Source: a virus
Lineage: Duplodnaviria > Caudoviricetes
DNA length: 52,923 nucleotides
Virus record (IMG/VR): IMGVR_UViG_3300016474_000485
Span: 1-52,923 of that record
Strand: one strand, 5' to 3'
In this document: piece after piece, positions 1 through 52,923 of the stretch
How the letters are laid out: each line of letters begins with the position of its first letter
Position numbering within the stretch: the stretch's first letter is position 1
Notes under the pieces: model-generated
Told to the model about the DNA's origin: nothing
The model's database searches: none
The model's input: the letters and a program-made list of their open reading frames with translations, nothing else
Translations under genes and position numbers: made by a program

Positions 1-1064
1 GCTTCAATTTTTAAATTTTTAATATCTTCTTGTGTTAATCTTCGTTCCAATGATGATATACCTCTCGGTATGTAAGTATTGATACCAGAATGCATATCGT
101 GTCTTAATATCTTGGCTGCATGTTCTAAATAAGTGTTCTTCTTATCTATTTCATTTAACACCTCATATATTTTACTAACATCTTGTCTTATAGATGTAAA
201 ACCTTTTAATTTTTCATCATTATCAAATTCAGCTTTTATGTATGTGTCAACATAATAAAGGTGACCATCTTTTGCTTTGTTTATAACTATTGAGTTCCAA
301 ATATCTTTATCAGTTACAACTGTCTTGTACATATTAGCCCAAAATTGTTTTGGTTGTAAACCAGAATTAACTATATTATGGTCATGACCTTTAACCTCAT
401 CCAATTTCCATCCAGATATATCTTCAAATTTCTCATTAACATATGTTATTTTACCACTTGAATCAGCTCTGGATATCAATGCTGCTTTATCTATAAACTT
501 ATTGAATTCATCAAGTTCTTTATTCAATTTTTTAGCTTCCTTGGTTGCATATGAAAATGAATATATTGATGATAGTAATTGAGCAAAGTGTATTTCAATT
601 TTATCCCATTCTTTAGGTGTACAACTTTCAATACATATAACACCAATCAATTCATTCTTATAAATGATTGGGACATCTAACATGGATTTTATACCCAATG
701 GTTTTAAATATGAATCTAAAAAGCAAGATGTGGCTGGATGTGTTTCAGCATCATGTGCAACAATAATTGCGTTTTCAATTAAAGCATCAAAATAAGGTTT
801 ATAATCTGATTCTAATAATTCAATATCTTGATAATACTTATTTTCTGATTTTACATATAACTGTTGACATATTATTGATTTTTTATCATCACTATATAAC
901 CAAATTGATGCTCTATCAACATCTATTGAATCAACAACTTGTTTAACCAACACTTTACCACCTTCGCTTATTTTACCTTCATGGAATAAAACGTTTCTAG
1001 ATTGTAATATTAACGTCTTGATTAATATATCAAACTTTTCAATCTTTTGTATTGGGTCGTTCAT
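1..1064 (-). CDS. GAF-PAS/PAC sensor histidine kinase (runs off the window edge; not in ORF track)
   Basis: Hand translation from ATG at 1064: MNDPIQKIEK..., GAF-like (VDRASIWLY, YLKPLGIKSMLDVPI, GVICIE), PAS/PAC (ISRADSSGKITYVNEKFEDISGW, NKAKDGHLYYVDT, SIRQDVS), H-box-like AAKILRHDMHSGIN; open to position 1. Confidence 0.8.
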   Translation of the reverse strand, partial: MNDPIQKIEKFDILIKTLILQSRNVLFHEGKISEGGKVLVKQVVDSIDVDRASIWLYSDDKKSIICQQLYVKSENKYYQDIELLESDYKPYFDALIENAIIVAHDAETHPATSCFLDSYLKPLGIKSMLDVPIIYKNELIGVICIESCTPKEWDKIEIHFAQLLSSIYSFSYATKEAKKLNKELDEFNKFIDKAALISRADSSGKITYVNEKFEDISGWKLDEVKGHDHNIVNSGLQPKQFWANMYKTVVTDKDIWNSIVINKAKDGHLYYVDTYIKAEFDNDEKLKGFTSIRQDVSKIYEVLNEIDKKNTYLEHAAKILRHDMHSGINTYIPRGISSLERRLTQEDIKNLKIE

Positions 1065-1164
1065 TTTATGTAAATTTGTAACGCAATTAAAACAATAATG
1101 CGGAGTATTATTTTATAAATAAATACCCCGCATAAGCAGTAAAACATTAACTTTTTTTACATTA

Positions 1165-1791
1165 TTAATTAATGAACCCTTTTTTGTATAAATTATGCAA
1201 ATAAATTGAATGTTCAACACACATTTCTTTAGCTTTCATAACTCCAGGTTCAAAACAATCATCGGTGAAATCAACAGCTCTACCAATTGTCATATGCAAC
1301 CCAAAAAATGGTTTACCTAAACCTAATTCATTGCGTATTGATTGCAATTCCCCCCTATTTTCATGTGGTATGTTGAACCACCAATGATAATCACTATTGG
1401 GTTCTGATGAATCGGTTTTTGGTTGTAAATCAATAATTATTTCTATTTTTTTACCATTCCATTTTTTCTTAACCTTATCCCAATCACCATTCATTTCTGA
1501 TGATTTATCATTTATAAATGTAACATGTGCACCTCTAAGTGGTTTATGTAGTTTTAAATTAAATCTTTTATTTAGAAACCAAGCATAATATTCACAGACA
1601 TCCCCACCTATTAAGACCATGGCAACCTTTTTCCAAGATGATTGCTTTGAATGTTTATTAGTTTTATCTTCTGGGTCAAAAACAATTTTACCAGTTAATT
1701 TAACCGTATTAGTTTGCCAATTTGAATTTTGATAAGAATTCTCTAAGAAATGCATTTTTTGGTCCTCCAATTTTTTCAACCCATTTTTCAT
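1165..1791 (-). CDS. 2H phosphoesterase-fold protein (start uncertain)
   Basis: Two HxT motifs, GAHVTFI and GLHMTIG, about 78 aa apart. Confidence 0.6.
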   Translation of the reverse strand: MKNGLKKLEDQKMHFLENSYQNSNWQTNTVKLTGKIVFDPEDKTNKHSKQSSWKKVAMVLIGGDVCEYYAWFLNKRFNLKLHKPLRGAHVTFINDKSSEMNGDWDKVKKKWNGKKIEIIIDLQPKTDSSEPNSDYHWWFNIPHENRGELQSIRNELGLGKPFFGLHMTIGRAVDFTDDCFEPGVMKAKEMCVEHSIYLHNLYKKGFIN

Positions 1792-2476
1792 AATTAATTA
1801 CGTTTCTTTCTTCTAATTCTTTTAATTTCTTTTCACTAGGTTTGTTTTTTGAGTATGGTAACACTTCCCTTTCAAAGTTGGGGTATGTTTCTCTATCAAA
1901 AACCCTTTCGTCAACCAAAAATACAATAGCTGTTAATGCATGATTTAAATCTGGTTCATAAAACTCACCAAATAAAATACCATTATCATGTAAAGTATCT
2001 CTATGTTTTTGCATTGACCCATACCATCTATCTTCTATATTTTCATTGGTTGTACCCCCATTCAATATAATAAAGGTTTTGTCATGTTTTCTCCATTTGT
2101 TAAAACCAATAAGATTTGATTCAACTAGTTTTGGGTCAACAATAACACTACTCATATTTGATTTTTTATCAAACATCAAGTTGTTATATTCTTGAACAGC
2201 ATGTCCATATTGAATGGCTGACTGTATAGAACTAATGTTGTAAGGAACCAAACCATACATTCTGTATTCCAAATAGTTTTCAGTCTTCCTTGGTCTTGAA
2301 TTTGGTTTGACGGTGCATTTGGATATTAATTCCAAAAATTCAGATTTACCCATAGTTCCAACTTCAAAGAAATTGATTTCCTTTGAACCCAAGTATTCTT
2401 TTGGCCATTCATTTAAATCAAGTGGTCGTATATTGTATTCAACGCACCACTCATAAGGTGTTTTAGTTTCTCCCAT
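1709..2476 (-). CDS. Peptidyl-tRNA hydrolase type 2 (PTH2)-like protein with N-terminal extension
   Basis: MYGLV...IQSAIQYGHA and FYEPDLNHALTAIVF resemble PTH2-superfamily motifs. Confidence 0.55.
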   Translation of the reverse strand: MGETKTPYEWCVEYNIRPLDLNEWPKEYLGSKEINFFEVGTMGKSEFLELISKCTVKPNSRPRKTENYLEYRMYGLVPYNISSIQSAIQYGHAVQEYNNLMFDKKSNMSSVIVDPKLVESNLIGFNKWRKHDKTFIILNGGTTNENIEDRWYGSMQKHRDTLHDNGILFGEFYEPDLNHALTAIVFLVDERVFDRETYPNFEREVLPYSKNKPSEKKLKELEERNVINYEKWVEKIGGPKNAFLREFLSKFKLAN

Positions 2477-2481
2477 ATTAT

Positions 2482-2880
2482 TTATTTTCTACCAAAGTCA
2501 GCTGGTATTTCACCCCATTCTTTGGTTATCCATTTATTTATTTTAATATTCTTATTTTTTATAAATTCACAAGCTTTATCCATCCTATGATTTATATCAC
2601 CATTAAATGTTGATTTGTGTCTCTTATCCCTAACCCAAGCTATTGCTGTAACACTATCAGACCAAATATTTGGTTCCAAATTGTTTTTCTCACAATAATG
2701 TATAGCATGACATATTGCCAAAAATTCAGCAATATTGTTGGTGCCTAACCCTAGTTTTTGTTCAAATATTATTTTACCAGTTTCTAGGTCAACACCACGA
2801 TAAAAACAAGGTCCAGGATTACCTTCTGTACCGCCATCAACACAAATACCCTTGGTTGGTTTAGAATTTTCTTGTGTCAT
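2482..2880 (-). CDS. rnhA: Ribonuclease HI
   Basis: VDGG..GNPGP, TNNIAEFLAI, WSDSVTAIAW, WGEIPADFGRK. Confidence 0.9.
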   Translation of the reverse strand: MTQENSKPTKGICVDGGTEGNPGPCFYRGVDLETGKIIFEQKLGLGTNNIAEFLAICHAIHYCEKNNLEPNIWSDSVTAIAWVRDKRHKSTFNGDINHRMDKACEFIKNKNIKINKWITKEWGEIPADFGRK

Positions 2881-3091
2881 CTACAAATAATCTAGGGTTT
2901 GTCTCAATCCAATCTATAATTGGTTTCTGAAATGGTCCAGGTAGTGGAAATCCATTCATATATAATACGTCAGCCACAATATGAAATTCCTCACCAAGTT
3001 TAAATACTAACGCTTCTGGAATACCTGGGAACTTTACCGACATAGGTTTAACTAACCTAAAAACTTTGTTTGAATACTTTACTTTACTCAT
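2861..3091 (-). CDS. Hypothetical protein
   Basis: 76-aa ORF overlapping both neighbours in an operon. Confidence 0.6.
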   Translation of the reverse strand: MSKVKYSNKVFRLVKPMSVKFPGIPEALVFKLGEEFHIVADVLYMNGFPLPGPFQKPIIDWIETNPRLFVDDTRKF

Positions 3092-4146
3092 AATCCTACT
3101 TCTTGATTTAATTTTTGAAAAAACATCTCTCTAGTTTTAGTTGAAATGTACTTATTTATTTCTTTGGGTTCAACACCATTTTCAACCATGGTATCCATTT
3201 CTTCTTTGATAACATCGTTTACAACCCATCTGATAACATCACCCATTTTTTTAACATCTAAAGGTTCTGAATTTGGGAATACGTTTTCAATTGCTTGGTT
3301 AACTCTACTATCTGTAACCGCATAGTCAACAAATTCTTTAATCGTATTTAATTTCTCAACATCAACAGCTGCTAAAGTCTTAACCTTGGATGAGCTGTGT
3401 TTTTCACCTTTCACCTTGAATCTATGTACAACTCCTTGATATTCACAAGACCACACAATTCCTTCACCGATACCAGAGAACCCAAATGCTTTTGCTACTG
3501 GACATTCTTCCTCAACGGCAATGGTTAACTCGGATAATTGATTTTGAACCAACTGAGGCATGTTAAAATCGATATCAATTGAATACGTTGGGTAGTCATC
3601 GATATTATAGATTCTAACATCATTATTCTTTAAGTAAGAATAATCAACCCAGTAAGCTGGGTTTTCTCTTAATTCTTCTTCAGTTTCAGTATGTGGTGTA
3701 ATTTTAACACCAAATATGAAGAAAGATTTTGGTAAATTGCAAATGCCAACACCTTTCTGGATATTACCACCAGCCCACTCACCATAAATGGTGATTGTAT
3801 TTTTATGCATGTCAATATCGTTATTAACTGCAACATCATGAAATAATCTCATGAACTCAACATCATGTGAATGTGCAAACCAAGCAAATCCAGCATTATC
3901 CTTTTCTGGTGTGATAATATTTTCACGAGATTGTGCCCACATACCGCTTGGTGCATTAAATGATACAGCAGCATTAGTACCGTGTAATTTTACAGTACCT
4001 TTAAATGTTAAAAATGGTTTTGGTAATGATATATCATAAATGGGTTCACCATTTTCATCTAACCCAACAAAATTGTATCGTCTATTAACATTAGAAACAA
4101 CAGTTCTAAATTGTTCGATACTTGGAAACTTAACCATTCTTTTCAT
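3088..4146 (-). CDS. RNA ligase, Rnl2 family
   Basis: Motif I KLHGTN, YGEWAGGNIQKGV, FFIFGV, GEGIVW, FKVKGEKH. Confidence 0.85.
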   Translation of the reverse strand: MKRMVKFPSIEQFRTVVSNVNRRYNFVGLDENGEPIYDISLPKPFLTFKGTVKLHGTNAAVSFNAPSGMWAQSRENIITPEKDNAGFAWFAHSHDVEFMRLFHDVAVNNDIDMHKNTITIYGEWAGGNIQKGVGICNLPKSFFIFGVKITPHTETEEELRENPAYWVDYSYLKNNDVRIYNIDDYPTYSIDIDFNMPQLVQNQLSELTIAVEEECPVAKAFGFSGIGEGIVWSCEYQGVVHRFKVKGEKHSSSKVKTLAAVDVEKLNTIKEFVDYAVTDSRVNQAIENVFPNSEPLDVKKMGDVIRWVVNDVIKEEMDTMVENGVEPKEINKYISTKTREMFFQKLNQEVGL

Positions 4147-4155
4147 AATATATTT

Positions 4156-4665
4156 TTATACTGTTTCTAATTTATTCACACCCATTAAAATATCCAAATA
4201 TCCCCACATACCTTTACCATCTGCTGGTGTGTTTAAAAATAAAGCACCTTTAAACTCTTGATATTCTTTAGCATACATATCTACTTTACCACCATGTTCA
4301 ATGTTAGCAATTCTATCAGCTAACTTTAAAATAATCGCATCTGGGTTACTAGCAGTTTTAGGTAGTGTTTTTTCTTTCTTTTCTTTTCGGTTCCTACCCA
4401 ATTCATCAGTTACACAATAAACCATTTCAGCCACATCAACACCAAAATGTTTTTTAATGTCATTATATGAAATACCATCATCTTCTATGCTATCATGCAA
4501 ATATCCAGCAACTATATACTTACCAGAAAAACCATATCTCTTCAGCACATCAACAACATCATCCAAATGTTTTTCATATGGAAAAATTTCATCATAAGAT
4601 TGATTTGAATGCGCTTTAACTGCAACCATTCTGGCTTCCTTGTAAATTTTTTCTGTGTATTTCAT
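4156..4665 (-). CDS. HD-domain small alarmone hydrolase (Mesh1/SpoT-HD-like)
   Basis: AH..Q..PY..HL, YLHDSIED, VTD, KLADRIAN. Confidence 0.8.
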   Translation of the reverse strand: MKYTEKIYKEARMVAVKAHSNQSYDEIFPYEKHLDDVVDVLKRYGFSGKYIVAGYLHDSIEDDGISYNDIKKHFGVDVAEMVYCVTDELGRNRKEKKEKTLPKTASNPDAIILKLADRIANIEHGGKVDMYAKEYQEFKGALFLNTPADGKGMWGYLDILMGVNKLETV

Positions 4666-4717
4666 AATTTTATGTTTTAATTTTACAAATATACTAAAAA
4701 TATTTTAATTATACAAA

Positions 4718-4945
4718 TTAATCTTCAGTATATCTATTCTTATGGATTAATATGGTAGTATGCGCTTTTTTTAAAGCATTTTCACCACCACGTAAACTAA
4801 CCACTTTCTTACCATTAGTGATAAACATCATTTTACCTTCTAATCCTTTAGTAGTTTTAACTAAATTATCTGAATTACCAGTTACAATAGTCAATTTGTG
4901 TTTTTGAATTAGTTCTCCTAATTCTTTGTAAAATTCATAAGTCAT
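4718..4945 (-). CDS. Hypothetical protein
   Basis: 75-aa ORF directly after the Rnl1 gene. Confidence 0.55.
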   Translation of the reverse strand: MTYEFYKELGELIQKHKLTIVTGNSDNLVKTTKGLEGKMMFITNGKKVVSLRGGENALKKAHTTILIHKNRYTED

Positions 4946-4947
4946 AA

Positions 4948-6066
4948 TTATAACATTTTATATAACAATTTGTCATCGTAGTTTAACATATATTCTTTAA
5001 TTGATTCCACCTTACCATCAACCAAACCAAAATACATCCCAGTAAACATCTTTAAATCGTGTTTAGCGGTTATTTCCATTAATGATATAGCAAACCTCTT
5101 TCTTTCACCAGAAGATGCGTCAGAAGGTCTTATTTTATCCAATTCGAACCATAATGATTCAAGTTTGGATACTAATTTATCGTATCCGTCTTTTAATCTA
5201 TATAATTCTTCTCTTCTGTCTGGAAATGTTGAAGCGAACTCCTCAAGTTCATTAGTCTTGATGATAGTCATTATGTTGTGTTCAGCTGTTTTACCTTTTA
5301 AGTGGTGAACCGCCAAATATGCTGGGTTTTTTATTTTAACCCTGTTATCATTACCATCTCTAACAACGTAACCTTCTTCAGACCATGGCATGCCAATTAA
5401 TGTATTTGCCAATTCATAAGCATCTGAAACATTTAAATCATATGATTTAACCAATGGAATTTCCAATGATTCTGAAACCATAAATAAGTCAAATTGTGAT
5501 AATTCTTTTAATGTTAATCTGTTTCTAACTGCCAACAATTTTGCTGATGATTCACCATGTGGTGTAACAACAATATTATATGGTGTTGTTAATTCAAAAA
5601 CATACACATGGTCTTTATCAAGTAAACAATCATTAAAATTATATTTGTTATTAACAGTATCCCAAAACAACTGATTAAATGTTGTTCCGTATTTGTTATT
5701 AACTTCACCTTCACCGTTTGCGGTTCCAGTAGTTCCAGCATACCACATCATATCATGCCAGTCCCAATAAACTTGTATCATGGTACCATCTTCTTTATTT
5801 AAGATATGTGCAGTGTCCCAGTCTATTTTAGTTGCATGTATTTCGCCACTATTAAAGAATTTTCTAAAAGCTAGCGACATTACTTTCCAAGTGGTTTTTT
5901 CAAGTATTATACCTCTACAATCTTGAACTTCCGATAATGACATATTAGATTCTATTTGGTTATATTTTAATAGAACTTTATGTTCGTATTCTTTACATAC
6001 CAAATTAAATTCAGATATTGCTTTATCTAAACCATTTTTATTTATATATTCTACTATTGACAACAT
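4948..6066 (-). CDS. RNA ligase, T4 Rnl1 family
   Basis: LKYNQ, CRGIIL, AFRKFFN, motif I KEDGTM, FELTTPYN, EGYVV, RVKIKNPAY. Confidence 0.85.
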   Translation of the reverse strand: MLSIVEYINKNGLDKAISEFNLVCKEYEHKVLLKYNQIESNMSLSEVQDCRGIILEKTTWKVMSLAFRKFFNSGEIHATKIDWDTAHILNKEDGTMIQVYWDWHDMMWYAGTTGTANGEGEVNNKYGTTFNQLFWDTVNNKYNFNDCLLDKDHVYVFELTTPYNIVVTPHGESSAKLLAVRNRLTLKELSQFDLFMVSESLEIPLVKSYDLNVSDAYELANTLIGMPWSEEGYVVRDGNDNRVKIKNPAYLAVHHLKGKTAEHNIMTIIKTNELEEFASTFPDRREELYRLKDGYDKLVSKLESLWFELDKIRPSDASSGERKRFAISLMEITAKHDLKMFTGMYFGLVDGKVESIKEYMLNYDDKLLYKML

Positions 6067-6119
6067 AATAAATTATTTATGTTGCAAATATAGAAATTAA
6101 AAATAATATAAACAAATAT

Positions 6120-7505
6120 TTATTTGATTATTTTTTTGGTTGTACCATCACTGTATATGATTATAATAGAACCATCATAATCACTATTGACTTCTTGACC
6201 TAATAGATTTATGTATTTTACAACATAGGCAACATTTTTACTGTTGTTAATAGATATTGGACCATATCTATCATAATCACCGTTTATATCATATTGTATT
6301 AACCTGTAATAGTTAACAATTGGTTCAATGTTATAATCATTAGTTGAATAGTTTACTAACATAGTTGAGTTACCCATTGCGTTTAATGATGATACTACTT
6401 TCCAATATTCACCGTCTACGCTTTTCTCCAAATCAAAATGACTACTATTATTCTCACTAGCTGTAGCCCAATATAATGTGTTATACCCATTATTATTTAT
6501 ACCATCAAACTTAATTAATTCAACTGGTAAAGCGGTACCATCCGTTATTGCTATTTTTATATTTGGTCTAAACCCATCTCTAGTACCATCAACCGTTGGG
6601 TAAGATGCATCTTGATAATAATACCCAACTGTTGCAGTTTTTGATGTGTAATAAAACATGGGATAATTTGATGAGAATGTACCTTCTCTATTTTCGTATT
6701 TTATTAATAGGTTGTCTGTGTTGTTCCATGGAAATGGTGTATCCAAAACAATTTCAACCCACCCAATGTTCCAGGTTATTGTACCACTAAAAACCAACAT
6801 GTAATTTGATGAAGCGTAATTTGTTTGAGCGTTTTCTTTAACAGCAACACTAGGAAATGTTGAATATGTTGTGTGGGCCATATATATTTTTTGATTCTCA
6901 GCAACATATGTTGCTGGTAGTGTTGGCTCAACTTGAAACCTTATTTTAGTTATGTTTCCAGCAAAATTTATTTCTGATTGTAAGTAAATCAATTCAGACC
7001 ACCCATATTTGTAATAATGATTAACTGGAACTTGATAAACAACACCCTCACCGCTACCTATTGAAACAATCGTACTACCAGATGTGCTACCCATTTGATA
7101 TTTTATCTTGGCATTAGCATTCAATGCTGAGCATGTTGATGTTGCTGACCATCTGGTCAAAAAAACTGAATAAGTACCAGAAACTGAACAATACCAAGTT
7201 ATTTCGGATTGTGTATTATTGTAATCATCACTTTCAGCTAATATTGTACCACCAGTTGCTGTATTATACAACCTAAGATAAGTATCAACGGTTGTTTGAC
7301 CAACCGTTGAAAATGTATATTCATTACCAGCAATTGCATTAAATGTAAAAGCTCTTCTACCAGTAGAATATGTGGTTGAATACTGTACCGATGTAGTTGG
7401 CGTTATTACGTCATTAGTCGTTGCTGTATTACAAAACTGTGAATAAGCAAAGTTGTTTAACAATATCACTATTGTTAAAATTAGTAGTTTAGTAATAGTA
7501 TTCAT
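6120..7505 (-). CDS. Secreted beta-rich protein resembling Bacteroidota T9SS cargo
   Basis: Signal peptide from MNTITK, ALPVELIKFDG...LYWATASENNSSHFDLEKS module, C-terminal NLLGQEV...IYSDGTTKKIIK. Confidence 0.7.
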   Translation of the reverse strand: MNTITKLLILTIVILLNNFAYSQFCNTATTNDVITPTTSVQYSTTYSTGRRAFTFNAIAGNEYTFSTVGQTTVDTYLRLYNTATGGTILAESDDYNNTQSEITWYCSVSGTYSVFLTRWSATSTCSALNANAKIKYQMGSTSGSTIVSIGSGEGVVYQVPVNHYYKYGWSELIYLQSEINFAGNITKIRFQVEPTLPATYVAENQKIYMAHTTYSTFPSVAVKENAQTNYASSNYMLVFSGTITWNIGWVEIVLDTPFPWNNTDNLLIKYENREGTFSSNYPMFYYTSKTATVGYYYQDASYPTVDGTRDGFRPNIKIAITDGTALPVELIKFDGINNNGYNTLYWATASENNSSHFDLEKSVDGEYWKVVSSLNAMGNSTMLVNYSTNDYNIEPIVNYYRLIQYDINGDYDRYGPISINNSKNVAYVVKYINLLGQEVNSDYDGSIIIIYSDGTTKKIIK

Positions 7506-7607
7506 AATATTAATATTATATAATCTAAAATATAAATAGTTTAGTAATGACAAGTAAACAATTTATATACTGAAAATAATGTTTAATATTATGTTATTTT
7601 TTAATAA

Positions 7608-7901
7608 CTAATCTTTATTCTTGATAATTTTTATTAATTTATCAAGTTCTTCAAATGATAACCCATGTAATAAGTCAAGTATTTCACTATCCTCCATCAT
7701 GTTTTTAGCGGCCAACATACCACATAAGTCCGAAAATAACCTAATATCATCCTCATCATATATTATTGAGCTTAAAAATAACATTATATTACCAATGTTG
7801 TGGATATTAAAATCATCTTTTTCAATACCCTCCATAACTAGGGCTTCACCAATCTTTAAGATTTTTATACCTAGTTCTGAATATCTTTCTTCATTTTTCA
7901 T
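7608..7901 (-). CDS. Hypothetical protein
   Basis: 97-aa ORF behind a TATATTTG promoter element. Confidence 0.6.
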   Translation of the reverse strand: MKNEERYSELGIKILKIGEALVMEGIEKDDFNIHNIGNIMLFLSSIIYDEDDIRLFSDLCGMLAAKNMMEDSEILDLLHGLSFEELDKLIKIIKNKD

Positions 7902-7933
7902 ACTACTATTTTTACAAATATACTAAAATTAAA

Positions 7934-8410
7934 TTAAATAAACCACTCTGGTTTGTTTCTATTTTTCCAAGTTGACATATCTCGTTTATGTGTTAAATAA
8001 TATAACCTATAAGATTCAACAGCAGTTTTTGTTTTGCATTCATCTGGCATTGCCAAAGCAAATGGTGTTATATCACCATTCTCTTTTAAATTTGGTTTAT
8101 TAATTAAACACCACTCAATAATGTCTTGCGACTTGTGTCTTTTACCATATCTGTAAGTATATTCTTCACACAAAGCCAACCCCAAATCACATAACCAAAT
8201 GTAGTTCTCAACACACTGTCTAGCCCATATTGAACATGGGTGATTCTTGTGTGATAACTTGTACGGTACTTGTTCCGTAGTTAGGGGGTCAGTCATATGG
8301 TGAACACCACATAATAATTGGGCACTTTCCAAAATCATTTTTACCACATGTTTGTCGTTGTGCATCTTAGCAGCAACTTGTGGATTTTCGTCTAAAACAA
8401 ATATATTCAT
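7934..8410 (-). CDS. Pyrimidine-dimer glycosylase-like protein
   Basis: MNIFVLD...DKHVVKMILESAQLL, HKNHPC, EYTYRYGKRH. Confidence 0.7.
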   Translation of the reverse strand: MNIFVLDENPQVAAKMHNDKHVVKMILESAQLLCGVHHMTDPLTTEQVPYKLSHKNHPCSIWARQCVENYIWLCDLGLALCEEYTYRYGKRHKSQDIIEWCLINKPNLKENGDITPFALAMPDECKTKTAVESYRLYYLTHKRDMSTWKNRNKPEWFI

Positions 8411-8501
8411 AAGACAAATATAATGATAATATTTTAATTAACCTAATTTAATTTATCGTAATCTGGGTTACCGTAATGGTCATTTCCGAAATAGTGGTTT
8501 C

Positions 8502-9368
8502 TCAATTGGTTACATCAGTTACAACACCATCCAATTCAATTGGTTCATTTAATGGTCCCCAATTTTCAATTTTATTTGAATCTTTTGGTGCTGAACCTTG
8601 TGCATATGCTAAAGTTATATGTGGTATTAGGTTATCTGATTTAAACCCTTCAACTCTAACAGCAATTGCATCTTTAGATTTCCCCAAATGTGTGGCTGTT
8701 AGTTTAACAGTTTTACCAGCAAAATCAGATAGACCTAAATCAGCTAGACTTTTGGCAAATTTTATGGTCATATGGTGTGCTTGATTTTTAGTTATTGGGG
8801 TTATATTGTTTTTTTCAGCCCAATCTTTAATTTCACTCATAAATTCGTCTTGTAAAAATTTAATAGATTCTGGTAACAAAACCACCGCACTATACAGAAC
8901 CCTTTTACTAGAATTATCCATACCCTTTGACTCCAAAACTTTATTTAATGTCATTGAACCAGCAGATTCATATGCTTGAATCATTGATTTGATTTTATCC
9001 AATGGAACACCATGTGTGTTTCTTTCAGCCAATTGTTCAGCTAACAAACCACCAGTACCAATTTCAACAAACTTAATGTTATCATCTGAATAACCCAACC
9101 TTAATGCTGATTCAACATAGTTTTTTGATTCACTAGGTCTAATGTTGGTGTTATCAACAATAACTGGTGTAATACCAGATTCCATTGAACTAACGGCATT
9201 TAAATGGTTTTGTCTATGCATTTCAGATAAAGGTCCAAAATCACCATTTGAAATCATATCAGCAAAGAATTTTCTGTAATCACCTTGTGATTCAATCAAA
9301 TCATCGGTTGAATGTATTGCGCCTTCACCAACCAATTCTTTAGCTTTAGTTGATTTACCAGAACCTGG
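8502..9368 (-). CDS. Polynucleotide kinase (N4BP2/AAA_33-like) fused to a 2H cyclic phosphodiesterase; body of an interrupted gene
   Basis: Frame is open from PGSGKST at 9368; IHSTDD, VIVDNTN, LAERNTHGVP; C-terminal HHMTI and PHITL resemble a tRNA-ligase CPD domain. Confidence 0.8.
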   Translation of the reverse strand, partial: PGSGKSTKAKELVGEGAIHSTDDLIESQGDYRKFFADMISNGDFGPLSEMHRQNHLNAVSSMESGITPVIVDNTNIRPSESKNYVESALRLGYSDDNIKFVEIGTGGLLAEQLAERNTHGVPLDKIKSMIQAYESAGSMTLNKVLESKGMDNSSKRVLYSAVVLLPESIKFLQDEFMSEIKDWAEKNNITPITKNQAHHMTIKFAKSLADLGLSDFAGKTVKLTATHLGKSKDAIAVRVEGFKSDNLIPHITLAYAQGSAPKDSNKIENWGPLNEPIELDGVVTDVTN

Positions 9369-9482
9369 TTACGGTACCCCTCTCATGATAATCAATATCT
9401 GAGAGGGGCGACTTACTTCTTTACCTAATTTATTATAACCAATTGATTCTCTTAGAATCTCTTTTATCCTTTCTTTACCCAT
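9369..9482 (-). CDS. Second (replacement) kinase N-terminus, 37 aa, in frame with the kinase body and separated from it by one TAA
   Basis: MGKERIKEILRESIGYNKLGKEVSRPSQILIIMRGVP-TAA-PGSGKST. Confidence 0.7.
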   Translation of the reverse strand: MGKERIKEILRESIGYNKLGKEVSRPSQILIIMRGVP

Positions 9483-10309
9483 ATTTTATACTTTTCTTCA
9501 TACCTATCAGTAAATTTTATTCTTTTATTTTCATACAAATATACTATTTCTTCATCACTTAAACAAGGAATTTCTGATAATTTATAAATTAAACCGTTAT
9601 TATTACAATAATTAACACCAGCTTCTTTTTTTAAAACCACTGTTTTACTAGACCATAAACTCTTAGGTTTAACCTCAACCATATATTTACCCTCAATAAT
9701 AAAATCTGGGAAATAGTTTCTAAGTAAACCATTGTAATCCTCATATTGAATTTTCCAATTGTTAGTTTCTCCAGATTCCCATTTAAGATTATAACGTTCA
9801 ATTATTTTAATCATATAGCTAAGCTCCCTAATACTCCTAAAAAACCAACCATTATACCAACCAGACCACCCATTACCAGAACCATTAGGTGATGGTTTGC
9901 CATACATTGAATTATTCACACCAGAATTTAATTGCGATTGTTTTTCACGATACTCTAACATTTTATTGTCAGCTATTTCTTTACCATATTTATCCAACCA
10001 AACATCATAAAATGACTTACCATACATTGAGTTATTGGAACCTTTAGATAATTTAGATATTTTATCCCTAAACTCTTTAGTTTTGTATTTCGAATAATCC
10101 CTACCATCTATTATTTTAATTTTACTTTCTTCAGTATGTTTTTTACCATAGAAAGGATTTAATTCACCAATCTTACCGTACATTGCATTGCGTTCACCAC
10201 TTGATGCGCATCTCCTACAAAGTCTATTATTTTTTATGGCATTATTATAACCACTTTCACTTTTGTAAGTGATTTCATCACCACATTCTGGACATTTTCT
10301 TTTAAACAT
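9464..10309 (-). mobile_element. Putative homing endonuclease (Zn finger, NUMOD3-like repeats, TnsA-like PD-(D/E)XK domain) inserted in the kinase gene
   Basis: CPECG, NPFYGKKHTEE, NSMYGK repeats, FRSIREL...YFPDFII...VEVKP; flanked by 12-bp direct repeat CCAGGTTCTGGT (9357-9368, 10378-10389). Confidence 0.8.
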
Positions 10310-10368
10310 AATTTATTTTTATATATAAATATCTAAATTATATCCAAAAGCAACTATACCCCTCATTT

Positions 10369-10494
10369 TTATTTTAAACCAGAACCTGGAATACCTCTCA
10401 TAACAATTAATGTTTGATTTGGTCTGGTTACGGTAACACCTAAAGAATTTTTTAGCGTACCTTCTCTTAAAATATTTTTAATTGTATCTTTCAT
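10369..10494 (-). pseudogene. Original 5' end of the kinase gene, truncated inside the P-loop
   Basis: MKDTIKNILREGTLKNSLGVTVTRPNQTLIVMRGIPGSG then LK-stop; TACTTTTG promoter element just upstream. Confidence 0.75.
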
Positions 10495-10532
10495 AAAGCA
10501 AAAGTATTAATAATTTTTAACTTAAACAAATT

Positions 10533-10922
10533 TTATTTAGTTTTTTTTACAACTCTACGTTTTTTTGCTTTTACAACTGGTTTCTTTTTAGATTTAGGTT
10601 TTTTCTTTTTTATTTTAGCTTTTTTGGTAAACCCACCAATACCACCAACCTTTAGATTCATACAATTACCATTTCTAACTTTATTCATGGTAACAATCTC
10701 TCTCTCCCTTTCAGCTAATAATTCTCTACTCTCAACCATCTCAAGTATTTCAACCTTGTGGTTTTCTTTACCATATCGTTTAATTGAGAACTTCAATGCT
10801 TTACCAGAACCCATATAACCATCATCAAGGTTATCGGTTGAATGCATACCAATATAATATTTTTTATTGATTAAACATGTGGTTTTATATATAATATGGT
10901 ATTTCTTTTCCTTATTACTCAT
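10533..10922 (-). mobile_element. GIY-YIG (Seg-like) endonuclease with a basic tail
   Basis: IIYKTTCLINKKYYIGMHST...YMGSG. Confidence 0.8.
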
Positions 10923-11013
10923 ATTACATAAATATCTACATATTGGTAAGTAATTTTAGTTATTCGTAGCGGAATGTACCAAAAAATGGTAGTTTCCGCA
11001 ATAAATAACTAAG

Positions 11014-11103
11014 CAGAGAGAATGGGATTCGAACCCATGGGACCCATTTTTAGGGTCCACCACATTAGCAGTGTGGCCACTTAATCCTCTCGTGCACCTC
11101 TCT
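11014..11103 (-). tRNA. tRNA-Ser(GCT)
   Basis: CCACA-CTGCTAA-TGTGG arm, long variable arm, GGTTCGAATCC, G73. Confidence 0.9.
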
Positions 11104-11110
11104 GTGATAG

Positions 11111-11183
11111 TACCCCCACAGAGATTCGAACTCCGATACTGGCCTTAGAAGGGCCATGTCCTATCCAGTTGAACGATAGGGGC
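11111..11183 (-). tRNA. tRNA-Arg(TCT)
   Basis: TGGCC-CTTCTAA-GGCCA, canonical cloverleaf. Confidence 0.9.
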
Positions 11184-11192
11184 ATGTTGTTG

Positions 11193-11265
11193 TACCCTCG
11201 ACTGGATTCGAACCAGTATTTTTGATTTCGTAGACCAAGGTTCTAATCCATTGAACTACGAGGGC
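11193..11265 (-). tRNA. tRNA-Arg(ACG)
   Basis: TTGGT-CTACGAA-ATCAA, acceptor GCCCTCG/CGAGGGT. Confidence 0.9.
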
Positions 11266-11283
11266 ATAAGTTTATATATTTTG

Positions 11284-11353
11284 TAGCGACTGTGGGGTTC
11301 GAACCCACTTGACCATCCATATGAGGGACGGTTGTTTTCCACTAACTATCGCC
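11284..11353 (-). tRNA. Atypical short tRNA(CAT), Met or Ile2
   Basis: ACCGTCC-CTCATAT-GGATGGT, normal T arm, shortened D region, about 70 nt. Confidence 0.65.
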
Positions 11354-11362
11354 ATTATAGTG

Positions 11363-11451
11363 TACAGACGGCGGGATTCGAACCCACGTTTGATGTTATC
11401 TCAACAACCGCTACGAGTATAGAAGATATAAGCTTCCATCGGTACATCTGC
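11363..11451 (-). tRNA. Atypical tRNA-like RNA with a TAT (Ile) anticodon-like loop
   Basis: Acceptor GCAGATG/CGTCTGT, T arm GTGGGTTCGAATCCCGC; hairpin TGGAAG-CTTATAT-CTTCTA only 6 nt after the acceptor strand. Confidence 0.55.
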
Positions 11452-11461
11452 ATTTCAGTTG

Positions 11462-11547
11462 TCGGTAGGGTGGGACTCGAACCCACATCGTGCTTTAACA
11501 CCCAGCGTATCAGGCTGGTCCCTGTAAACCAATTCGGGTACCTACCG
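11462..11547 (-). tRNA. tRNA with GAT (Ile) anticodon and a long variable arm
   Basis: CCAGC-CTGATAC-GCTGG, variable hairpin GTGT-TAAA-GCAC, A73. Confidence 0.8.
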
Positions 11548-11567
11548 TTTTTTAGGTGGAAGCCTCA

Positions 11568-11762
11568 TTACTTCCACCTTGTTTTTCTGTTGTGTTTCCA
11601 CGTTTTGTATTCTCTCCATTTATGATTGGGTAGATTGCCGTGGCTCCAATTCCACCCATAATCCCACATATCATAACCATAAATGGTCATCCATAGAATG
11701 CAGTTGTATTCTTTAGATGTTTTTGCTTTTTTCAGTTTTGCTCTGTTAATATTTTTACTCAT
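11568..11762 (-). CDS. Small basic Trp-rich protein inside the tRNA array
   Basis: 64 aa, 7 Trp, ends YKTWKHNRKTRWK. Confidence 0.6.
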   Translation of the reverse strand: MSKNINRAKLKKAKTSKEYNCILWMTIYGYDMWDYGWNWSHGNLPNHKWREYKTWKHNRKTRWK

Positions 11763-11828
11763 AAGCTTTACTGTCTGTTGTTTAGCAGACCTTAAAGCTT
11801 GTCAAATTCCTTTTTCATATTTTTAATT

Positions 11829-12221
11829 TTATAAACCCCTATAATATTTACTTCTAGGTCTACCATTTTTATTAGCACCCTTATATGTTGATGTTAATGA
11901 ATGACAATTAGGGCATAATAATTTTAAATTATCTAATGAATTATTAGTAAAATCACCATCAATATGTTCTAATTCAATTGGTATGTTTCCAGTGTATTTA
12001 TTTATTTCACACCACCCACACTCCATACATTTCTCACCATTAATTTTAATTAGATACCATTTAATCCATTTTGCCGTTGCTGTTTTTCCTTTCATACCAT
12101 CATTTTTACCTTCTAACCATAAATTAACCTTTTCCATTCGTTGGTAATCTTGCTGACATTGAGTTGAACAAAACTTCAACCCAGGTTTAATTTCCATATT
12201 ACAATTTTTACATTTACACAT
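11829..12221 (-). mobile_element. HNH endonuclease in the tRNA array
   Basis: LEHIDGDFTNNSLDNLKLLCPNCHS. Confidence 0.85.
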
Positions 12222-12289
12222 AAGTTTTTATATATAAATATTCAGTGGTTTCTAAAACTACTGTATTTATAGAAATTATTTAGTCAATG

Positions 12290-12372
12290 CGGAAGGAGGG
12301 GGAATCGAACCCCCAAAGCTTTTACACCCAGCCGCTTTCAAGGCGGTGTCCTCGTCCATTCGGGCCCCTTCC
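12290..12372 (-). tRNA. tRNA-Ser(TGA)
   Basis: CCGC-CTTGAAA-GCGG, long variable arm, G73. Confidence 0.85.
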
Positions 12373-12428
12373 ATTATTAGCTTATAACCTTATATTATAA
12401 CATTATAAGGTTATAGACTTATATTTTG

Positions 12429-12499
12429 CACACCCACAAGGATTCGAACCCTGACCAAGAGATTTGGAGTCACTTATGCTACCGTTACACCATAGGTGT
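12429..12499 (-). tRNA. tRNA-Trp(CCA)
   Basis: Loop CTCCAAA, acceptor ACACCTA/TGGGTGT, G73. Confidence 0.85.
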
Positions 12500-12517
12500 G
12501 TGTTTTATTTACCAATA

Positions 12518-12528
12518 TGTCAAAGAAC
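12518..12528 (-). promoter_or_regulatory. boxA-like antitermination element
   Basis: GTTCTTTGACA in the His-Trp tRNA spacer. Confidence 0.5.
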
Positions 12529-12536
12529 CTTTGTTG

Positions 12537-12622
12537 GGTGTCTAACGGGGATTGAACCCGCATGTCTTATAAGACCCCTGTTTCACAGACAGGTGTGGCA
12601 AACCAATATCCACCTTAGACAC
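12537..12622 (-). tRNA. tRNA-His(GTG) with a long variable arm
   Basis: CCTGT-CTGTGAA-ACAGG, variable hairpin GTCT-TATA-AGAC, C73. Confidence 0.8.
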
Positions 12623-12624
12623 AG

Positions 12625-12699
12625 CTCTGGGGGTGGGACTCGAACCCACTATCCTCGGCTTAACAGGCCGTAGCTATATACCACTTAAGCTTCCCCAGA
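12625..12699 (-). tRNA. tRNA-Asn(GTT)
   Basis: CGGC-CTGTTAA-GCCG, acceptor TCTGGGG/CCCCAGA, G73. Confidence 0.9.
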
Positions 12700-12867
12700 A
12701 TTTATAGTGACAAAGATTGTTACTTTACCACCTTTCTTTTCAAATTTCAGATTACCGTTGTAACCCATATTTTTTGCTTTCACATTGTATTCATCACAAA
12801 TCTTATCAAAGTCTTTTTCAAAATCTGATACCTTTACAGTTCCCAATGTTCTCACCAATTCTTCCAT
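12685..12867 (-). CDS. Hypothetical 60-aa protein, first gene after the attenuator
   Basis: ATG 12 nt after the terminator U-tract; 3' end overlaps tRNA-Asn by 15 nt. Confidence 0.5.
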   Translation of the reverse strand: MEELVRTLGTVKVSDFEKDFDKICDEYNVKAKNMGYNGNLKFEKKGGKVTIFVTINSGEA

Positions 12868-12878
12868 AAATTTATGAC

Positions 12879-12911
12879 AAAAAAAAACTCGACTTAGTTT
12901 CCTAGGTCGAG
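12879..12911 (-). terminator. Intrinsic terminator (attenuator) upstream of the tRNA array
   Basis: CTCGACCTAG-GAAA-CTAAGTCGAG followed by T9. Confidence 0.85.
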
Positions 12912-12939
12912 CTTTTGTTATTTATTGTTTAACTAAAAA

Positions 12940-13032
12940 TTACATCACAATTTTTAACATACCAGACCTAGTTTGCAGACTATTGCGTCTCCAATTACTA
13001 ATCGACATTCTATGTATGTTATTTGTTATCAT
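12940..13032 (-). CDS. Leader peptide of the tRNA-array attenuator (30 aa)
   Basis: MITNNIHRMSISNWRRNSLQTRSGMLKIVM; codons 4-18 match the array anticodons. Confidence 0.8.
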   Translation of the reverse strand: MITNNIHRMSISNWRRNSLQTRSGMLKIVM

Positions 13033-13068
13033 TTTATTTTTTTTTATTTGTTTCTAATTAAATATATG

Positions 13069-13099
13069 CAAATATAGTAAAAGTTTTTTTATTTGTCAA
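13069..13099 (-). promoter_or_regulatory. Bacteroidota-type promoter for the leader/tRNA operon
   Basis: TTGACA (13094-13099), 17 nt, TATATTTG (13069-13076; TAnnTTTG consensus). Confidence 0.7.
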
Positions 13100-13104
13100 G
13101 TTTT

Positions 13105-13740
13105 TTACAATAAATTTTTAAACATTTCATCAATTTTCCATTTAGGCATGTCTAAGTCCATGCTAAATAATATATTTCTCATCTTTTCTTCTTCTTCTCT
13201 TTGTTCATTAACAAACCCTAATGCAAATGAATAAGTATCATTATCGTCTTCAGATTTTGCTTTGTTTGCGATATCATTCCAGTTTTTGGTAACTTTCATT
13301 TCATGTTCCAAAGCTTTTTCAACCAAATCTCTAATGTCTTTAAATTCTTGTGGCACATTTTTAACATTTGGAACTAATGCTCTAGCATTTTTCTCATAAA
13401 GATATTTATATACCTTTGACATATGAGCCAATTCTTCATCAGCATATTTGAAGAATAACTCAGAGCCACCAATCCAACCTTCATCGTCTAACCAAGCACT
13501 AAATGAACGATATATTTGAGATGAATATAATTCATTCTCAATTTGTTTATTTAAGATACCAGTAATACCTTTGCTTAATCTTGGTTTTTGTTCGATAGAA
13601 TTTTTCTTAGCTTCTTCAGTTAAGATATTCACATCTTCACTTCTCTTTATTTTGTTAAATGTATCAGCAAAACCCTCCAATAACGCTTTTTGTCTTTTTA
13701 AGGCTTCTTCTTTTCTTTTTGCTTCTGATATAATTTTCAT
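13105..13740 (-). CDS. ftnA: Ferritin with an N-terminal extension of about 50 aa
   Basis: QIENELYSSQIY, EELAHM, ALEHEMKVT, EQREEE ferroxidase pattern. Confidence 0.8.
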   Translation of the reverse strand: MKIISEAKRKEEALKRQKALLEGFADTFNKIKRSEDVNILTEEAKKNSIEQKPRLSKGITGILNKQIENELYSSQIYRSFSAWLDDEGWIGGSELFFKYADEELAHMSKVYKYLYEKNARALVPNVKNVPQEFKDIRDLVEKALEHEMKVTKNWNDIANKAKSEDDNDTYSFALGFVNEQREEEEKMRNILFSMDLDMPKWKIDEMFKNLL

Positions 13741-13774
13741 AATTAAAATTTATTAATAAATATCCAAAATAAAC

Positions 13775-13800
13775 AAAAAAACCACTATTAAAGTGGTTTT
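13775..13800 (-). terminator. Intrinsic terminator after cca
   Basis: AAAACCACT-TTAAT-AGTGGTTTT with T-tract. Confidence 0.65.
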
Positions 13801-15028
13801 ATATTAGTTGTTTAAATTTTTCAATTTCCATAGCATTTATGGCTTTACCTAACTCTGGTCCAGGTTTTTCTATTTTGTATTTCTCCATAGCTTCTGGACC
13901 TGTAACTTTAGGTAATTTTAAATAATCTTCAAATGAATCCAATAATTGTGAATTCATACCCATATTACCACCAAAATTTCTTAATTGGTCATTTGATAAC
14001 CCAGATTTTAAAAATAAATCTTTTAACTTTGGTGCAATTTCAATATCCAAATCCAACATAGCAATCAATGTTGTTATTTTTTTAACTTCATCTGAACTAT
14101 ACTTTAATTGATTTAATTTTTTAGCCAAATCAGATAAATCATTTTTATGTAACAACATCGCAATTAATACAATTGGGTCATCTCTATCTATAAATTTACT
14201 TCTATCAATATTAAGACCCTTAAATACCCAATTAAATAAGTTGTACTTATCTATTAGTTCTAAATATTGTTTAGTTGATTTTGCTGATGCTAAACCTTTA
14301 ATAAATTCATCTCTGATTCTTTCACCAGAGATACCTTCCAAACTAGAATCTTTTTGTAATGCAGCATCAACATCTTTATCCAATTCAGACCCAAATCTAC
14401 CAGCAAATCTAATTGCTCTTAATATCCTCAATCTGTCTTCACCAAATCTAGCTTCCGCACCGCCAACAGTTTTAACTGTGATTTTGCCATTATCAGCATC
14501 TACTATTTTACCATCCACTACTTTTTTACCAAGATGCTCAATACCACCAACAAGGTCAACAACTTCACCAGTTTCAATATCATAAAATAATGCATTAATT
14601 GTTAGGTCTCTCCTAGCTACATCACCTTCAATGTTTGTGAATGAAACAGCATCTGGTCTTCTACCACCAGATAAATCATTCCTAAACGTAGCGATTTCAT
14701 ATTCACCTTGGTCGGTGAATACATTAATAACACCAAATGCTTTACCAGTTGGCAATGTTTTAAGTCCAGCTTTAGCCATCATTTGTTCAACCTTGTCTGG
14801 TTCAGCATCTGTAGCCAAATCATAATCCTTAGGTGTTTTGCCTAATATTGCATCTCTAACTGCACCACCAACAACATATAACTTATGTCCGTTTTTGACA
14901 AATACATTTTTGATGTCTATGATATCACTAGGTATGGGCATGTCCATTTTAACCCTAATTGGTTTGGGTGTTTGCTTCATTTCTTTTATTATACCTTCTC
15001 TCAATATTTGTCTTATTGTTTCTTTCAT
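13799..15028 (-). CDS. cca: CCA-adding tRNA nucleotidyltransferase
   Basis: VGGAVRD, KDYDLAT, EIATFR, RRDLTINAL, EDRLRILRAIRF, SGERIRDE. Confidence 0.9.
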   Translation of the reverse strand: MKETIRQILREGIIKEMKQTPKPIRVKMDMPIPSDIIDIKNVFVKNGHKLYVVGGAVRDAILGKTPKDYDLATDAEPDKVEQMMAKAGLKTLPTGKAFGVINVFTDQGEYEIATFRNDLSGGRRPDAVSFTNIEGDVARRDLTINALFYDIETGEVVDLVGGIEHLGKKVVDGKIVDADNGKITVKTVGGAEARFGEDRLRILRAIRFAGRFGSELDKDVDAALQKDSSLEGISGERIRDEFIKGLASAKSTKQYLELIDKYNLFNWVFKGLNIDRSKFIDRDDPIVLIAMLLHKNDLSDLAKKLNQLKYSSDEVKKITTLIAMLDLDIEIAPKLKDLFLKSGLSNDQLRNFGGNMGMNSQLLDSFEDYLKLPKVTGPEAMEKYKIEKPGPELGKAINAMEIEKFKQLI

Positions 15029-15067
15029 ATTGCAAATATAGTAATATAATTTGATATATCCAAATAA

Positions 15068-16153
15068 TTAATGTTGGGTTAATAAGATTGTTTTAACATC
15101 TTTTCTAAATGCAGCATCATCACCGTCATTTGGTGTAACAATTACATGCCATTTTGGGTTATCTGATTTAGGTGTTTGTCTCATTTCATCATAAGTTAAA
15201 ATTTCAGCTTTATTTAACTTAAAATAGTTCGCAACATTATCCTTTAGTTTTTGCTCATCACTAATTTTCATCAAATCTAAACCTTTAAATAAACTTTGTG
15301 GTACAACCTTAGACATTTTTTGTATATTAGGGTCTATTTTACCAGTTTCACGTTTATTAGCACCTTTTGAAAATGTTGTATCAACCATTTCAGCACCTGT
15401 TGCTACATCACCTATTTTGGTATAAGCGTAACTTTGGACATTATAACCTTCCTGTTGTAATTTTTTCATTACATCTTCAGCTATTTTAATATATCTTTTA
15501 GAGAAAAAATCACCAGAATCATTCCATCTTAATATAACTTTAGATTTATACCCTGATAATGCTTTATGTTCTTTACATTTTGATTTCAACTCATTATACA
15601 TCTGTTGTTCGTATTCATCTGGATGATTTAATAAATAATTTAATCTTCTAGTCATACTATCATATGATACTGGATATTGTATATATCTACCCTTTAAAGC
15701 ATAACATATTAACACACAATCACCAGCACCTGGGCAAGTATTTATATAATGGAATTTACCATTATCCTCATCATAAGCTATACCTCTAAAAGCTGGAATA
15801 CCAGTTTTATAAACATACTCATTTGGTCCACCACTTTTTAATATTTTTTCGTTTGTATTGATTACATTATTTGGTTTCTCAGTTATTTTATTTATAAAAT
15901 ACTCAATATCGATACCACCATCAACATCTTTAAAAAAACTAGATTTTGAATGAACGTATGGGTATTTAGCATCAAATTTCTCTCTATCTTCCGTGCCTTT
16001 TGGTGCGTTAGCTCTAACTCTGTTTAAATAATCAACAACCTCTTTAGGATTTATACAAGATTGTCTAACATCACTAAATTCTTTCTCCCAATCTATTTCA
16101 TTCAATAGGTAATCTATGGATTCCCTTAATAATTTTTTAATTAAATGTTTCAT
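15068..16153 (-). CDS. Phage GP88-like Cys-cluster protein
   Basis: TCPGAGDCVLICYA, RWNDSGDF, YAYTK. Confidence 0.6.
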   Translation of the reverse strand: MKHLIKKLLRESIDYLLNEIDWEKEFSDVRQSCINPKEVVDYLNRVRANAPKGTEDREKFDAKYPYVHSKSSFFKDVDGGIDIEYFINKITEKPNNVINTNEKILKSGGPNEYVYKTGIPAFRGIAYDEDNGKFHYINTCPGAGDCVLICYALKGRYIQYPVSYDSMTRRLNYLLNHPDEYEQQMYNELKSKCKEHKALSGYKSKVILRWNDSGDFFSKRYIKIAEDVMKKLQQEGYNVQSYAYTKIGDVATGAEMVDTTFSKGANKRETGKIDPNIQKMSKVVPQSLFKGLDLMKISDEQKLKDNVANYFKLNKAEILTYDEMRQTPKSDNPKWHVIVTPNDGDDAAFRKDVKTILLTQH

Positions 16154-16164
16154 ATTAATAAATA

Positions 16165-16887
16165 TTATTTTCTTGGGTGATTGTCATACCCACATTTATG
16201 ACATAGATATAAATCCTCTTTTTTTGATTCAGATTCTTTCCAATGCCAACCACAATTTCTACAGTTTATTGTTTTATCTTTTGATTCATCAAGTCTAGCA
16301 AAAAAGAAATGAGACGCTCTCTCATTTAACGATTTTAAAAACGATTTTGGGTTTTCTTTTTGACTCAAAAACTCATTACCTATTGCTATAAGTTTATTAT
16401 AATCATTCTTATTATCATAATAATATATAGCATTTATTATCATGTCATATTCTTCACCTCTATCACTAGTCATGTAATTATCATCATCTGGTATTATTTG
16501 ATACTTAGCTAACCCACGCTCATGCATTTTCTTTAATACATTATATGCTTTATCACTAGTACCAGAATCTCTATCAGTAACCAGACCAAGTGGATAAACC
16601 TCAGACATTGCCATTTCATATATTAAAGGACCATAACCCTTTTCAGCGGCAACGGCACCAAAATAATAAAAATCAACATTTTCAATTTTATCTGGGTTGT
16701 TTATTGGTGATGCTTTAGCTGAAGATTTATTAATACCGATTACTGCATATATTCTATCGGTTTTATAATCATATAAAACCAAATAATCACCAGCATTGAA
16801 TAGTCCAGTTGTTTCTGATAAATCTAAAGCAGTTTTTGCTACTTCTAATAATGCTGAGTGAACCATTTCTATTATTAACTGCCTCAT
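16165..16887 (-). CDS. GNAT-like protein with a C-terminal zinc ribbon
   Basis: VAAEKGYGPLIYE; CRNCG...CHKCG. Confidence 0.45.
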   Translation of the reverse strand: MRQLIIEMVHSALLEVAKTALDLSETTGLFNAGDYLVLYDYKTDRIYAVIGINKSSAKASPINNPDKIENVDFYYFGAVAAEKGYGPLIYEMAMSEVYPLGLVTDRDSGTSDKAYNVLKKMHERGLAKYQIIPDDDNYMTSDRGEEYDMIINAIYYYDNKNDYNKLIAIGNEFLSQKENPKSFLKSLNERASHFFFARLDESKDKTINCRNCGWHWKESESKKEDLYLCHKCGYDNHPRK

Positions 16888-18119
16888 AATCTTAATATCA
16901 TCTCTTTATTCTCTTCGTACTTATCCAATTGAGGTATAATTTCAAATCCAGCTTTTTTGTAAAAAGAAACTAACTCTGGTAATAATAACCCAGTATTACC
17001 CATTGGTGATGCATTTAAATAAACTATTGATTCACCTATCTCTTTTGCATATTCAATAGCTTTAGCTAATAATTTTTTACCGTAACCTTTATTTTTATAT
17101 TTATCATCAATCTTTATAGATTCTATTTTAATAAAGTTACCATCTGGAAATATTTCGTAAAACTCGTCTTTACTCATTTCGCCTTCAAATTCATAATACG
17201 CATTAAATTCACGTTCAAGTATAACACTACCAACTATATCACCTTCACCAATGAATCCAGTTATTGTTATTCTGTCTTCATCTTCATTTACTTCAAACTT
17301 TAACTCACCATCTTCTTCATATAGTTTAGTCTTGTTTTCATCAATACTAACGGATTTATCATATGCGCTAATTAGTAAATCATATAATTCACCCATTATA
17401 TTGTTTCTTCTTAAAAGTTTAAATGCAATATTTTCTGAGGAAAATTCACCAGCACCTTCAAGGCCAGCTTGTCTCATCTTTTTGATTCTGTCCTTAAGCT
17501 TCTCCAATCTATCAACAACAATATCGTACTTTTTAGAATTATATTCTTTTTTAATGTCTGATAATATGTTTACGATTTTATCGTATTTTGCTTTTACTTC
17601 TTTTTTGTTTATCGTTGGATTAATCTTTTCTGGTTTAATTAACCATTTTTCATTTAATAAAGAATATACACCAGTTGAATGGTGCTCTTGCTCATTACCT
17701 TGAACATACAATTCAACATCATAACCTTTTATCTTAATATCGTGGTTATCATTCCAAGACCTAGTTTTGGCATCTAATAATTCTTTAATTAACTCTTCTT
17801 TATCACCAAACTTTTTGGTATCTATTAGTATGTGAACATCGAAATCAGAATATTTTGACCAGTTATAATTTGCCAAACTACCAGTTAATATAATATCAGA
17901 TATTGGTATTTTTAAATCCAATGATTCATAATATTTTTTAGCAATATCAATTAAGGTTTTTTTAATCTCTGGTTTTAACTCAGAATCAGTTAACCAAACT
18001 ATTGGATTTAAAGTTTTATTTATCTTAAATGATGAGAAATCTAACTTATTGATGATTTCATTTAATTCTGAATCAGCCAATAATCCTTCTCTCAATAGTT
18101 TTTTAATAAAAATATTCAT
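16884..18119 (-). CDS. Pol-beta-type nucleotidyltransferase fused to a GNAT acetyltransferase
   Basis: GSLANYNWSKYSDFDVH, DVELY; C-terminal YKNKGYGKKLL...FYKKAGF. Confidence 0.75.
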   Translation of the reverse strand: MNIFIKKLLREGLLADSELNEIINKLDFSSFKINKTLNPIVWLTDSELKPEIKKTLIDIAKKYYESLDLKIPISDIILTGSLANYNWSKYSDFDVHILIDTKKFGDKEELIKELLDAKTRSWNDNHDIKIKGYDVELYVQGNEQEHHSTGVYSLLNEKWLIKPEKINPTINKKEVKAKYDKIVNILSDIKKEYNSKKYDIVVDRLEKLKDRIKKMRQAGLEGAGEFSSENIAFKLLRRNNIMGELYDLLISAYDKSVSIDENKTKLYEEDGELKFEVNEDEDRITITGFIGEGDIVGSVILEREFNAYYEFEGEMSKDEFYEIFPDGNFIKIESIKIDDKYKNKGYGKKLLAKAIEYAKEIGESIVYLNASPMGNTGLLLPELVSFYKKAGFEIIPQLDKYEENKEMILRL

Positions 18120-18157
18120 ACTTATAAATATCAATATCAAATAAAAAAACCCATCAA

Positions 18158-18667
18158 TTAATGGGTTTTCAATAATGATTTACCTAATCGTATTACTTTA
18201 TCTTTAAACTCATCATAAGTACCATTGTTTTCAATGATTATATCAGCATCAGATTTATCAATGTTGAACGAGCTTTTATCTTCTTGTGGTAATCTATCTG
18301 AAGCATCAACCCATATGATTAAATCAAATAGATTTTGTTTTATACATTCTTTAATTTCTCTTGAATCACGCATGCCGACATAGCAATCAGTATAATTTAA
18401 AATACCTTTTGCTAATTTAGCTTTATCTTCGATATTGTAATCACATATCAATTCATACCATTCAGACCTATGGTTAACTCTATCTTCAAAACATTCCTCT
18501 GGTGTGCTATATCCATATTTTTCTTTAAGTGCATCATATATGAATATTTCAGCAGCTGCTTGTGATGATGATTTGAACTTTAGTTCAAAATGTTCTTCTA
18601 ATATTTCAGCCATAGAATCTTTCCCATGTCTGGCACTACCCACGATGCATAATTTTGGTAATTTCAT
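18158..18667 (-). CDS. dNMP kinase-like P-loop protein
   Basis: IVGSARHGKDS, GMRDSRE, DIIIENNG. Confidence 0.6.
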   Translation of the reverse strand: MKLPKLCIVGSARHGKDSMAEILEEHFELKFKSSSQAAAEIFIYDALKEKYGYSTPEECFEDRVNHRSEWYELICDYNIEDKAKLAKGILNYTDCYVGMRDSREIKECIKQNLFDLIIWVDASDRLPQEDKSSFNIDKSDADIIIENNGTYDEFKDKVIRLGKSLLKTH

Positions 18668-18703
18668 TTTTTTAAATTTTTACAAATATACTACATTTAA
18701 ATT

Positions 18704-18733
18704 AAAAATCCCACCTATTAGGCTAGGTGGGAT
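18704..18733 (-). terminator. Terminator of the small-RNA/tRNA unit
   Basis: ATCCCACCTA-GCCTAA-TAGGTGGGAT-TTTT. Confidence 0.8.
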
Positions 18734-18753
18734 GTAATCACTTTTGTGACCCT

Positions 18754-18818
18754 TCAGAAAGATTTTTTTTGTTACTATCGATTTATCTATATGTTTTTAC
18801 TTTTGCAGTAATCTTTCT
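18754..18818 (-). ncRNA. Candidate small RNA, stem-GCAA motif copy 1
   Basis: AGAAAGAT-TACTGCAA...ATCTTTCT-GA. Confidence 0.5.
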
Positions 18819-18844
18819 TTATTGCTCAAGCACAGTTTGAGTCG

Positions 18845-18928
18845 TTGCGGGGGTGGGACTCGAACCCACGAGGTCTTTCGACACCAGGTTATGAGCCTGG
18901 CCAGCTTCCAACTACTAACTACCCCGCT
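18845..18928 (-). tRNA. Initiator-like tRNA-Met(CAT) with a long variable arm
   Basis: A1/A72 mismatch, GCGGGG/CCCCGC, CCAGG-CTCATAA-CCTGG, variable hairpin GTC-GAAA-GAC. Confidence 0.8.
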
Positions 18929-18940
18929 ATATGTCATTTA

Positions 18941-19003
18941 TCAGATTAGCATTTTTTGTTAACTAAGATTTGCAGTCTAAAAAATGTTTGCTGAAACTAA
19001 TCT
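18941..19003 (-). ncRNA. Candidate small RNA, stem-GCAA motif copy 2
   Basis: AGATTAGT-TTCAGCAA...GCTAATCT-GA; internal AGA-CTGCAAA-TCT resembles a Cys anticodon loop. Confidence 0.5.
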
Positions 19004-19060
19004 TTAAAAAAAAGTGTTATGTTAATAACATTGCAATATTACTACACACTTTTAAAAAAA

Positions 19061-19267
19061 TCAACCTTTTTTATCATATAATTCAACAATAACAAAAATA
19101 CTGTGTTTTTTTGACACATTGTGTATGACACTTATTACATTATAATAAGTTTTGTCACTATCTAAATATATTAACTCACCAACTCTTGGTATGTGTTTAA
19201 CTTTTAGTGATGGTAACATTATGTCCCATTCACTATTCATTAAGGTTATCGAATAACTACTAAACAT
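19061..19267 (-). CDS. Hypothetical protein
   Basis: 68 aa, IPRVGELI motif. Confidence 0.55.
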   Translation of the reverse strand: MFSSYSITLMNSEWDIMLPSLKVKHIPRVGELIYLDSDKTYYNVISVIHNVSKKHSIFVIVELYDKKG

Positions 19268-19371
19268 AAAACAATTTTAATTATTTTTTACAAAAAATAA
19301 AGACTAATGTTTATTTAAATATCATCTTTAATATATTTATAGGTATAACAATACATTAAATCTATTTAGCT

Positions 19372-19416
19372 ATGTGTGGATGTACTTCTAAACCAAAACC
19401 AAGACCAAGAAAATAA
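19372..19416 (+). CDS. Candidate 14-aa micropeptide
   Basis: MCGCTSKPKPRPRK downstream of an ATATTTATA motif. Confidence 0.35.
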   Translation: MCGCTSKPKPRPRK

Positions 19417-19656
19417 TTAGGATTGTTCTTCAGTGTCATCTTTTTTAGATTTTCCAAATCTTTCAGATGCTGTGAATCCTAATCCAGCTATAACTATGAA
19501 TTCCATAGATGTATAAATATTTTCAGATATTGTATAATTTGAGAATAAATCAACTAGGAAACCAATAACCATAGTTAAAAAAGCTAACAAAGTCACAACA
19601 CGTTTACTTGATACTTTACCGTGTGAACTAAACATTTCAGTTACAAATTTTTTCAT
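19417..19656 (-). CDS. Two-TM small membrane protein (holin-like)
   Basis: SSKR followed by two hydrophobic helices and a charged tail. Confidence 0.5.
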   Translation of the reverse strand: MKKFVTEMFSSHGKVSSKRVVTLLAFLTMVIGFLVDLFSNYTISENIYTSMEFIVIAGLGFTASERFGKSKKDDTEEQS

Positions 19657-19743
19657 AATACTATTTTTATAATAAGTATCATAAAAACAAAAAAAGAGGG
19701 TATTTACCCTCTTTTATTTTTCTTGTTATGTCTAATTATAACA

Positions 19744-20163
19744 TTATGCAATACCAACTAGCTCTAAATCAAAAACTAATGTTTTTCCAGCTAATGGGTG
19801 GTTACCATCTAATACAACTGTATCTTCTTTAACTTCTTTAACAACAACGTTAAATGTTCCTTGCTCACCTTCTGATACTAACTGAGCTCCAGCTTTCACA
19901 TCTGCTGGTACAAGACTTCTTGGTACTTCTTGAACCATCCCTTCTAACGGATATCCGTAAGCTTCTTCTGGTTTTAATGTAATTGTTTTGGATTCACCAA
20001 CCGTCATACCTAAAATGGCATTTTCGAACCCTGGGATAACTTGCATCGTCCCAACCTCAAATGATATTGGTTCGTTATTTACCGATGAATCAAAAACTGA
20101 ACCATCTTCGAATTTACCAGTGTAATGTACTTTTACAGTATTACCGTTTTCAACTTTACTCAT
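19744..20163 (-). CDS. slyD: FKBP-type peptidyl-prolyl isomerase
   Basis: VHYTG, FDSS, VIPGFE, PEEAYG, DGNHPLAGKTL. Confidence 0.9.
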   Translation of the reverse strand: MSKVENGNTVKVHYTGKFEDGSVFDSSVNNEPISFEVGTMQVIPGFENAILGMTVGESKTITLKPEEAYGYPLEGMVQEVPRSLVPADVKAGAQLVSEGEQGTFNVVVKEVKEDTVVLDGNHPLAGKTLVFDLELVGIA

Positions 20164-20314
20164 ACTTTTTTATTTTAGTTTAATTTTATTACTAAGTTTA
20201 ATTAAAAATTATTAAAATGTAAATAAAAACCCAGCATGCGTTTTATGCTGGGTTAATTTTTTCTAACCTGTTAGGTAATTTGCTTTGGTTAGAAGCTTTT
20301 AGCATTTTAAATAG

Positions 20315-20687
20315 TGGAGATGGTGAGATTCGAACTCACGTCTTACTTATTCTCAAAAAGCTTTCTACATGTTTAGGTTGTAATTTAATCTAATTACCCA
20401 AAATCCTTACAGTTCCCTTATTACAGTTCGGTTTACTGAAAACTAATCTTCTGCTTATTTAGTTTAGACTCCAATAAGTTAGAGGTTTTGGTGGACTACC
20501 ACCATCGCATTATCTTAGGCTAATGCTACCTCTCCTTCGAATACTTCTACCGAAGCATTCTCTAGGAAGTTTTCGTCAATGTCAAATGAATTGCCATTTA
20601 CAAAATCGATAGGTAATTAAAGTGTTTCCATCTAACACTACATGCTTACTAGACAAGACCATAAATAATCAATGCCGTGTCATCCCC
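20315..20687 (-). ncRNA. ssrA: tmRNA
   Basis: 5' GGGGATG / 3' CATCTCC-A with G3.U70, T arm GTGAGTTCGAATCTCAC, tag frame 20515-20595 ending VALA-stop. Confidence 0.9.
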
Positions 20688-20803
20688 ATAAATTAAAGAA
20701 CTTGTATGATACAAATATACCACAAGTTTTTATAAATATCAACTTTTTTATAAAAAAAATGGGAAAATTTCTTTTCCCATTATAATGTAGCACCGTTTTT
20801 GTT

Positions 20804-21172
20804 TTAATCGTTTAAGATTTGTTTTTTTTCTGACTTTAATATTAATTCGCCAGACACCCTGGTTAAGTTGGATATTTTTGAATCTAACTTATCACATCTA
20901 GAATCGATTAACCTTCTGATTTCATCAAATTCATTACGATATGTATTATCGTTATAATTTACAGTTTCATAAATTTGAGTGATTAATTTATCAAACCTAT
21001 CGTCAGTATACCTACTATTTTCATTAATTCTTTGGTGAATATCTTCCACCATTCTTTCAAAGTTGTTAACATCAACCTTATTTTTCAACTTGATGAACGC
21101 AACCACAATACTTGTTAGTATTGCAACAACACCCAATGTTGATAAAACTGATACTATTATTATTGTTTCCAT
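20804..21172 (-). CDS. Membrane-anchored helical protein
   Basis: N-terminal TM segment followed by a helical region. Confidence 0.6.
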   Translation of the reverse strand: METIIIVSVLSTLGVVAILTSIVVAFIKLKNKVDVNNFERMVEDIHQRINENSRYTDDRFDKLITQIYETVNYNDNTYRNEFDEIRRLIDSRCDKLDSKISNLTRVSGELILKSEKKQILND

Positions 21173-21218
21173 ATTATTTATTTTTTTAAAAAATTGTTAT
21201 ATGGTGCTACATTTTATT

Positions 21219-21941
21219 TTATTTTTTTGGTTTATTCTCAACAATACCATCAATGATACCATATTCTAAAGCTTCATCAGCACTTAACCAATTATCTCTA
21301 TTACAATCAGCTAATACTTGTTCTTTAGATTTACCGCAATAATCACCCAACATGGTAAATAATTTCTCGTTATACTTAATAGCTTCAGCTAAACTAATTT
21401 TAATATCTTCAACATGTCCAGATGCACCAGAACTAACTTGGTGTAACATAACTTTACTATTTGGTAATGAATATCTCATACCTTTTGTTCCAGCACCCAA
21501 AAGTATTGACCCCATTGATGCAGCCATGCCAGTATTTATTGTTGATATTTTAGATGAGATATAATTCATAACATCCACCATACTTAAACCAGATTTAACA
21601 GAACCACCTGGGCTATCAATGTGCATTGTTATGATTTTATTCTCCAAATTATCTAAGAACATTAACTGCGCTTGTACAACTGTACTCATAGCATCGTTAA
21701 CTGGTCCAGCAACCCAAAGAATTCTATCCATCATTAATCTATCAAATACTGACATTAATGTTACCCTCATTTCTCTCTCTTCTAACACCATGGGTGTCAT
21801 ACTACCAAAAACTTGACTATTTTTATAGATATTATCTTGTAGTTTCTCCCAGTAATATAATTGCATACTCGAAATACCCATATGATTCATTGCATATTTC
21901 TTAAATTCATCATAAAAATCTAATTTCATATAACTTTCCAT
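21219..21941 (-). CDS. clpP: ClpP protease
   Basis: IDSPGGSV, AASMGS, MLHQ, RDNWLSADEALEYGIID. Confidence 0.95.
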   Translation of the reverse strand: MESYMKLDFYDEFKKYAMNHMGISSMQLYYWEKLQDNIYKNSQVFGSMTPMVLEEREMRVTLMSVFDRLMMDRILWVAGPVNDAMSTVVQAQLMFLDNLENKIITMHIDSPGGSVKSGLSMVDVMNYISSKISTINTGMAASMGSILLGAGTKGMRYSLPNSKVMLHQVSSGASGHVEDIKISLAEAIKYNEKLFTMLGDYCGKSKEQVLADCNRDNWLSADEALEYGIIDGIVENKPKK

Positions 21942-21942
21942 A

Positions 21943-22632
21943 TTATTTTATTTTAAACCAATTTTTAAATTTTTCATTTTTACTATTTAACCTATATTTT
22001 ATAGAACTTCTACTAATATTAAGTAACTCACTAGCTTCTTTTATCGTTTTGTAAATAATACCATCAATACTAACCATTTGTGATTTAGGATTATTTTCAC
22101 ACATAAATTTAGAATGTTCTGGATTTTTACGTCCACGCATTATTTTAGATAATTTTTCTTTAGTTTCTTCAGTATGCGGAAATCCACCACGTTTTTTAAC
22201 CGCTTCACTGATGTTTTTTCTATGTTCATCTGTTACAATTTTATTTTTAGCTGATTCACTCATTTTTTTTCTAGTTTCATCACTAAAAATTCTATTTTTT
22301 AACTTTTCAGATTTTTTACGTTTTATTTCAAAAAGTTCATCCTCTGTTTTAGTGTAAATCCAATGACCACCACCTTCACCACCAATTGTTGAATTGTACC
22401 CATTTTTAAACGTATCATATAACTCAATGTAATACATTTCTTTTAAATTTAATAATTCAACCGTTTCAATATTATCTTCTAAAATAACTCTATCAAAAAT
22501 ATTTTTACCATATTTTTTAGCTATTCTGTTAGGTAATAAACCAGATGACCAATAATCTTTTTTATTACCATTATGTTTTCCAACGTATTTTTTATCGTTC
22601 CTAGTATCGATTAACATATAAATGTAGCCCAT
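21943..22632 (-). mobile_element. GIY-YIG endonuclease with NUMOD3 repeats
   Basis: GYIY...YVGK, GYNSTIGGEG, SDETRKKMS, HTEETKEKLS. Confidence 0.85.
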
Positions 22633-22712
22633 ATTTATTACTTTAATAATAAATATGTCCAACATTAGTGAAGTAAAAATATTATATAAAATTTATTCGT
22701 AAATTGTTGTTA

Positions 22713-22967
22713 TCATAATCTACTTGTTTGAATATAAACTGGTGTATTTTCACCCATCCATGCTCCTATAATATTATAGTCGAAATATTCTATGGCTTCT
22801 TCGTAAGTCATACCATCACGTTCAACCATAATATCTAACATTTTATCCACATCATAAGCAACGACAGGGCCGAGATTAATTCTCTCGGCCATACCAATAA
22901 TTGCTTCATCAAAACCGTCACATAATAATGCTTCTGGATTGATATCTTCTATTTCCTCTCTGGTCAT
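22713..22967 (-). CDS. Phage hypothetical protein
   Basis: DGFDEAIIG...EAIEYFDYNIIGAWMGENTP. Confidence 0.65.
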   Translation of the reverse strand: MTREEIEDINPEALLCDGFDEAIIGMAERINLGPVVAYDVDKMLDIMVERDGMTYEEAIEYFDYNIIGAWMGENTPVYIQTSRL

Positions 22968-22969
22968 AA

Positions 22970-23395
22970 TTAAGCTTCACTTTCTACTTCAGAGTTTTTC
23001 TCTTGTGCGTAGATTAATTTAACCAATTCTTTAAGTTCGATACATTGCTCAGCACCATATTTTCTCAAAATACCGCTGTAAGTTGTAAAATCAGTTTTAC
23101 TAACAACTAATTTATCTTTTTCAGTATCATAATGAATACCAGATAATGCTTCGTCAGCAATAATAACCTTTTGCACTTCACTTAATTGGTCAAAAACTTT
23201 CTCATTAATAACAAGGAATACATCAATACCAGTTTTGTATTTTGTTAAATCATTAGTTTTGATTGGCTTGTAAATCTCTTTTTGTCTGTTATTTACAAGT
23301 ACTTCAATGTTAACATATCGGTCAAGGTCCGAATTAACAATTACACCATCAAAAATTACTTTTGTGTCTTCAAATGGTTGTTCAAATTTTGCCAT
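22970..23395 (-). CDS. Hypothetical protein
   Basis: 141-aa ORF in an operon. Confidence 0.65.
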   Translation of the reverse strand: MAKFEQPFEDTKVIFDGVIVNSDLDRYVNIEVLVNNRQKEIYKPIKTNDLTKYKTGIDVFLVINEKVFDQLSEVQKVIIADEALSGIHYDTEKDKLVVSKTDFTTYSGILRKYGAEQCIELKELVKLIYAQEKNSEVESEA

Positions 23396-23436
23396 ATTAT
23401 TTATTTTTTAAAATTAATTACAATGCAATAATACTA

Positions 23437-24474
23437 TTAATTTTCATTCTCAACAACATTATCATGTAAATTTTTTAATTTTTCTAATATTTCTTTTTCT
23501 TCTTCACCTAATATTTGTGGCATTTGGATGTCTAAATTAATATCTAAATCACCACGTAATTCAGAGTTTAATAACTTCATGCCTTTACCTCTAACCCTTA
23601 ACGTATCTCCAATTTTATTTAATTCTGGTATTGCTATTGATATTTTACCACCGTCTATCGTGTCTATTTCGGCTTTTCCACCAAGAACCATAGTGTGATA
23701 AGGTAATTTTAAACTGTATTTTAAATCATTACCATTTCTAACAAATCTTTTATTAGGCGTTTCGTTGAATGTGATTATTAATTGACCAGATGTACCATTT
23801 TTAACAGCTTGACCTAATCCAGCGTATGCCATTGACATACCATCAGCAACCCCAATTGGTATTTGAATATCCAATATCTCTTCCTTTTGTTTAACACCAG
23901 CACCAGAGCAATCGTTACAAGCTCTTGAATATGTTTTACCTTCCCCATCACATCTTGAGCATGTTGTCATGTTTTGCATAACTCCGAATGGTGTTCTTAT
24001 TTGTTCAACAACCATACCTTGACCACCACAAGATGGGCATGTAATTGGGTCATGACCTCCAACTGAATTGCAACTCATGCATGCTTCATATCTATTGTAT
24101 TTTATCTTTTTAACACCACCATTATATATATCCTCAAGTGATAGGTGTATGTTTAACCTTAAATCTTGACCTCTGCGTTGTCTTTGTCTCTGTTGCCTAC
24201 CACCAAATCCAAACTGATTAAATAAGTCGCTGAAATCGGCTTTAAATCCACCTCCACCACCTCTCGGTTGATTATGTCCGAATGTGTCGTATTGTTGTCT
24301 CTTACTATCATCGGATAATACATCATAAGCTTCAGCAATTTCTTTGAACTCTTCTTCGTTACCACCAGAATCTGGATGTTTTTCCTTTGCTAATTTTCGA
24401 TATGCTTTTTTTATTTCTTGAGCATTTGCATCTTTTTTTAACCCCAATATTTCGTAATAATCTCTCTTACTCAT
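23437..24474 (-). CDS. dnaJ: Chaperone DnaJ
   Basis: DYYEILG, HPD, G/F region, four CxxC-type zinc motifs. Confidence 0.95.
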   Translation of the reverse strand: MSKRDYYEILGLKKDANAQEIKKAYRKLAKEKHPDSGGNEEEFKEIAEAYDVLSDDSKRQQYDTFGHNQPRGGGGGFKADFSDLFNQFGFGGRQQRQRQRRGQDLRLNIHLSLEDIYNGGVKKIKYNRYEACMSCNSVGGHDPITCPSCGGQGMVVEQIRTPFGVMQNMTTCSRCDGEGKTYSRACNDCSGAGVKQKEEILDIQIPIGVADGMSMAYAGLGQAVKNGTSGQLIITFNETPNKRFVRNGNDLKYSLKLPYHTMVLGGKAEIDTIDGGKISIAIPELNKIGDTLRVRGKGMKLLNSELRGDLDINLDIQMPQILGEEEKEILEKLKNLHDNVVENEN

Positions 24475-24524
24475 CTATTTATTTTTGTTTAAGAATAATT
24501 ATTATTGTTGAATAAATAAATAGT

Positions 24525-25181
24525 ATGTATAGAGTTGTTCTATTAAAAAATGGTAAATATAAGAAAACATTACACAGGTGTCAAACTAGGGAAACTTCAT
24601 TTATTAAGTTTAGAGCTTTAAAGGAAGAGAATAAGAAAGTTATATTCCCTAAAGGTAGTGTTAATTATAATAAAATAGAGAAAGTTAATTATAAGATATG
24701 TGTTGTTAAAGACACTGAAGAGGGTGATAAGTTTAGAATGCTTAGGGATTCTTATGGTAAATTATATCAAGAACCAGCTTTGGGTGATTGGACTATATTG
24801 GATGATGCTGATTACCAAATAGAAGAAACCTTTTGGTTATTTGGTAAAAACCCAAAAAATGATAGGGTAACAATACATGATATAGTTAAATTATTAATGA
24901 GTGGTGTCTATAAGAAAAATATGACTAAACAAATAATCGTAGTTTATAATAAATTGGTAATTCATAATGAAGACCAATTTGATATGGTTATTTGTAAATG
25001 TATTGATGATGCTCAAAGATTACATCATATGTTAGCTAAGGTAGCTAGAAAGAATAAAATAAAGAATTTATTGTTTATGGGTACTGCTAGTCAAGCGACT
25101 GTTAGTAGAATGTATGATTTAATTAAAGATAAGACTGGGTGGCCCATCCAAAAGATATGGAGGACCACCACAAGACCTTAA
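24525..25181 (+). CDS. Hypothetical protein
   Basis: 218-aa ORF filling the gap, divergent from dnaJ. Confidence 0.7.
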   Translation: MYRVVLLKNGKYKKTLHRCQTRETSFIKFRALKEENKKVIFPKGSVNYNKIEKVNYKICVVKDTEEGDKFRMLRDSYGKLYQEPALGDWTILDDADYQIEETFWLFGKNPKNDRVTIHDIVKLLMSGVYKKNMTKQIIVVYNKLVIHNEDQFDMVICKCIDDAQRLHHMLAKVARKNKIKNLLFMGTASQATVSRMYDLIKDKTGWPIQKIWRTTTRP

Positions 25182-25501
25182 TCTTCATTGTCTAATTCAA
25201 CTTCATGTTCTGCTGAATCTATACCTAAATCGGCACCTTGACCAACGTCAAAATTTTTAGCCAAATCTTGTATCATTTGGTTGACTTTTTCCATGTCAGC
25301 CTCATGCATTAAGACTGGATTTATACATTCAATCCTCTCTTCACCATCTGTTGGTAAAAAGAAAGCCATACAGTTAGCTTCTCTTTGTGCAATTGCATTA
25401 TTTACTGAATCAGCAAATGATTTGATTATATCACCTTGCATCATCACTTCTCTGTCGAGATAAAACACTAAAATTAGTGGGTAACCTTTTTGAATTTCCA
25501 T
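25178..25501 (-). CDS. Hypothetical protein
   Basis: 107-aa ORF. Confidence 0.65.
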   Translation of the reverse strand: MEIQKGYPLILVFYLDREVMMQGDIIKSFADSVNNAIAQREANCMAFFLPTDGEERIECINPVLMHEADMEKVNQMIQDLAKNFDVGQGADLGIDSAEHEVELDNED

Positions 25502-25505
25502 TTGT

Positions 25506-25703
25506 TTATTGATTTATATATTCATTATATGTCATTTCCTCAAATATCGATATTTCACCGAACTCATTAGTTAATTGATTTACTACATCATTCATATTGT
25601 CATTAGTTGCATATTCACAAGCTAATGGTGAACCACCTAAATCGGTAACGTATACAATATACTTACTACCGTCTTCTTTGATTTGTTTTTTTACTATTTT
25701 CAT
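25506..25703 (-). CDS. Hypothetical protein
   Basis: 65-aa ORF. Confidence 0.55.
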   Translation of the reverse strand: MKIVKKQIKEDGSKYIVYVTDLGGSPLACEYATNDNMNDVVNQLTNEFGEISIFEEMTYNEYINQ

Positions 25704-25773
25704 TTATAATATTTTATATCATTATTATATAACAACAATATTTATTTTTTTTGAAAGTGTAAACATTAAAAAC

Positions 25774-25803
25774 AAAAAAAACCTAGTATTTCTACTAGGT
25801 TTT
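25774..25803 (-). terminator. Terminator after DUF2828 and its RNA
   Basis: AAAACCTAGTA-GAAA-TACTAGGTTTT plus T-tract. Confidence 0.8.
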
Positions 25804-25813
25804 AATGTCTGTT

Positions 25814-25974
25814 TCAGAATACTGGGGCTATATAGCCTAACCCTGTAAAGCTTTACCACTTTTATTTATTTTTTGAACCTTGTGGTGTCGGTCCCTGGTG
25901 TGGGTAACATTCCGCTACCCACTCCTCTGCGTTGATAATTGAATTTAAATTTAATTATTTGCAGTATGTATTCT
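25814..25974 (-). ncRNA. Candidate structured RNA (stem-GCAA motif copy 3; Y-RNA-like candidate)
   Basis: AGAATACA-TACTGCAA...GTATTCT-GA enclosing GC-rich hairpins (GTGGGTAGC/GTTACCCAC, GGCTA/TAGCC). Confidence 0.6.
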
Positions 25975-25988
25975 TTAAACAGTTTTTT

Positions 25989-27419
25989 TTACACAGTAAC
26001 TGGTGCGTATCTTTCTGAAGACACCACTTCCATCATCATTGAGTATGGAGTAAGGTCTTTACCAGATAAAACACTAGTTAATAGTGATGGACTGAACCCT
26101 GACACTAGGCCAACCCCTTCTTTGTTGAATTTAACTGGGAAGTTGTTATTTCTAGCGTGGATATTCCAATATACAATTTTAGGCATTGTGTAACCAGCTT
26201 CAGCATATTTTGATTCGAAAATCTCTTGTGCTGTTTTATCCCAGTTACCTCTAGTACCTTGATTAAATTCCATATCTGATAGAATTATAATCATTGTTGG
26301 CATTTCTGATTGAGGTACGTTGTTGCTAACAGCAGATGTTAAAATCGTGCTGAATACAGCTTCAATGTTTGTACTCATATCCCAATCAGCTCTTTCTAGT
26401 TGCTTGTATCTTTCAGATAAAGAACCTTTAAGTACTTGCAACTGAGGTCTGTCAGAGAAAGTCATGAATGTATCTTTAAAAGCACCCTCATTTCTTTCTG
26501 AGATGTATAATCCCAAAGAGATTGCGACATCCATACATGTTACATTTGGGTTATCACCCGCAGAACACATCATTGACCCAGATACGTCAACAACTGGTAA
26601 GAATTGTTCGTTGTTGTTTTCCAAGTAATTTGGAAGTGAATTCCATTGTGCATCAGCACCATTTGCACTACCAAATCTTAAGTTTTTAACAACATCATAT
26701 GGGTATACTGCACCAGCGTTGATTTTAACATCACCTTTCTTAACTGATTCAATGTATTCAGAGAATCTAACACCATCTCTCTTACCAAAAGACCTCATGT
26801 AGTCTGACATCGCTCTAGATGGTACGTGAGAATAGTTAATCTTACCAAACTCATTAGCACACATCAATTGCTCAACAGTTGATGATAACTTCGCTAACAT
26901 GCTTCTGTAAGCACCTGGTGTTAACTTTAAGAACTTTCTTAAAGCTGAAGCTTGTCTTTTCTTATCTCTATTGTTAACGTTTGGTCTTGGCATCCATTTA
27001 GCAGCCAAACCGTTTCCGTTTTTAAGAGCATCAGAAATTAATGTCAATGCATCATTTTCCAATGGTGTTCCAACCAAAGTTAATAAATCATCCCATCTAC
27101 CATACTCTGAAATCAGAGATATGTTTTTTCTCATAACATCAGTTCTTGATGTTGCAAGATATGTGATAATATCTTTGAAGATTTGTCTCTCACCAGCACC
27201 GCCACGAATGTCACGAGCCCAAAATAAAATCTTCATAGCAGTTAACGCATTTTCTTCGTATGCTTTAACAAACGTGTTGATTAATCTGGTTTTATCCTGA
27301 CCTCTCATCGCACCAATTTGGAAAAATAAGTTCACACAATCATTCAATGATGATGAATTTGTAACCATTCCGTTTTCAGTTAAAGTGTTTTTTGTCTGTA
27401 AAGCATCTACTAATTTCAT
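25989..27419 (-). CDS. DUF2828-type helical + vWA protein (Ro/TROVE-like architecture)
   Basis: TENG, RDIRGGAGER, GRWDDL, AKWMPR, VDVSGSM, SDMEF, YWN, VSGFS. Confidence 0.8.
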   Translation of the reverse strand: MKLVDALQTKNTLTENGMVTNSSSLNDCVNLFFQIGAMRGQDKTRLINTFVKAYEENALTAMKILFWARDIRGGAGERQIFKDIITYLATSRTDVMRKNISLISEYGRWDDLLTLVGTPLENDALTLISDALKNGNGLAAKWMPRPNVNNRDKKRQASALRKFLKLTPGAYRSMLAKLSSTVEQLMCANEFGKINYSHVPSRAMSDYMRSFGKRDGVRFSEYIESVKKGDVKINAGAVYPYDVVKNLRFGSANGADAQWNSLPNYLENNNEQFLPVVDVSGSMMCSAGDNPNVTCMDVAISLGLYISERNEGAFKDTFMTFSDRPQLQVLKGSLSERYKQLERADWDMSTNIEAVFSTILTSAVSNNVPQSEMPTMIIILSDMEFNQGTRGNWDKTAQEIFESKYAEAGYTMPKIVYWNIHARNNNFPVKFNKEGVGLVSGFSPSLLTSVLSGKDLTPYSMMMEVVSSERYAPVTV

Positions 27420-27502
27420 AATCTTACGTTTTTTGTTTTTAATTAACTTTTGCAAATATATAACGATTTTTTTAAATCGACAACTTTTTTTTTAATTTTT
27501 TT

Positions 27503-27982
27503 TTAAATTTTTTGAAACCAAGCTGTAATAACACTTGTACTGTTTTGTAAATCAACGAATTGTATATTATTCATATATCCATCAGATATAAAATATTGCC
27601 CAACTTGACCGCTATAACTACTACCACCGAATGGTAAAAAGAAGTATAATGTTAAAGATTTATTCGTTGACCCAGTTATTTGTGATATGGTGTATGGTCT
27701 TTGTGCGTTTTGATTTAAAGTGTATGAAGCATTACTAATAAAGGTAATTGTGTCATTAGGATATGTTATTGAAAACCCAGATACCACTTTTTTAAGTACC
27801 CATTTAGTACCAACTAGATTTTGATTTGAACCGCCAAAATTTGGTAATGTACCACCATCTTGATACGCATCTTGCCAAGTTGTTGTATCAATTGGTTCTG
27901 GTACTTGTGTATATGGGCTCATTTTTTGTTTCTTACAAGAAACCATCAAACTAACCAAACATAGGAATATAACCTTTTTCAT
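27503..27982 (-). CDS. Lipoprotein
   Basis: MKKVIFLCLVSLMVS-C lipobox followed by KKQK. Confidence 0.7.
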   Translation of the reverse strand: MKKVIFLCLVSLMVSCKKQKMSPYTQVPEPIDTTTWQDAYQDGGTLPNFGGSNQNLVGTKWVLKKVVSGFSITYPNDTITFISNASYTLNQNAQRPYTISQITGSTNKSLTLYFFLPFGGSSYSGQVGQYFISDGYMNNIQFVDLQNSTSVITAWFQKI

Positions 27983-28033
27983 TTTTCTTATTTTATGCAA
28001 ATATAAATATAATATTTGAATTAAAAAAATATT

Positions 28034-28258
28034 TTAAGGCTTTTTTACGATTTTTATTAAAATACCTCCTATTTCAACTTCAATAATATCTCTATGTATA
28101 AAATCTGAACTATTTGGATTTGCTTTATAGAATAAATGTTCATCCATTTTTTTATGGTTGTCGTTATCTAATTGATACACCAATGATAAACCTTCTTTAT
28201 GTATTTTATCATTGTTAACTATTTCTGAAATAGTTTCTATTAATTCATTATAATTCAT
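28034..28258 (-). CDS. Hypothetical protein
   Basis: 74-aa ORF. Confidence 0.6.
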   Translation of the reverse strand: MNYNELIETISEIVNNDKIHKEGLSLVYQLDNDNHKKMDEHLFYKANPNSSDFIHRDIIEVEIGGILIKIVKKP

Positions 28259-28259
28259 A

Positions 28260-28568
28260 TTAAAACTTAGTAAAAATGTTTTTTATAAATCCACCTAACT
28301 TTTTGTACCATGGTTTAACATATACTTTTATTTCATTTGGGTTTTCTTTTATTTTATTACCCAAACCACTTTTAATTTCGTTGGCAAATTTTAGTTTGTT
28401 TAATTTTGTTTGTTCCTTTTGACCTTTTATGTCATTAATGATTGAATCAACAGTTTCGATTCTCTCACCACTTTCTTCCCTCTCTATTTCAGATATTAAT
28501 TTTTTGGTTCTACTATTAACCATATTTAATACCTCATCAACTGATATGCTATTTTTATCCTTACCCAT
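28260..28568 (-). CDS. Hypothetical protein
   Basis: 102-aa ORF. Confidence 0.6.
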   Translation of the reverse strand: MGKDKNSISVDEVLNMVNSRTKKLISEIEREESGERIETVDSIINDIKGQKEQTKLNKLKFANEIKSGLGNKIKENPNEIKVYVKPWYKKLGGFIKNIFTKF

Positions 28569-28655
28569 ATGTTAATCTTATGTATATTTGTTAAACAAGT
28601 AAATATTTACAATTACGCAAATATACCATATATTTGCATATAAATATTTAAAATT

Positions 28656-28997
28656 ATGATAATAGGTACATTTTTATTATTAGCTTATGGTATAACCAAT
28701 ATAGCTGTATTCGGCTCCATATTTGATGGGTGGAGAAACTTTTGGAGTAAATTATCACCAGGTTTTTTTGGTAAATTATTTGCTTGTCCACTTTGTTTAT
28801 CAACTTGGATTGGATTTATTCTTTCATTCACATTTGGGGTGATGGGTTATCAAACACCAATGTCTTTATATGGTATTGATAATTTTTGGTTAATGGTCTT
28901 TTTAGACGGCTGTTTAACTTCTGGTGCTGTTTGGTTAATCCACACAATTCAAGAATGCTTTGAAAGAGCATTTTATAATGATTCATCAGAATCTTAA
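28656..28997 (+). CDS. DUF1360-like membrane protein
   Basis: Hydrophobic, CPLCLSTWIG; TATATTTG upstream. Confidence 0.6.
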   Translation: MIIGTFLLLAYGITNIAVFGSIFDGWRNFWSKLSPGFFGKLFACPLCLSTWIGFILSFTFGVMGYQTPMSLYGIDNFWLMVFLDGCLTSGAVWLIHTIQECFERAFYNDSSES

Positions 28998-29001
28998 AAA
29001 G

Positions 29002-29027
29002 AAAAACCCTCAATAGAGGGTTTTTTT
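29002..29027. terminator. Bidirectional terminator
   Basis: AAAAACCCTC-AATA-GAGGGTTTTT between convergent genes. Confidence 0.8.
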
Positions 29028-29028
29028 A

Positions 29029-29676
29029 TTAATAGGCAAAATCTTTTTGGTCTTCACATATTGGACAGACTTCATCTGGTCCACATTTACAAACAATGTT
29101 TGTTGGTTCTGAAAATTCTTCAAGTTCAATTTTCTCACCTTTTGGTGGTAGCTCAATGTCATTATGTGTTACCTTTGGTTTACTGTTTACATTTTTCGCT
29201 GGTTTCTCAGCTTTTGGTTTTTCTTCAACCTTTTTAACTTCTGGTTCTTCAGTTTCAACTAAATCATCAGGGGTTATAGTTTCTATTTTATCCATATCCA
29301 TCAACGATGGCATAATATCTGGTTCTGAAAAAGTGAATTTTAATTTTTGTAGCTTTGCCAAGTTGTTTGACTTAAATATTTTTTTAAGCTCTTCAACTTT
29401 TTCAGATAAAAGTTCATATTTTCTTTCTCTTTCAATATTAAGGTCGATTATTTCTTTAACATAATCTAATAAATCGTCAATATCAATATCATCATTCTCA
29501 CTATAAAACATATAGTAGTTATCTTCACCATCTACACGTTCTTGGTGGATGATTTCTGATTTAGGTATGGCCCAACCATCTTTAAAAACAGCATCAACCA
29601 ACTGAATACCTTGCAAGTATCTAATACCAACAACGTATGGTCTTAATGCGTTTAATTTTTCTTGTATTTTTGACAT
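29029..29676 (-). CDS. Hypothetical protein with a C-terminal Cys cluster
   Basis: 215 aa, CKC...CPIC. Confidence 0.65.
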   Translation of the reverse strand: MSKIQEKLNALRPYVVGIRYLQGIQLVDAVFKDGWAIPKSEIIHQERVDGEDNYYMFYSENDDIDIDDLLDYVKEIIDLNIERERKYELLSEKVEELKKIFKSNNLAKLQKLKFTFSEPDIMPSLMDMDKIETITPDDLVETEEPEVKKVEEKPKAEKPAKNVNSKPKVTHNDIELPPKGEKIELEEFSEPTNIVCKCGPDEVCPICEDQKDFAY

Positions 29677-29687
29677 ATTGTTTTCTT

Positions 29688-29903
29688 TTATTTAATGAAA
29701 ACACCCAGAAATATAGATGAAACAATATATCCAATTGAAATGGCTAACCACCATAATGATTTATTGCTAATTCTGTATTTTTCTGGAGTTTCACTATCTG
29801 ATTTAACCCAGGCTTGAATGAAGTAGTAAGTATGTCTTACTGAATTCAAACAAGCCATGATTAAAATCATTAATAGTATTTTATTTACTATAGTTAGTAC
29901 CAT
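29688..29903 (-). CDS. Small two-TM protein
   Basis: Two hydrophobic segments. Confidence 0.6.
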   Translation of the reverse strand: MVLTIVNKILLMILIMACLNSVRHTYYFIQAWVKSDSETPEKYRISNKSLWWLAISIGYIVSSIFLGVFIK

Positions 29904-29905
29904 AA

Positions 29906-30088
29906 TTAAACTTTAGCTTCTTTTTTCATTGCAGAAACTTTGTTTCTAACAGCCTTAGCACCGTTGATAATGTCTCTCATTGTTTTACTAACTCTAGTAC
30001 CAGCAGTTTTGTTACCTTTTTCAACAAATTTAGCAACATCAGCTTCCAATGATTCAATTAACGCTTTTAATTCTTCGAACTCTTTCAT
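29906..30088 (-). CDS. Histone H1-like Hc1-family small protein
   Basis: DVAKFVEKGNKTAGTRVSK. Confidence 0.7.
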   Translation of the reverse strand: MKEFEELKALIESLEADVAKFVEKGNKTAGTRVSKTMRDIINGAKAVRNKVSAMKKEAKV

Positions 30089-30104
30089 TTTTTTTTATTT
30101 TTTA

Positions 30105-30314
30105 TTAATCGTTATTATTTACTTGTGCGGTATAGTTTCTCCACTTTTCAATCATCATTTCAGTTTCAATTACTTTTGACAAATGATGTTTGATAGTTTC
30201 AACTCTATCCTCTATTTCAAGTGACTTGTTATTAATCGCACTCTCCATGGCTTCTTCATGCTTTAATATATCAGCAGCCAATTCAGTCATAATTATATTT
30301 ATAATTCTATTCAT
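30105..30314 (-). CDS. Hypothetical protein
   Basis: 69-aa ORF. Confidence 0.55.
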   Translation of the reverse strand: MNRIINIIMTELAADILKHEEAMESAINNKSLEIEDRVETIKHHLSKVIETEMMIEKWRNYTAQVNNND

Positions 30315-30365
30315 GACATAAATATAATTAACTATTTTTAAAAATAAATAGATAAATGCGTTTTT

Positions 30366-30842
30366 TTATACGTTTTTTAAGGATTTATCAAAAATACCAT
30401 ATAGTTCAATAAAACTATCTAGGTCAGCTCTTGTTTTTGAACCCTTATAATTGAAGATGTGGGTCCATAATGTTAGTATGTTATTTTTGATGTGTGGGTT
30501 GTTTTCTTTACCATCCAAATTATAAAATATTTCTTTAGTAAATTCATTAAAATAACTTCTCAATTCATCATTATCCATGAATATTATTGATTCCTTTTTA
30601 AAGTTGTCAATATTCTTAGACCAACACCATTTAAAATGGTTATCTTGCTCTTCTTTGCTGGTGATATCATCACCCATATATGTATCAAATAATATTTCAA
30701 AGAAAGAAACAACAAAATCAAAATAAAGATTAACTCTATCAAATTTAACGTTGTTGGTAGTGTATAATATAGTAATACTATCATCACTTAATGGTGTTGA
30801 TATATAATTCATAAATTCTATTTTATTTCTATTGTTTGACAT
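30366..30842 (-). CDS. Hypothetical protein
   Basis: 158-aa ORF. Confidence 0.65.
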   Translation of the reverse strand: MSNNRNKIEFMNYISTPLSDDSITILYTTNNVKFDRVNLYFDFVVSFFEILFDTYMGDDITSKEEQDNHFKWCWSKNIDNFKKESIIFMDNDELRSYFNEFTKEIFYNLDGKENNPHIKNNILTLWTHIFNYKGSKTRADLDSFIELYGIFDKSLKNV

Positions 30843-30949
30843 TATATAATTAATATACTAACTTATTACATAAAATAAATATTAAAATAATCTGGACATA
30901 ATTTGGTTATTGATTATTTTATTATTATATTTGTTAAAAAATAAATGAT

Positions 30950-31381
30950 ATGGTTACAGTTTTGAAAGTAGATAACAGAGATGACAACAATGAAAAAGTG
31001 TATTCAATATATGAAGACTTTATTGAATTGTATGATTTATCAATATTTGATAGGATGTTAATCGATATTAGCCCTTGTCGTAAATATGAATATCTTTATT
31101 TATTTATGGACCAAGAACAATTAAATATGTTTATTAATTTATTACTTGAGTATGATTTAACTATATATTCAAAAGAAGATTATACAGATAAACTAATATC
31201 AATTGTTGTTAGTAATAAACTTGAAGCATTTAAAAACACATTTATAGATAACTATGGTTTTGATGAATTAATGGAGTACTTTTACGAAACTAATATAACC
31301 AAAGATAATATACTGGATAAAGCTTCTTTTAATGGTTTTGATTCTTTAACCGAAAACGATTATAAAATATTACAGTCATAA
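30950..31381 (+). CDS. Hypothetical protein
   Basis: TATATTTG upstream; C-terminal ILDK..GFDSLTENDYKIL also seen in 38914-39477. Confidence 0.65.
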   Translation: MVTVLKVDNRDDNNEKVYSIYEDFIELYDLSIFDRMLIDISPCRKYEYLYLFMDQEQLNMFINLLLEYDLTIYSKEDYTDKLISIVVSNKLEAFKNTFIDNYGFDELMEYFYETNITKDNILDKASFNGFDSLTENDYKILQS

Positions 31382-31406
31382 AAAAAGCCCCATTAAGGGG
31401 CTTTTT
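31381..31406. terminator. Bidirectional terminator
   Basis: AAAAAGCCCC-ATTAA-GGGGCTTTTT. Confidence 0.8.
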
Positions 31407-31423
31407 AATTTCATATGATTTAT

Positions 31424-32797
31424 TTATTCTTCATCCATTCCACCGAATACTTCATCAAATCTATCACCTTCACCAAGACCCATTTCTGGTTCAGCTTGTG
31501 GTTGCATTTTTTGAATTTGGTTATTCATGAATTCTTCTAATTTAGTTGATAATGTTCTAAATATACCAGTATCTTGATTTCCAGAGCCAACTGCAAAATA
31601 TTTAGCCATTAATGAAACAAGGTTTAAGAATTCTTCTTTTTCAGCTGGTTGCATTTTAGGTACTTGAGTTTTTAAAGTATCTAAAAGTTGTATTCTCATG
31701 TCAGATATGCTAACTGGACCTTCACCTTGTGCACCATCCATTTCAGATATTGAATCTTCATACATTCCTGTACCACACTCATCCATTTCTGAAGTTTCTT
31801 TATGTAACATTTTCATATCTTTTGGTTCAAATGGTATTCCATTACCATCTTTATCAAAAGCATCTATTTGCGCTTGCGTATATTCATTAATACCTTCAGT
31901 TAAGATAGCTTTTGTTTTTTTCCAAACATCATTAAATGATTTATCCTCATTTAATCTTTCAGAACCTTTAAGGTTACCCAAAGTCTCTTCAGATTTATAA
32001 CCCATAAGGTGTTTCATTTTTTGAAGGTCCTCATTAACCAATGTTTTATCTGAAGCAACTAATACGATAGCTTTACCTTCATTTAACGAACCTTCCCATC
32101 TTACTTTATAAGATTCGTTACCATCGGTCATTTCAAATACTTTGTTATCAACTTTATATGATTCTGGTATTAAGTTTAACGCATTATTAACCCCGTTAAA
32201 AGGTTTCTTAAATGTTAATCTTTTCATCTTTTCTTTTATAATTTCTTTATTATTTTCAGTATTTTCAAAAGCATATGTTTTATTTGAGTGGTCTTGAACA
32301 ATCTCCCAGTCATCACCAAACATTTTACTTGTAGGTGTAGCATCGTTTCTTTTCTTTTCAGATGCTTTAATTGCCTTAACCAATTTTTTTCCAAATGTTG
32401 GGTCACCCCCTTGACCTGGAACAACAACATTAGCCCATTCTGGATTATTACCCATTCTTGATGAACCAGCTATTGCTTCTTCAGCTCTTTCTTTAAATTT
32501 ATCACTAGGAGTTCTATCATACTGAATCATTTCTTGACCATTCATGATTTCCATTTCACGATGGTATTCTTCTTCAGAACCACTAGTATAATTAAATTTA
32601 ACTGGATTTATGGAATCTTTAGCCATGTCTTTTGATTCTTTATCATAATCTGATAATTCATCTTCCATGTCTTTAATGGCTTTTTTATTTTCTTTACCAC
32701 TTTCCGCTTTAGCCTTGTTTGTTACTTCAAGACCAGGTACCTTTGCTTCACTAACAAAGGTTTTGGAAAGTAATGATTTAATATTATTTTTATCCAT
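31424..32797 (-). CDS. Acidic putative internal head protein
   Basis: Late-type motif upstream; many (I/L)xE sites. Confidence 0.55.
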   Translation of the reverse strand: MDKNNIKSLLSKTFVSEAKVPGLEVTNKAKAESGKENKKAIKDMEDELSDYDKESKDMAKDSINPVKFNYTSGSEEEYHREMEIMNGQEMIQYDRTPSDKFKERAEEAIAGSSRMGNNPEWANVVVPGQGGDPTFGKKLVKAIKASEKKRNDATPTSKMFGDDWEIVQDHSNKTYAFENTENNKEIIKEKMKRLTFKKPFNGVNNALNLIPESYKVDNKVFEMTDGNESYKVRWEGSLNEGKAIVLVASDKTLVNEDLQKMKHLMGYKSEETLGNLKGSERLNEDKSFNDVWKKTKAILTEGINEYTQAQIDAFDKDGNGIPFEPKDMKMLHKETSEMDECGTGMYEDSISEMDGAQGEGPVSISDMRIQLLDTLKTQVPKMQPAEKEEFLNLVSLMAKYFAVGSGNQDTGIFRTLSTKLEEFMNNQIQKMQPQAEPEMGLGEGDRFDEVFGGMDEE

Positions 32798-32842
32798 TTT
32801 ATCTTTTATTATAAATATGTAATTAAATTAAAAAAAACAACA

Positions 32843-33205
32843 TTATTTACCCAAACTTGGTGCGGTAACGTTGCTTGCTGTTTTTTTAAGTTTTACAACC
32901 CCATCAGCAGCTCCAGTTGAACATCCACCATTTTGCGCTTCTTTATTATTATTTAATTTTGTACAATCATCAAACTCAACAAAAGCACCACCATGCCACT
33001 GTGTTTTATCGAAAGCACCTTCTTCAACAAAAGAACCACCAGGATATATTGGTGTTTTCTTTTTCATGTTAACTGGTACTTTACCTTCTTCTCCAGCGGT
33101 ACCCATAAATTTTGATGGTGGGAATCCAGCTGTTGCATAACCAAAAGGTCCAGCACTTACTGTTGTTGTTGACTCTTCTAATTCTTCTTCAGATTCGTCA
33201 GTTAT
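32843..33205 (-). CDS. -1 frame continuation of the 33202-34623 gene
   Basis: Frame of ORF 32843-33106 is open up to the A10 run: ITDESEEELEESTTTVSAGPFGYATAG... Confidence 0.6.
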   Translation of the reverse strand: MTDESEEELEESTTTVSAGPFGYATAGFPPSKFMGTAGEEGKVPVNMKKKTPIYPGGSFVEEGAFDKTQWHGGAFVEFDDCTKLNNNKEAQNGGCSTGAADGVVKLKKTASNVTAPSLGK

Positions 33206-34623
33206 TTTTTTTTTAAAGCATTTAATGCTTCTTGTATTTTTGATTCACTTTTTAATTCTGCTTTACCAACTGGGAACCCACCTGGTCCACTAAATACAGG
33301 TGAACCACCACCCATAGCCGTTACCTCGTCAATTTCTTTTTCATCCAATGGACCATAACCCCTAGGGTCTAATGATTTTCTAGCTGGCATGTTAACTACA
33401 ATAGCATTAACTATATTTCTGTCTGCATTTGTCTTGATATTACAAAATATGGGTTCTTCACCATATTTTCTTTTGAAGTCATCAATATAACCACCATAGT
33501 TATACACTTTTCCATTATATTCAAATCTGTGGTCGAATAAATCTTGTTTAGCAAAAATAACCACATTTGCACCAGGTGTATCCAAACTACGTAATGATAC
33601 AACTGATTTACCCATATCTTCAACTTCTTTTCTTGTATTTGGTAAACTTTTAAAGGGTTCATGATTTATTATATCAGCGCCAATAACTTGTTCGGTGCCA
33701 TCACATAAATCTTCACCTTCTAATTCATTTATTGGTTCTTCACCAGATGGTTGCGGTTCAACCTCTTCAGCATCACCAAATATTTCAGAATAATTATCCA
33801 TATTTAAAACACCATAATCTTTGCTTAATGAAACAGCATTTTGAGCAATGTCGTGTATGTCTAAATCATTCTTGGCATCTTCACGAGAATATTCTAAAGC
33901 TCTAATAAATAATGGAACATCCATTGTGATTGTATCAACCTCATCTTCAACTTCTGGACTAACTGGAACCATTTTTGTTGGTGCTTCTTCACCATCAATT
34001 TCAGATAAATCTAATTTTAATTGATTTGGGTCAACTGGTTCTTTTTCTGGTGTTAAATTAATTCTTGGGTTAAGTTCCAATTCTCTATTTCTTAAATCTT
34101 TTAATTTTTTTGCTATATCTTCTGGTTTTGGTTTTTCTCCAGACCTTTGTGTTAATTGTACTTCAAGGGATTTTTTAATATCTTCCATAGCTTCCATAGC
34201 CATAAATGGACTACCAGTTTCATGTAATTTTTCTAAACCACCCAATATTACATTTTTAGCTTTTTGTTTATCACCTTCAAATTTAGTTTTAGATAGTTTT
34301 CTATTTTCAACATAACCACAAGCTTCCATTAAATTAATTAATGTTTCATATACTTTTTCAGATGATTCATTCAAACCGTATAACTCATTTACGAATGATT
34401 CCCATAGACTTTCACGCATACCTTTAGATAATGCTTTTCTATCAGCTAAAAATGCTGGTCTTAATTCACTAGGCATAGCGTTAGTGAATTTATCATCTAT
34501 ATTTACTTCACTTAAATTTTCAATAAGTCTCTTATATTGACTTTCAGTTATTTTAATAACCGTTTTTTTATTTAAATTTTCAAGCATCATTGCTTGTTTT
34601 TGAGTTATCTTGATTTTTTTCAT
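33202..34623 (-). CDS. Acidic putative internal head protein
   Basis: IKITESQYKRL motif, repeated LxE/IxE; ends at A10-TAA. Confidence 0.6.
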   Translation of the reverse strand: MKKIKITQKQAMMLENLNKKTVIKITESQYKRLIENLSEVNIDDKFTNAMPSELRPAFLADRKALSKGMRESLWESFVNELYGLNESSEKVYETLINLMEACGYVENRKLSKTKFEGDKQKAKNVILGGLEKLHETGSPFMAMEAMEDIKKSLEVQLTQRSGEKPKPEDIAKKLKDLRNRELELNPRINLTPEKEPVDPNQLKLDLSEIDGEEAPTKMVPVSPEVEDEVDTITMDVPLFIRALEYSREDAKNDLDIHDIAQNAVSLSKDYGVLNMDNYSEIFGDAEEVEPQPSGEEPINELEGEDLCDGTEQVIGADIINHEPFKSLPNTRKEVEDMGKSVVSLRSLDTPGANVVIFAKQDLFDHRFEYNGKVYNYGGYIDDFKRKYGEEPIFCNIKTNADRNIVNAIVVNMPARKSLDPRGYGPLDEKEIDEVTAMGGGSPVFSGPGGFPVGKAELKSESKIQEALNALKKK

Positions 34624-34626
34624 CTT

Positions 34627-34881
34627 TTATGAATTTTTATTATCTACTTGACTTCTCCAAAAATTTCTTTTTGTCCAAAGGGTTTTATATAATTGGCTTA
34701 ATACATTTCTAGTTATCTCAACCATCTTATCTTCCAATTCTTTATTGTCTTTTAGTTTATCTTTAACTATTTTCTCTATTTTATTTTTAAATGTTGCACC
34801 ATCAATAAAAGCATTGATTTCTTTGGTAACGTCACTTTTACCAAACTCTTCATTTAATCTATTTTTAATCAAATCTTTCAT
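34627..34881 (-). CDS. Hypothetical protein
   Basis: MKDLIKNRLNEE start behind a late-type motif. Confidence 0.65.
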   Translation of the reverse strand: MKDLIKNRLNEEFGKSDVTKEINAFIDGATFKNKIEKIVKDKLKDNKELEDKMVEITRNVLSQLYKTLWTKRNFWRSQVDNKNS

Positions 34882-34962
34882 CGAATAAAATCTTTATAAA
34901 TAAATATTGCTTTAAAATAAAAAAACCCCCGTTTGGGGGCTTTTGATATTATATTTTTTAAA

Positions 34963-35427
34963 TCATTTCAGTATTAACAGTGCTGTTATAACTGGTAATA
35001 TGACTGAACCACTAAATCCAGCAATTTTTAATAATTTTTGTTTCCTAATTTCTTTTCTTTGTGCTTTTATTATTTCGTTTTGTATTGATATTTCTTTGTC
35101 TTTGTTTGAAACTATTTTTTCATAATTTGTGATTTGACCTTCCATAATTTCAATTTGCTTATCTTGCTTATCTTGAATTTGTTTCTGCAATGAAATTATT
35201 TTGGTACTTACTTTATCTTTGTTTTGATAAAACGTTACCATACTATCTAATACTTCACACTTTAGTACGTCAGTTAATATAGTTTTAGCATCTTTAATAC
35301 CCATAACAATTAGGGTATCACCTTTATCACTTAGGATTGTTTTTACTTGACCTTCTTTTAAGGTAATTTGTGAATTGACTGGCGACCATATCAGCGCTAA
35401 GAACATTAACTTTATTAGGTATTTCAT
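34963..35427 (-). CDS. Exported coiled-coil protein with C-terminal TM (spanin-like candidate)
   Basis: Signal peptide, coiled coil, TM; 101-nt overlap with the upstream gene. Confidence 0.5.
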   Translation of the reverse strand: MKYLIKLMFLALIWSPVNSQITLKEGQVKTILSDKGDTLIVMGIKDAKTILTDVLKCEVLDSMVTFYQNKDKVSTKIISLQKQIQDKQDKQIEIMEGQITNYEKIVSNKDKEISIQNEIIKAQRKEIRKQKLLKIAGFSGSVILPVITALLILK

Positions 35428-35719
35428 CCTTTCTGTTTTTTAAATCTTGAATTGTGTTATCGTATTGTTTTATTAATACTTGGTTTGCTGAAATTAAATC
35501 TTTTAATTTTTTAATTTCACCATCTATTTTATTTTTTTCATTTTTAAGGCTATCATTAGAATGTATTAACTTCTCATTTGATAATCTTAAATTTTTAAGT
35601 TCATCTTTATAATAATTTATTCTTTGGTTTGGATGTAACCAACCAAATAATAATAATAGACTAGCTAATATTATAATTATTATACTTTTTGTATCTAATT
35701 TTTTAAGCATATTAATCAA
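35327..35719 (-). CDS. TM-anchored coiled-coil protein (i-spanin-like candidate)
   Basis: N-terminal TM followed by heptad repeats. Confidence 0.5.
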   Translation of the reverse strand: MINMLKKLDTKSIIIIILASLLLLFGWLHPNQRINYYKDELKNLRLSNEKLIHSNDSLKNEKNKIDGEIKKLKDLISANQVLIKQYDNTIQDLKNRKDEIPNKVNVLSADMVASQFTNYLKRRSSKNNPK

Positions 35720-36203
35720 AATTTTCAGTATTTAATTTATTTGCCCATTCTTTTTGCCAATTACCATAATAACCTTTAAGTGTTTGTAATAATTTCATAA
35801 AGTCATCATTTAATTGGGTTGTGTTTGTTGTTAATCTTAAACCTAGAGTCTGGTCTTTATTCATAGTAAAATCAGCATCATAACCATCTAATTTACCACT
35901 CAATAAAACATCACCCTCATTTGTGCCAGTTTTAGGTGTGATAGCAAAATCAATAAATGTTACACCATTAGTTTCTGGACCAACAAGTTCTAAAAACTTT
36001 TTTTTATCATCATCCCAATAAGTTTCCATTCCACTTTTAACAGGTTTAGGGTTACCACCAGATAAAAATACTATTTGTTCTGGTAATTCTTCAGTTTGTT
36101 GGTCTTGTTGAGTACCAATTTGTTCTGGAGTCTCAACGTTCTCCTTAATAATGGTTCTCATTCTGTTAAGCATTGATTTGGTTATGTCGTGTTCGTTTAT
36201 CAT
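35712..36203 (-). CDS. Hypothetical protein
   Basis: 163-aa ORF. Confidence 0.65.
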   Translation of the reverse strand: MINEHDITKSMLNRMRTIIKENVETPEQIGTQQDQQTEELPEQIVFLSGGNPKPVKSGMETYWDDDKKKFLELVGPETNGVTFIDFAITPKTGTNEGDVLLSGKLDGYDADFTMNKDQTLGLRLTTNTTQLNDDFMKLLQTLKGYYGNWQKEWANKLNTENFD

Positions 36204-36209
36204 TTTTCT

Positions 36210-36824
36210 TTAATTTAATTCTACCTTATCTTTAAAATTAATAAAATCCCAAGAAGGGTTAACATCAGTAAAATAATTGTTTAAATTACTTTTGTATAAT
36301 ACTCCTTTATAATCATTAATTTTAGTTATCTTTGTATTATGAGCAATAACCTCCATTGGTATATCAAACTCATCACAAAGTTTATTAATTAATTTAACTG
36401 TTGATTCTAATTGTTTTTCAGAGTATGGAGCCCAGTATTTATTACTTCTCCATTTTCTAATAACAACATCATCAGTTCTATTATAAATATTACCAATATT
36501 GGTAATATACGTGTTTTCATTATTTAAATCTTTGATTAACCAACCTTCATTTTCCAAAACAACACTTATAATGGTTTTATCAAAAGAAATGTTGTTTGTA
36601 AAGTTTGAATAATATGTTGGATTGAAATGTTCATAGATTTTACCATCTAATGTGACAGTATAATTTGCAGTCTTTTTATACTTACCATTGTATCTGGTAA
36701 CCCAACCAACATAATGATTCATATTGGTTGAAAAACTATTACCTATTACTATTTTATTCTTAACCGTTTCTTCGTTTATATAGTTGGTTGACTCTAATCT
36801 ATAAGTTTCTTTATCGATTATCAT
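36210..36824 (-). CDS. Amidase_2 (N-acetylmuramoyl-L-alanine amidase)-fold protein, degenerate
   Basis: ANYTVTLDGKIYE, ISVVLEN, YSEKQLES..KL...LCDEFDIP, DVNP. Confidence 0.6.
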   Translation of the reverse strand: MIIDKETYRLESTNYINEETVKNKIVIGNSFSTNMNHYVGWVTRYNGKYKKTANYTVTLDGKIYEHFNPTYYSNFTNNISFDKTIISVVLENEGWLIKDLNNENTYITNIGNIYNRTDDVVIRKWRSNKYWAPYSEKQLESTVKLINKLCDEFDIPMEVIAHNTKITKINDYKGVLYKSNLNNYFTDVNPSWDFINFKDKVELN

Positions 36825-37978
36825 TTTCTTCTCTTAAAAAACACGGTATTCGGGTTTTCATCCCTTATTTCTTTATTTGAACCAATTCTTTCAACTAAAT
36901 TACTTTGTTTTCTTTCTGGAATATTAACACTAAACCCTCTATTGCTTCTTTCTGGTAAATCTTCAACTCTAATAACCCTTTCTGGTGACTTTTTTTCTTC
37001 ATCACTTTCAATTATGGGTTCTTCTTCAGTTTCTTGAATTAATTCTTCAACCATTGGTTCTTCTTCGATTAATTCTTGAACTGGTTCTTCAATTACAGCG
37101 TCAGTTACAGCATCATTTACAGTGTCAATTACAGCGTCATTTACACCCTCAGTTACTACCTCATTTAAACCCTCAGTTGTTCCCTCACTAGACTCTTCGT
37201 TTATAATTTTATTAAAAATAATAATCATTAAAATAGCCATTGGGTCACCTATGAATATTAATAACAATATAAACCATTTCATAACATTATCCATAGATGA
37301 ACCAGTTATTTCTGATAGATATTTTAAAGGGCCCAATTCATTAGTTGTTGCTTCTTCGGATTCTATAGTTAATTTTTCTTCAGATAAAACATTAATAGTT
37401 GAATCAATTACTGATAAATCCTTACTTAATCTTTGTTCTGATTCTGTAGCTAATTTTAATTGAGATTCAAAAGCTTTTCTGTTTGCTGCTGATGATGTTG
37501 TTATAACATTACCCTTTCTGTCTACCCTAGATTGTGTGTTATTACCTAAGGCAGTTCTTAATTGTGTTATGCTATTTTGTGTTTGTAGTAATTGAGTGTT
37601 GACAGATTCTCTACTTTTTTCTTTTAATTTTATTTGGTCGTCAATCAAAGTTATTTTCCTGGTTACATTGTCAGATTTTGCTGAATTTTTCTCATATCCA
37701 GAACTTAAGAAACCATAAACACCCATTGATGTTATACCCATAGCTATTATAATACCCAATGATAATAAAGCATTATATACCCACCCTATCTTTTTACCAT
37801 AGGTGTGAATTGCTGATGTTGCTACTATTTTGGATATTTCAATTGCTGAGAAAAATATTAATCCAATAACCCCAGCTCCACTAAATACTGTTAATAAACC
37901 ACTTATTGAGACGTAGGCTACTGTTACAGCAAGAACAATAGCCATCAATAATATGAAATATAATAATACCTTTTTCAT
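36821..37978 (-). CDS. Multi-TM coiled-coil membrane protein with an acidic repeat tail
   Basis: Three N-terminal TMs, IEISK, GVYGFLS, LGPLKYL, IFIGDP. Confidence 0.7.
   Translation of the reverse strand: MKKVLLYFILLMAIVLAVTVAYVSISGLLTVFSGAGVIGLIFFSAIEISKIVATSAIHTYGKKIGWVYNALLSLGIIIAMGITSMGVYGFLSSGYEKNSAKSDNVTRKITLIDDQIKLKEKSRESVNTQLLQTQNSITQLRTALGNNTQSRVDRKGNVITTSSAANRKAFESQLKLATESEQRLSKDLSVIDSTINVLSEEKLTIESEEATTNELGPLKYLSEITGSSMDNVMKWFILLLIFIGDPMAILMIIIFNKIINEESSEGTTEGLNEVVTEGVNDAVIDTVNDAVTDAVIEEPVQELIEEEPMVEELIQETEEEPIIESDEEKKSPERVIRVEDLPERSNRGFSVNIPERKQSNLVERIGSNKEIRDENPNTVFFKRRK
37090..37186. repeat. Degenerate 12-nt coding tandem repeat
   Basis: Encodes TEGLNEVVTEGVNDAVIDTVNDAVTDAV. 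Confidence 0.55.
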
Positions 37979-37995
37979 ATTAATTAAATATCAAA

Positions 37996-38835
37996 TTATT
38001 TGTTAAGTATATCGTAAAGATTGCTAGAATTAAATCTAAGTTTTCTAATTGCTCTTTCTTTGATTTGTCTAATTCTTTCTTTTGTTAGACCAAATCTATC
38101 ACCAATAGCTTCAAGTGTCATTGGTTCGAAGTTATTATCTAAACCGTAATAATATTCAATTATTGCTCTTTCTCTAGCTGTTAAAATTGATAACGTTTTT
38201 TCTAATTCGTCTTTTACAACTTCATTAACGTCATAAAAATTATCATAATTGTCTTCATCGGCTGATTGTATAATGTCACCCAATTCTGAACCTTCTTCAT
38301 TTATAACATCATTTAATGACCTACATGATGGTAAATCACCTTCATCAAAAAATTTAGAATCATCATCAAACATTATATCGCCATAAACTGGTTCTCTTTC
38401 GTTTTCAAATTTAAATTTTTCAATTTCTTTTTTTAATGCTGATAATTTATTTATTACATTCGATGGTAATCTTATTATTCTAGCATTATCATTAAGACTT
38501 TGTATAATTGATTGTTTAATCCACCAAACAGCATATGAAATAAATCTAAAACCTCTTGTATGGTCAAATTTACTTGCAGCCTTAATTAAACCATAATTAC
38601 CTTCATTTATTAAGTCACTTAAAGACAATCCTTGTCCTTGGTATTCTTTAGCGATTGATATTACAAATTTTAAATTGGCAAAAACCAATTCATCAATGGC
38701 ATTTGTATCACCATCTTTTATTCTAATAGCTAACTCAATCTCTTTTTCATGAGTTATAACTTGTGATTTTCTTACTTCCTTAAAGTATTTAGTTATCGAA
38801 TCATCTCCGTTTAAATTAATATAAGTTTTGTTCAT
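37996..38835 (-). CDS. RNA polymerase sigma70 factor (RpoD/SigA-like)
   Basis: ANLKFVISIAK, DLINEGNYGL, FISYAVWWIKQ, LTKERIRQIKERA. Confidence 0.9.
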   Translation of the reverse strand: MNKTYINLNGDDSITKYFKEVRKSQVITHEKEIELAIRIKDGDTNAIDELVFANLKFVISIAKEYQGQGLSLSDLINEGNYGLIKAASKFDHTRGFRFISYAVWWIKQSIIQSLNDNARIIRLPSNVINKLSALKKEIEKFKFENEREPVYGDIMFDDDSKFFDEGDLPSCRSLNDVINEEGSELGDIIQSADEDNYDNFYDVNEVVKDELEKTLSILTARERAIIEYYYGLDNNFEPMTLEAIGDRFGLTKERIRQIKERAIRKLRFNSSNLYDILNK

Positions 38836-38913
38836 TAATAATCATATATCGTAATTGTTATCTGTCCATCGGACATATAAATATACACTTTTTTTCAATA
38901 AAAGTAAATAGAT

Positions 38914-39477
38914 TTACATTCTGCTTGACAACTTTTCTAACATTTTTTTGTCGTATTCTGTTAGATTTTCTAGACCTTTGTCTATTATATTGTTAACTTT
39001 TTCGTTAATTTCAGATTTAGTCAAATCTTTTATTTCATCATCGATAGTATTATCATCAATGGTAAACCCTTTCTTCTTTTTAATACTAAAAGGGTCTGTT
39101 CTATTTATATTATTTGTTGAACCCGTTACGTAGTTAATATTTTCTGATATGATATCATCCAATAGTTTATTAGATAACTCCTCATATTCATTTAGATTTT
39201 TATTATCATTCATAAATCCAAATAATTCATTCTCTTTATCCTTATCATTAAAATTAAACGCAGAAGTCTGCTCATCTAATTCAAATAACAAAAAATTAAG
39301 TTCAAATGATTTAAAATACTCACTTAATATCGGGCTTTCAACTACAGAGGTAAACGTGCATATACTAATACCCTTACCTTTCATTAACCTTAATGGTCCT
39401 TCAGCTATTTTACCAACCTCTCTATTCAAATTCTCGGTGGGATTAAAAAACACCGCACAATAATGTCTAAACACCAT
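38914..39477 (-). CDS. Hypothetical protein
   Basis: 187 aa, C-terminal IIDKGLENLTEYDKKML. Confidence 0.65.
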   Translation of the reverse strand: MVFRHYCAVFFNPTENLNREVGKIAEGPLRLMKGKGISICTFTSVVESPILSEYFKSFELNFLLFELDEQTSAFNFNDKDKENELFGFMNDNKNLNEYEELSNKLLDDIISENINYVTGSTNNINRTDPFSIKKKKGFTIDDNTIDDEIKDLTKSEINEKVNNIIDKGLENLTEYDKKMLEKLSSRM

Positions 39478-39526
39478 AACTAATTTTTTTTATATTACAA
39501 ATATAGTTAAAAAAAATGATAATAAC

Positions 39527-41890
39527 CTAATTAATCTGAATTTTTGATATATTATTTTCTTTAACCACAGTAATGATGTTATCAGCCCAATCTTTTACCA
39601 TTTCATTCTGTGTAATAAAGAAGATATTATCATACATCTCTTTAACTTTATCAAACAACAATTTCATCTTATCAATGTTATTTGGTGCGACTCTACCAAG
39701 TACCTCATCTAATGTGATGAAATTAGGCATTGATAGCTTAGACATCTTACCAAGTACGCATCTTAAAGCTAAACTAGCCGCAGTTCTTTCAAAACCACTA
39801 CCAGCTTTTAATTGTTTTTCTATACCATCCTTTAATAATAAATATCTGACTTCGTTTTTATCGTCAATAGATATTTCAACTTCAAAATCAGTGACATCAT
39901 CTAATAACCTCTGTATTTCTGAATTAATGATTGGTAATACTGACCTCAACACAAGTTTGCTGATACCTTTTTTACCAATCATATCAATGTATAACTTATA
40001 AATGGTTTCAACCTCTTTTTCTTTTTTGATTTGTTCAATCAACTTCGTTTTATTGGTAATATTCTCTTGATTTGTTTCAGTATCTATTTTAACCTTCTGT
40101 ATTTTATTTGTTATTTCAGTTTTTTGATTGTCCGCAACAGTTAATTTAGTGTCTAATTGGTTAATCTGGTTATCCAAATCTTTATTAGTTTCAATAGCAC
40201 TTAAATTATCATTATATTTCTTTAAATCACCTTTTTTACTCTTAATATCATTTTTTAATGATGATATTTCAACCTCAATCTTATCTCTAGTTAATTCTAA
40301 CTTATTTAATTCATCAACTTTAGTTTTTGTTTCATTTAACACATTTAACTCATCAGTCAATTTTTTAACTTTTTTGTTAGATTTATTAATTTCAGTCGTT
40401 AATAACTCAATAGCGTTATTGTGCTCATTTATATGTTCAGTATTATCAACATCATCTAACTTTCTGTTACAAGCTTTACATATACCACCAGCAATTAAAT
40501 CTTCAACAACTTTTGTTAATCTATCAACCTCAGCATTTTTAACTGCTATATCAGTATTAAGTGAATTTAATTGTTTAGTTATTTCAAAATGTCTATCTTC
40601 ATCAAATACAACTTTACCTATCTCAGTTATACTTGTGTTAGTTAAATCAAGAGATTCTTTAAGTTTAATACCATTCTCTATTAGTTTTTCAATATCACTT
40701 TCTAATTTAGATGGGTTTAATGTTAATATCTCAACATCTACTTTAATCTTTTTACTAACACAGTCTAATTTTTGATTTGTCAAATTTAGAATATTGTCTT
40801 TTTCAGCAGTTAATTTATTATTTAAATCAACTTCTAAATCATTTAGTTTTTCTATGTTTTCTTTGTGTGTGTCAATCTCTTCAGTTAACGTAATAACATC
40901 GTATAGATTTGATTTCATAGTTTTTGAGAAATTATTATACATGCTTCGTACAATCTCTTCTTTTCTTTCTATAATATCTAAACCAATAAATCTAGTTAAT
41001 AACTTACCACTTTCACCAGATGTAAAATCAATCAAATCATCTAAATTTCTAGCAGTTGCTAACACTACCAATTCAAAGTCTTTTTCAGTGCCGATAGCAT
41101 CTCTTATTTTTTTTGTTGTTTTGGTTGCATCCTCATCATTCAACAATTCCTCCTCACCATCTGGTAATATTTTGTAATAGTTAACAACATTTCTAATAGT
41201 CCAACCACCAGATTTGTTTTTATTTCTCTTCATGTTTCGTTCAATGATGATTTCATTCTCACCATCAATCTCAATCATACCACGAACAACCAATTCGTTA
41301 TTCTCGCTGTGCAAGTTAAATATCTCTTCATTCTTATCTGTTTTTGTTGTTTTACCAAATAACAAATACTTGATTGAATCAACGGTTAAGGTTGTTTTAC
41401 CACCTTGGTTTTCTGGAATTGAGTTAACAACTGTTAAACCTCTGAAATGACTCATAGGTAAAAAGTTGTTTTCACCAAAAGATAAGAAGTTGTTTAAAGT
41501 TATCCATTTTATAGACCACCTTTTATGTGTTGATTCATCGCTATCACTTTCCAATTCACCATTAACTTTATCATCTAATGAATATAATCTATTAACATCA
41601 ACGTTTTTATTGTTTCTGGTTAACCATTCTTTAAATAATTCTCTCTGGTAAGCAACATCCATTATATTTTCAATAGATGCACCATCGATTTGAATCAATT
41701 TACCGTTTTTACCAACTTTAACTGGTCTATATTCCACTTGGATGTTGTTTTTATCAACACCATACTTTTTTGCAAAATATTTTTGTACTCGGTTTTTAGC
41801 TTCTCTACTATAATTTTCTGGTGTGTCGTCCCAGTATACTTTTATTCTAGCATTTTTTGGTACTTTAACGATATCTTTAACCTTCTCCAT
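39527..41890 (-). CDS. sbcC: SbcC/Rad50 (gp46-like) ATPase
   Basis: NNFLSFG, NQGGKTT, CKAC zinc hook, SGFE signature, LDEVLG. Confidence 0.9.
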   Translation of the reverse strand: MEKVKDIVKVPKNARIKVYWDDTPENYSREAKNRVQKYFAKKYGVDKNNIQVEYRPVKVGKNGKLIQIDGASIENIMDVAYQRELFKEWLTRNNKNVDVNRLYSLDDKVNGELESDSDESTHKRWSIKWITLNNFLSFGENNFLPMSHFRGLTVVNSIPENQGGKTTLTVDSIKYLLFGKTTKTDKNEEIFNLHSENNELVVRGMIEIDGENEIIIERNMKRNKNKSGGWTIRNVVNYYKILPDGEEELLNDEDATKTTKKIRDAIGTEKDFELVVLATARNLDDLIDFTSGESGKLLTRFIGLDIIERKEEIVRSMYNNFSKTMKSNLYDVITLTEEIDTHKENIEKLNDLEVDLNNKLTAEKDNILNLTNQKLDCVSKKIKVDVEILTLNPSKLESDIEKLIENGIKLKESLDLTNTSITEIGKVVFDEDRHFEITKQLNSLNTDIAVKNAEVDRLTKVVEDLIAGGICKACNRKLDDVDNTEHINEHNNAIELLTTEINKSNKKVKKLTDELNVLNETKTKVDELNKLELTRDKIEVEISSLKNDIKSKKGDLKKYNDNLSAIETNKDLDNQINQLDTKLTVADNQKTEITNKIQKVKIDTETNQENITNKTKLIEQIKKEKEVETIYKLYIDMIGKKGISKLVLRSVLPIINSEIQRLLDDVTDFEVEISIDDKNEVRYLLLKDGIEKQLKAGSGFERTAASLALRCVLGKMSKLSMPNFITLDEVLGRVAPNNIDKMKLLFDKVKEMYDNIFFITQNEMVKDWADNIITVVKENNISKIQIN

Positions 41891-42347
41891 ATATATCTCT
41901 TTTTATTGCTTTCTTTTTTTCAACTTCCAACTCTTGGTTTAATTTTTCGATTTGTTCATCCTTAGTTTTTAACTCAGTTTCAAACTCTTTATACTTTTCA
42001 TTATATGATTTAGTATTAGCAAGTATAGTTGATTCTAATTTAGTTATTCTATTTGTTAATTGTGTAACTTCACCATTGTCTGATATGAATACCTCTTTTT
42101 CGATAATCTTCTCAATCTCAACAGGCACTTCAACAATCTTTTCTACTGGAACCTCAACAATTTTTTCAACAGTTTTTTCAACTATCTTTTCCCTGGCTGT
42201 TGGTGCTGCTCCGTACTTTTCAATGGTTAACCCTTGAGTTAGCATTTTTAACATGAACTCATCAATATTTGGGATATTGTTCAAACGACAATACTCCCAT
42301 ATCTCATCTTTTATTTTTTTAGGAATTTCCATTTTTTGCTTTATCAA
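41877..42347 (-). CDS. Hypothetical protein with VEKIVEVP repeats
   Basis: Repeat plus coiled coil. Confidence 0.65.
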   Translation of the reverse strand: MIKQKMEIPKKIKDEIWEYCRLNNIPNIDEFMLKMLTQGLTIEKYGAAPTAREKIVEKTVEKIVEVPVEKIVEVPVEIEKIIEKEVFISDNGEVTQLTNRITKLESTILANTKSYNEKYKEFETELKTKDEQIEKLNQELEVEKKKAIKRDIYGEG

Positions 42348-42561
42348 TTATGTTATTGATATCCTCTTCTGATTGGTGCATTAATATAAACTCTTCATTT
42401 TCCTCATCAATTTCAATGTGGATTATAGGTTTATCCACCCTAGCGTAATAATTAGACTCAGTTAATTCACTAACCTCACCATTAACCATCTCAAATTCAT
42501 CCATATGTTCTGGTAATATAGATAAAAACTCTTTTAATTCTTTAATTGTTATTCCCATCAT
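42319..42561 (-). CDS. Hypothetical protein
   Basis: 80-aa acidic ORF. Confidence 0.6.
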   Translation of the reverse strand: MMGITIKELKEFLSILPEHMDEFEMVNGEVSELTESNYYARVDKPIIHIEIDEENEEFILMHQSEEDINNIIDKAKNGNS

Positions 42562-43619
42562 GCAAATTCTTTTAATTTTAACATTATTTCATCATTTTTA
42601 TATTTGTTAATTAATGATTTAGCAAAAAATACCTTATCAGTAGTCATACCTTCAGTTAACTCAGCTAATTCAATATCACCATCTAATATTTCCAACCTCT
42701 TGGCTAAGTTAGGTCCTGTTATTTCTCTAACAAATTTCATTCTAGATGGTCTGTCTTTTATTGCTGAATCTATTTTATCAATATCATTACACGTCATAAA
42801 GAAAAATACTTGATTATAATCATTATACACTCCGTCTAACGCACTTAATATAACATCAAAAGTAAATTTAACCTCATTATTCTTCATAATACACTCACGC
42901 TTATTAAAGTAGTTATCAAAGTCCTCAAATAAAACAATACTTCTATTAGGTATATCACTAAACATTAATAATATATCTAAATTATTATATTCTGGATTCA
43001 AATATATTGTATATATTGGTAAATTATATTTAATTGAAAAATATTTTATTAATCTGGTTTTACCAGTTCCAGGTAACCCATATAATAATGCGCTAGTTTT
43101 ACCATAACCAGAATCCAGAACCTTAACAATATCAGATTCAATATCTGAATACTGGTCATCATTAATATATACCTTTGGTTCTTCAAGTTTAGATAATTCA
43201 CCCAATTTATCTGAACCCCATGGTGCTAAAAACATAACATTAACATGTTCTTTTGTATTAACACATGAATGTACCAATTTTTCAACTTTACTTCTTTGCC
43301 ACCTTAAATAATATAATTCAGATATAGTTTCTTTTGATTGCCAACCAGCAGTTAATAATCTTTCACTTCTACTAAAATACATAAAGATACTATCAACAAT
43401 AACAAAAGATGAGTATGTTGTTGGGTATTTTTTATTAATACTTAACTCATTATTTATCTCCAACTTAATTTTAGAACTTTTAAGTTTAGGTAGTATGTTT
43501 TTACTTAAGTTATCATCTAATCTCATATGTTGAGATACTACATATCTCATAACAGCCCATATTGATACTAATACACTACCAATAATACCAATTAAAGACC
43601 AAATACCTATATTTCCCAT
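42558..43619 (-). CDS. Membrane-anchored AAA+ ATPase (BCS1-like)
   Basis: N-terminal TM, GLPGTGKT, LFEDFD, LDGV, MTCN, RPSR. Confidence 0.8.
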   Translation of the reverse strand: MGNIGIWSLIGIIGSVLVSIWAVMRYVVSQHMRLDDNLSKNILPKLKSSKIKLEINNELSINKKYPTTYSSFVIVDSIFMYFSRSERLLTAGWQSKETISELYYLRWQRSKVEKLVHSCVNTKEHVNVMFLAPWGSDKLGELSKLEEPKVYINDDQYSDIESDIVKVLDSGYGKTSALLYGLPGTGKTRLIKYFSIKYNLPIYTIYLNPEYNNLDILLMFSDIPNRSIVLFEDFDNYFNKRECIMKNNEVKFTFDVILSALDGVYNDYNQVFFFMTCNDIDKIDSAIKDRPSRMKFVREITGPNLAKRLEILDGDIELAELTEGMTTDKVFFAKSLINKYKNDEIMLKLKEFA

Positions 43620-43629
43620 GTTTAATTTA

Positions 43630-43860
43630 TTATAAATTTGTTAAAATTTCGTTATCATTTTCAATATCTTCCAATGATTTTATTCTAAACTGATAAAAAC
43701 CATAATCAGTTTCAATATCATGCTCTTGTATTTCCTTTGTTTCAATATCCCACAATAAGAACCCATGTTTACTTACTGTCTCACCGAAGTTTTGTTGTAT
43801 TAATGACCCACAATAAACTATTGGTACTCTTTTTTTTATTTTAACCTTATTTTTTTCCAT
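43630..43860 (-). CDS. sbcD: SbcD/Mre11 C-terminal fragment
   Basis: MEKNKVK...PIVYCGSLIQQNFGE..HGFLLWD. Confidence 0.8.
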   Translation of the reverse strand: MEKNKVKIKKRVPIVYCGSLIQQNFGETVSKHGFLLWDIETKEIQEHDIETDYGFYQFRIKSLEDIENDNEILTNL

Positions 43861-44728
43861 AATATAATTTTTTCTTATTATTAAACCACTCAATTAAATC
43901 TTTATATTTATTTTCATTTTTCATAAAATCTATTCTATAATCAATACTTAAATTACTAAAATATTTTAAAGCGGATTCACATTTTAATTTAAAAACCCTT
44001 TTACTTTCAACATAACCTTTAACTTCTAAAATAAATTCTTTACCATCATTAATTAAAAAATCTGGTAAATACCTCTTTTTTATACCCTTATCATAATATT
44101 CAATAACATACTGATGTTTTTTAGTCCAGAATTTAACATCATCGTTACTATCTAATTCCAACATTTTATCTTCTTCCCAAGAAGAATGATACCACTCTTC
44201 ATCATTAGTCTTAATGGATGTATACCAACCACGTTTACAATTCTTATATGCACCATAGGTGGAGTTATTTAACATTCTTTCAATATTAGCTTTAGATATC
44301 CTATCCCTAAAAAAATAATCTTGCCAATCAAAGCTACCATCTGATAATCTATGTCTATCTAAGTGTTTTAAATGTTTTTCAAGTCTATCTGGGTTTTCCC
44401 AAGTTTTTTTAATTTTTTCACCTATTTCTAACCTCTTTTCTTCTGGGTGAGTACCCCATTTATTCTCTTTACCATACATACCATTATTCTCACCTAGTTG
44501 ACTATATTTTTGCCATTCATTTTGACAACTTCTAGAACAAAACCTTTTAACCCTATCTGATTTACTACTTTTATATATGTCGAAAGTTTTACTACAACCA
44601 CTATATTCGCATTTCTTACTAATTTTTTCTAACTTATTAGCCTCTGTACTACATTTTCTACCACAGTACATTTGATTACGTTTATAAGTTTTAAATTCTA
44701 TATTACAATTTTTACATGTTTTTAACAT
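43847..44728 (-). mobile_element. Putative homing endonuclease (Zn fingers, TnsA-like domain) splitting sbcD
   Basis: CKNC/YCGRKC/FCSRSC, NGMYGK, YHSSWEE...YLPDFLI...LEVKG. Confidence 0.8.
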
Positions 44729-44791
44729 ATCTTCTATTATTTTTTTAAGTGTTATCTTTAAATAAATATCACCAAAAAAAGTAAAGGTGGA

Positions 44792-45484
44792 TTATTCGTC
44801 TAATTCCCACCCATTTCTTAAATAAGTAGCCAATTCGTCTTCATAAACTTCTCTCTTATCAATTAAATAAAAACAACTTCTTTTGTGGATATCACCCATC
44901 ATAACCATATCACAACCCTCAAAATGTTCAAAAGTCATTCCATGGTCAAATTCATAACCTATATCAGTCCTAGCACCTAAAACTGGAGCGTGGTACAATC
45001 CGATATATGTTTTATCATCACCAAACTCATCTCTAGCTTTCTCAATATCTGGTCGATTATTTTCATCGAAAATAGAATAAACGCACCAAACAACATTGTC
45101 ATCCAAATAACAATTACTTTCACCAGTAAAATATTTTATATTTAAATCTGGTAATAATTTAACCATCGGTGTTAATGAATCTACTCGGTCTTTGTTATTC
45201 TCCAATAAATCGTGATTACCAGCAATCATAACTACTGGTGCGATTGTTTCTAATTTTCTTAAAAACCAAGTACCTAAAATTAATAATTCGTTAGATATTG
45301 TAATCTTTTGATGCACATAGTCACCAGCAATTACTATCCTAACTTCTTCTCTAGTATAATCTTTAACTAAAGCTCTAATTCTTTTTAACGTTGTCTTAAA
45401 AACCTCACCATACTCTTCATGCATTCTAAACGTTCTTAGGTGAATGTCGGCCATATGTATTACTACTTTTATTTTGTTTTCCAT
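44792..45484 (-). CDS. sbcD: SbcD/Mre11 metallophosphoesterase N-terminal fragment
   Basis: ADIH, AGDYVH, AGNHD, LYHAP, GDIHKR. Confidence 0.85.
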   Translation of the reverse strand: MENKIKVVIHMADIHLRTFRMHEEYGEVFKTTLKRIRALVKDYTREEVRIVIAGDYVHQKITISNELLILGTWFLRKLETIAPVVMIAGNHDLLENNKDRVDSLTPMVKLLPDLNIKYFTGESNCYLDDNVVWCVYSIFDENNRPDIEKARDEFGDDKTYIGLYHAPVLGARTDIGYEFDHGMTFEHFEGCDMVMMGDIHKRSCFYLIDKREVYEDELATYLRNGWELDE

Positions 45485-45487
45485 ATC

Positions 45488-45679
45488 TTAATCAAAATTT
45501 TCTATTTCATTTTTAAAAAATGCTGTCCATATTACATCTAATATGTCTATTACATTTTTATTTTCTGGATATATATTATATACATTTTTTAAATCCTGAC
45601 TACAAGTCACTTCATATTCTTTACCTTCATATTCAACGATAAAAACATAATGTGTTGTAATTAAACTAACCTTACCCAT
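45488..45679 (-). CDS. Hypothetical protein
   Basis: 63-aa ORF. Confidence 0.5.
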   Translation of the reverse strand: MGKVSLITTHYVFIVEYEGKEYEVTCSQDLKNVYNIYPENKNVIDILDVIWTAFFKNEIENFD

Positions 45680-45808
45680 GCATTAATTGTGTTTGAAATT
45701 TATGATGTTCTAATAGTTTTTTTTTATTACAAAAATACACTTAATTTTTAATTTTTGCAACTTTTTAATATATTTATAAAATATAATGTAATTCTAAAAA
45801 CTTAAAAA

Positions 45809-46537
45809 ATGTCACCAGAGGAAAAGAAAATAAAACAAAAAGAATATCAAAAAAAATATCGTGAATTAAATAAAGAAAAATTAAAACTAAAGAAAAAAGA
45901 ATATGATAAAATTTATAATGAAAAAAATAGAGAAAAAATTAATAAAAGATGTAAAGAATATAGGTTAAAAAACCCAAATACTAATAAAGAATGGAAGGAA
46001 TTAAATAAAGAACATATTAAAGAGTATTCTAAAAAATATTATGAAGATAATCGTGATATAATAATTCAAAAAACAAAAGATTGGGTTAATAATAATCAAG
46101 ATAAAAAACAAAATTATAATGATAAATGGTTTGCTGAACATCCAGATTATAAAAAAAATTACTATAAAAAAAATAAAGACAAAATATTAGAATATCAAAA
46201 ACATAGATTATTAAATGACCCATTATTTAAATTAAAAAGAGTGTTAAGGAGGAGTATCAGCCGTTCATTAACTAATAAAAAAAATAAAACACATGAAATA
46301 CTTGGTTGTTCATATGAAGAATTTAAAATATATCTTGAATCTAAATTTGAATCATGGATGACATGGGATAATTATGGTTTATATAATGGTGAGTTGAATT
46401 ATGGTTGGGATATTGACCATATCATACCAGTGTCAAGCGCAAATATTGAAGAGGAATTAATTAAACTAAATCACTACACCAACTTACAACCATTATGTAG
46501 TAAAGTTAATAGAGATATAAAAAAAGCAATTATATAA
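45809..46537 (+). mobile_element. HNH endonuclease with basic helical repeats, opposite orientation
   Basis: WDIDHIIP...NHYTNLQPL..N. Confidence 0.8.
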
Positions 46538-46546
46538 TTGCTTTTT

Positions 46547-47308
46547 TTATATTAATATATTATTAAATTTATGAAAATTAAGCAATTTTCTAGCCTCAGA
46601 TTTTAAATACATTACTGGTATTCTACTCATCGTTTCAGTTTCTTTGTCCCAATAACCAATCCATATCTGTCTACATTTTTTATGTGGGAATTCCATTTCA
46701 TACATTAGAGCGTATGTACTTAACTGTAATGAGTATATTGAATACTGACAGTCTTGTAGGTGCTCAAATGGCTTTAAAAGTGTCTTATATCCAAACTGAT
46801 TAAAGAAATTAAACTCTCGGTTTGTTTTCCAGTCACCAACATCAAAAAACACATCATCAATATCAATAATTAAATCTGATGTTCCAGCTAATTCATATTC
46901 AGATGAAAACATAATCCTTTCTGGCCATATTGCTTGACCTTCATCAATCTTTAAATCATTATATGCTTGTATGATTTTCTTTTGTAATGGGTCTTCTGGG
47001 AAAAACCATTTATCATTTAATAAGTACTCTTCGATTGTTTCGTGAACATGTGTACCATATTCATTGGCTGTGTCATTTAACATCTGCCAATAATCCAAGA
47101 TTTGTACTTTATTCATCCCTATGTACCTTTCTTGTTTTGCATCATCAGCTTGTCTAACTATAGCCTCAGCGATTGATTCAGAATCGAAGTGTGGTTCAAC
47201 ACTACTCAATACTTTAGTAACTGATGTGTACTTTATACCAGTTTCTCTATGTATGTATACGTGTTCAATGGGCTCAAGATAGACTTGCCCCTCCCAAATT
47301 TTTGCCAT
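46547..47308 (-). CDS. PD-(D/E)XK exonuclease
   Basis: SVT, GTHVH, LAGTSD, DWKTN, YSLQLSTY. Confidence 0.8.
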   Translation of the reverse strand: MAKIWEGQVYLEPIEHVYIHRETGIKYTSVTKVLSSVEPHFDSESIAEAIVRQADDAKQERYIGMNKVQILDYWQMLNDTANEYGTHVHETIEEYLLNDKWFFPEDPLQKKIIQAYNDLKIDEGQAIWPERIMFSSEYELAGTSDLIIDIDDVFFDVGDWKTNREFNFFNQFGYKTLLKPFEHLQDCQYSIYSLQLSTYALMYEMEFPHKKCRQIWIGYWDKETETMSRIPVMYLKSEARKLLNFHKFNNILI

Positions 47309-47367
47309 ATAATTACTTTTAATGCAAATATAGTTTATTTTATTGATTATTGCAAATATTTATAGAT

Positions 47368-47781
47368 ATGAAAACTATAATAAAAAAATTACTTAGAGAG
47401 TATTTTGATTAATTTGATGATTTTTCCTCTTTTGATGATTTTGGGGGTTCATTTTCGTCAAAATTAAAAAAAGAAAAAGAGAAATTAAAAAAATTACCAA
47501 ATGTAATAACATTATATAGAATAATTTCAGCTGATAGTCCAGAATCAATTGATTTAGAAAACCCAGGGTACCATTACTCTATGGATAAAAATAATTTAAT
47601 TAAAACACATTCGTTTTTAAAGAATAAAAAATATTACCTTATCGTGGTTGAGGCTAACAAAAATTTAATTAATGTTAATGTTACAGCTGAAAATAATGTT
47701 AATTTCCCAAATGAAAAAGAAATTACATTAAAAAATAAAGGTAAAGGTGTTAAAATAATTTCAGTAACAGAAATGAAATAA
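47368..47781 (+). pseudogene. ADP-ribosyltransferase-like gene with one in-frame TAA at codon 15
   Basis: MKTIIKKLLREYFD-TAA-FDDF...TLYRII...GYHYS...PNEKEITL, in frame with ORF 47581-47781. Confidence 0.6.
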
Positions 47782-48735
47782 TTAAAACATTTCTTGCATT
47801 TCTAGTCTTCTAGATGATTTTAATAATTTAACAATACCTTTTCTACCTAATCTTTCAAAGATTGATGATGAATCATGACCTTGTGGTGGTTTACATATTT
47901 TAATTCTACCTTTTAGTTCAGCAAAATCTAATTCTTTGTATATTGCTATAGCATCTTGGTAAGCATCGTCATCTAATAAAACAACAACATCAGCTTTTGC
48001 GTTTTCTAATAAAAGTTGTTTTATTTTATGTGTTAATATTTTACCAAGTAATGGTATTGAATTTGGAGTTACAATATGGTCAAATGCTCCCTCAACCAAA
48101 TATATGGTAGCATCAAAATTAACTTTATTGTGATTAAATACAATATATTGTTTTTCAGCAACTGGATTTAAGTATTTGGGTTTTGCCCACTTACTAAATG
48201 ACCTAGCAACAAAGAAATTAATATCACCGAACTCATCATATGATGGTAGTATTATTCTATCTTTATATGGACCTTCGTGAGCATAACCAATATTAAATTC
48301 TTCAATTATATCATCAGTTATTCCACGTTCTCTTAAGTATTTTATAGCGTAATGATATTTTGGTTCATAATGACTACATTTCGCTAATGATATAAATTCT
48401 TTTGGTAAAGCTACGTGTACTTCTTTATCTTCATACGTATCTACTTGGTATGTGTTTTCTGGTTTCACCAATTGGTAATCCCTTAGGTTTATTTTGTTAC
48501 CGTATCGTTTTATTAATTTTTCGATAGGTCCATGCATTCCATTCTTATAGGAACAAACCCAACATTTAAATACACCTTTTTTATAGTTGATTTCTAGTTT
48601 AGCTTTCCCATCACCACCATCAAGCATCTTATCAGCAGCACAAGCTGGACAATCAAATGATACTTGACATCTATCTTCATTGTGTTTCTTGTGGTCACCA
48701 AGAAAGTTTTCTAATATTTTAACAACCATGCTCAT
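47782..48735 (-). CDS. dnaG: DNA primase (zinc-binding + TOPRIM)
   Basis: CPAC, FKCWVC, YLRERGI, RIILP, KYLN, LVEGAFD, LDDDA. Confidence 0.85.
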   Translation of the reverse strand: MSMVVKILENFLGDHKKHNEDRCQVSFDCPACAADKMLDGGDGKAKLEINYKKGVFKCWVCSYKNGMHGPIEKLIKRYGNKINLRDYQLVKPENTYQVDTYEDKEVHVALPKEFISLAKCSHYEPKYHYAIKYLRERGITDDIIEEFNIGYAHEGPYKDRIILPSYDEFGDINFFVARSFSKWAKPKYLNPVAEKQYIVFNHNKVNFDATIYLVEGAFDHIVTPNSIPLLGKILTHKIKQLLLENAKADVVVLLDDDAYQDAIAIYKELDFAELKGRIKICKPPQGHDSSSIFERLGRKGIVKLLKSSRRLEMQEMF

Positions 48736-48771
48736 AATGCAAATATATGAACATTTATTTAAATAAACAAA

Positions 48772-49425
48772 TTATCTCCACAAATTATCTCTATTCATAA
48801 CCGCCCTTATACATGTATATGCATCAGTCATGTCAAAATTTTCTTTTTTAAGTTTTTGTTTTTTATCAACTAACCAAACAATTTGTGGTTCAAGTTCTGA
48901 TACTTTTTCCCAAACAACCATTTTTTTGTCAATCTCATAATCGTATTCACCAAACAAGACTGGTTTAGCTTTTGATAATTCTTTTTCACTGTAAGGTTCA
49001 CCTTTCTTGTTAACCTTTCTTATTTGCATTAATTCGGGGTAAGCGTAAGCTCTAGAATCATATGATGAAATATACTCTGGAATTATACCTAAAATATCAT
49101 AAACAGACCTACTGATAATACCATTAAACCTTAAAAGTGTTGCCACAGTATTGACATTGTTAGACCTAAGTAATGGTTCTTCAATAACAACTCTACTAAT
49201 ACCAATGTTTTTGTATTTTTTAAGGAATTCTTCTTCAAATATTGTTGCTTTTTCAAACAATTCTTGCATTTTACTTTCTGGTTTAGGTTTAACCACAGGA
49301 GTTACATGATGCAATAACCTTAATGCACCATGGTTTCCAAAATCTTCAAATAAAGCTATCCCAATTGTTTTTGTTGAAACATCTAAACCTAAGACAAAAT
49401 TGTTTGTTTTATTACTTTTCTCCAT
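48772..49425 (-). CDS. ruvC: RuvC-like Holliday junction resolvase
   Basis: LGLDVSTKTIG, VIEE, DMTDA. Confidence 0.7.
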   Translation of the reverse strand: MEKSNKTNNFVLGLDVSTKTIGIALFEDFGNHGALRLLHHVTPVVKPKPESKMQELFEKATIFEEEFLKKYKNIGISRVVIEEPLLRSNNVNTVATLLRFNGIISRSVYDILGIIPEYISSYDSRAYAYPELMQIRKVNKKGEPYSEKELSKAKPVLFGEYDYEIDKKMVVWEKVSELEPQIVWLVDKKQKLKKENFDMTDAYTCIRAVMNRDNLWR

Positions 49426-49478
49426 TTATATTCAGTTTTACCTAAATATAATGGCTAATTATTAAAACTAAATAGTTT

Positions 49479-50681
49479 TTAATAATCAATTGTTAAATTA
49501 AATACAACTATATCGTCTACTGGTTTGAAATAAGTTCTGTTTGTTTTAGCAACAGCAATTAAATTACCAGAGTTATCTAATAATCCAATCTCGCTTATTC
49601 TAGGAACATCACCGCTCATAAATGTCGAGTTTGTACTAATTGTAAATTCGTTTCTATCAGCAATACATGTTACTTTTTGTGATACACTACTAACAACTGA
49701 ATTAAAAGTAATTGTTGTTGCTGTACTAGCTGATGAGGTTAAACTAAAATTATTAACAATTGTTGGTTCAGTTATAACTATAAAACCTTTATCTAAATAA
49801 GCAACACCTACAGCTTTATCAACAACTCTACCTAAGTTTGAATTGTCCTTAATATTAAATAAAGCTTTATTGTTAACAGAGAATGGTTTGTTTAGTGAGT
49901 AACCAGTAGCCCAACTCTTAGATGAATCATTATTAGGTTTTTTAATACTATCTGAGAATAATAAACATCTATTTGGACCTAACTGTTGTAAATATAATGA
50001 TGCATCTGATAATCTAGTATCTTGCTCATTAGTTGGTGTGTTATTATTTTCATAAGTACCGTAGATATCAAATGTTGCCGCTGTTGTTGATAATTGTACC
50101 TTTATACTTTTACCATCAATAACTTCACCATATTGACCGCTATTTATACCAATTACTAATATTTTTTCTGATGCTAATCCACTTAATGCTGTATCTGAAA
50201 ATCCACCAGATGTTGATGTTATAGCTGAATATGTTTCAGCACTTTCTAAGTCTGTAGGTAATGCAAAAGAATAGAATAAATTAGTTAACACATCAGTATT
50301 ATAATCATTTCTATTAATAATATTTTGTGTTATTGAGCCACCACTATAATATATTGTATTATAACCAATTGGTGATTGGATAATACTAACTTGGTTTGAT
50401 GCTAATTGTACTGGTTTTCGGTTTTGATTATTTTGGTAAATTAAACCACTTCTAAATTGATACCCAAAACCACCATTGTTTACTGATAAACCAAAGTTAT
50501 CTCCAGAAAAATCTGGTATTTGTCCATATGATAAACCATCATATACATTATAATTAGCATCAGAGTCACCAAGTATAAAATAACTAACAAGGCTCGCAGA
50601 ACCATTTGCTAATCTTTGTCTACCTGTTGGTGTTAATTTACCCTTAATATTAATCGTTGTTGCACTAGCTATAAATCCCAT
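49479..50681 (-). CDS. Virion structural protein (baseplate/tail-associated)
   Basis: LTPTGRQRLA..FILGDSD, ISEIGLLD..GNLIAVAK; paralogous to the next gene. Confidence 0.6.
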   Translation of the reverse strand: MGFIASATTINIKGKLTPTGRQRLANGSASLVSYFILGDSDANYNVYDGLSYGQIPDFSGDNFGLSVNNGGFGYQFRSGLIYQNNQNRKPVQLASNQVSIIQSPIGYNTIYYSGGSITQNIINRNDYNTDVLTNLFYSFALPTDLESAETYSAITSTSGGFSDTALSGLASEKILVIGINSGQYGEVIDGKSIKVQLSTTAATFDIYGTYENNNTPTNEQDTRLSDASLYLQQLGPNRCLLFSDSIKKPNNDSSKSWATGYSLNKPFSVNNKALFNIKDNSNLGRVVDKAVGVAYLDKGFIVITEPTIVNNFSLTSSASTATTITFNSVVSSVSQKVTCIADRNEFTISTNSTFMSGDVPRISEIGLLDNSGNLIAVAKTNRTYFKPVDDIVVFNLTIDY

Positions 50682-50708
50682 TTCTATTTTATTTCTTTTT
50701 TTTATTTA

Positions 50709-52898
50709 TTAGAAATCCATTGATAATTCAAATAATACAGTATTACCTGGATTTAATTTAACTGGTCTTGAAAATTTACCAACCATAACCAAATCACCAA
50801 AGTTATCGTAAATACCACATTCAGTAACTTTAATAACTGGAGGGTTAGTTGTTGGGTCTGAACTTCTGGTTGGGTTTGATGTGAATTTATATACATCAGC
50901 TGGAACACTCAACCTAAATAATGTTTTATACACATTTGCCCCAATATAAGCATCGATATTACCATAGAAGAACCTTTCATCACCAAATTGTAATATATCT
51001 GGGTTTGTGTTAGGTGCCATGCTCAATGAATTTATAATGCTAAATGTTGAATCGGTTGCTGTATTACCAGTAGTTAATATAAACCCTAAAGCAGTTGGGT
51101 TTTGGTTTTCAAGTAATACTGGGTCAATAGTTTCACCAGCATTTACTGTTATGTTTGTACTTGTGAAATCATGTACCATCCATGCATCAGGTGAAGGTCT
51201 AGTATTACCAGACACAATCTGATACAATACTTTAAATTCTTTAGCTGAGAATCCCATACCATCATAAGTTGGGTATTCTTCTTTTCTCATATATGGGAAT
51301 AAATCAACATCACTAATTTTAAATTGAACATCTTTAGATGAAGATGTATTGTTTGCCATTATTGTGTAATATTGACAAGGTAATGTTGTTGTTAAACCAC
51401 TTCCACTTGTATTTTCAAATGTGTAAGTTAACCACATATATTGATTTGATGGTAAAATACCAGTATTTGTACCACCAGATGATGCTACTAAATTAGCACT
51501 TAATGGAGGTAAAGTCCAGTTTCTATTTGATTTGTATGAAATAGCCGCAACAATCTCATCATCTTCAATTGTAATTATTTTTAATTGAGGGAATACCTTA
51601 CCAATCATTTGTGGTGTCGCTCCACTAGGTAATAATGATGGGTCTTCAATTAATTCAACATATTCAATGTCAGTATTTGGGATATAATAAGTCGCACCAC
51701 TAGCTAAGAATGTCATACCCATTGTTGTACCGCTACCAGAAGGATAATCTCTTCTGTGATACATTAAATCTGGCATGTAAACATACAAATCTTTACCACT
51801 AGCACCGTCTATAAATAAAAACTCACCATAATAACTTGATATCGCATTGTTTGTATAATGTAATATTGATATTGATTTAGATATTGGGTCTATAACTGAT
51901 TGACCAGGTACGTTACAAATATCTAACGTAATACCAGTTACAATATCACATGGGTAATCTAAGAATGGGTATTTTTGACCCAAATATTGCCATGAACCAA
52001 ATTTCTCATGACTTTCATTAGGTGTTGATACAACGTTGTTATAACCACTACCAGTCATACCAGCTAAATCTTCACACCAAACATTGTTCATATTCCATAC
52101 TGGAACACAACCACATGATGTATAGCAACAATTGTCAAATGATAATGTACCACTATTCCAATAAGGAATTGTTGATGAATACCCATATGCTTCATAAACT
52201 TCACCTTGTGGGTAAATAATGAAACATGTATCAGCTGACATAGATGTTGCAGCTAAATTTGGTAATTCTCTATCTACAACCACATATGTTGAACCACTTG
52301 CTTGTATTTTATACCAAAGTGATGGTTGTGGTATTGTATTATCACTAATTGATTGGTTACCTAATGTGTCATTACTATATTTTACTAATATGTAATCACC
52401 AACGTTATATGTGTAACCAGTTCCTAATTCTAAAATAGTTCCACCAGTGATATAACTATTATCTATACAACCATAATCTACAGTATAACTAACATCAGCA
52501 CAATCGTTAGTTGTATAACCAGTACCTAATATCGTTGCAAATTCAGTATGTGTTGTATTTGCACTAAAGAACCCTCTTTCATTAGCTTTGTTTGTAACAA
52601 TAGCTTTAAGCGTTGATATTTGATTGGCTGTTAATGGTGTTACAGGTGTAGACCCATCAACACTAATAAATGAACTGATATTTGGTTGTCTATCAACTGG
52701 TCTAAGTATTTTACTAGCACCAGATAATTGTGGATTAGTTTGGTTGTTGTCAACAATTTCCTCCCTAACGTAATTAAGTTCGGAATCACCAATACCCCAA
52801 GCAGTAAAATTTAATTTACCCTCAGCTAATTTTCTTCTACCAATATCGGTTAATTTTATGTTTACAAATGCACTTGAATTGTTAATTATGTAGCTCAT
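50709..52898 (-). CDS. Virion structural protein (baseplate/tail-associated)
   Basis: LTDIGRRKLA..IGDSE, VTECGIYD..GDLVMVGK; late-type motif upstream. Confidence 0.6.
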   Translation of the reverse strand: MSYIINNSSAFVNIKLTDIGRRKLAEGKLNFTAWGIGDSELNYVREEIVDNNQTNPQLSGASKILRPVDRQPNISSFISVDGSTPVTPLTANQISTLKAIVTNKANERGFFSANTTHTEFATILGTGYTTNDCADVSYTVDYGCIDNSYITGGTILELGTGYTYNVGDYILVKYSNDTLGNQSISDNTIPQPSLWYKIQASGSTYVVVDRELPNLAATSMSADTCFIIYPQGEVYEAYGYSSTIPYWNSGTLSFDNCCYTSCGCVPVWNMNNVWCEDLAGMTGSGYNNVVSTPNESHEKFGSWQYLGQKYPFLDYPCDIVTGITLDICNVPGQSVIDPISKSISILHYTNNAISSYYGEFLFIDGASGKDLYVYMPDLMYHRRDYPSGSGTTMGMTFLASGATYYIPNTDIEYVELIEDPSLLPSGATPQMIGKVFPQLKIITIEDDEIVAAISYKSNRNWTLPPLSANLVASSGGTNTGILPSNQYMWLTYTFENTSGSGLTTTLPCQYYTIMANNTSSSKDVQFKISDVDLFPYMRKEEYPTYDGMGFSAKEFKVLYQIVSGNTRPSPDAWMVHDFTSTNITVNAGETIDPVLLENQNPTALGFILTTGNTATDSTFSIINSLSMAPNTNPDILQFGDERFFYGNIDAYIGANVYKTLFRLSVPADVYKFTSNPTRSSDPTTNPPVIKVTECGIYDNFGDLVMVGKFSRPVKLNPGNTVLFELSMDF

Positions 52899-52923
52899 AC
52901 TTATAAATATCTTTATTTTTTTT

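Follow-up and report, generated by a model that had tools for sequence, protein, structure and literature searches.

We analysed a 52,923-nucleotide stretch of DNA from a virus record of the Caudoviricetes (IMGVR_UViG_3300016474_000485), here called the window, whose minus strand carries, in order, a promoter, a short leader ORF, an intrinsic terminator, a 60-amino-acid ORF (ORF60) and a series of tRNA genes. The promoter (13069..13099, minus strand) is of the Bacteroidota type, with TTG at 13099..13097, a 20-nt spacer and TATATTTG at 13076..13069. An earlier sequence-only reading had placed a promoter with TTGACA and a 17-nt spacer here, and scored as TTGACA-17-TATATT the site reaches 11/12. 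It is kept in an alignment of nine sequences, and the pattern TTG-N17-21-TAnnTTTG matches 22 sites in the window versus 11.4 (sd 3.5) in Markov-1 simulations. Downstream lies an A-rich 5′ leader (13033..13068, minus strand) with a CATAT(AT)TTA motif that is conserved in an alignment of relatives, and an A-rich stretch precedes the ATG of the leader ORF. A blastn search of 10500..14000 against deposited phage genomes returned matches only to the tRNAs and a segB-like stretch, and tblastn with the CCA-adding enzyme returned no cultured relative, the top matches being uncultured huge phages and the identities at most 36%. In sequencing runs the matching shares were at most 0.11; the tRNAs, ORF60 and the 5′ portion of the leader ORF were covered by short contigs from relatives, in which no transcript start, end or read-through could be seen.

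The tRNA genes form a tandem, same-strand phage tRNA array that recurs in relatives. From the promoter-proximal end, all on the minus strand, it comprises tRNA-Asn GTT (12624..12699), an 87-nt tRNA-His GTG (12536..12622), tRNA-Trp CCA (12428..12499), tRNA-Ser TGA (12289..12376), tRNA-Ile GAT (11461..11547), a marginal tRNA-like RNA (11363..11451), a tRNA with a CAT anticodon that may be Met or lysidine-Ile (11283..11356), tRNA-Arg ACG (11192..11265), tRNA-Arg TCT (11110..11183) and, as the last gene, tRNA-Ser GCT (11013..11103). Ten tRNA genes had been counted from the sequence; ARAGORN recovers nine of them, seven of which exceed the Rfam tRNA cut-off, while the best Rfam model for tRNA-Ser TGA is tRNA-Sec (34.9 bits, under that family's cut-off) and the CAT tRNA reaches only 22.1 bits in Rfam. 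The tenth (11451..11363) is marginal: it appears as an untyped tRNA at a relaxed ARAGORN threshold, scores 27.9 bits against the 29-bit Rfam cut-off and has a long insert and an anticodon-like stem-loop in which UAU was read by eye. Two ORFs are inserted in the array on the same strand, an HNH-type endonuclease ORF (11829..12221; HNH_3, E = 6.5e−4, under Pfam's cut-off) and a 64-aa ORF identified by ORF calling (11568..11762). Together with ORF60 these are three genes that the earlier reading did not include.

The leader ORF, MITNNIHRMSISNWRRNSLQTRSGMLKIVM (12940..13032, minus strand), consists of 30 codons and a stop, and the ORF call reproduces the coordinates first proposed for it. Codons 4-18 (12979..13023, minus strand), here called the sensor, are exactly those listed before (AAT AAC ATA CAT AGA ATG TCG ATT AGT AAT TGG AGA CGC AAT AGT); all fall within the 18 codons readable by the array's anticodons, and they specify the seven amino acids of the array: Asn, Ile, His, Arg, Met, Ser and Trp. 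The claim that all 15 are read holds if the CAT tRNA and the marginal RNA both work, and otherwise becomes 14/15; the reading of ATA and ATG is uncertain because it depends on these two, one low-scoring and one marginal. The sensor includes rare synonymous codons, TCG and CGC making up 0.16% and 0.02% of phage codons, respectively.

The 18 readable codons account for 29.3% of codons in the window's long ORFs, and the calculation from this codon usage that had been proposed for 15 consecutive matches gives a geometric expectation of 0.0019 runs of at least 15 in-set codons in the window. The observed run is the longest in six frames, followed by one of 11, and the probability that 15 in-set codons cover all ten decoding classes is 0.0045. 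Since in-set codons are common (29-31% of codons), one could suppose that an AT-rich spacer happens to hold a short ORF of common A/T-rich codons. However, so few such runs are expected, dozens of contigs carry the element in conserved form and show selection on it, and AAA (Lys), one step from several sensor codons, is absent from positions 4-18 in 46 aligned leaders. We give a chance origin practically no credence; it is refuted by the conservation, the in-set selection, the covariation of the terminator arm and the matching of sister families described below.

The terminator (12879..12912, minus strand) lies where it had been predicted (12879-12911) and consists of a stem-loop at 12912..12888, alternatively given from 12911, with a hairpin energy of −15.3 kcal/mol, followed by nine T residues at 12887..12879. 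Region 2, the 5′ strand of the antiterminator (CTAGGTCTGGT; 12961..12971, minus strand), is delimited by its partner range in the fold and by covariation with the terminator 5′ arm; the two structures share this arm and are mutually exclusive. The nested antiterminator hairpin drawn in the earlier reading is the minimum-energy fold of a transcript cut before the terminator 3′ arm, and in this transcript it forms for A-site positions of the ribosome from codon 4 to codon 16 but no longer for those from codon 18 to codon 28. The switch that folding with ribosome-covered segments was meant to reveal is therefore present in the cut transcript but not at full-length equilibrium, where the terminator is kept at nearly every ribosome position. 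Because equilibrium folding of the full transcript keeps the terminator, the switch would have to be kinetic, as in known attenuators. In the window, the duplex of an upstream segment with region 2 (1:2, the candidate anti-antiterminator) and that of region 2 with the terminator arm (2:3) have energies of −14.4 and −14.8 kcal/mol, respectively. Across the family the 1:2 duplex has a mean energy of −11.2 kcal/mol and a weak mean z of −1.2 against shuffles. Of 71 leaders, 65 contain the ACATA motif and 51 its partner motif, which is mostly absent from family D.

Relatives of the leader, which we call family A, were collected in two ways: as 36 unique regions found with a DNA pattern, a search from which part of their nucleotide conservation stems, and as 45 unique leader ORFs found through the neighbouring ORF60 and hence independently of leader sequence. 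All 36 regions and all 45 ORF60-neighbour forms have an open frame of 25-34 codons, and in each of the more than 45 distinct forms from uncultured phage contigs an open frame is followed by a terminator; hairpin and T-run were present in 34/34 family-A leader regions with enough flank. Region 2 covaries with the terminator arm of the same locus. In 21 classes the summed duplex energy was −285.7 versus −200.4 (sd 11.4) for permuted arms, and in the leader-independent set of 45 it was −594.7 versus −390.6 (sd 17.6); in each set 0 of 100,000 arm permutations reached the observed energy, with related contigs treated as independent.

These data bear on whether the element could instead be an untranslated RNA switch, whether riboswitch-like, T-box-like or protein-binding, with an accidental frame. 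Parts of its sensor show strong nucleotide conservation (44/44 leaders have TCG at codon 10, and nearly all have TGG AGA) and ACATA is common to the families, as such a switch would have it, although the DNA-pattern search contributes to that conservation. Against it, the frame stays open in every one of the divergent forms despite in-frame indels and a variable tail, no T-box or other Rfam family matches at E ≤ 1, and scrambled leaders such as L102 and L149 keep the composition of the sensor where they do not keep its order. We regard an untranslated switch as extremely unlikely.

ORF60 (12685..12867, minus strand) is the first gene after the terminator, and its 3′ end overlaps tRNA-Asn. It is conserved, has no Pfam or PHROG match, and its AlphaFold2 model (pLDDT 84.7) finds no match in the PDB (best E = 0.55); all 51 homologues are unnamed or annotated as hypothetical. 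Among 79 usable ORF60 loci, 42 have both leader and tRNAs, 1 the leader only, 4 tRNAs only and 32 neither (Fisher P = 1.4e−16, again with related contigs treated as independent). The leader goes with the tRNAs, not with ORF60.

Selection keeps the sensor codons of family A within the array's set: 41 of 52 nonsynonymous sensor states across relatives are in-set against a null of 0.38 (P = 2e−9), and six of the 11 exceptions fall at the first codon of region 2. The swaps are non-conservative (I/N, M/R, H/R, I/R) and the sensor can even be reordered, yet it stays in-set. This pattern is hard to reconcile with an ordinary small-protein gene that has its own promoter and terminator, in which the peptide would be the product and its likeness to the array incidental. 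The conserved open frame would fit such a gene, as would the retention of Ser at position 18 despite switches between codon boxes (AGT, AGC, TCT, TCG) and the conserved C-terminal tail classes (DIIEF/W, GGTEV, NFFDDF). But a plain gene would have no need for its coding 3′ part to covary with a terminator arm, nor would its peptide be expected to tolerate such swaps; the ORF is tied to tRNA arrays and has no Pfam or PHROG match, and three more families carry other amino-acid sets. We therefore consider a small-protein gene very unlikely.

The arrays downstream of family-A leaders are composed almost entirely of the same seven amino acids (321/338 tRNAs in 37 arrays). Within family A we found no tRNA-by-tRNA covariation with leader codons. 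Candidate pairs of Met codons with CAT tRNAs and of TCT codons with Ser-GGA tRNAs were only suggestive or were contradicted, and were confounded by truncated loci. L003 and L014 keep AAT, AAC and TCG codons where ARAGORN finds no Asn or Ser-TGA tRNA, and the sensors of L107, L138 and L142 contain Met codons, but the examined stretch has no CAT tRNA. Discordant loci include leaders without a tRNA within 5 kb (L126) or 4.5 kb (L073) and tRNAs without a leader (L123, L130, L164), and in L096 the 5′ half of the leader is lost.

In related giant phages, other tRNA arrays are preceded by sister leaders written in the amino acids of those arrays. The pooled array sets of four families (A, HIMNRSW; B, GKPQTY; C, CLV; D, ADEF) are disjoint and jointly cover all 20 amino acids. 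Leader residues 4-17 belong to the family's own set in 99% (A), 96% (B), 70% (C) and 67% (D) of cases, the leaders of C and D thus being only about 70% in-set, against background shares of 31, 31, 15 and 23%, respectively; the shares in the other three of the four sets are 0-21%. Two odd arrays are also matched by their leaders, at 13/14 residues for Glu Tyr Ile Gly Ala (L175) and at 10/14 for Ser Trp Arg (L130). The covariation of leader codons with array anticodons that had been put forward as a check is thus seen across sister families, though not tRNA by tRNA within family A. The match of sister leaders to their own arrays is the decisive result.

The sister modules share the rest of the anatomy. 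Terminators are present in 21/21 modules of families B-F, whose own antiterminator pairing sums to −250.0 versus −190.7 (sd 10.4) for permuted arms (0/100,000 permutations, related contigs again being treated as independent). In 15/21 of these modules the first tRNA starts 3-14 nt past the T-run, and the tRNAs are therefore the regulated genes. In the tRNA-bearing regions of four giant-phage records (CheckV estimated completeness 100% for three and 86% for one), 17/21, 51/62, 37/45 and 31/38 tRNAs lie behind such leaders, a tally that excludes false modules in L195 and L203 and includes a family-C leader in G002. The DNA patterns for B and C gave mostly chance matches among those listed and left at least four B and at least four C modules after filtering, not counting one false C module; BLAST searches inside five large contigs yielded further modules. 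In G001 the second array has no matching leader at its very start, where a region of roughly 380 nt lies without an Rfam match, and a family-B leader stands further in, after two tRNAs.

The locus thus has a translatable ORF with a cluster of cognate codons between promoter and terminator, a terminator upstream of the regulated genes, and a competing antiterminator. The open frames, constant terminator, antiterminator covariation and sister leaders bear out the leader-peptide attenuation layout proposed from the sequence, and we think it likely that a ribosome-dependent, trp-type attenuator sets transcription of the tRNA operon by the speed of the ribosome on codons of the operon's own tRNAs. 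Transcription would start at the promoter (13099..13069) and a ribosome would translate the 30-codon leader. When tRNAs are plentiful, the ribosome would pass region 2 to the stop codon; region 2 would then be masked, or pair again with the upstream segment that contains ACATA, so that the hairpin of the terminator (12912..12888) could form and RNA polymerase would stop at the T-run. With too little of any single cognate charged tRNA, the ribosome would stall within the sensor and leave region 2 (12971..12961) free to pair with the terminator 5′ arm as it emerged, so that the terminator would be blocked and the polymerase would read on into ORF60 and the tRNA genes. The outcome would be negative feedback on the phage's own tRNA supply, with an OR gate over roughly nine tRNA species. 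The host is uncultured, and the model assumes that transcription and translation are coupled in it.

Ribosome stalling, tRNA abundance rather than charging as the natural signal, and the physiological trigger are what we infer from this anatomy; that the trigger might be anticodon-nuclease cleavage is speculation. The same attenuator could respond to host amino-acid starvation through uncharged tRNA, which would tie the tRNA operon to host nutrition. The anatomy would be the same, and a stalled ribosome cannot tell a missing from an uncharged tRNA, as in trp and his attenuation. However, extra tRNA would not relieve amino-acid starvation, and starvation sensing does not predict the own-operon match in four families and two odd arrays, whereas product feedback does. 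We consider starvation an unlikely signal. Because the leader is written in the codons of its own tRNAs, and the sister leaders likewise, the most likely reading is that the phage produces tRNAs when their supply to the ribosomes falls short.

For amino-acid operons, leader-peptide attenuation is textbook regulation. Such attenuators are known for the trp, his, leu and phe operons of Enterobacteria, and Rfam has Trp, His, Leu and Thr leader families. The phage element resembles them in its promoter-proximal short ORF with regulatory codons, its terminator, and an antiterminator sharing the 5′ arm, with ribosome position predicted to select the fold, and its rare TCG and CGC recall the rare CUA codons used by the leu leader. 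It differs in that it would regulate tRNAs and not biosynthetic enzymes, lists seven amino acids (about nine tRNA species) and not one, and is carried by a phage, behind a promoter of the Bacteroidota type; when 10500..13500 was scanned with cmscan at E ≤ 1, no Rfam leader family was placed over 12870..13100. In the multivalent attenuators of ilvGMEDA/ilvBN and thr, the leader names two or three amino acids that the operon's enzymes make. There too one leader holds codons for several amino acids and any shortage relieves termination, but the phage list corresponds to the operon's tRNA products and four paralogous leaders split all 20 amino acids. Synthetase or amino-acid genes are the targets of the pheST attenuator and of T-box riboswitches, each of which responds to a single tRNA; T-box elements bind uncharged tRNA directly, with no ribosome involved. 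The phage locus would likewise place genes of the translation apparatus under termination and antitermination by the state of the tRNA pool; unlike a T-box, which finds no match there, its conserved open frame points to translation.

To our knowledge, no leader-peptide attenuator has been described for the T4 tRNA cluster, and the part of the literature available to our search contained none; nor did it contain leader-peptide attenuation of tRNA genes, in cells or viruses. The sequence-only reading had likewise known of no multi-tRNA-sensing attenuator on a phage tRNA array, and we found none in the same literature. The T4 tRNA region carries the homing endonuclease gene segB (PMC2330249). As in T4, the tRNA cluster here is interrupted and flanked by endonuclease genes, of the HNH and GIY-YIG types, and the GIY-YIG ORF (10922..10533) has 76% identity to T4 segB DNA over 128 nt.

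At the level of the whole phage, we somewhat favour a tRNA homeostasis network in a lineage of uncultured giant phages, in which four paralogous attenuators (A-D, the window holding the A module) would each monitor the tRNAs of one operon through the speed of the ribosome and jointly cover all 20 amino acids. Because each would watch one operon, the phage could top up whichever quarter of its decoding capacity was failing, be it from the phage's own shut-off of the host, codon-usage mismatch or host immunity that cuts or depletes tRNAs. If the element works as its anatomy suggests, phage tRNA genes would be under feedback and not constitutive, one leader would combine about nine tRNA species in an OR gate, and one ancestral leader would have been rewritten four times so that each tRNA operon reads its own products. 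In Bacteroidota, the sensor cassettes could be used as small programmable devices that report on tRNA pools or on immunity directed at tRNAs. The finding bears on what tRNA genes are for in large phages and at what times they are needed, questions that would become testable because the leaders would be natural codon-specific reporters of tRNA sufficiency during infection.

Every attenuator and array feature of the window lies on the minus strand. A ferritin-like gene (13740..13105; Pfam Ferritin, E=1e-31) sits directly before the promoter, which consists of TTG at 13099..13097, a 20-nt spacer and TATATTTG at 13076..13069. This promoter (13099..13069) has a sigma-70 score of 11/12 and fits TTG/TAnnTTTG, the Bacteroidota consensus form. 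The window has 22 instances of this pattern versus 11.4 (sd 3.5) in simulations, and copies precede several genes, among them tmRNA and the CCA-adding enzyme. Downstream of the promoter are the 30-codon leader ORF (13032..12940, MITNNIHRMSISNWRRNSLQTRSGMLKIVM), a terminator made up of a hairpin and a T9 run (12912..12879), a 60-aa ORF that the sequence-only reading had passed over (ORF60, 12867..12685), and the tRNA array, which is interrupted by an HNH endonuclease ORF and a 64-aa ORF. The interval from the -7 box to the leader ATG contains a conserved CATAT(AT)TTA(T/A)T motif (13057-13068, minus strand), present at the same place in relatives, many of which have a small GNRA-type hairpin after it, for instance GGGGTAACCC or CGGAGAAATCC; in family C, one of the other leader families, the motif instead precedes the -33 box. 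A second promoter is one possible role for the motif, a 5' stabiliser another.

Ten tRNA genes had been claimed for the array. Nine are called by ARAGORN (Asn-GTT, His-GTG, Trp-CCA, Ser-TGA, Ile-GAT, CAT, Arg-ACG, Arg-TCT and Ser-GCT), whereas the tenth, the 'TAT-like' RNA at 11451..11363, is marginal. This 89-nt tRNA-like RNA (11363-11451, minus strand) scores 27.9 bits against an Rfam cut-off of 29, and ARAGORN at a relaxed threshold reports it without a type; its acceptor stem and T arm are good, its stem-loop is UAU anticodon-like, and it carries a long insert. In relatives this position is occupied by tRNA-Asn or untyped tRNAs. Of the 37 arrays tallied for tRNA content, those with 3 kb or more of flank, 4 include tRNA-Ile-TAT. 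Seven amino acids (Asn, His, Trp, Ser, Ile, Met and Arg) account for 321 of the 338 tRNAs in these arrays. The window tRNA-His (12536-12622, minus strand, 87 nt) matches the Rfam 'skipping-rope' RNA at 32 bits (cut-off 36.7), and the first array tRNA-His of relatives ranges from 72 to 87 nt by ARAGORN.

Assuming standard wobble, the array can decode 18 codons, which account for 29.3% of codon use in the long ORFs of the window. The sequence-only reading noted 15 consecutive leader codons of this in-set kind, and the calculation bears it out: the run at 13023..12979 is the longest in all six frames (runner-up, 11), with 0.0019 runs of that length expected in the window. Given 15 in-set codons, all ten decoding classes are covered in 0.45% of draws. 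The leader even includes the rare codons TCG and CGC (0.16% and 0.02% of phage codons, respectively).

A hairpin with a T-run was present in all 34 leader regions with enough flank, at -12.9 to -18.4 kcal/mol. We compared region 2, the 5' strand of the antiterminator, taken as the 22-24 nt that follow codon 18, with terminator 5' halves and found that it pairs far better with that of its own terminator than with those of other leaders. Summed over 21 classes, the pairing reached -285.7 versus -200.4 (sd 11.4) when permuted, and over 45 unique leader-independent pairs -594.7 versus -390.6 (sd 17.6); with kinship ignored, 0 of 100,000 permutations reached the observed value in either set. Examples are CTAGGTC/GACCTAG in the window and, in related phage loci, GAGACG/CGTCTC (L012), GAAGTGGG/CCCACTTC (L102) and GAATTCGGT/ACCGAATTC (L134). 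The nested antiterminator proposed earlier is the predicted fold of a window transcript truncated before the terminator 3' arm, but the equilibrium fold of the full transcript retains the terminator. In the truncated transcript the antiterminator is kept with the ribosome A site at codons 4-16 and lost at 18-28. The 1:2 helix, an anti-antiterminator pairing, is weakly supported. One relative, a 353-kb contig with terminal repeats (L096, ~4860-5000), no longer has the leader's 5' half, start codon included, but retains region 2 and the terminator, a leader loss from which constitutive antitermination is predicted.

Related IMG/VR contigs, found via flanking proteins, have a leader region about 80% identical and always just upstream of an ORF60 homologue. 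Two DNA patterns gave 36 unique leader regions, a set biased towards conserved leaders. To avoid this bias, we searched by ORF60 alignment, which yielded 111 loci, 99 of them unique and 79 with enough flank. At the 79 loci, the upstream short ORFs are bimodal in their longest in-set run, which is either at most 7 or at least 13 codons. Leader and tRNAs occur together at 42 loci and are both missing at 32; one locus has a leader without tRNAs and four have tRNAs without a leader (Fisher P=1.4e-16, for related contigs that are not independent), leaving a few discordant loci. Because of this split, the leader is seen to go with the tRNA array and not with ORF60. ORF60 itself is a conserved family of proteins of about 57 aa (12685-12867, minus strand, in the window, and relatives). 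In family A, the leader family of the window, it always separates the terminator from the first tRNA. Its predicted fold is beta-alpha-alpha-beta-beta (pLDDT 84.7), and it had no Pfam, PHROG or PDB match. One related contig (L001/L009) harbors a tandem pair of family-A modules, and each module has an ORF60 paralogue of its own (~6706-6920 and 8232-8398 in L001).

Among 46 aligned leaders, 41 of the 52 nonsynonymous variant states in the sensor (codons 4-18) stay within the set, against a one-step-neighbour null of 0.38 (P=2e-9, kinship ignored), and 6 of the 11 exceptions affect the codon that opens region 2. Residue swaps are non-conservative (I/N, M/R, H/R, I/R), with Ser moving between codon boxes, and AAA is absent from the codons listed at sensor positions although it is a one-step neighbour of several of them. 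In the divergent leaders L102/L132 and L149, the residue order differs while the composition is the same, and the antiterminator is still cognate. The C-terminal tails of family-A leaders are variable with a few conserved classes (DIIEF or DIIEW, GGTEV, NFFDDF and FNYIVGL endings) that the codon-sensor model leaves unexplained; these tails might affect ribosome release or mirror inner antiterminator helices.

Four large relatives (CheckV estimates: three 100% and one 86% complete) have 22-65 tRNA matches each, in several clusters. Scoring the short ORFs upstream of each cluster against that cluster's own anticodons revealed further leader families built as in A, with a promoter, short ORF, cognate antiterminator and terminator. 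Family B (e.g. MKTQTTYQTQYQPKGGKPFRSTGCVMFSDLTTI in L202) lies before Pro, Lys, Gly, Gln, Tyr and Thr tRNAs, family C (e.g. MRNTFNILVLLSLCLLVETQLGFLCVN in L196) before Cys, Val and Leu tRNAs, and family D (e.g. MRTLTNIFDFAFFAAEEDYSYGRSNTVIS in L196) before Phe, Glu, Asp and Ala tRNAs; the window, a 52.9-kb fragment, has the A module only. The pooled array sets, HIMNRSW for A (35 arrays), GKPQTY for B (7), CLV for C (5) and ADEF for D (5), are disjoint and together comprise all 20 amino acids. Leader residues 4-17 fall in their own set at 99, 96, 70 and 67% for A to D versus backgrounds of 31, 31, 15 and 23%, and in the other three sets at 0-21%. Two arrays of unusual content are likewise matched by their leaders, at 13/14 residues for Glu Tyr Ile Gly Ala (L175) and 10/14 for Ser Trp Arg (L130). 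For complete B arrays, 11-13 of 14 sensor codons are read under strict wobble and 13-14 of 14 with expanded U34 reading. The first tRNA begins 3-14 nt past the T-run in 15 of 21 B-F modules. In the fetched regions of the four large relatives, 17/21, 51/62, 37/45 and 31/38 tRNAs lie behind a leader, the second and fourth tallies each excluding one false module and the second also counting a family-C leader. The expected correspondence between leader and array anticodon content therefore appears across families A-D, but covariation for single tRNAs within family A was not found.

The window array contains or adjoins three homing-endonuclease-like ORFs (10533-10922, 11829-12221 and 9464-10309, all minus strand): a GIY-YIG ORF with 76% DNA identity over 128 nt to T4 segB, which likewise sits in a tRNA region, the HNH ORF inside the array, and a NUMOD3/TnsA-like ORF. 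Translation-related genes are densely clustered, with a tmRNA (20314-20687; promoter TTG...TATATTTG at 20742-20712), a second CAT tRNA (18844-18928) and the CCA-adding enzyme (13799-15028), all on the minus strand. In a complete 287,855-bp relative (L080), a GC-richer stretch of ~380 nt (~6090-6470, minus strand) has a promoter before it and tRNA-Gln-CTG and tRNA-Met after it. This stretch, containing GAGGAAAG, looks structured; it had no Rfam match at E<=1 except two chance-level ones, and a TnpB-like 393-aa ORF (6704-7885, minus strand) is just upstream. A CTA-anticodon tRNA adjoins tRNA-Cys in three giant relatives, outside leader-headed arrays (L192, 8805; L197, 1578, minus strand; L201, 5107), and because ARAGORN labels it 'Pyl', it would be of the amber-suppressor type. 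A TCA-anticodon tRNA is found within the D array of L202, and the two anticodons hint at stop-codon reading in this giant-phage lineage.

We found no cultured relative, and the titles and abstract openings returned by a full-text literature search describe no leader ORF or attenuator before tRNA genes. A host anticodon nuclease is one possible trigger among several. With leaders of other arrays matching their own arrays and sharing the promoter, ORF, antiterminator and terminator build, the attenuator model first proposed for the window is the simplest reading. It would amount to product feedback on tRNA operons, with transcription continuing beyond an operon's terminator only if a ribosome stalls at codons that the tRNAs of this operon decode.
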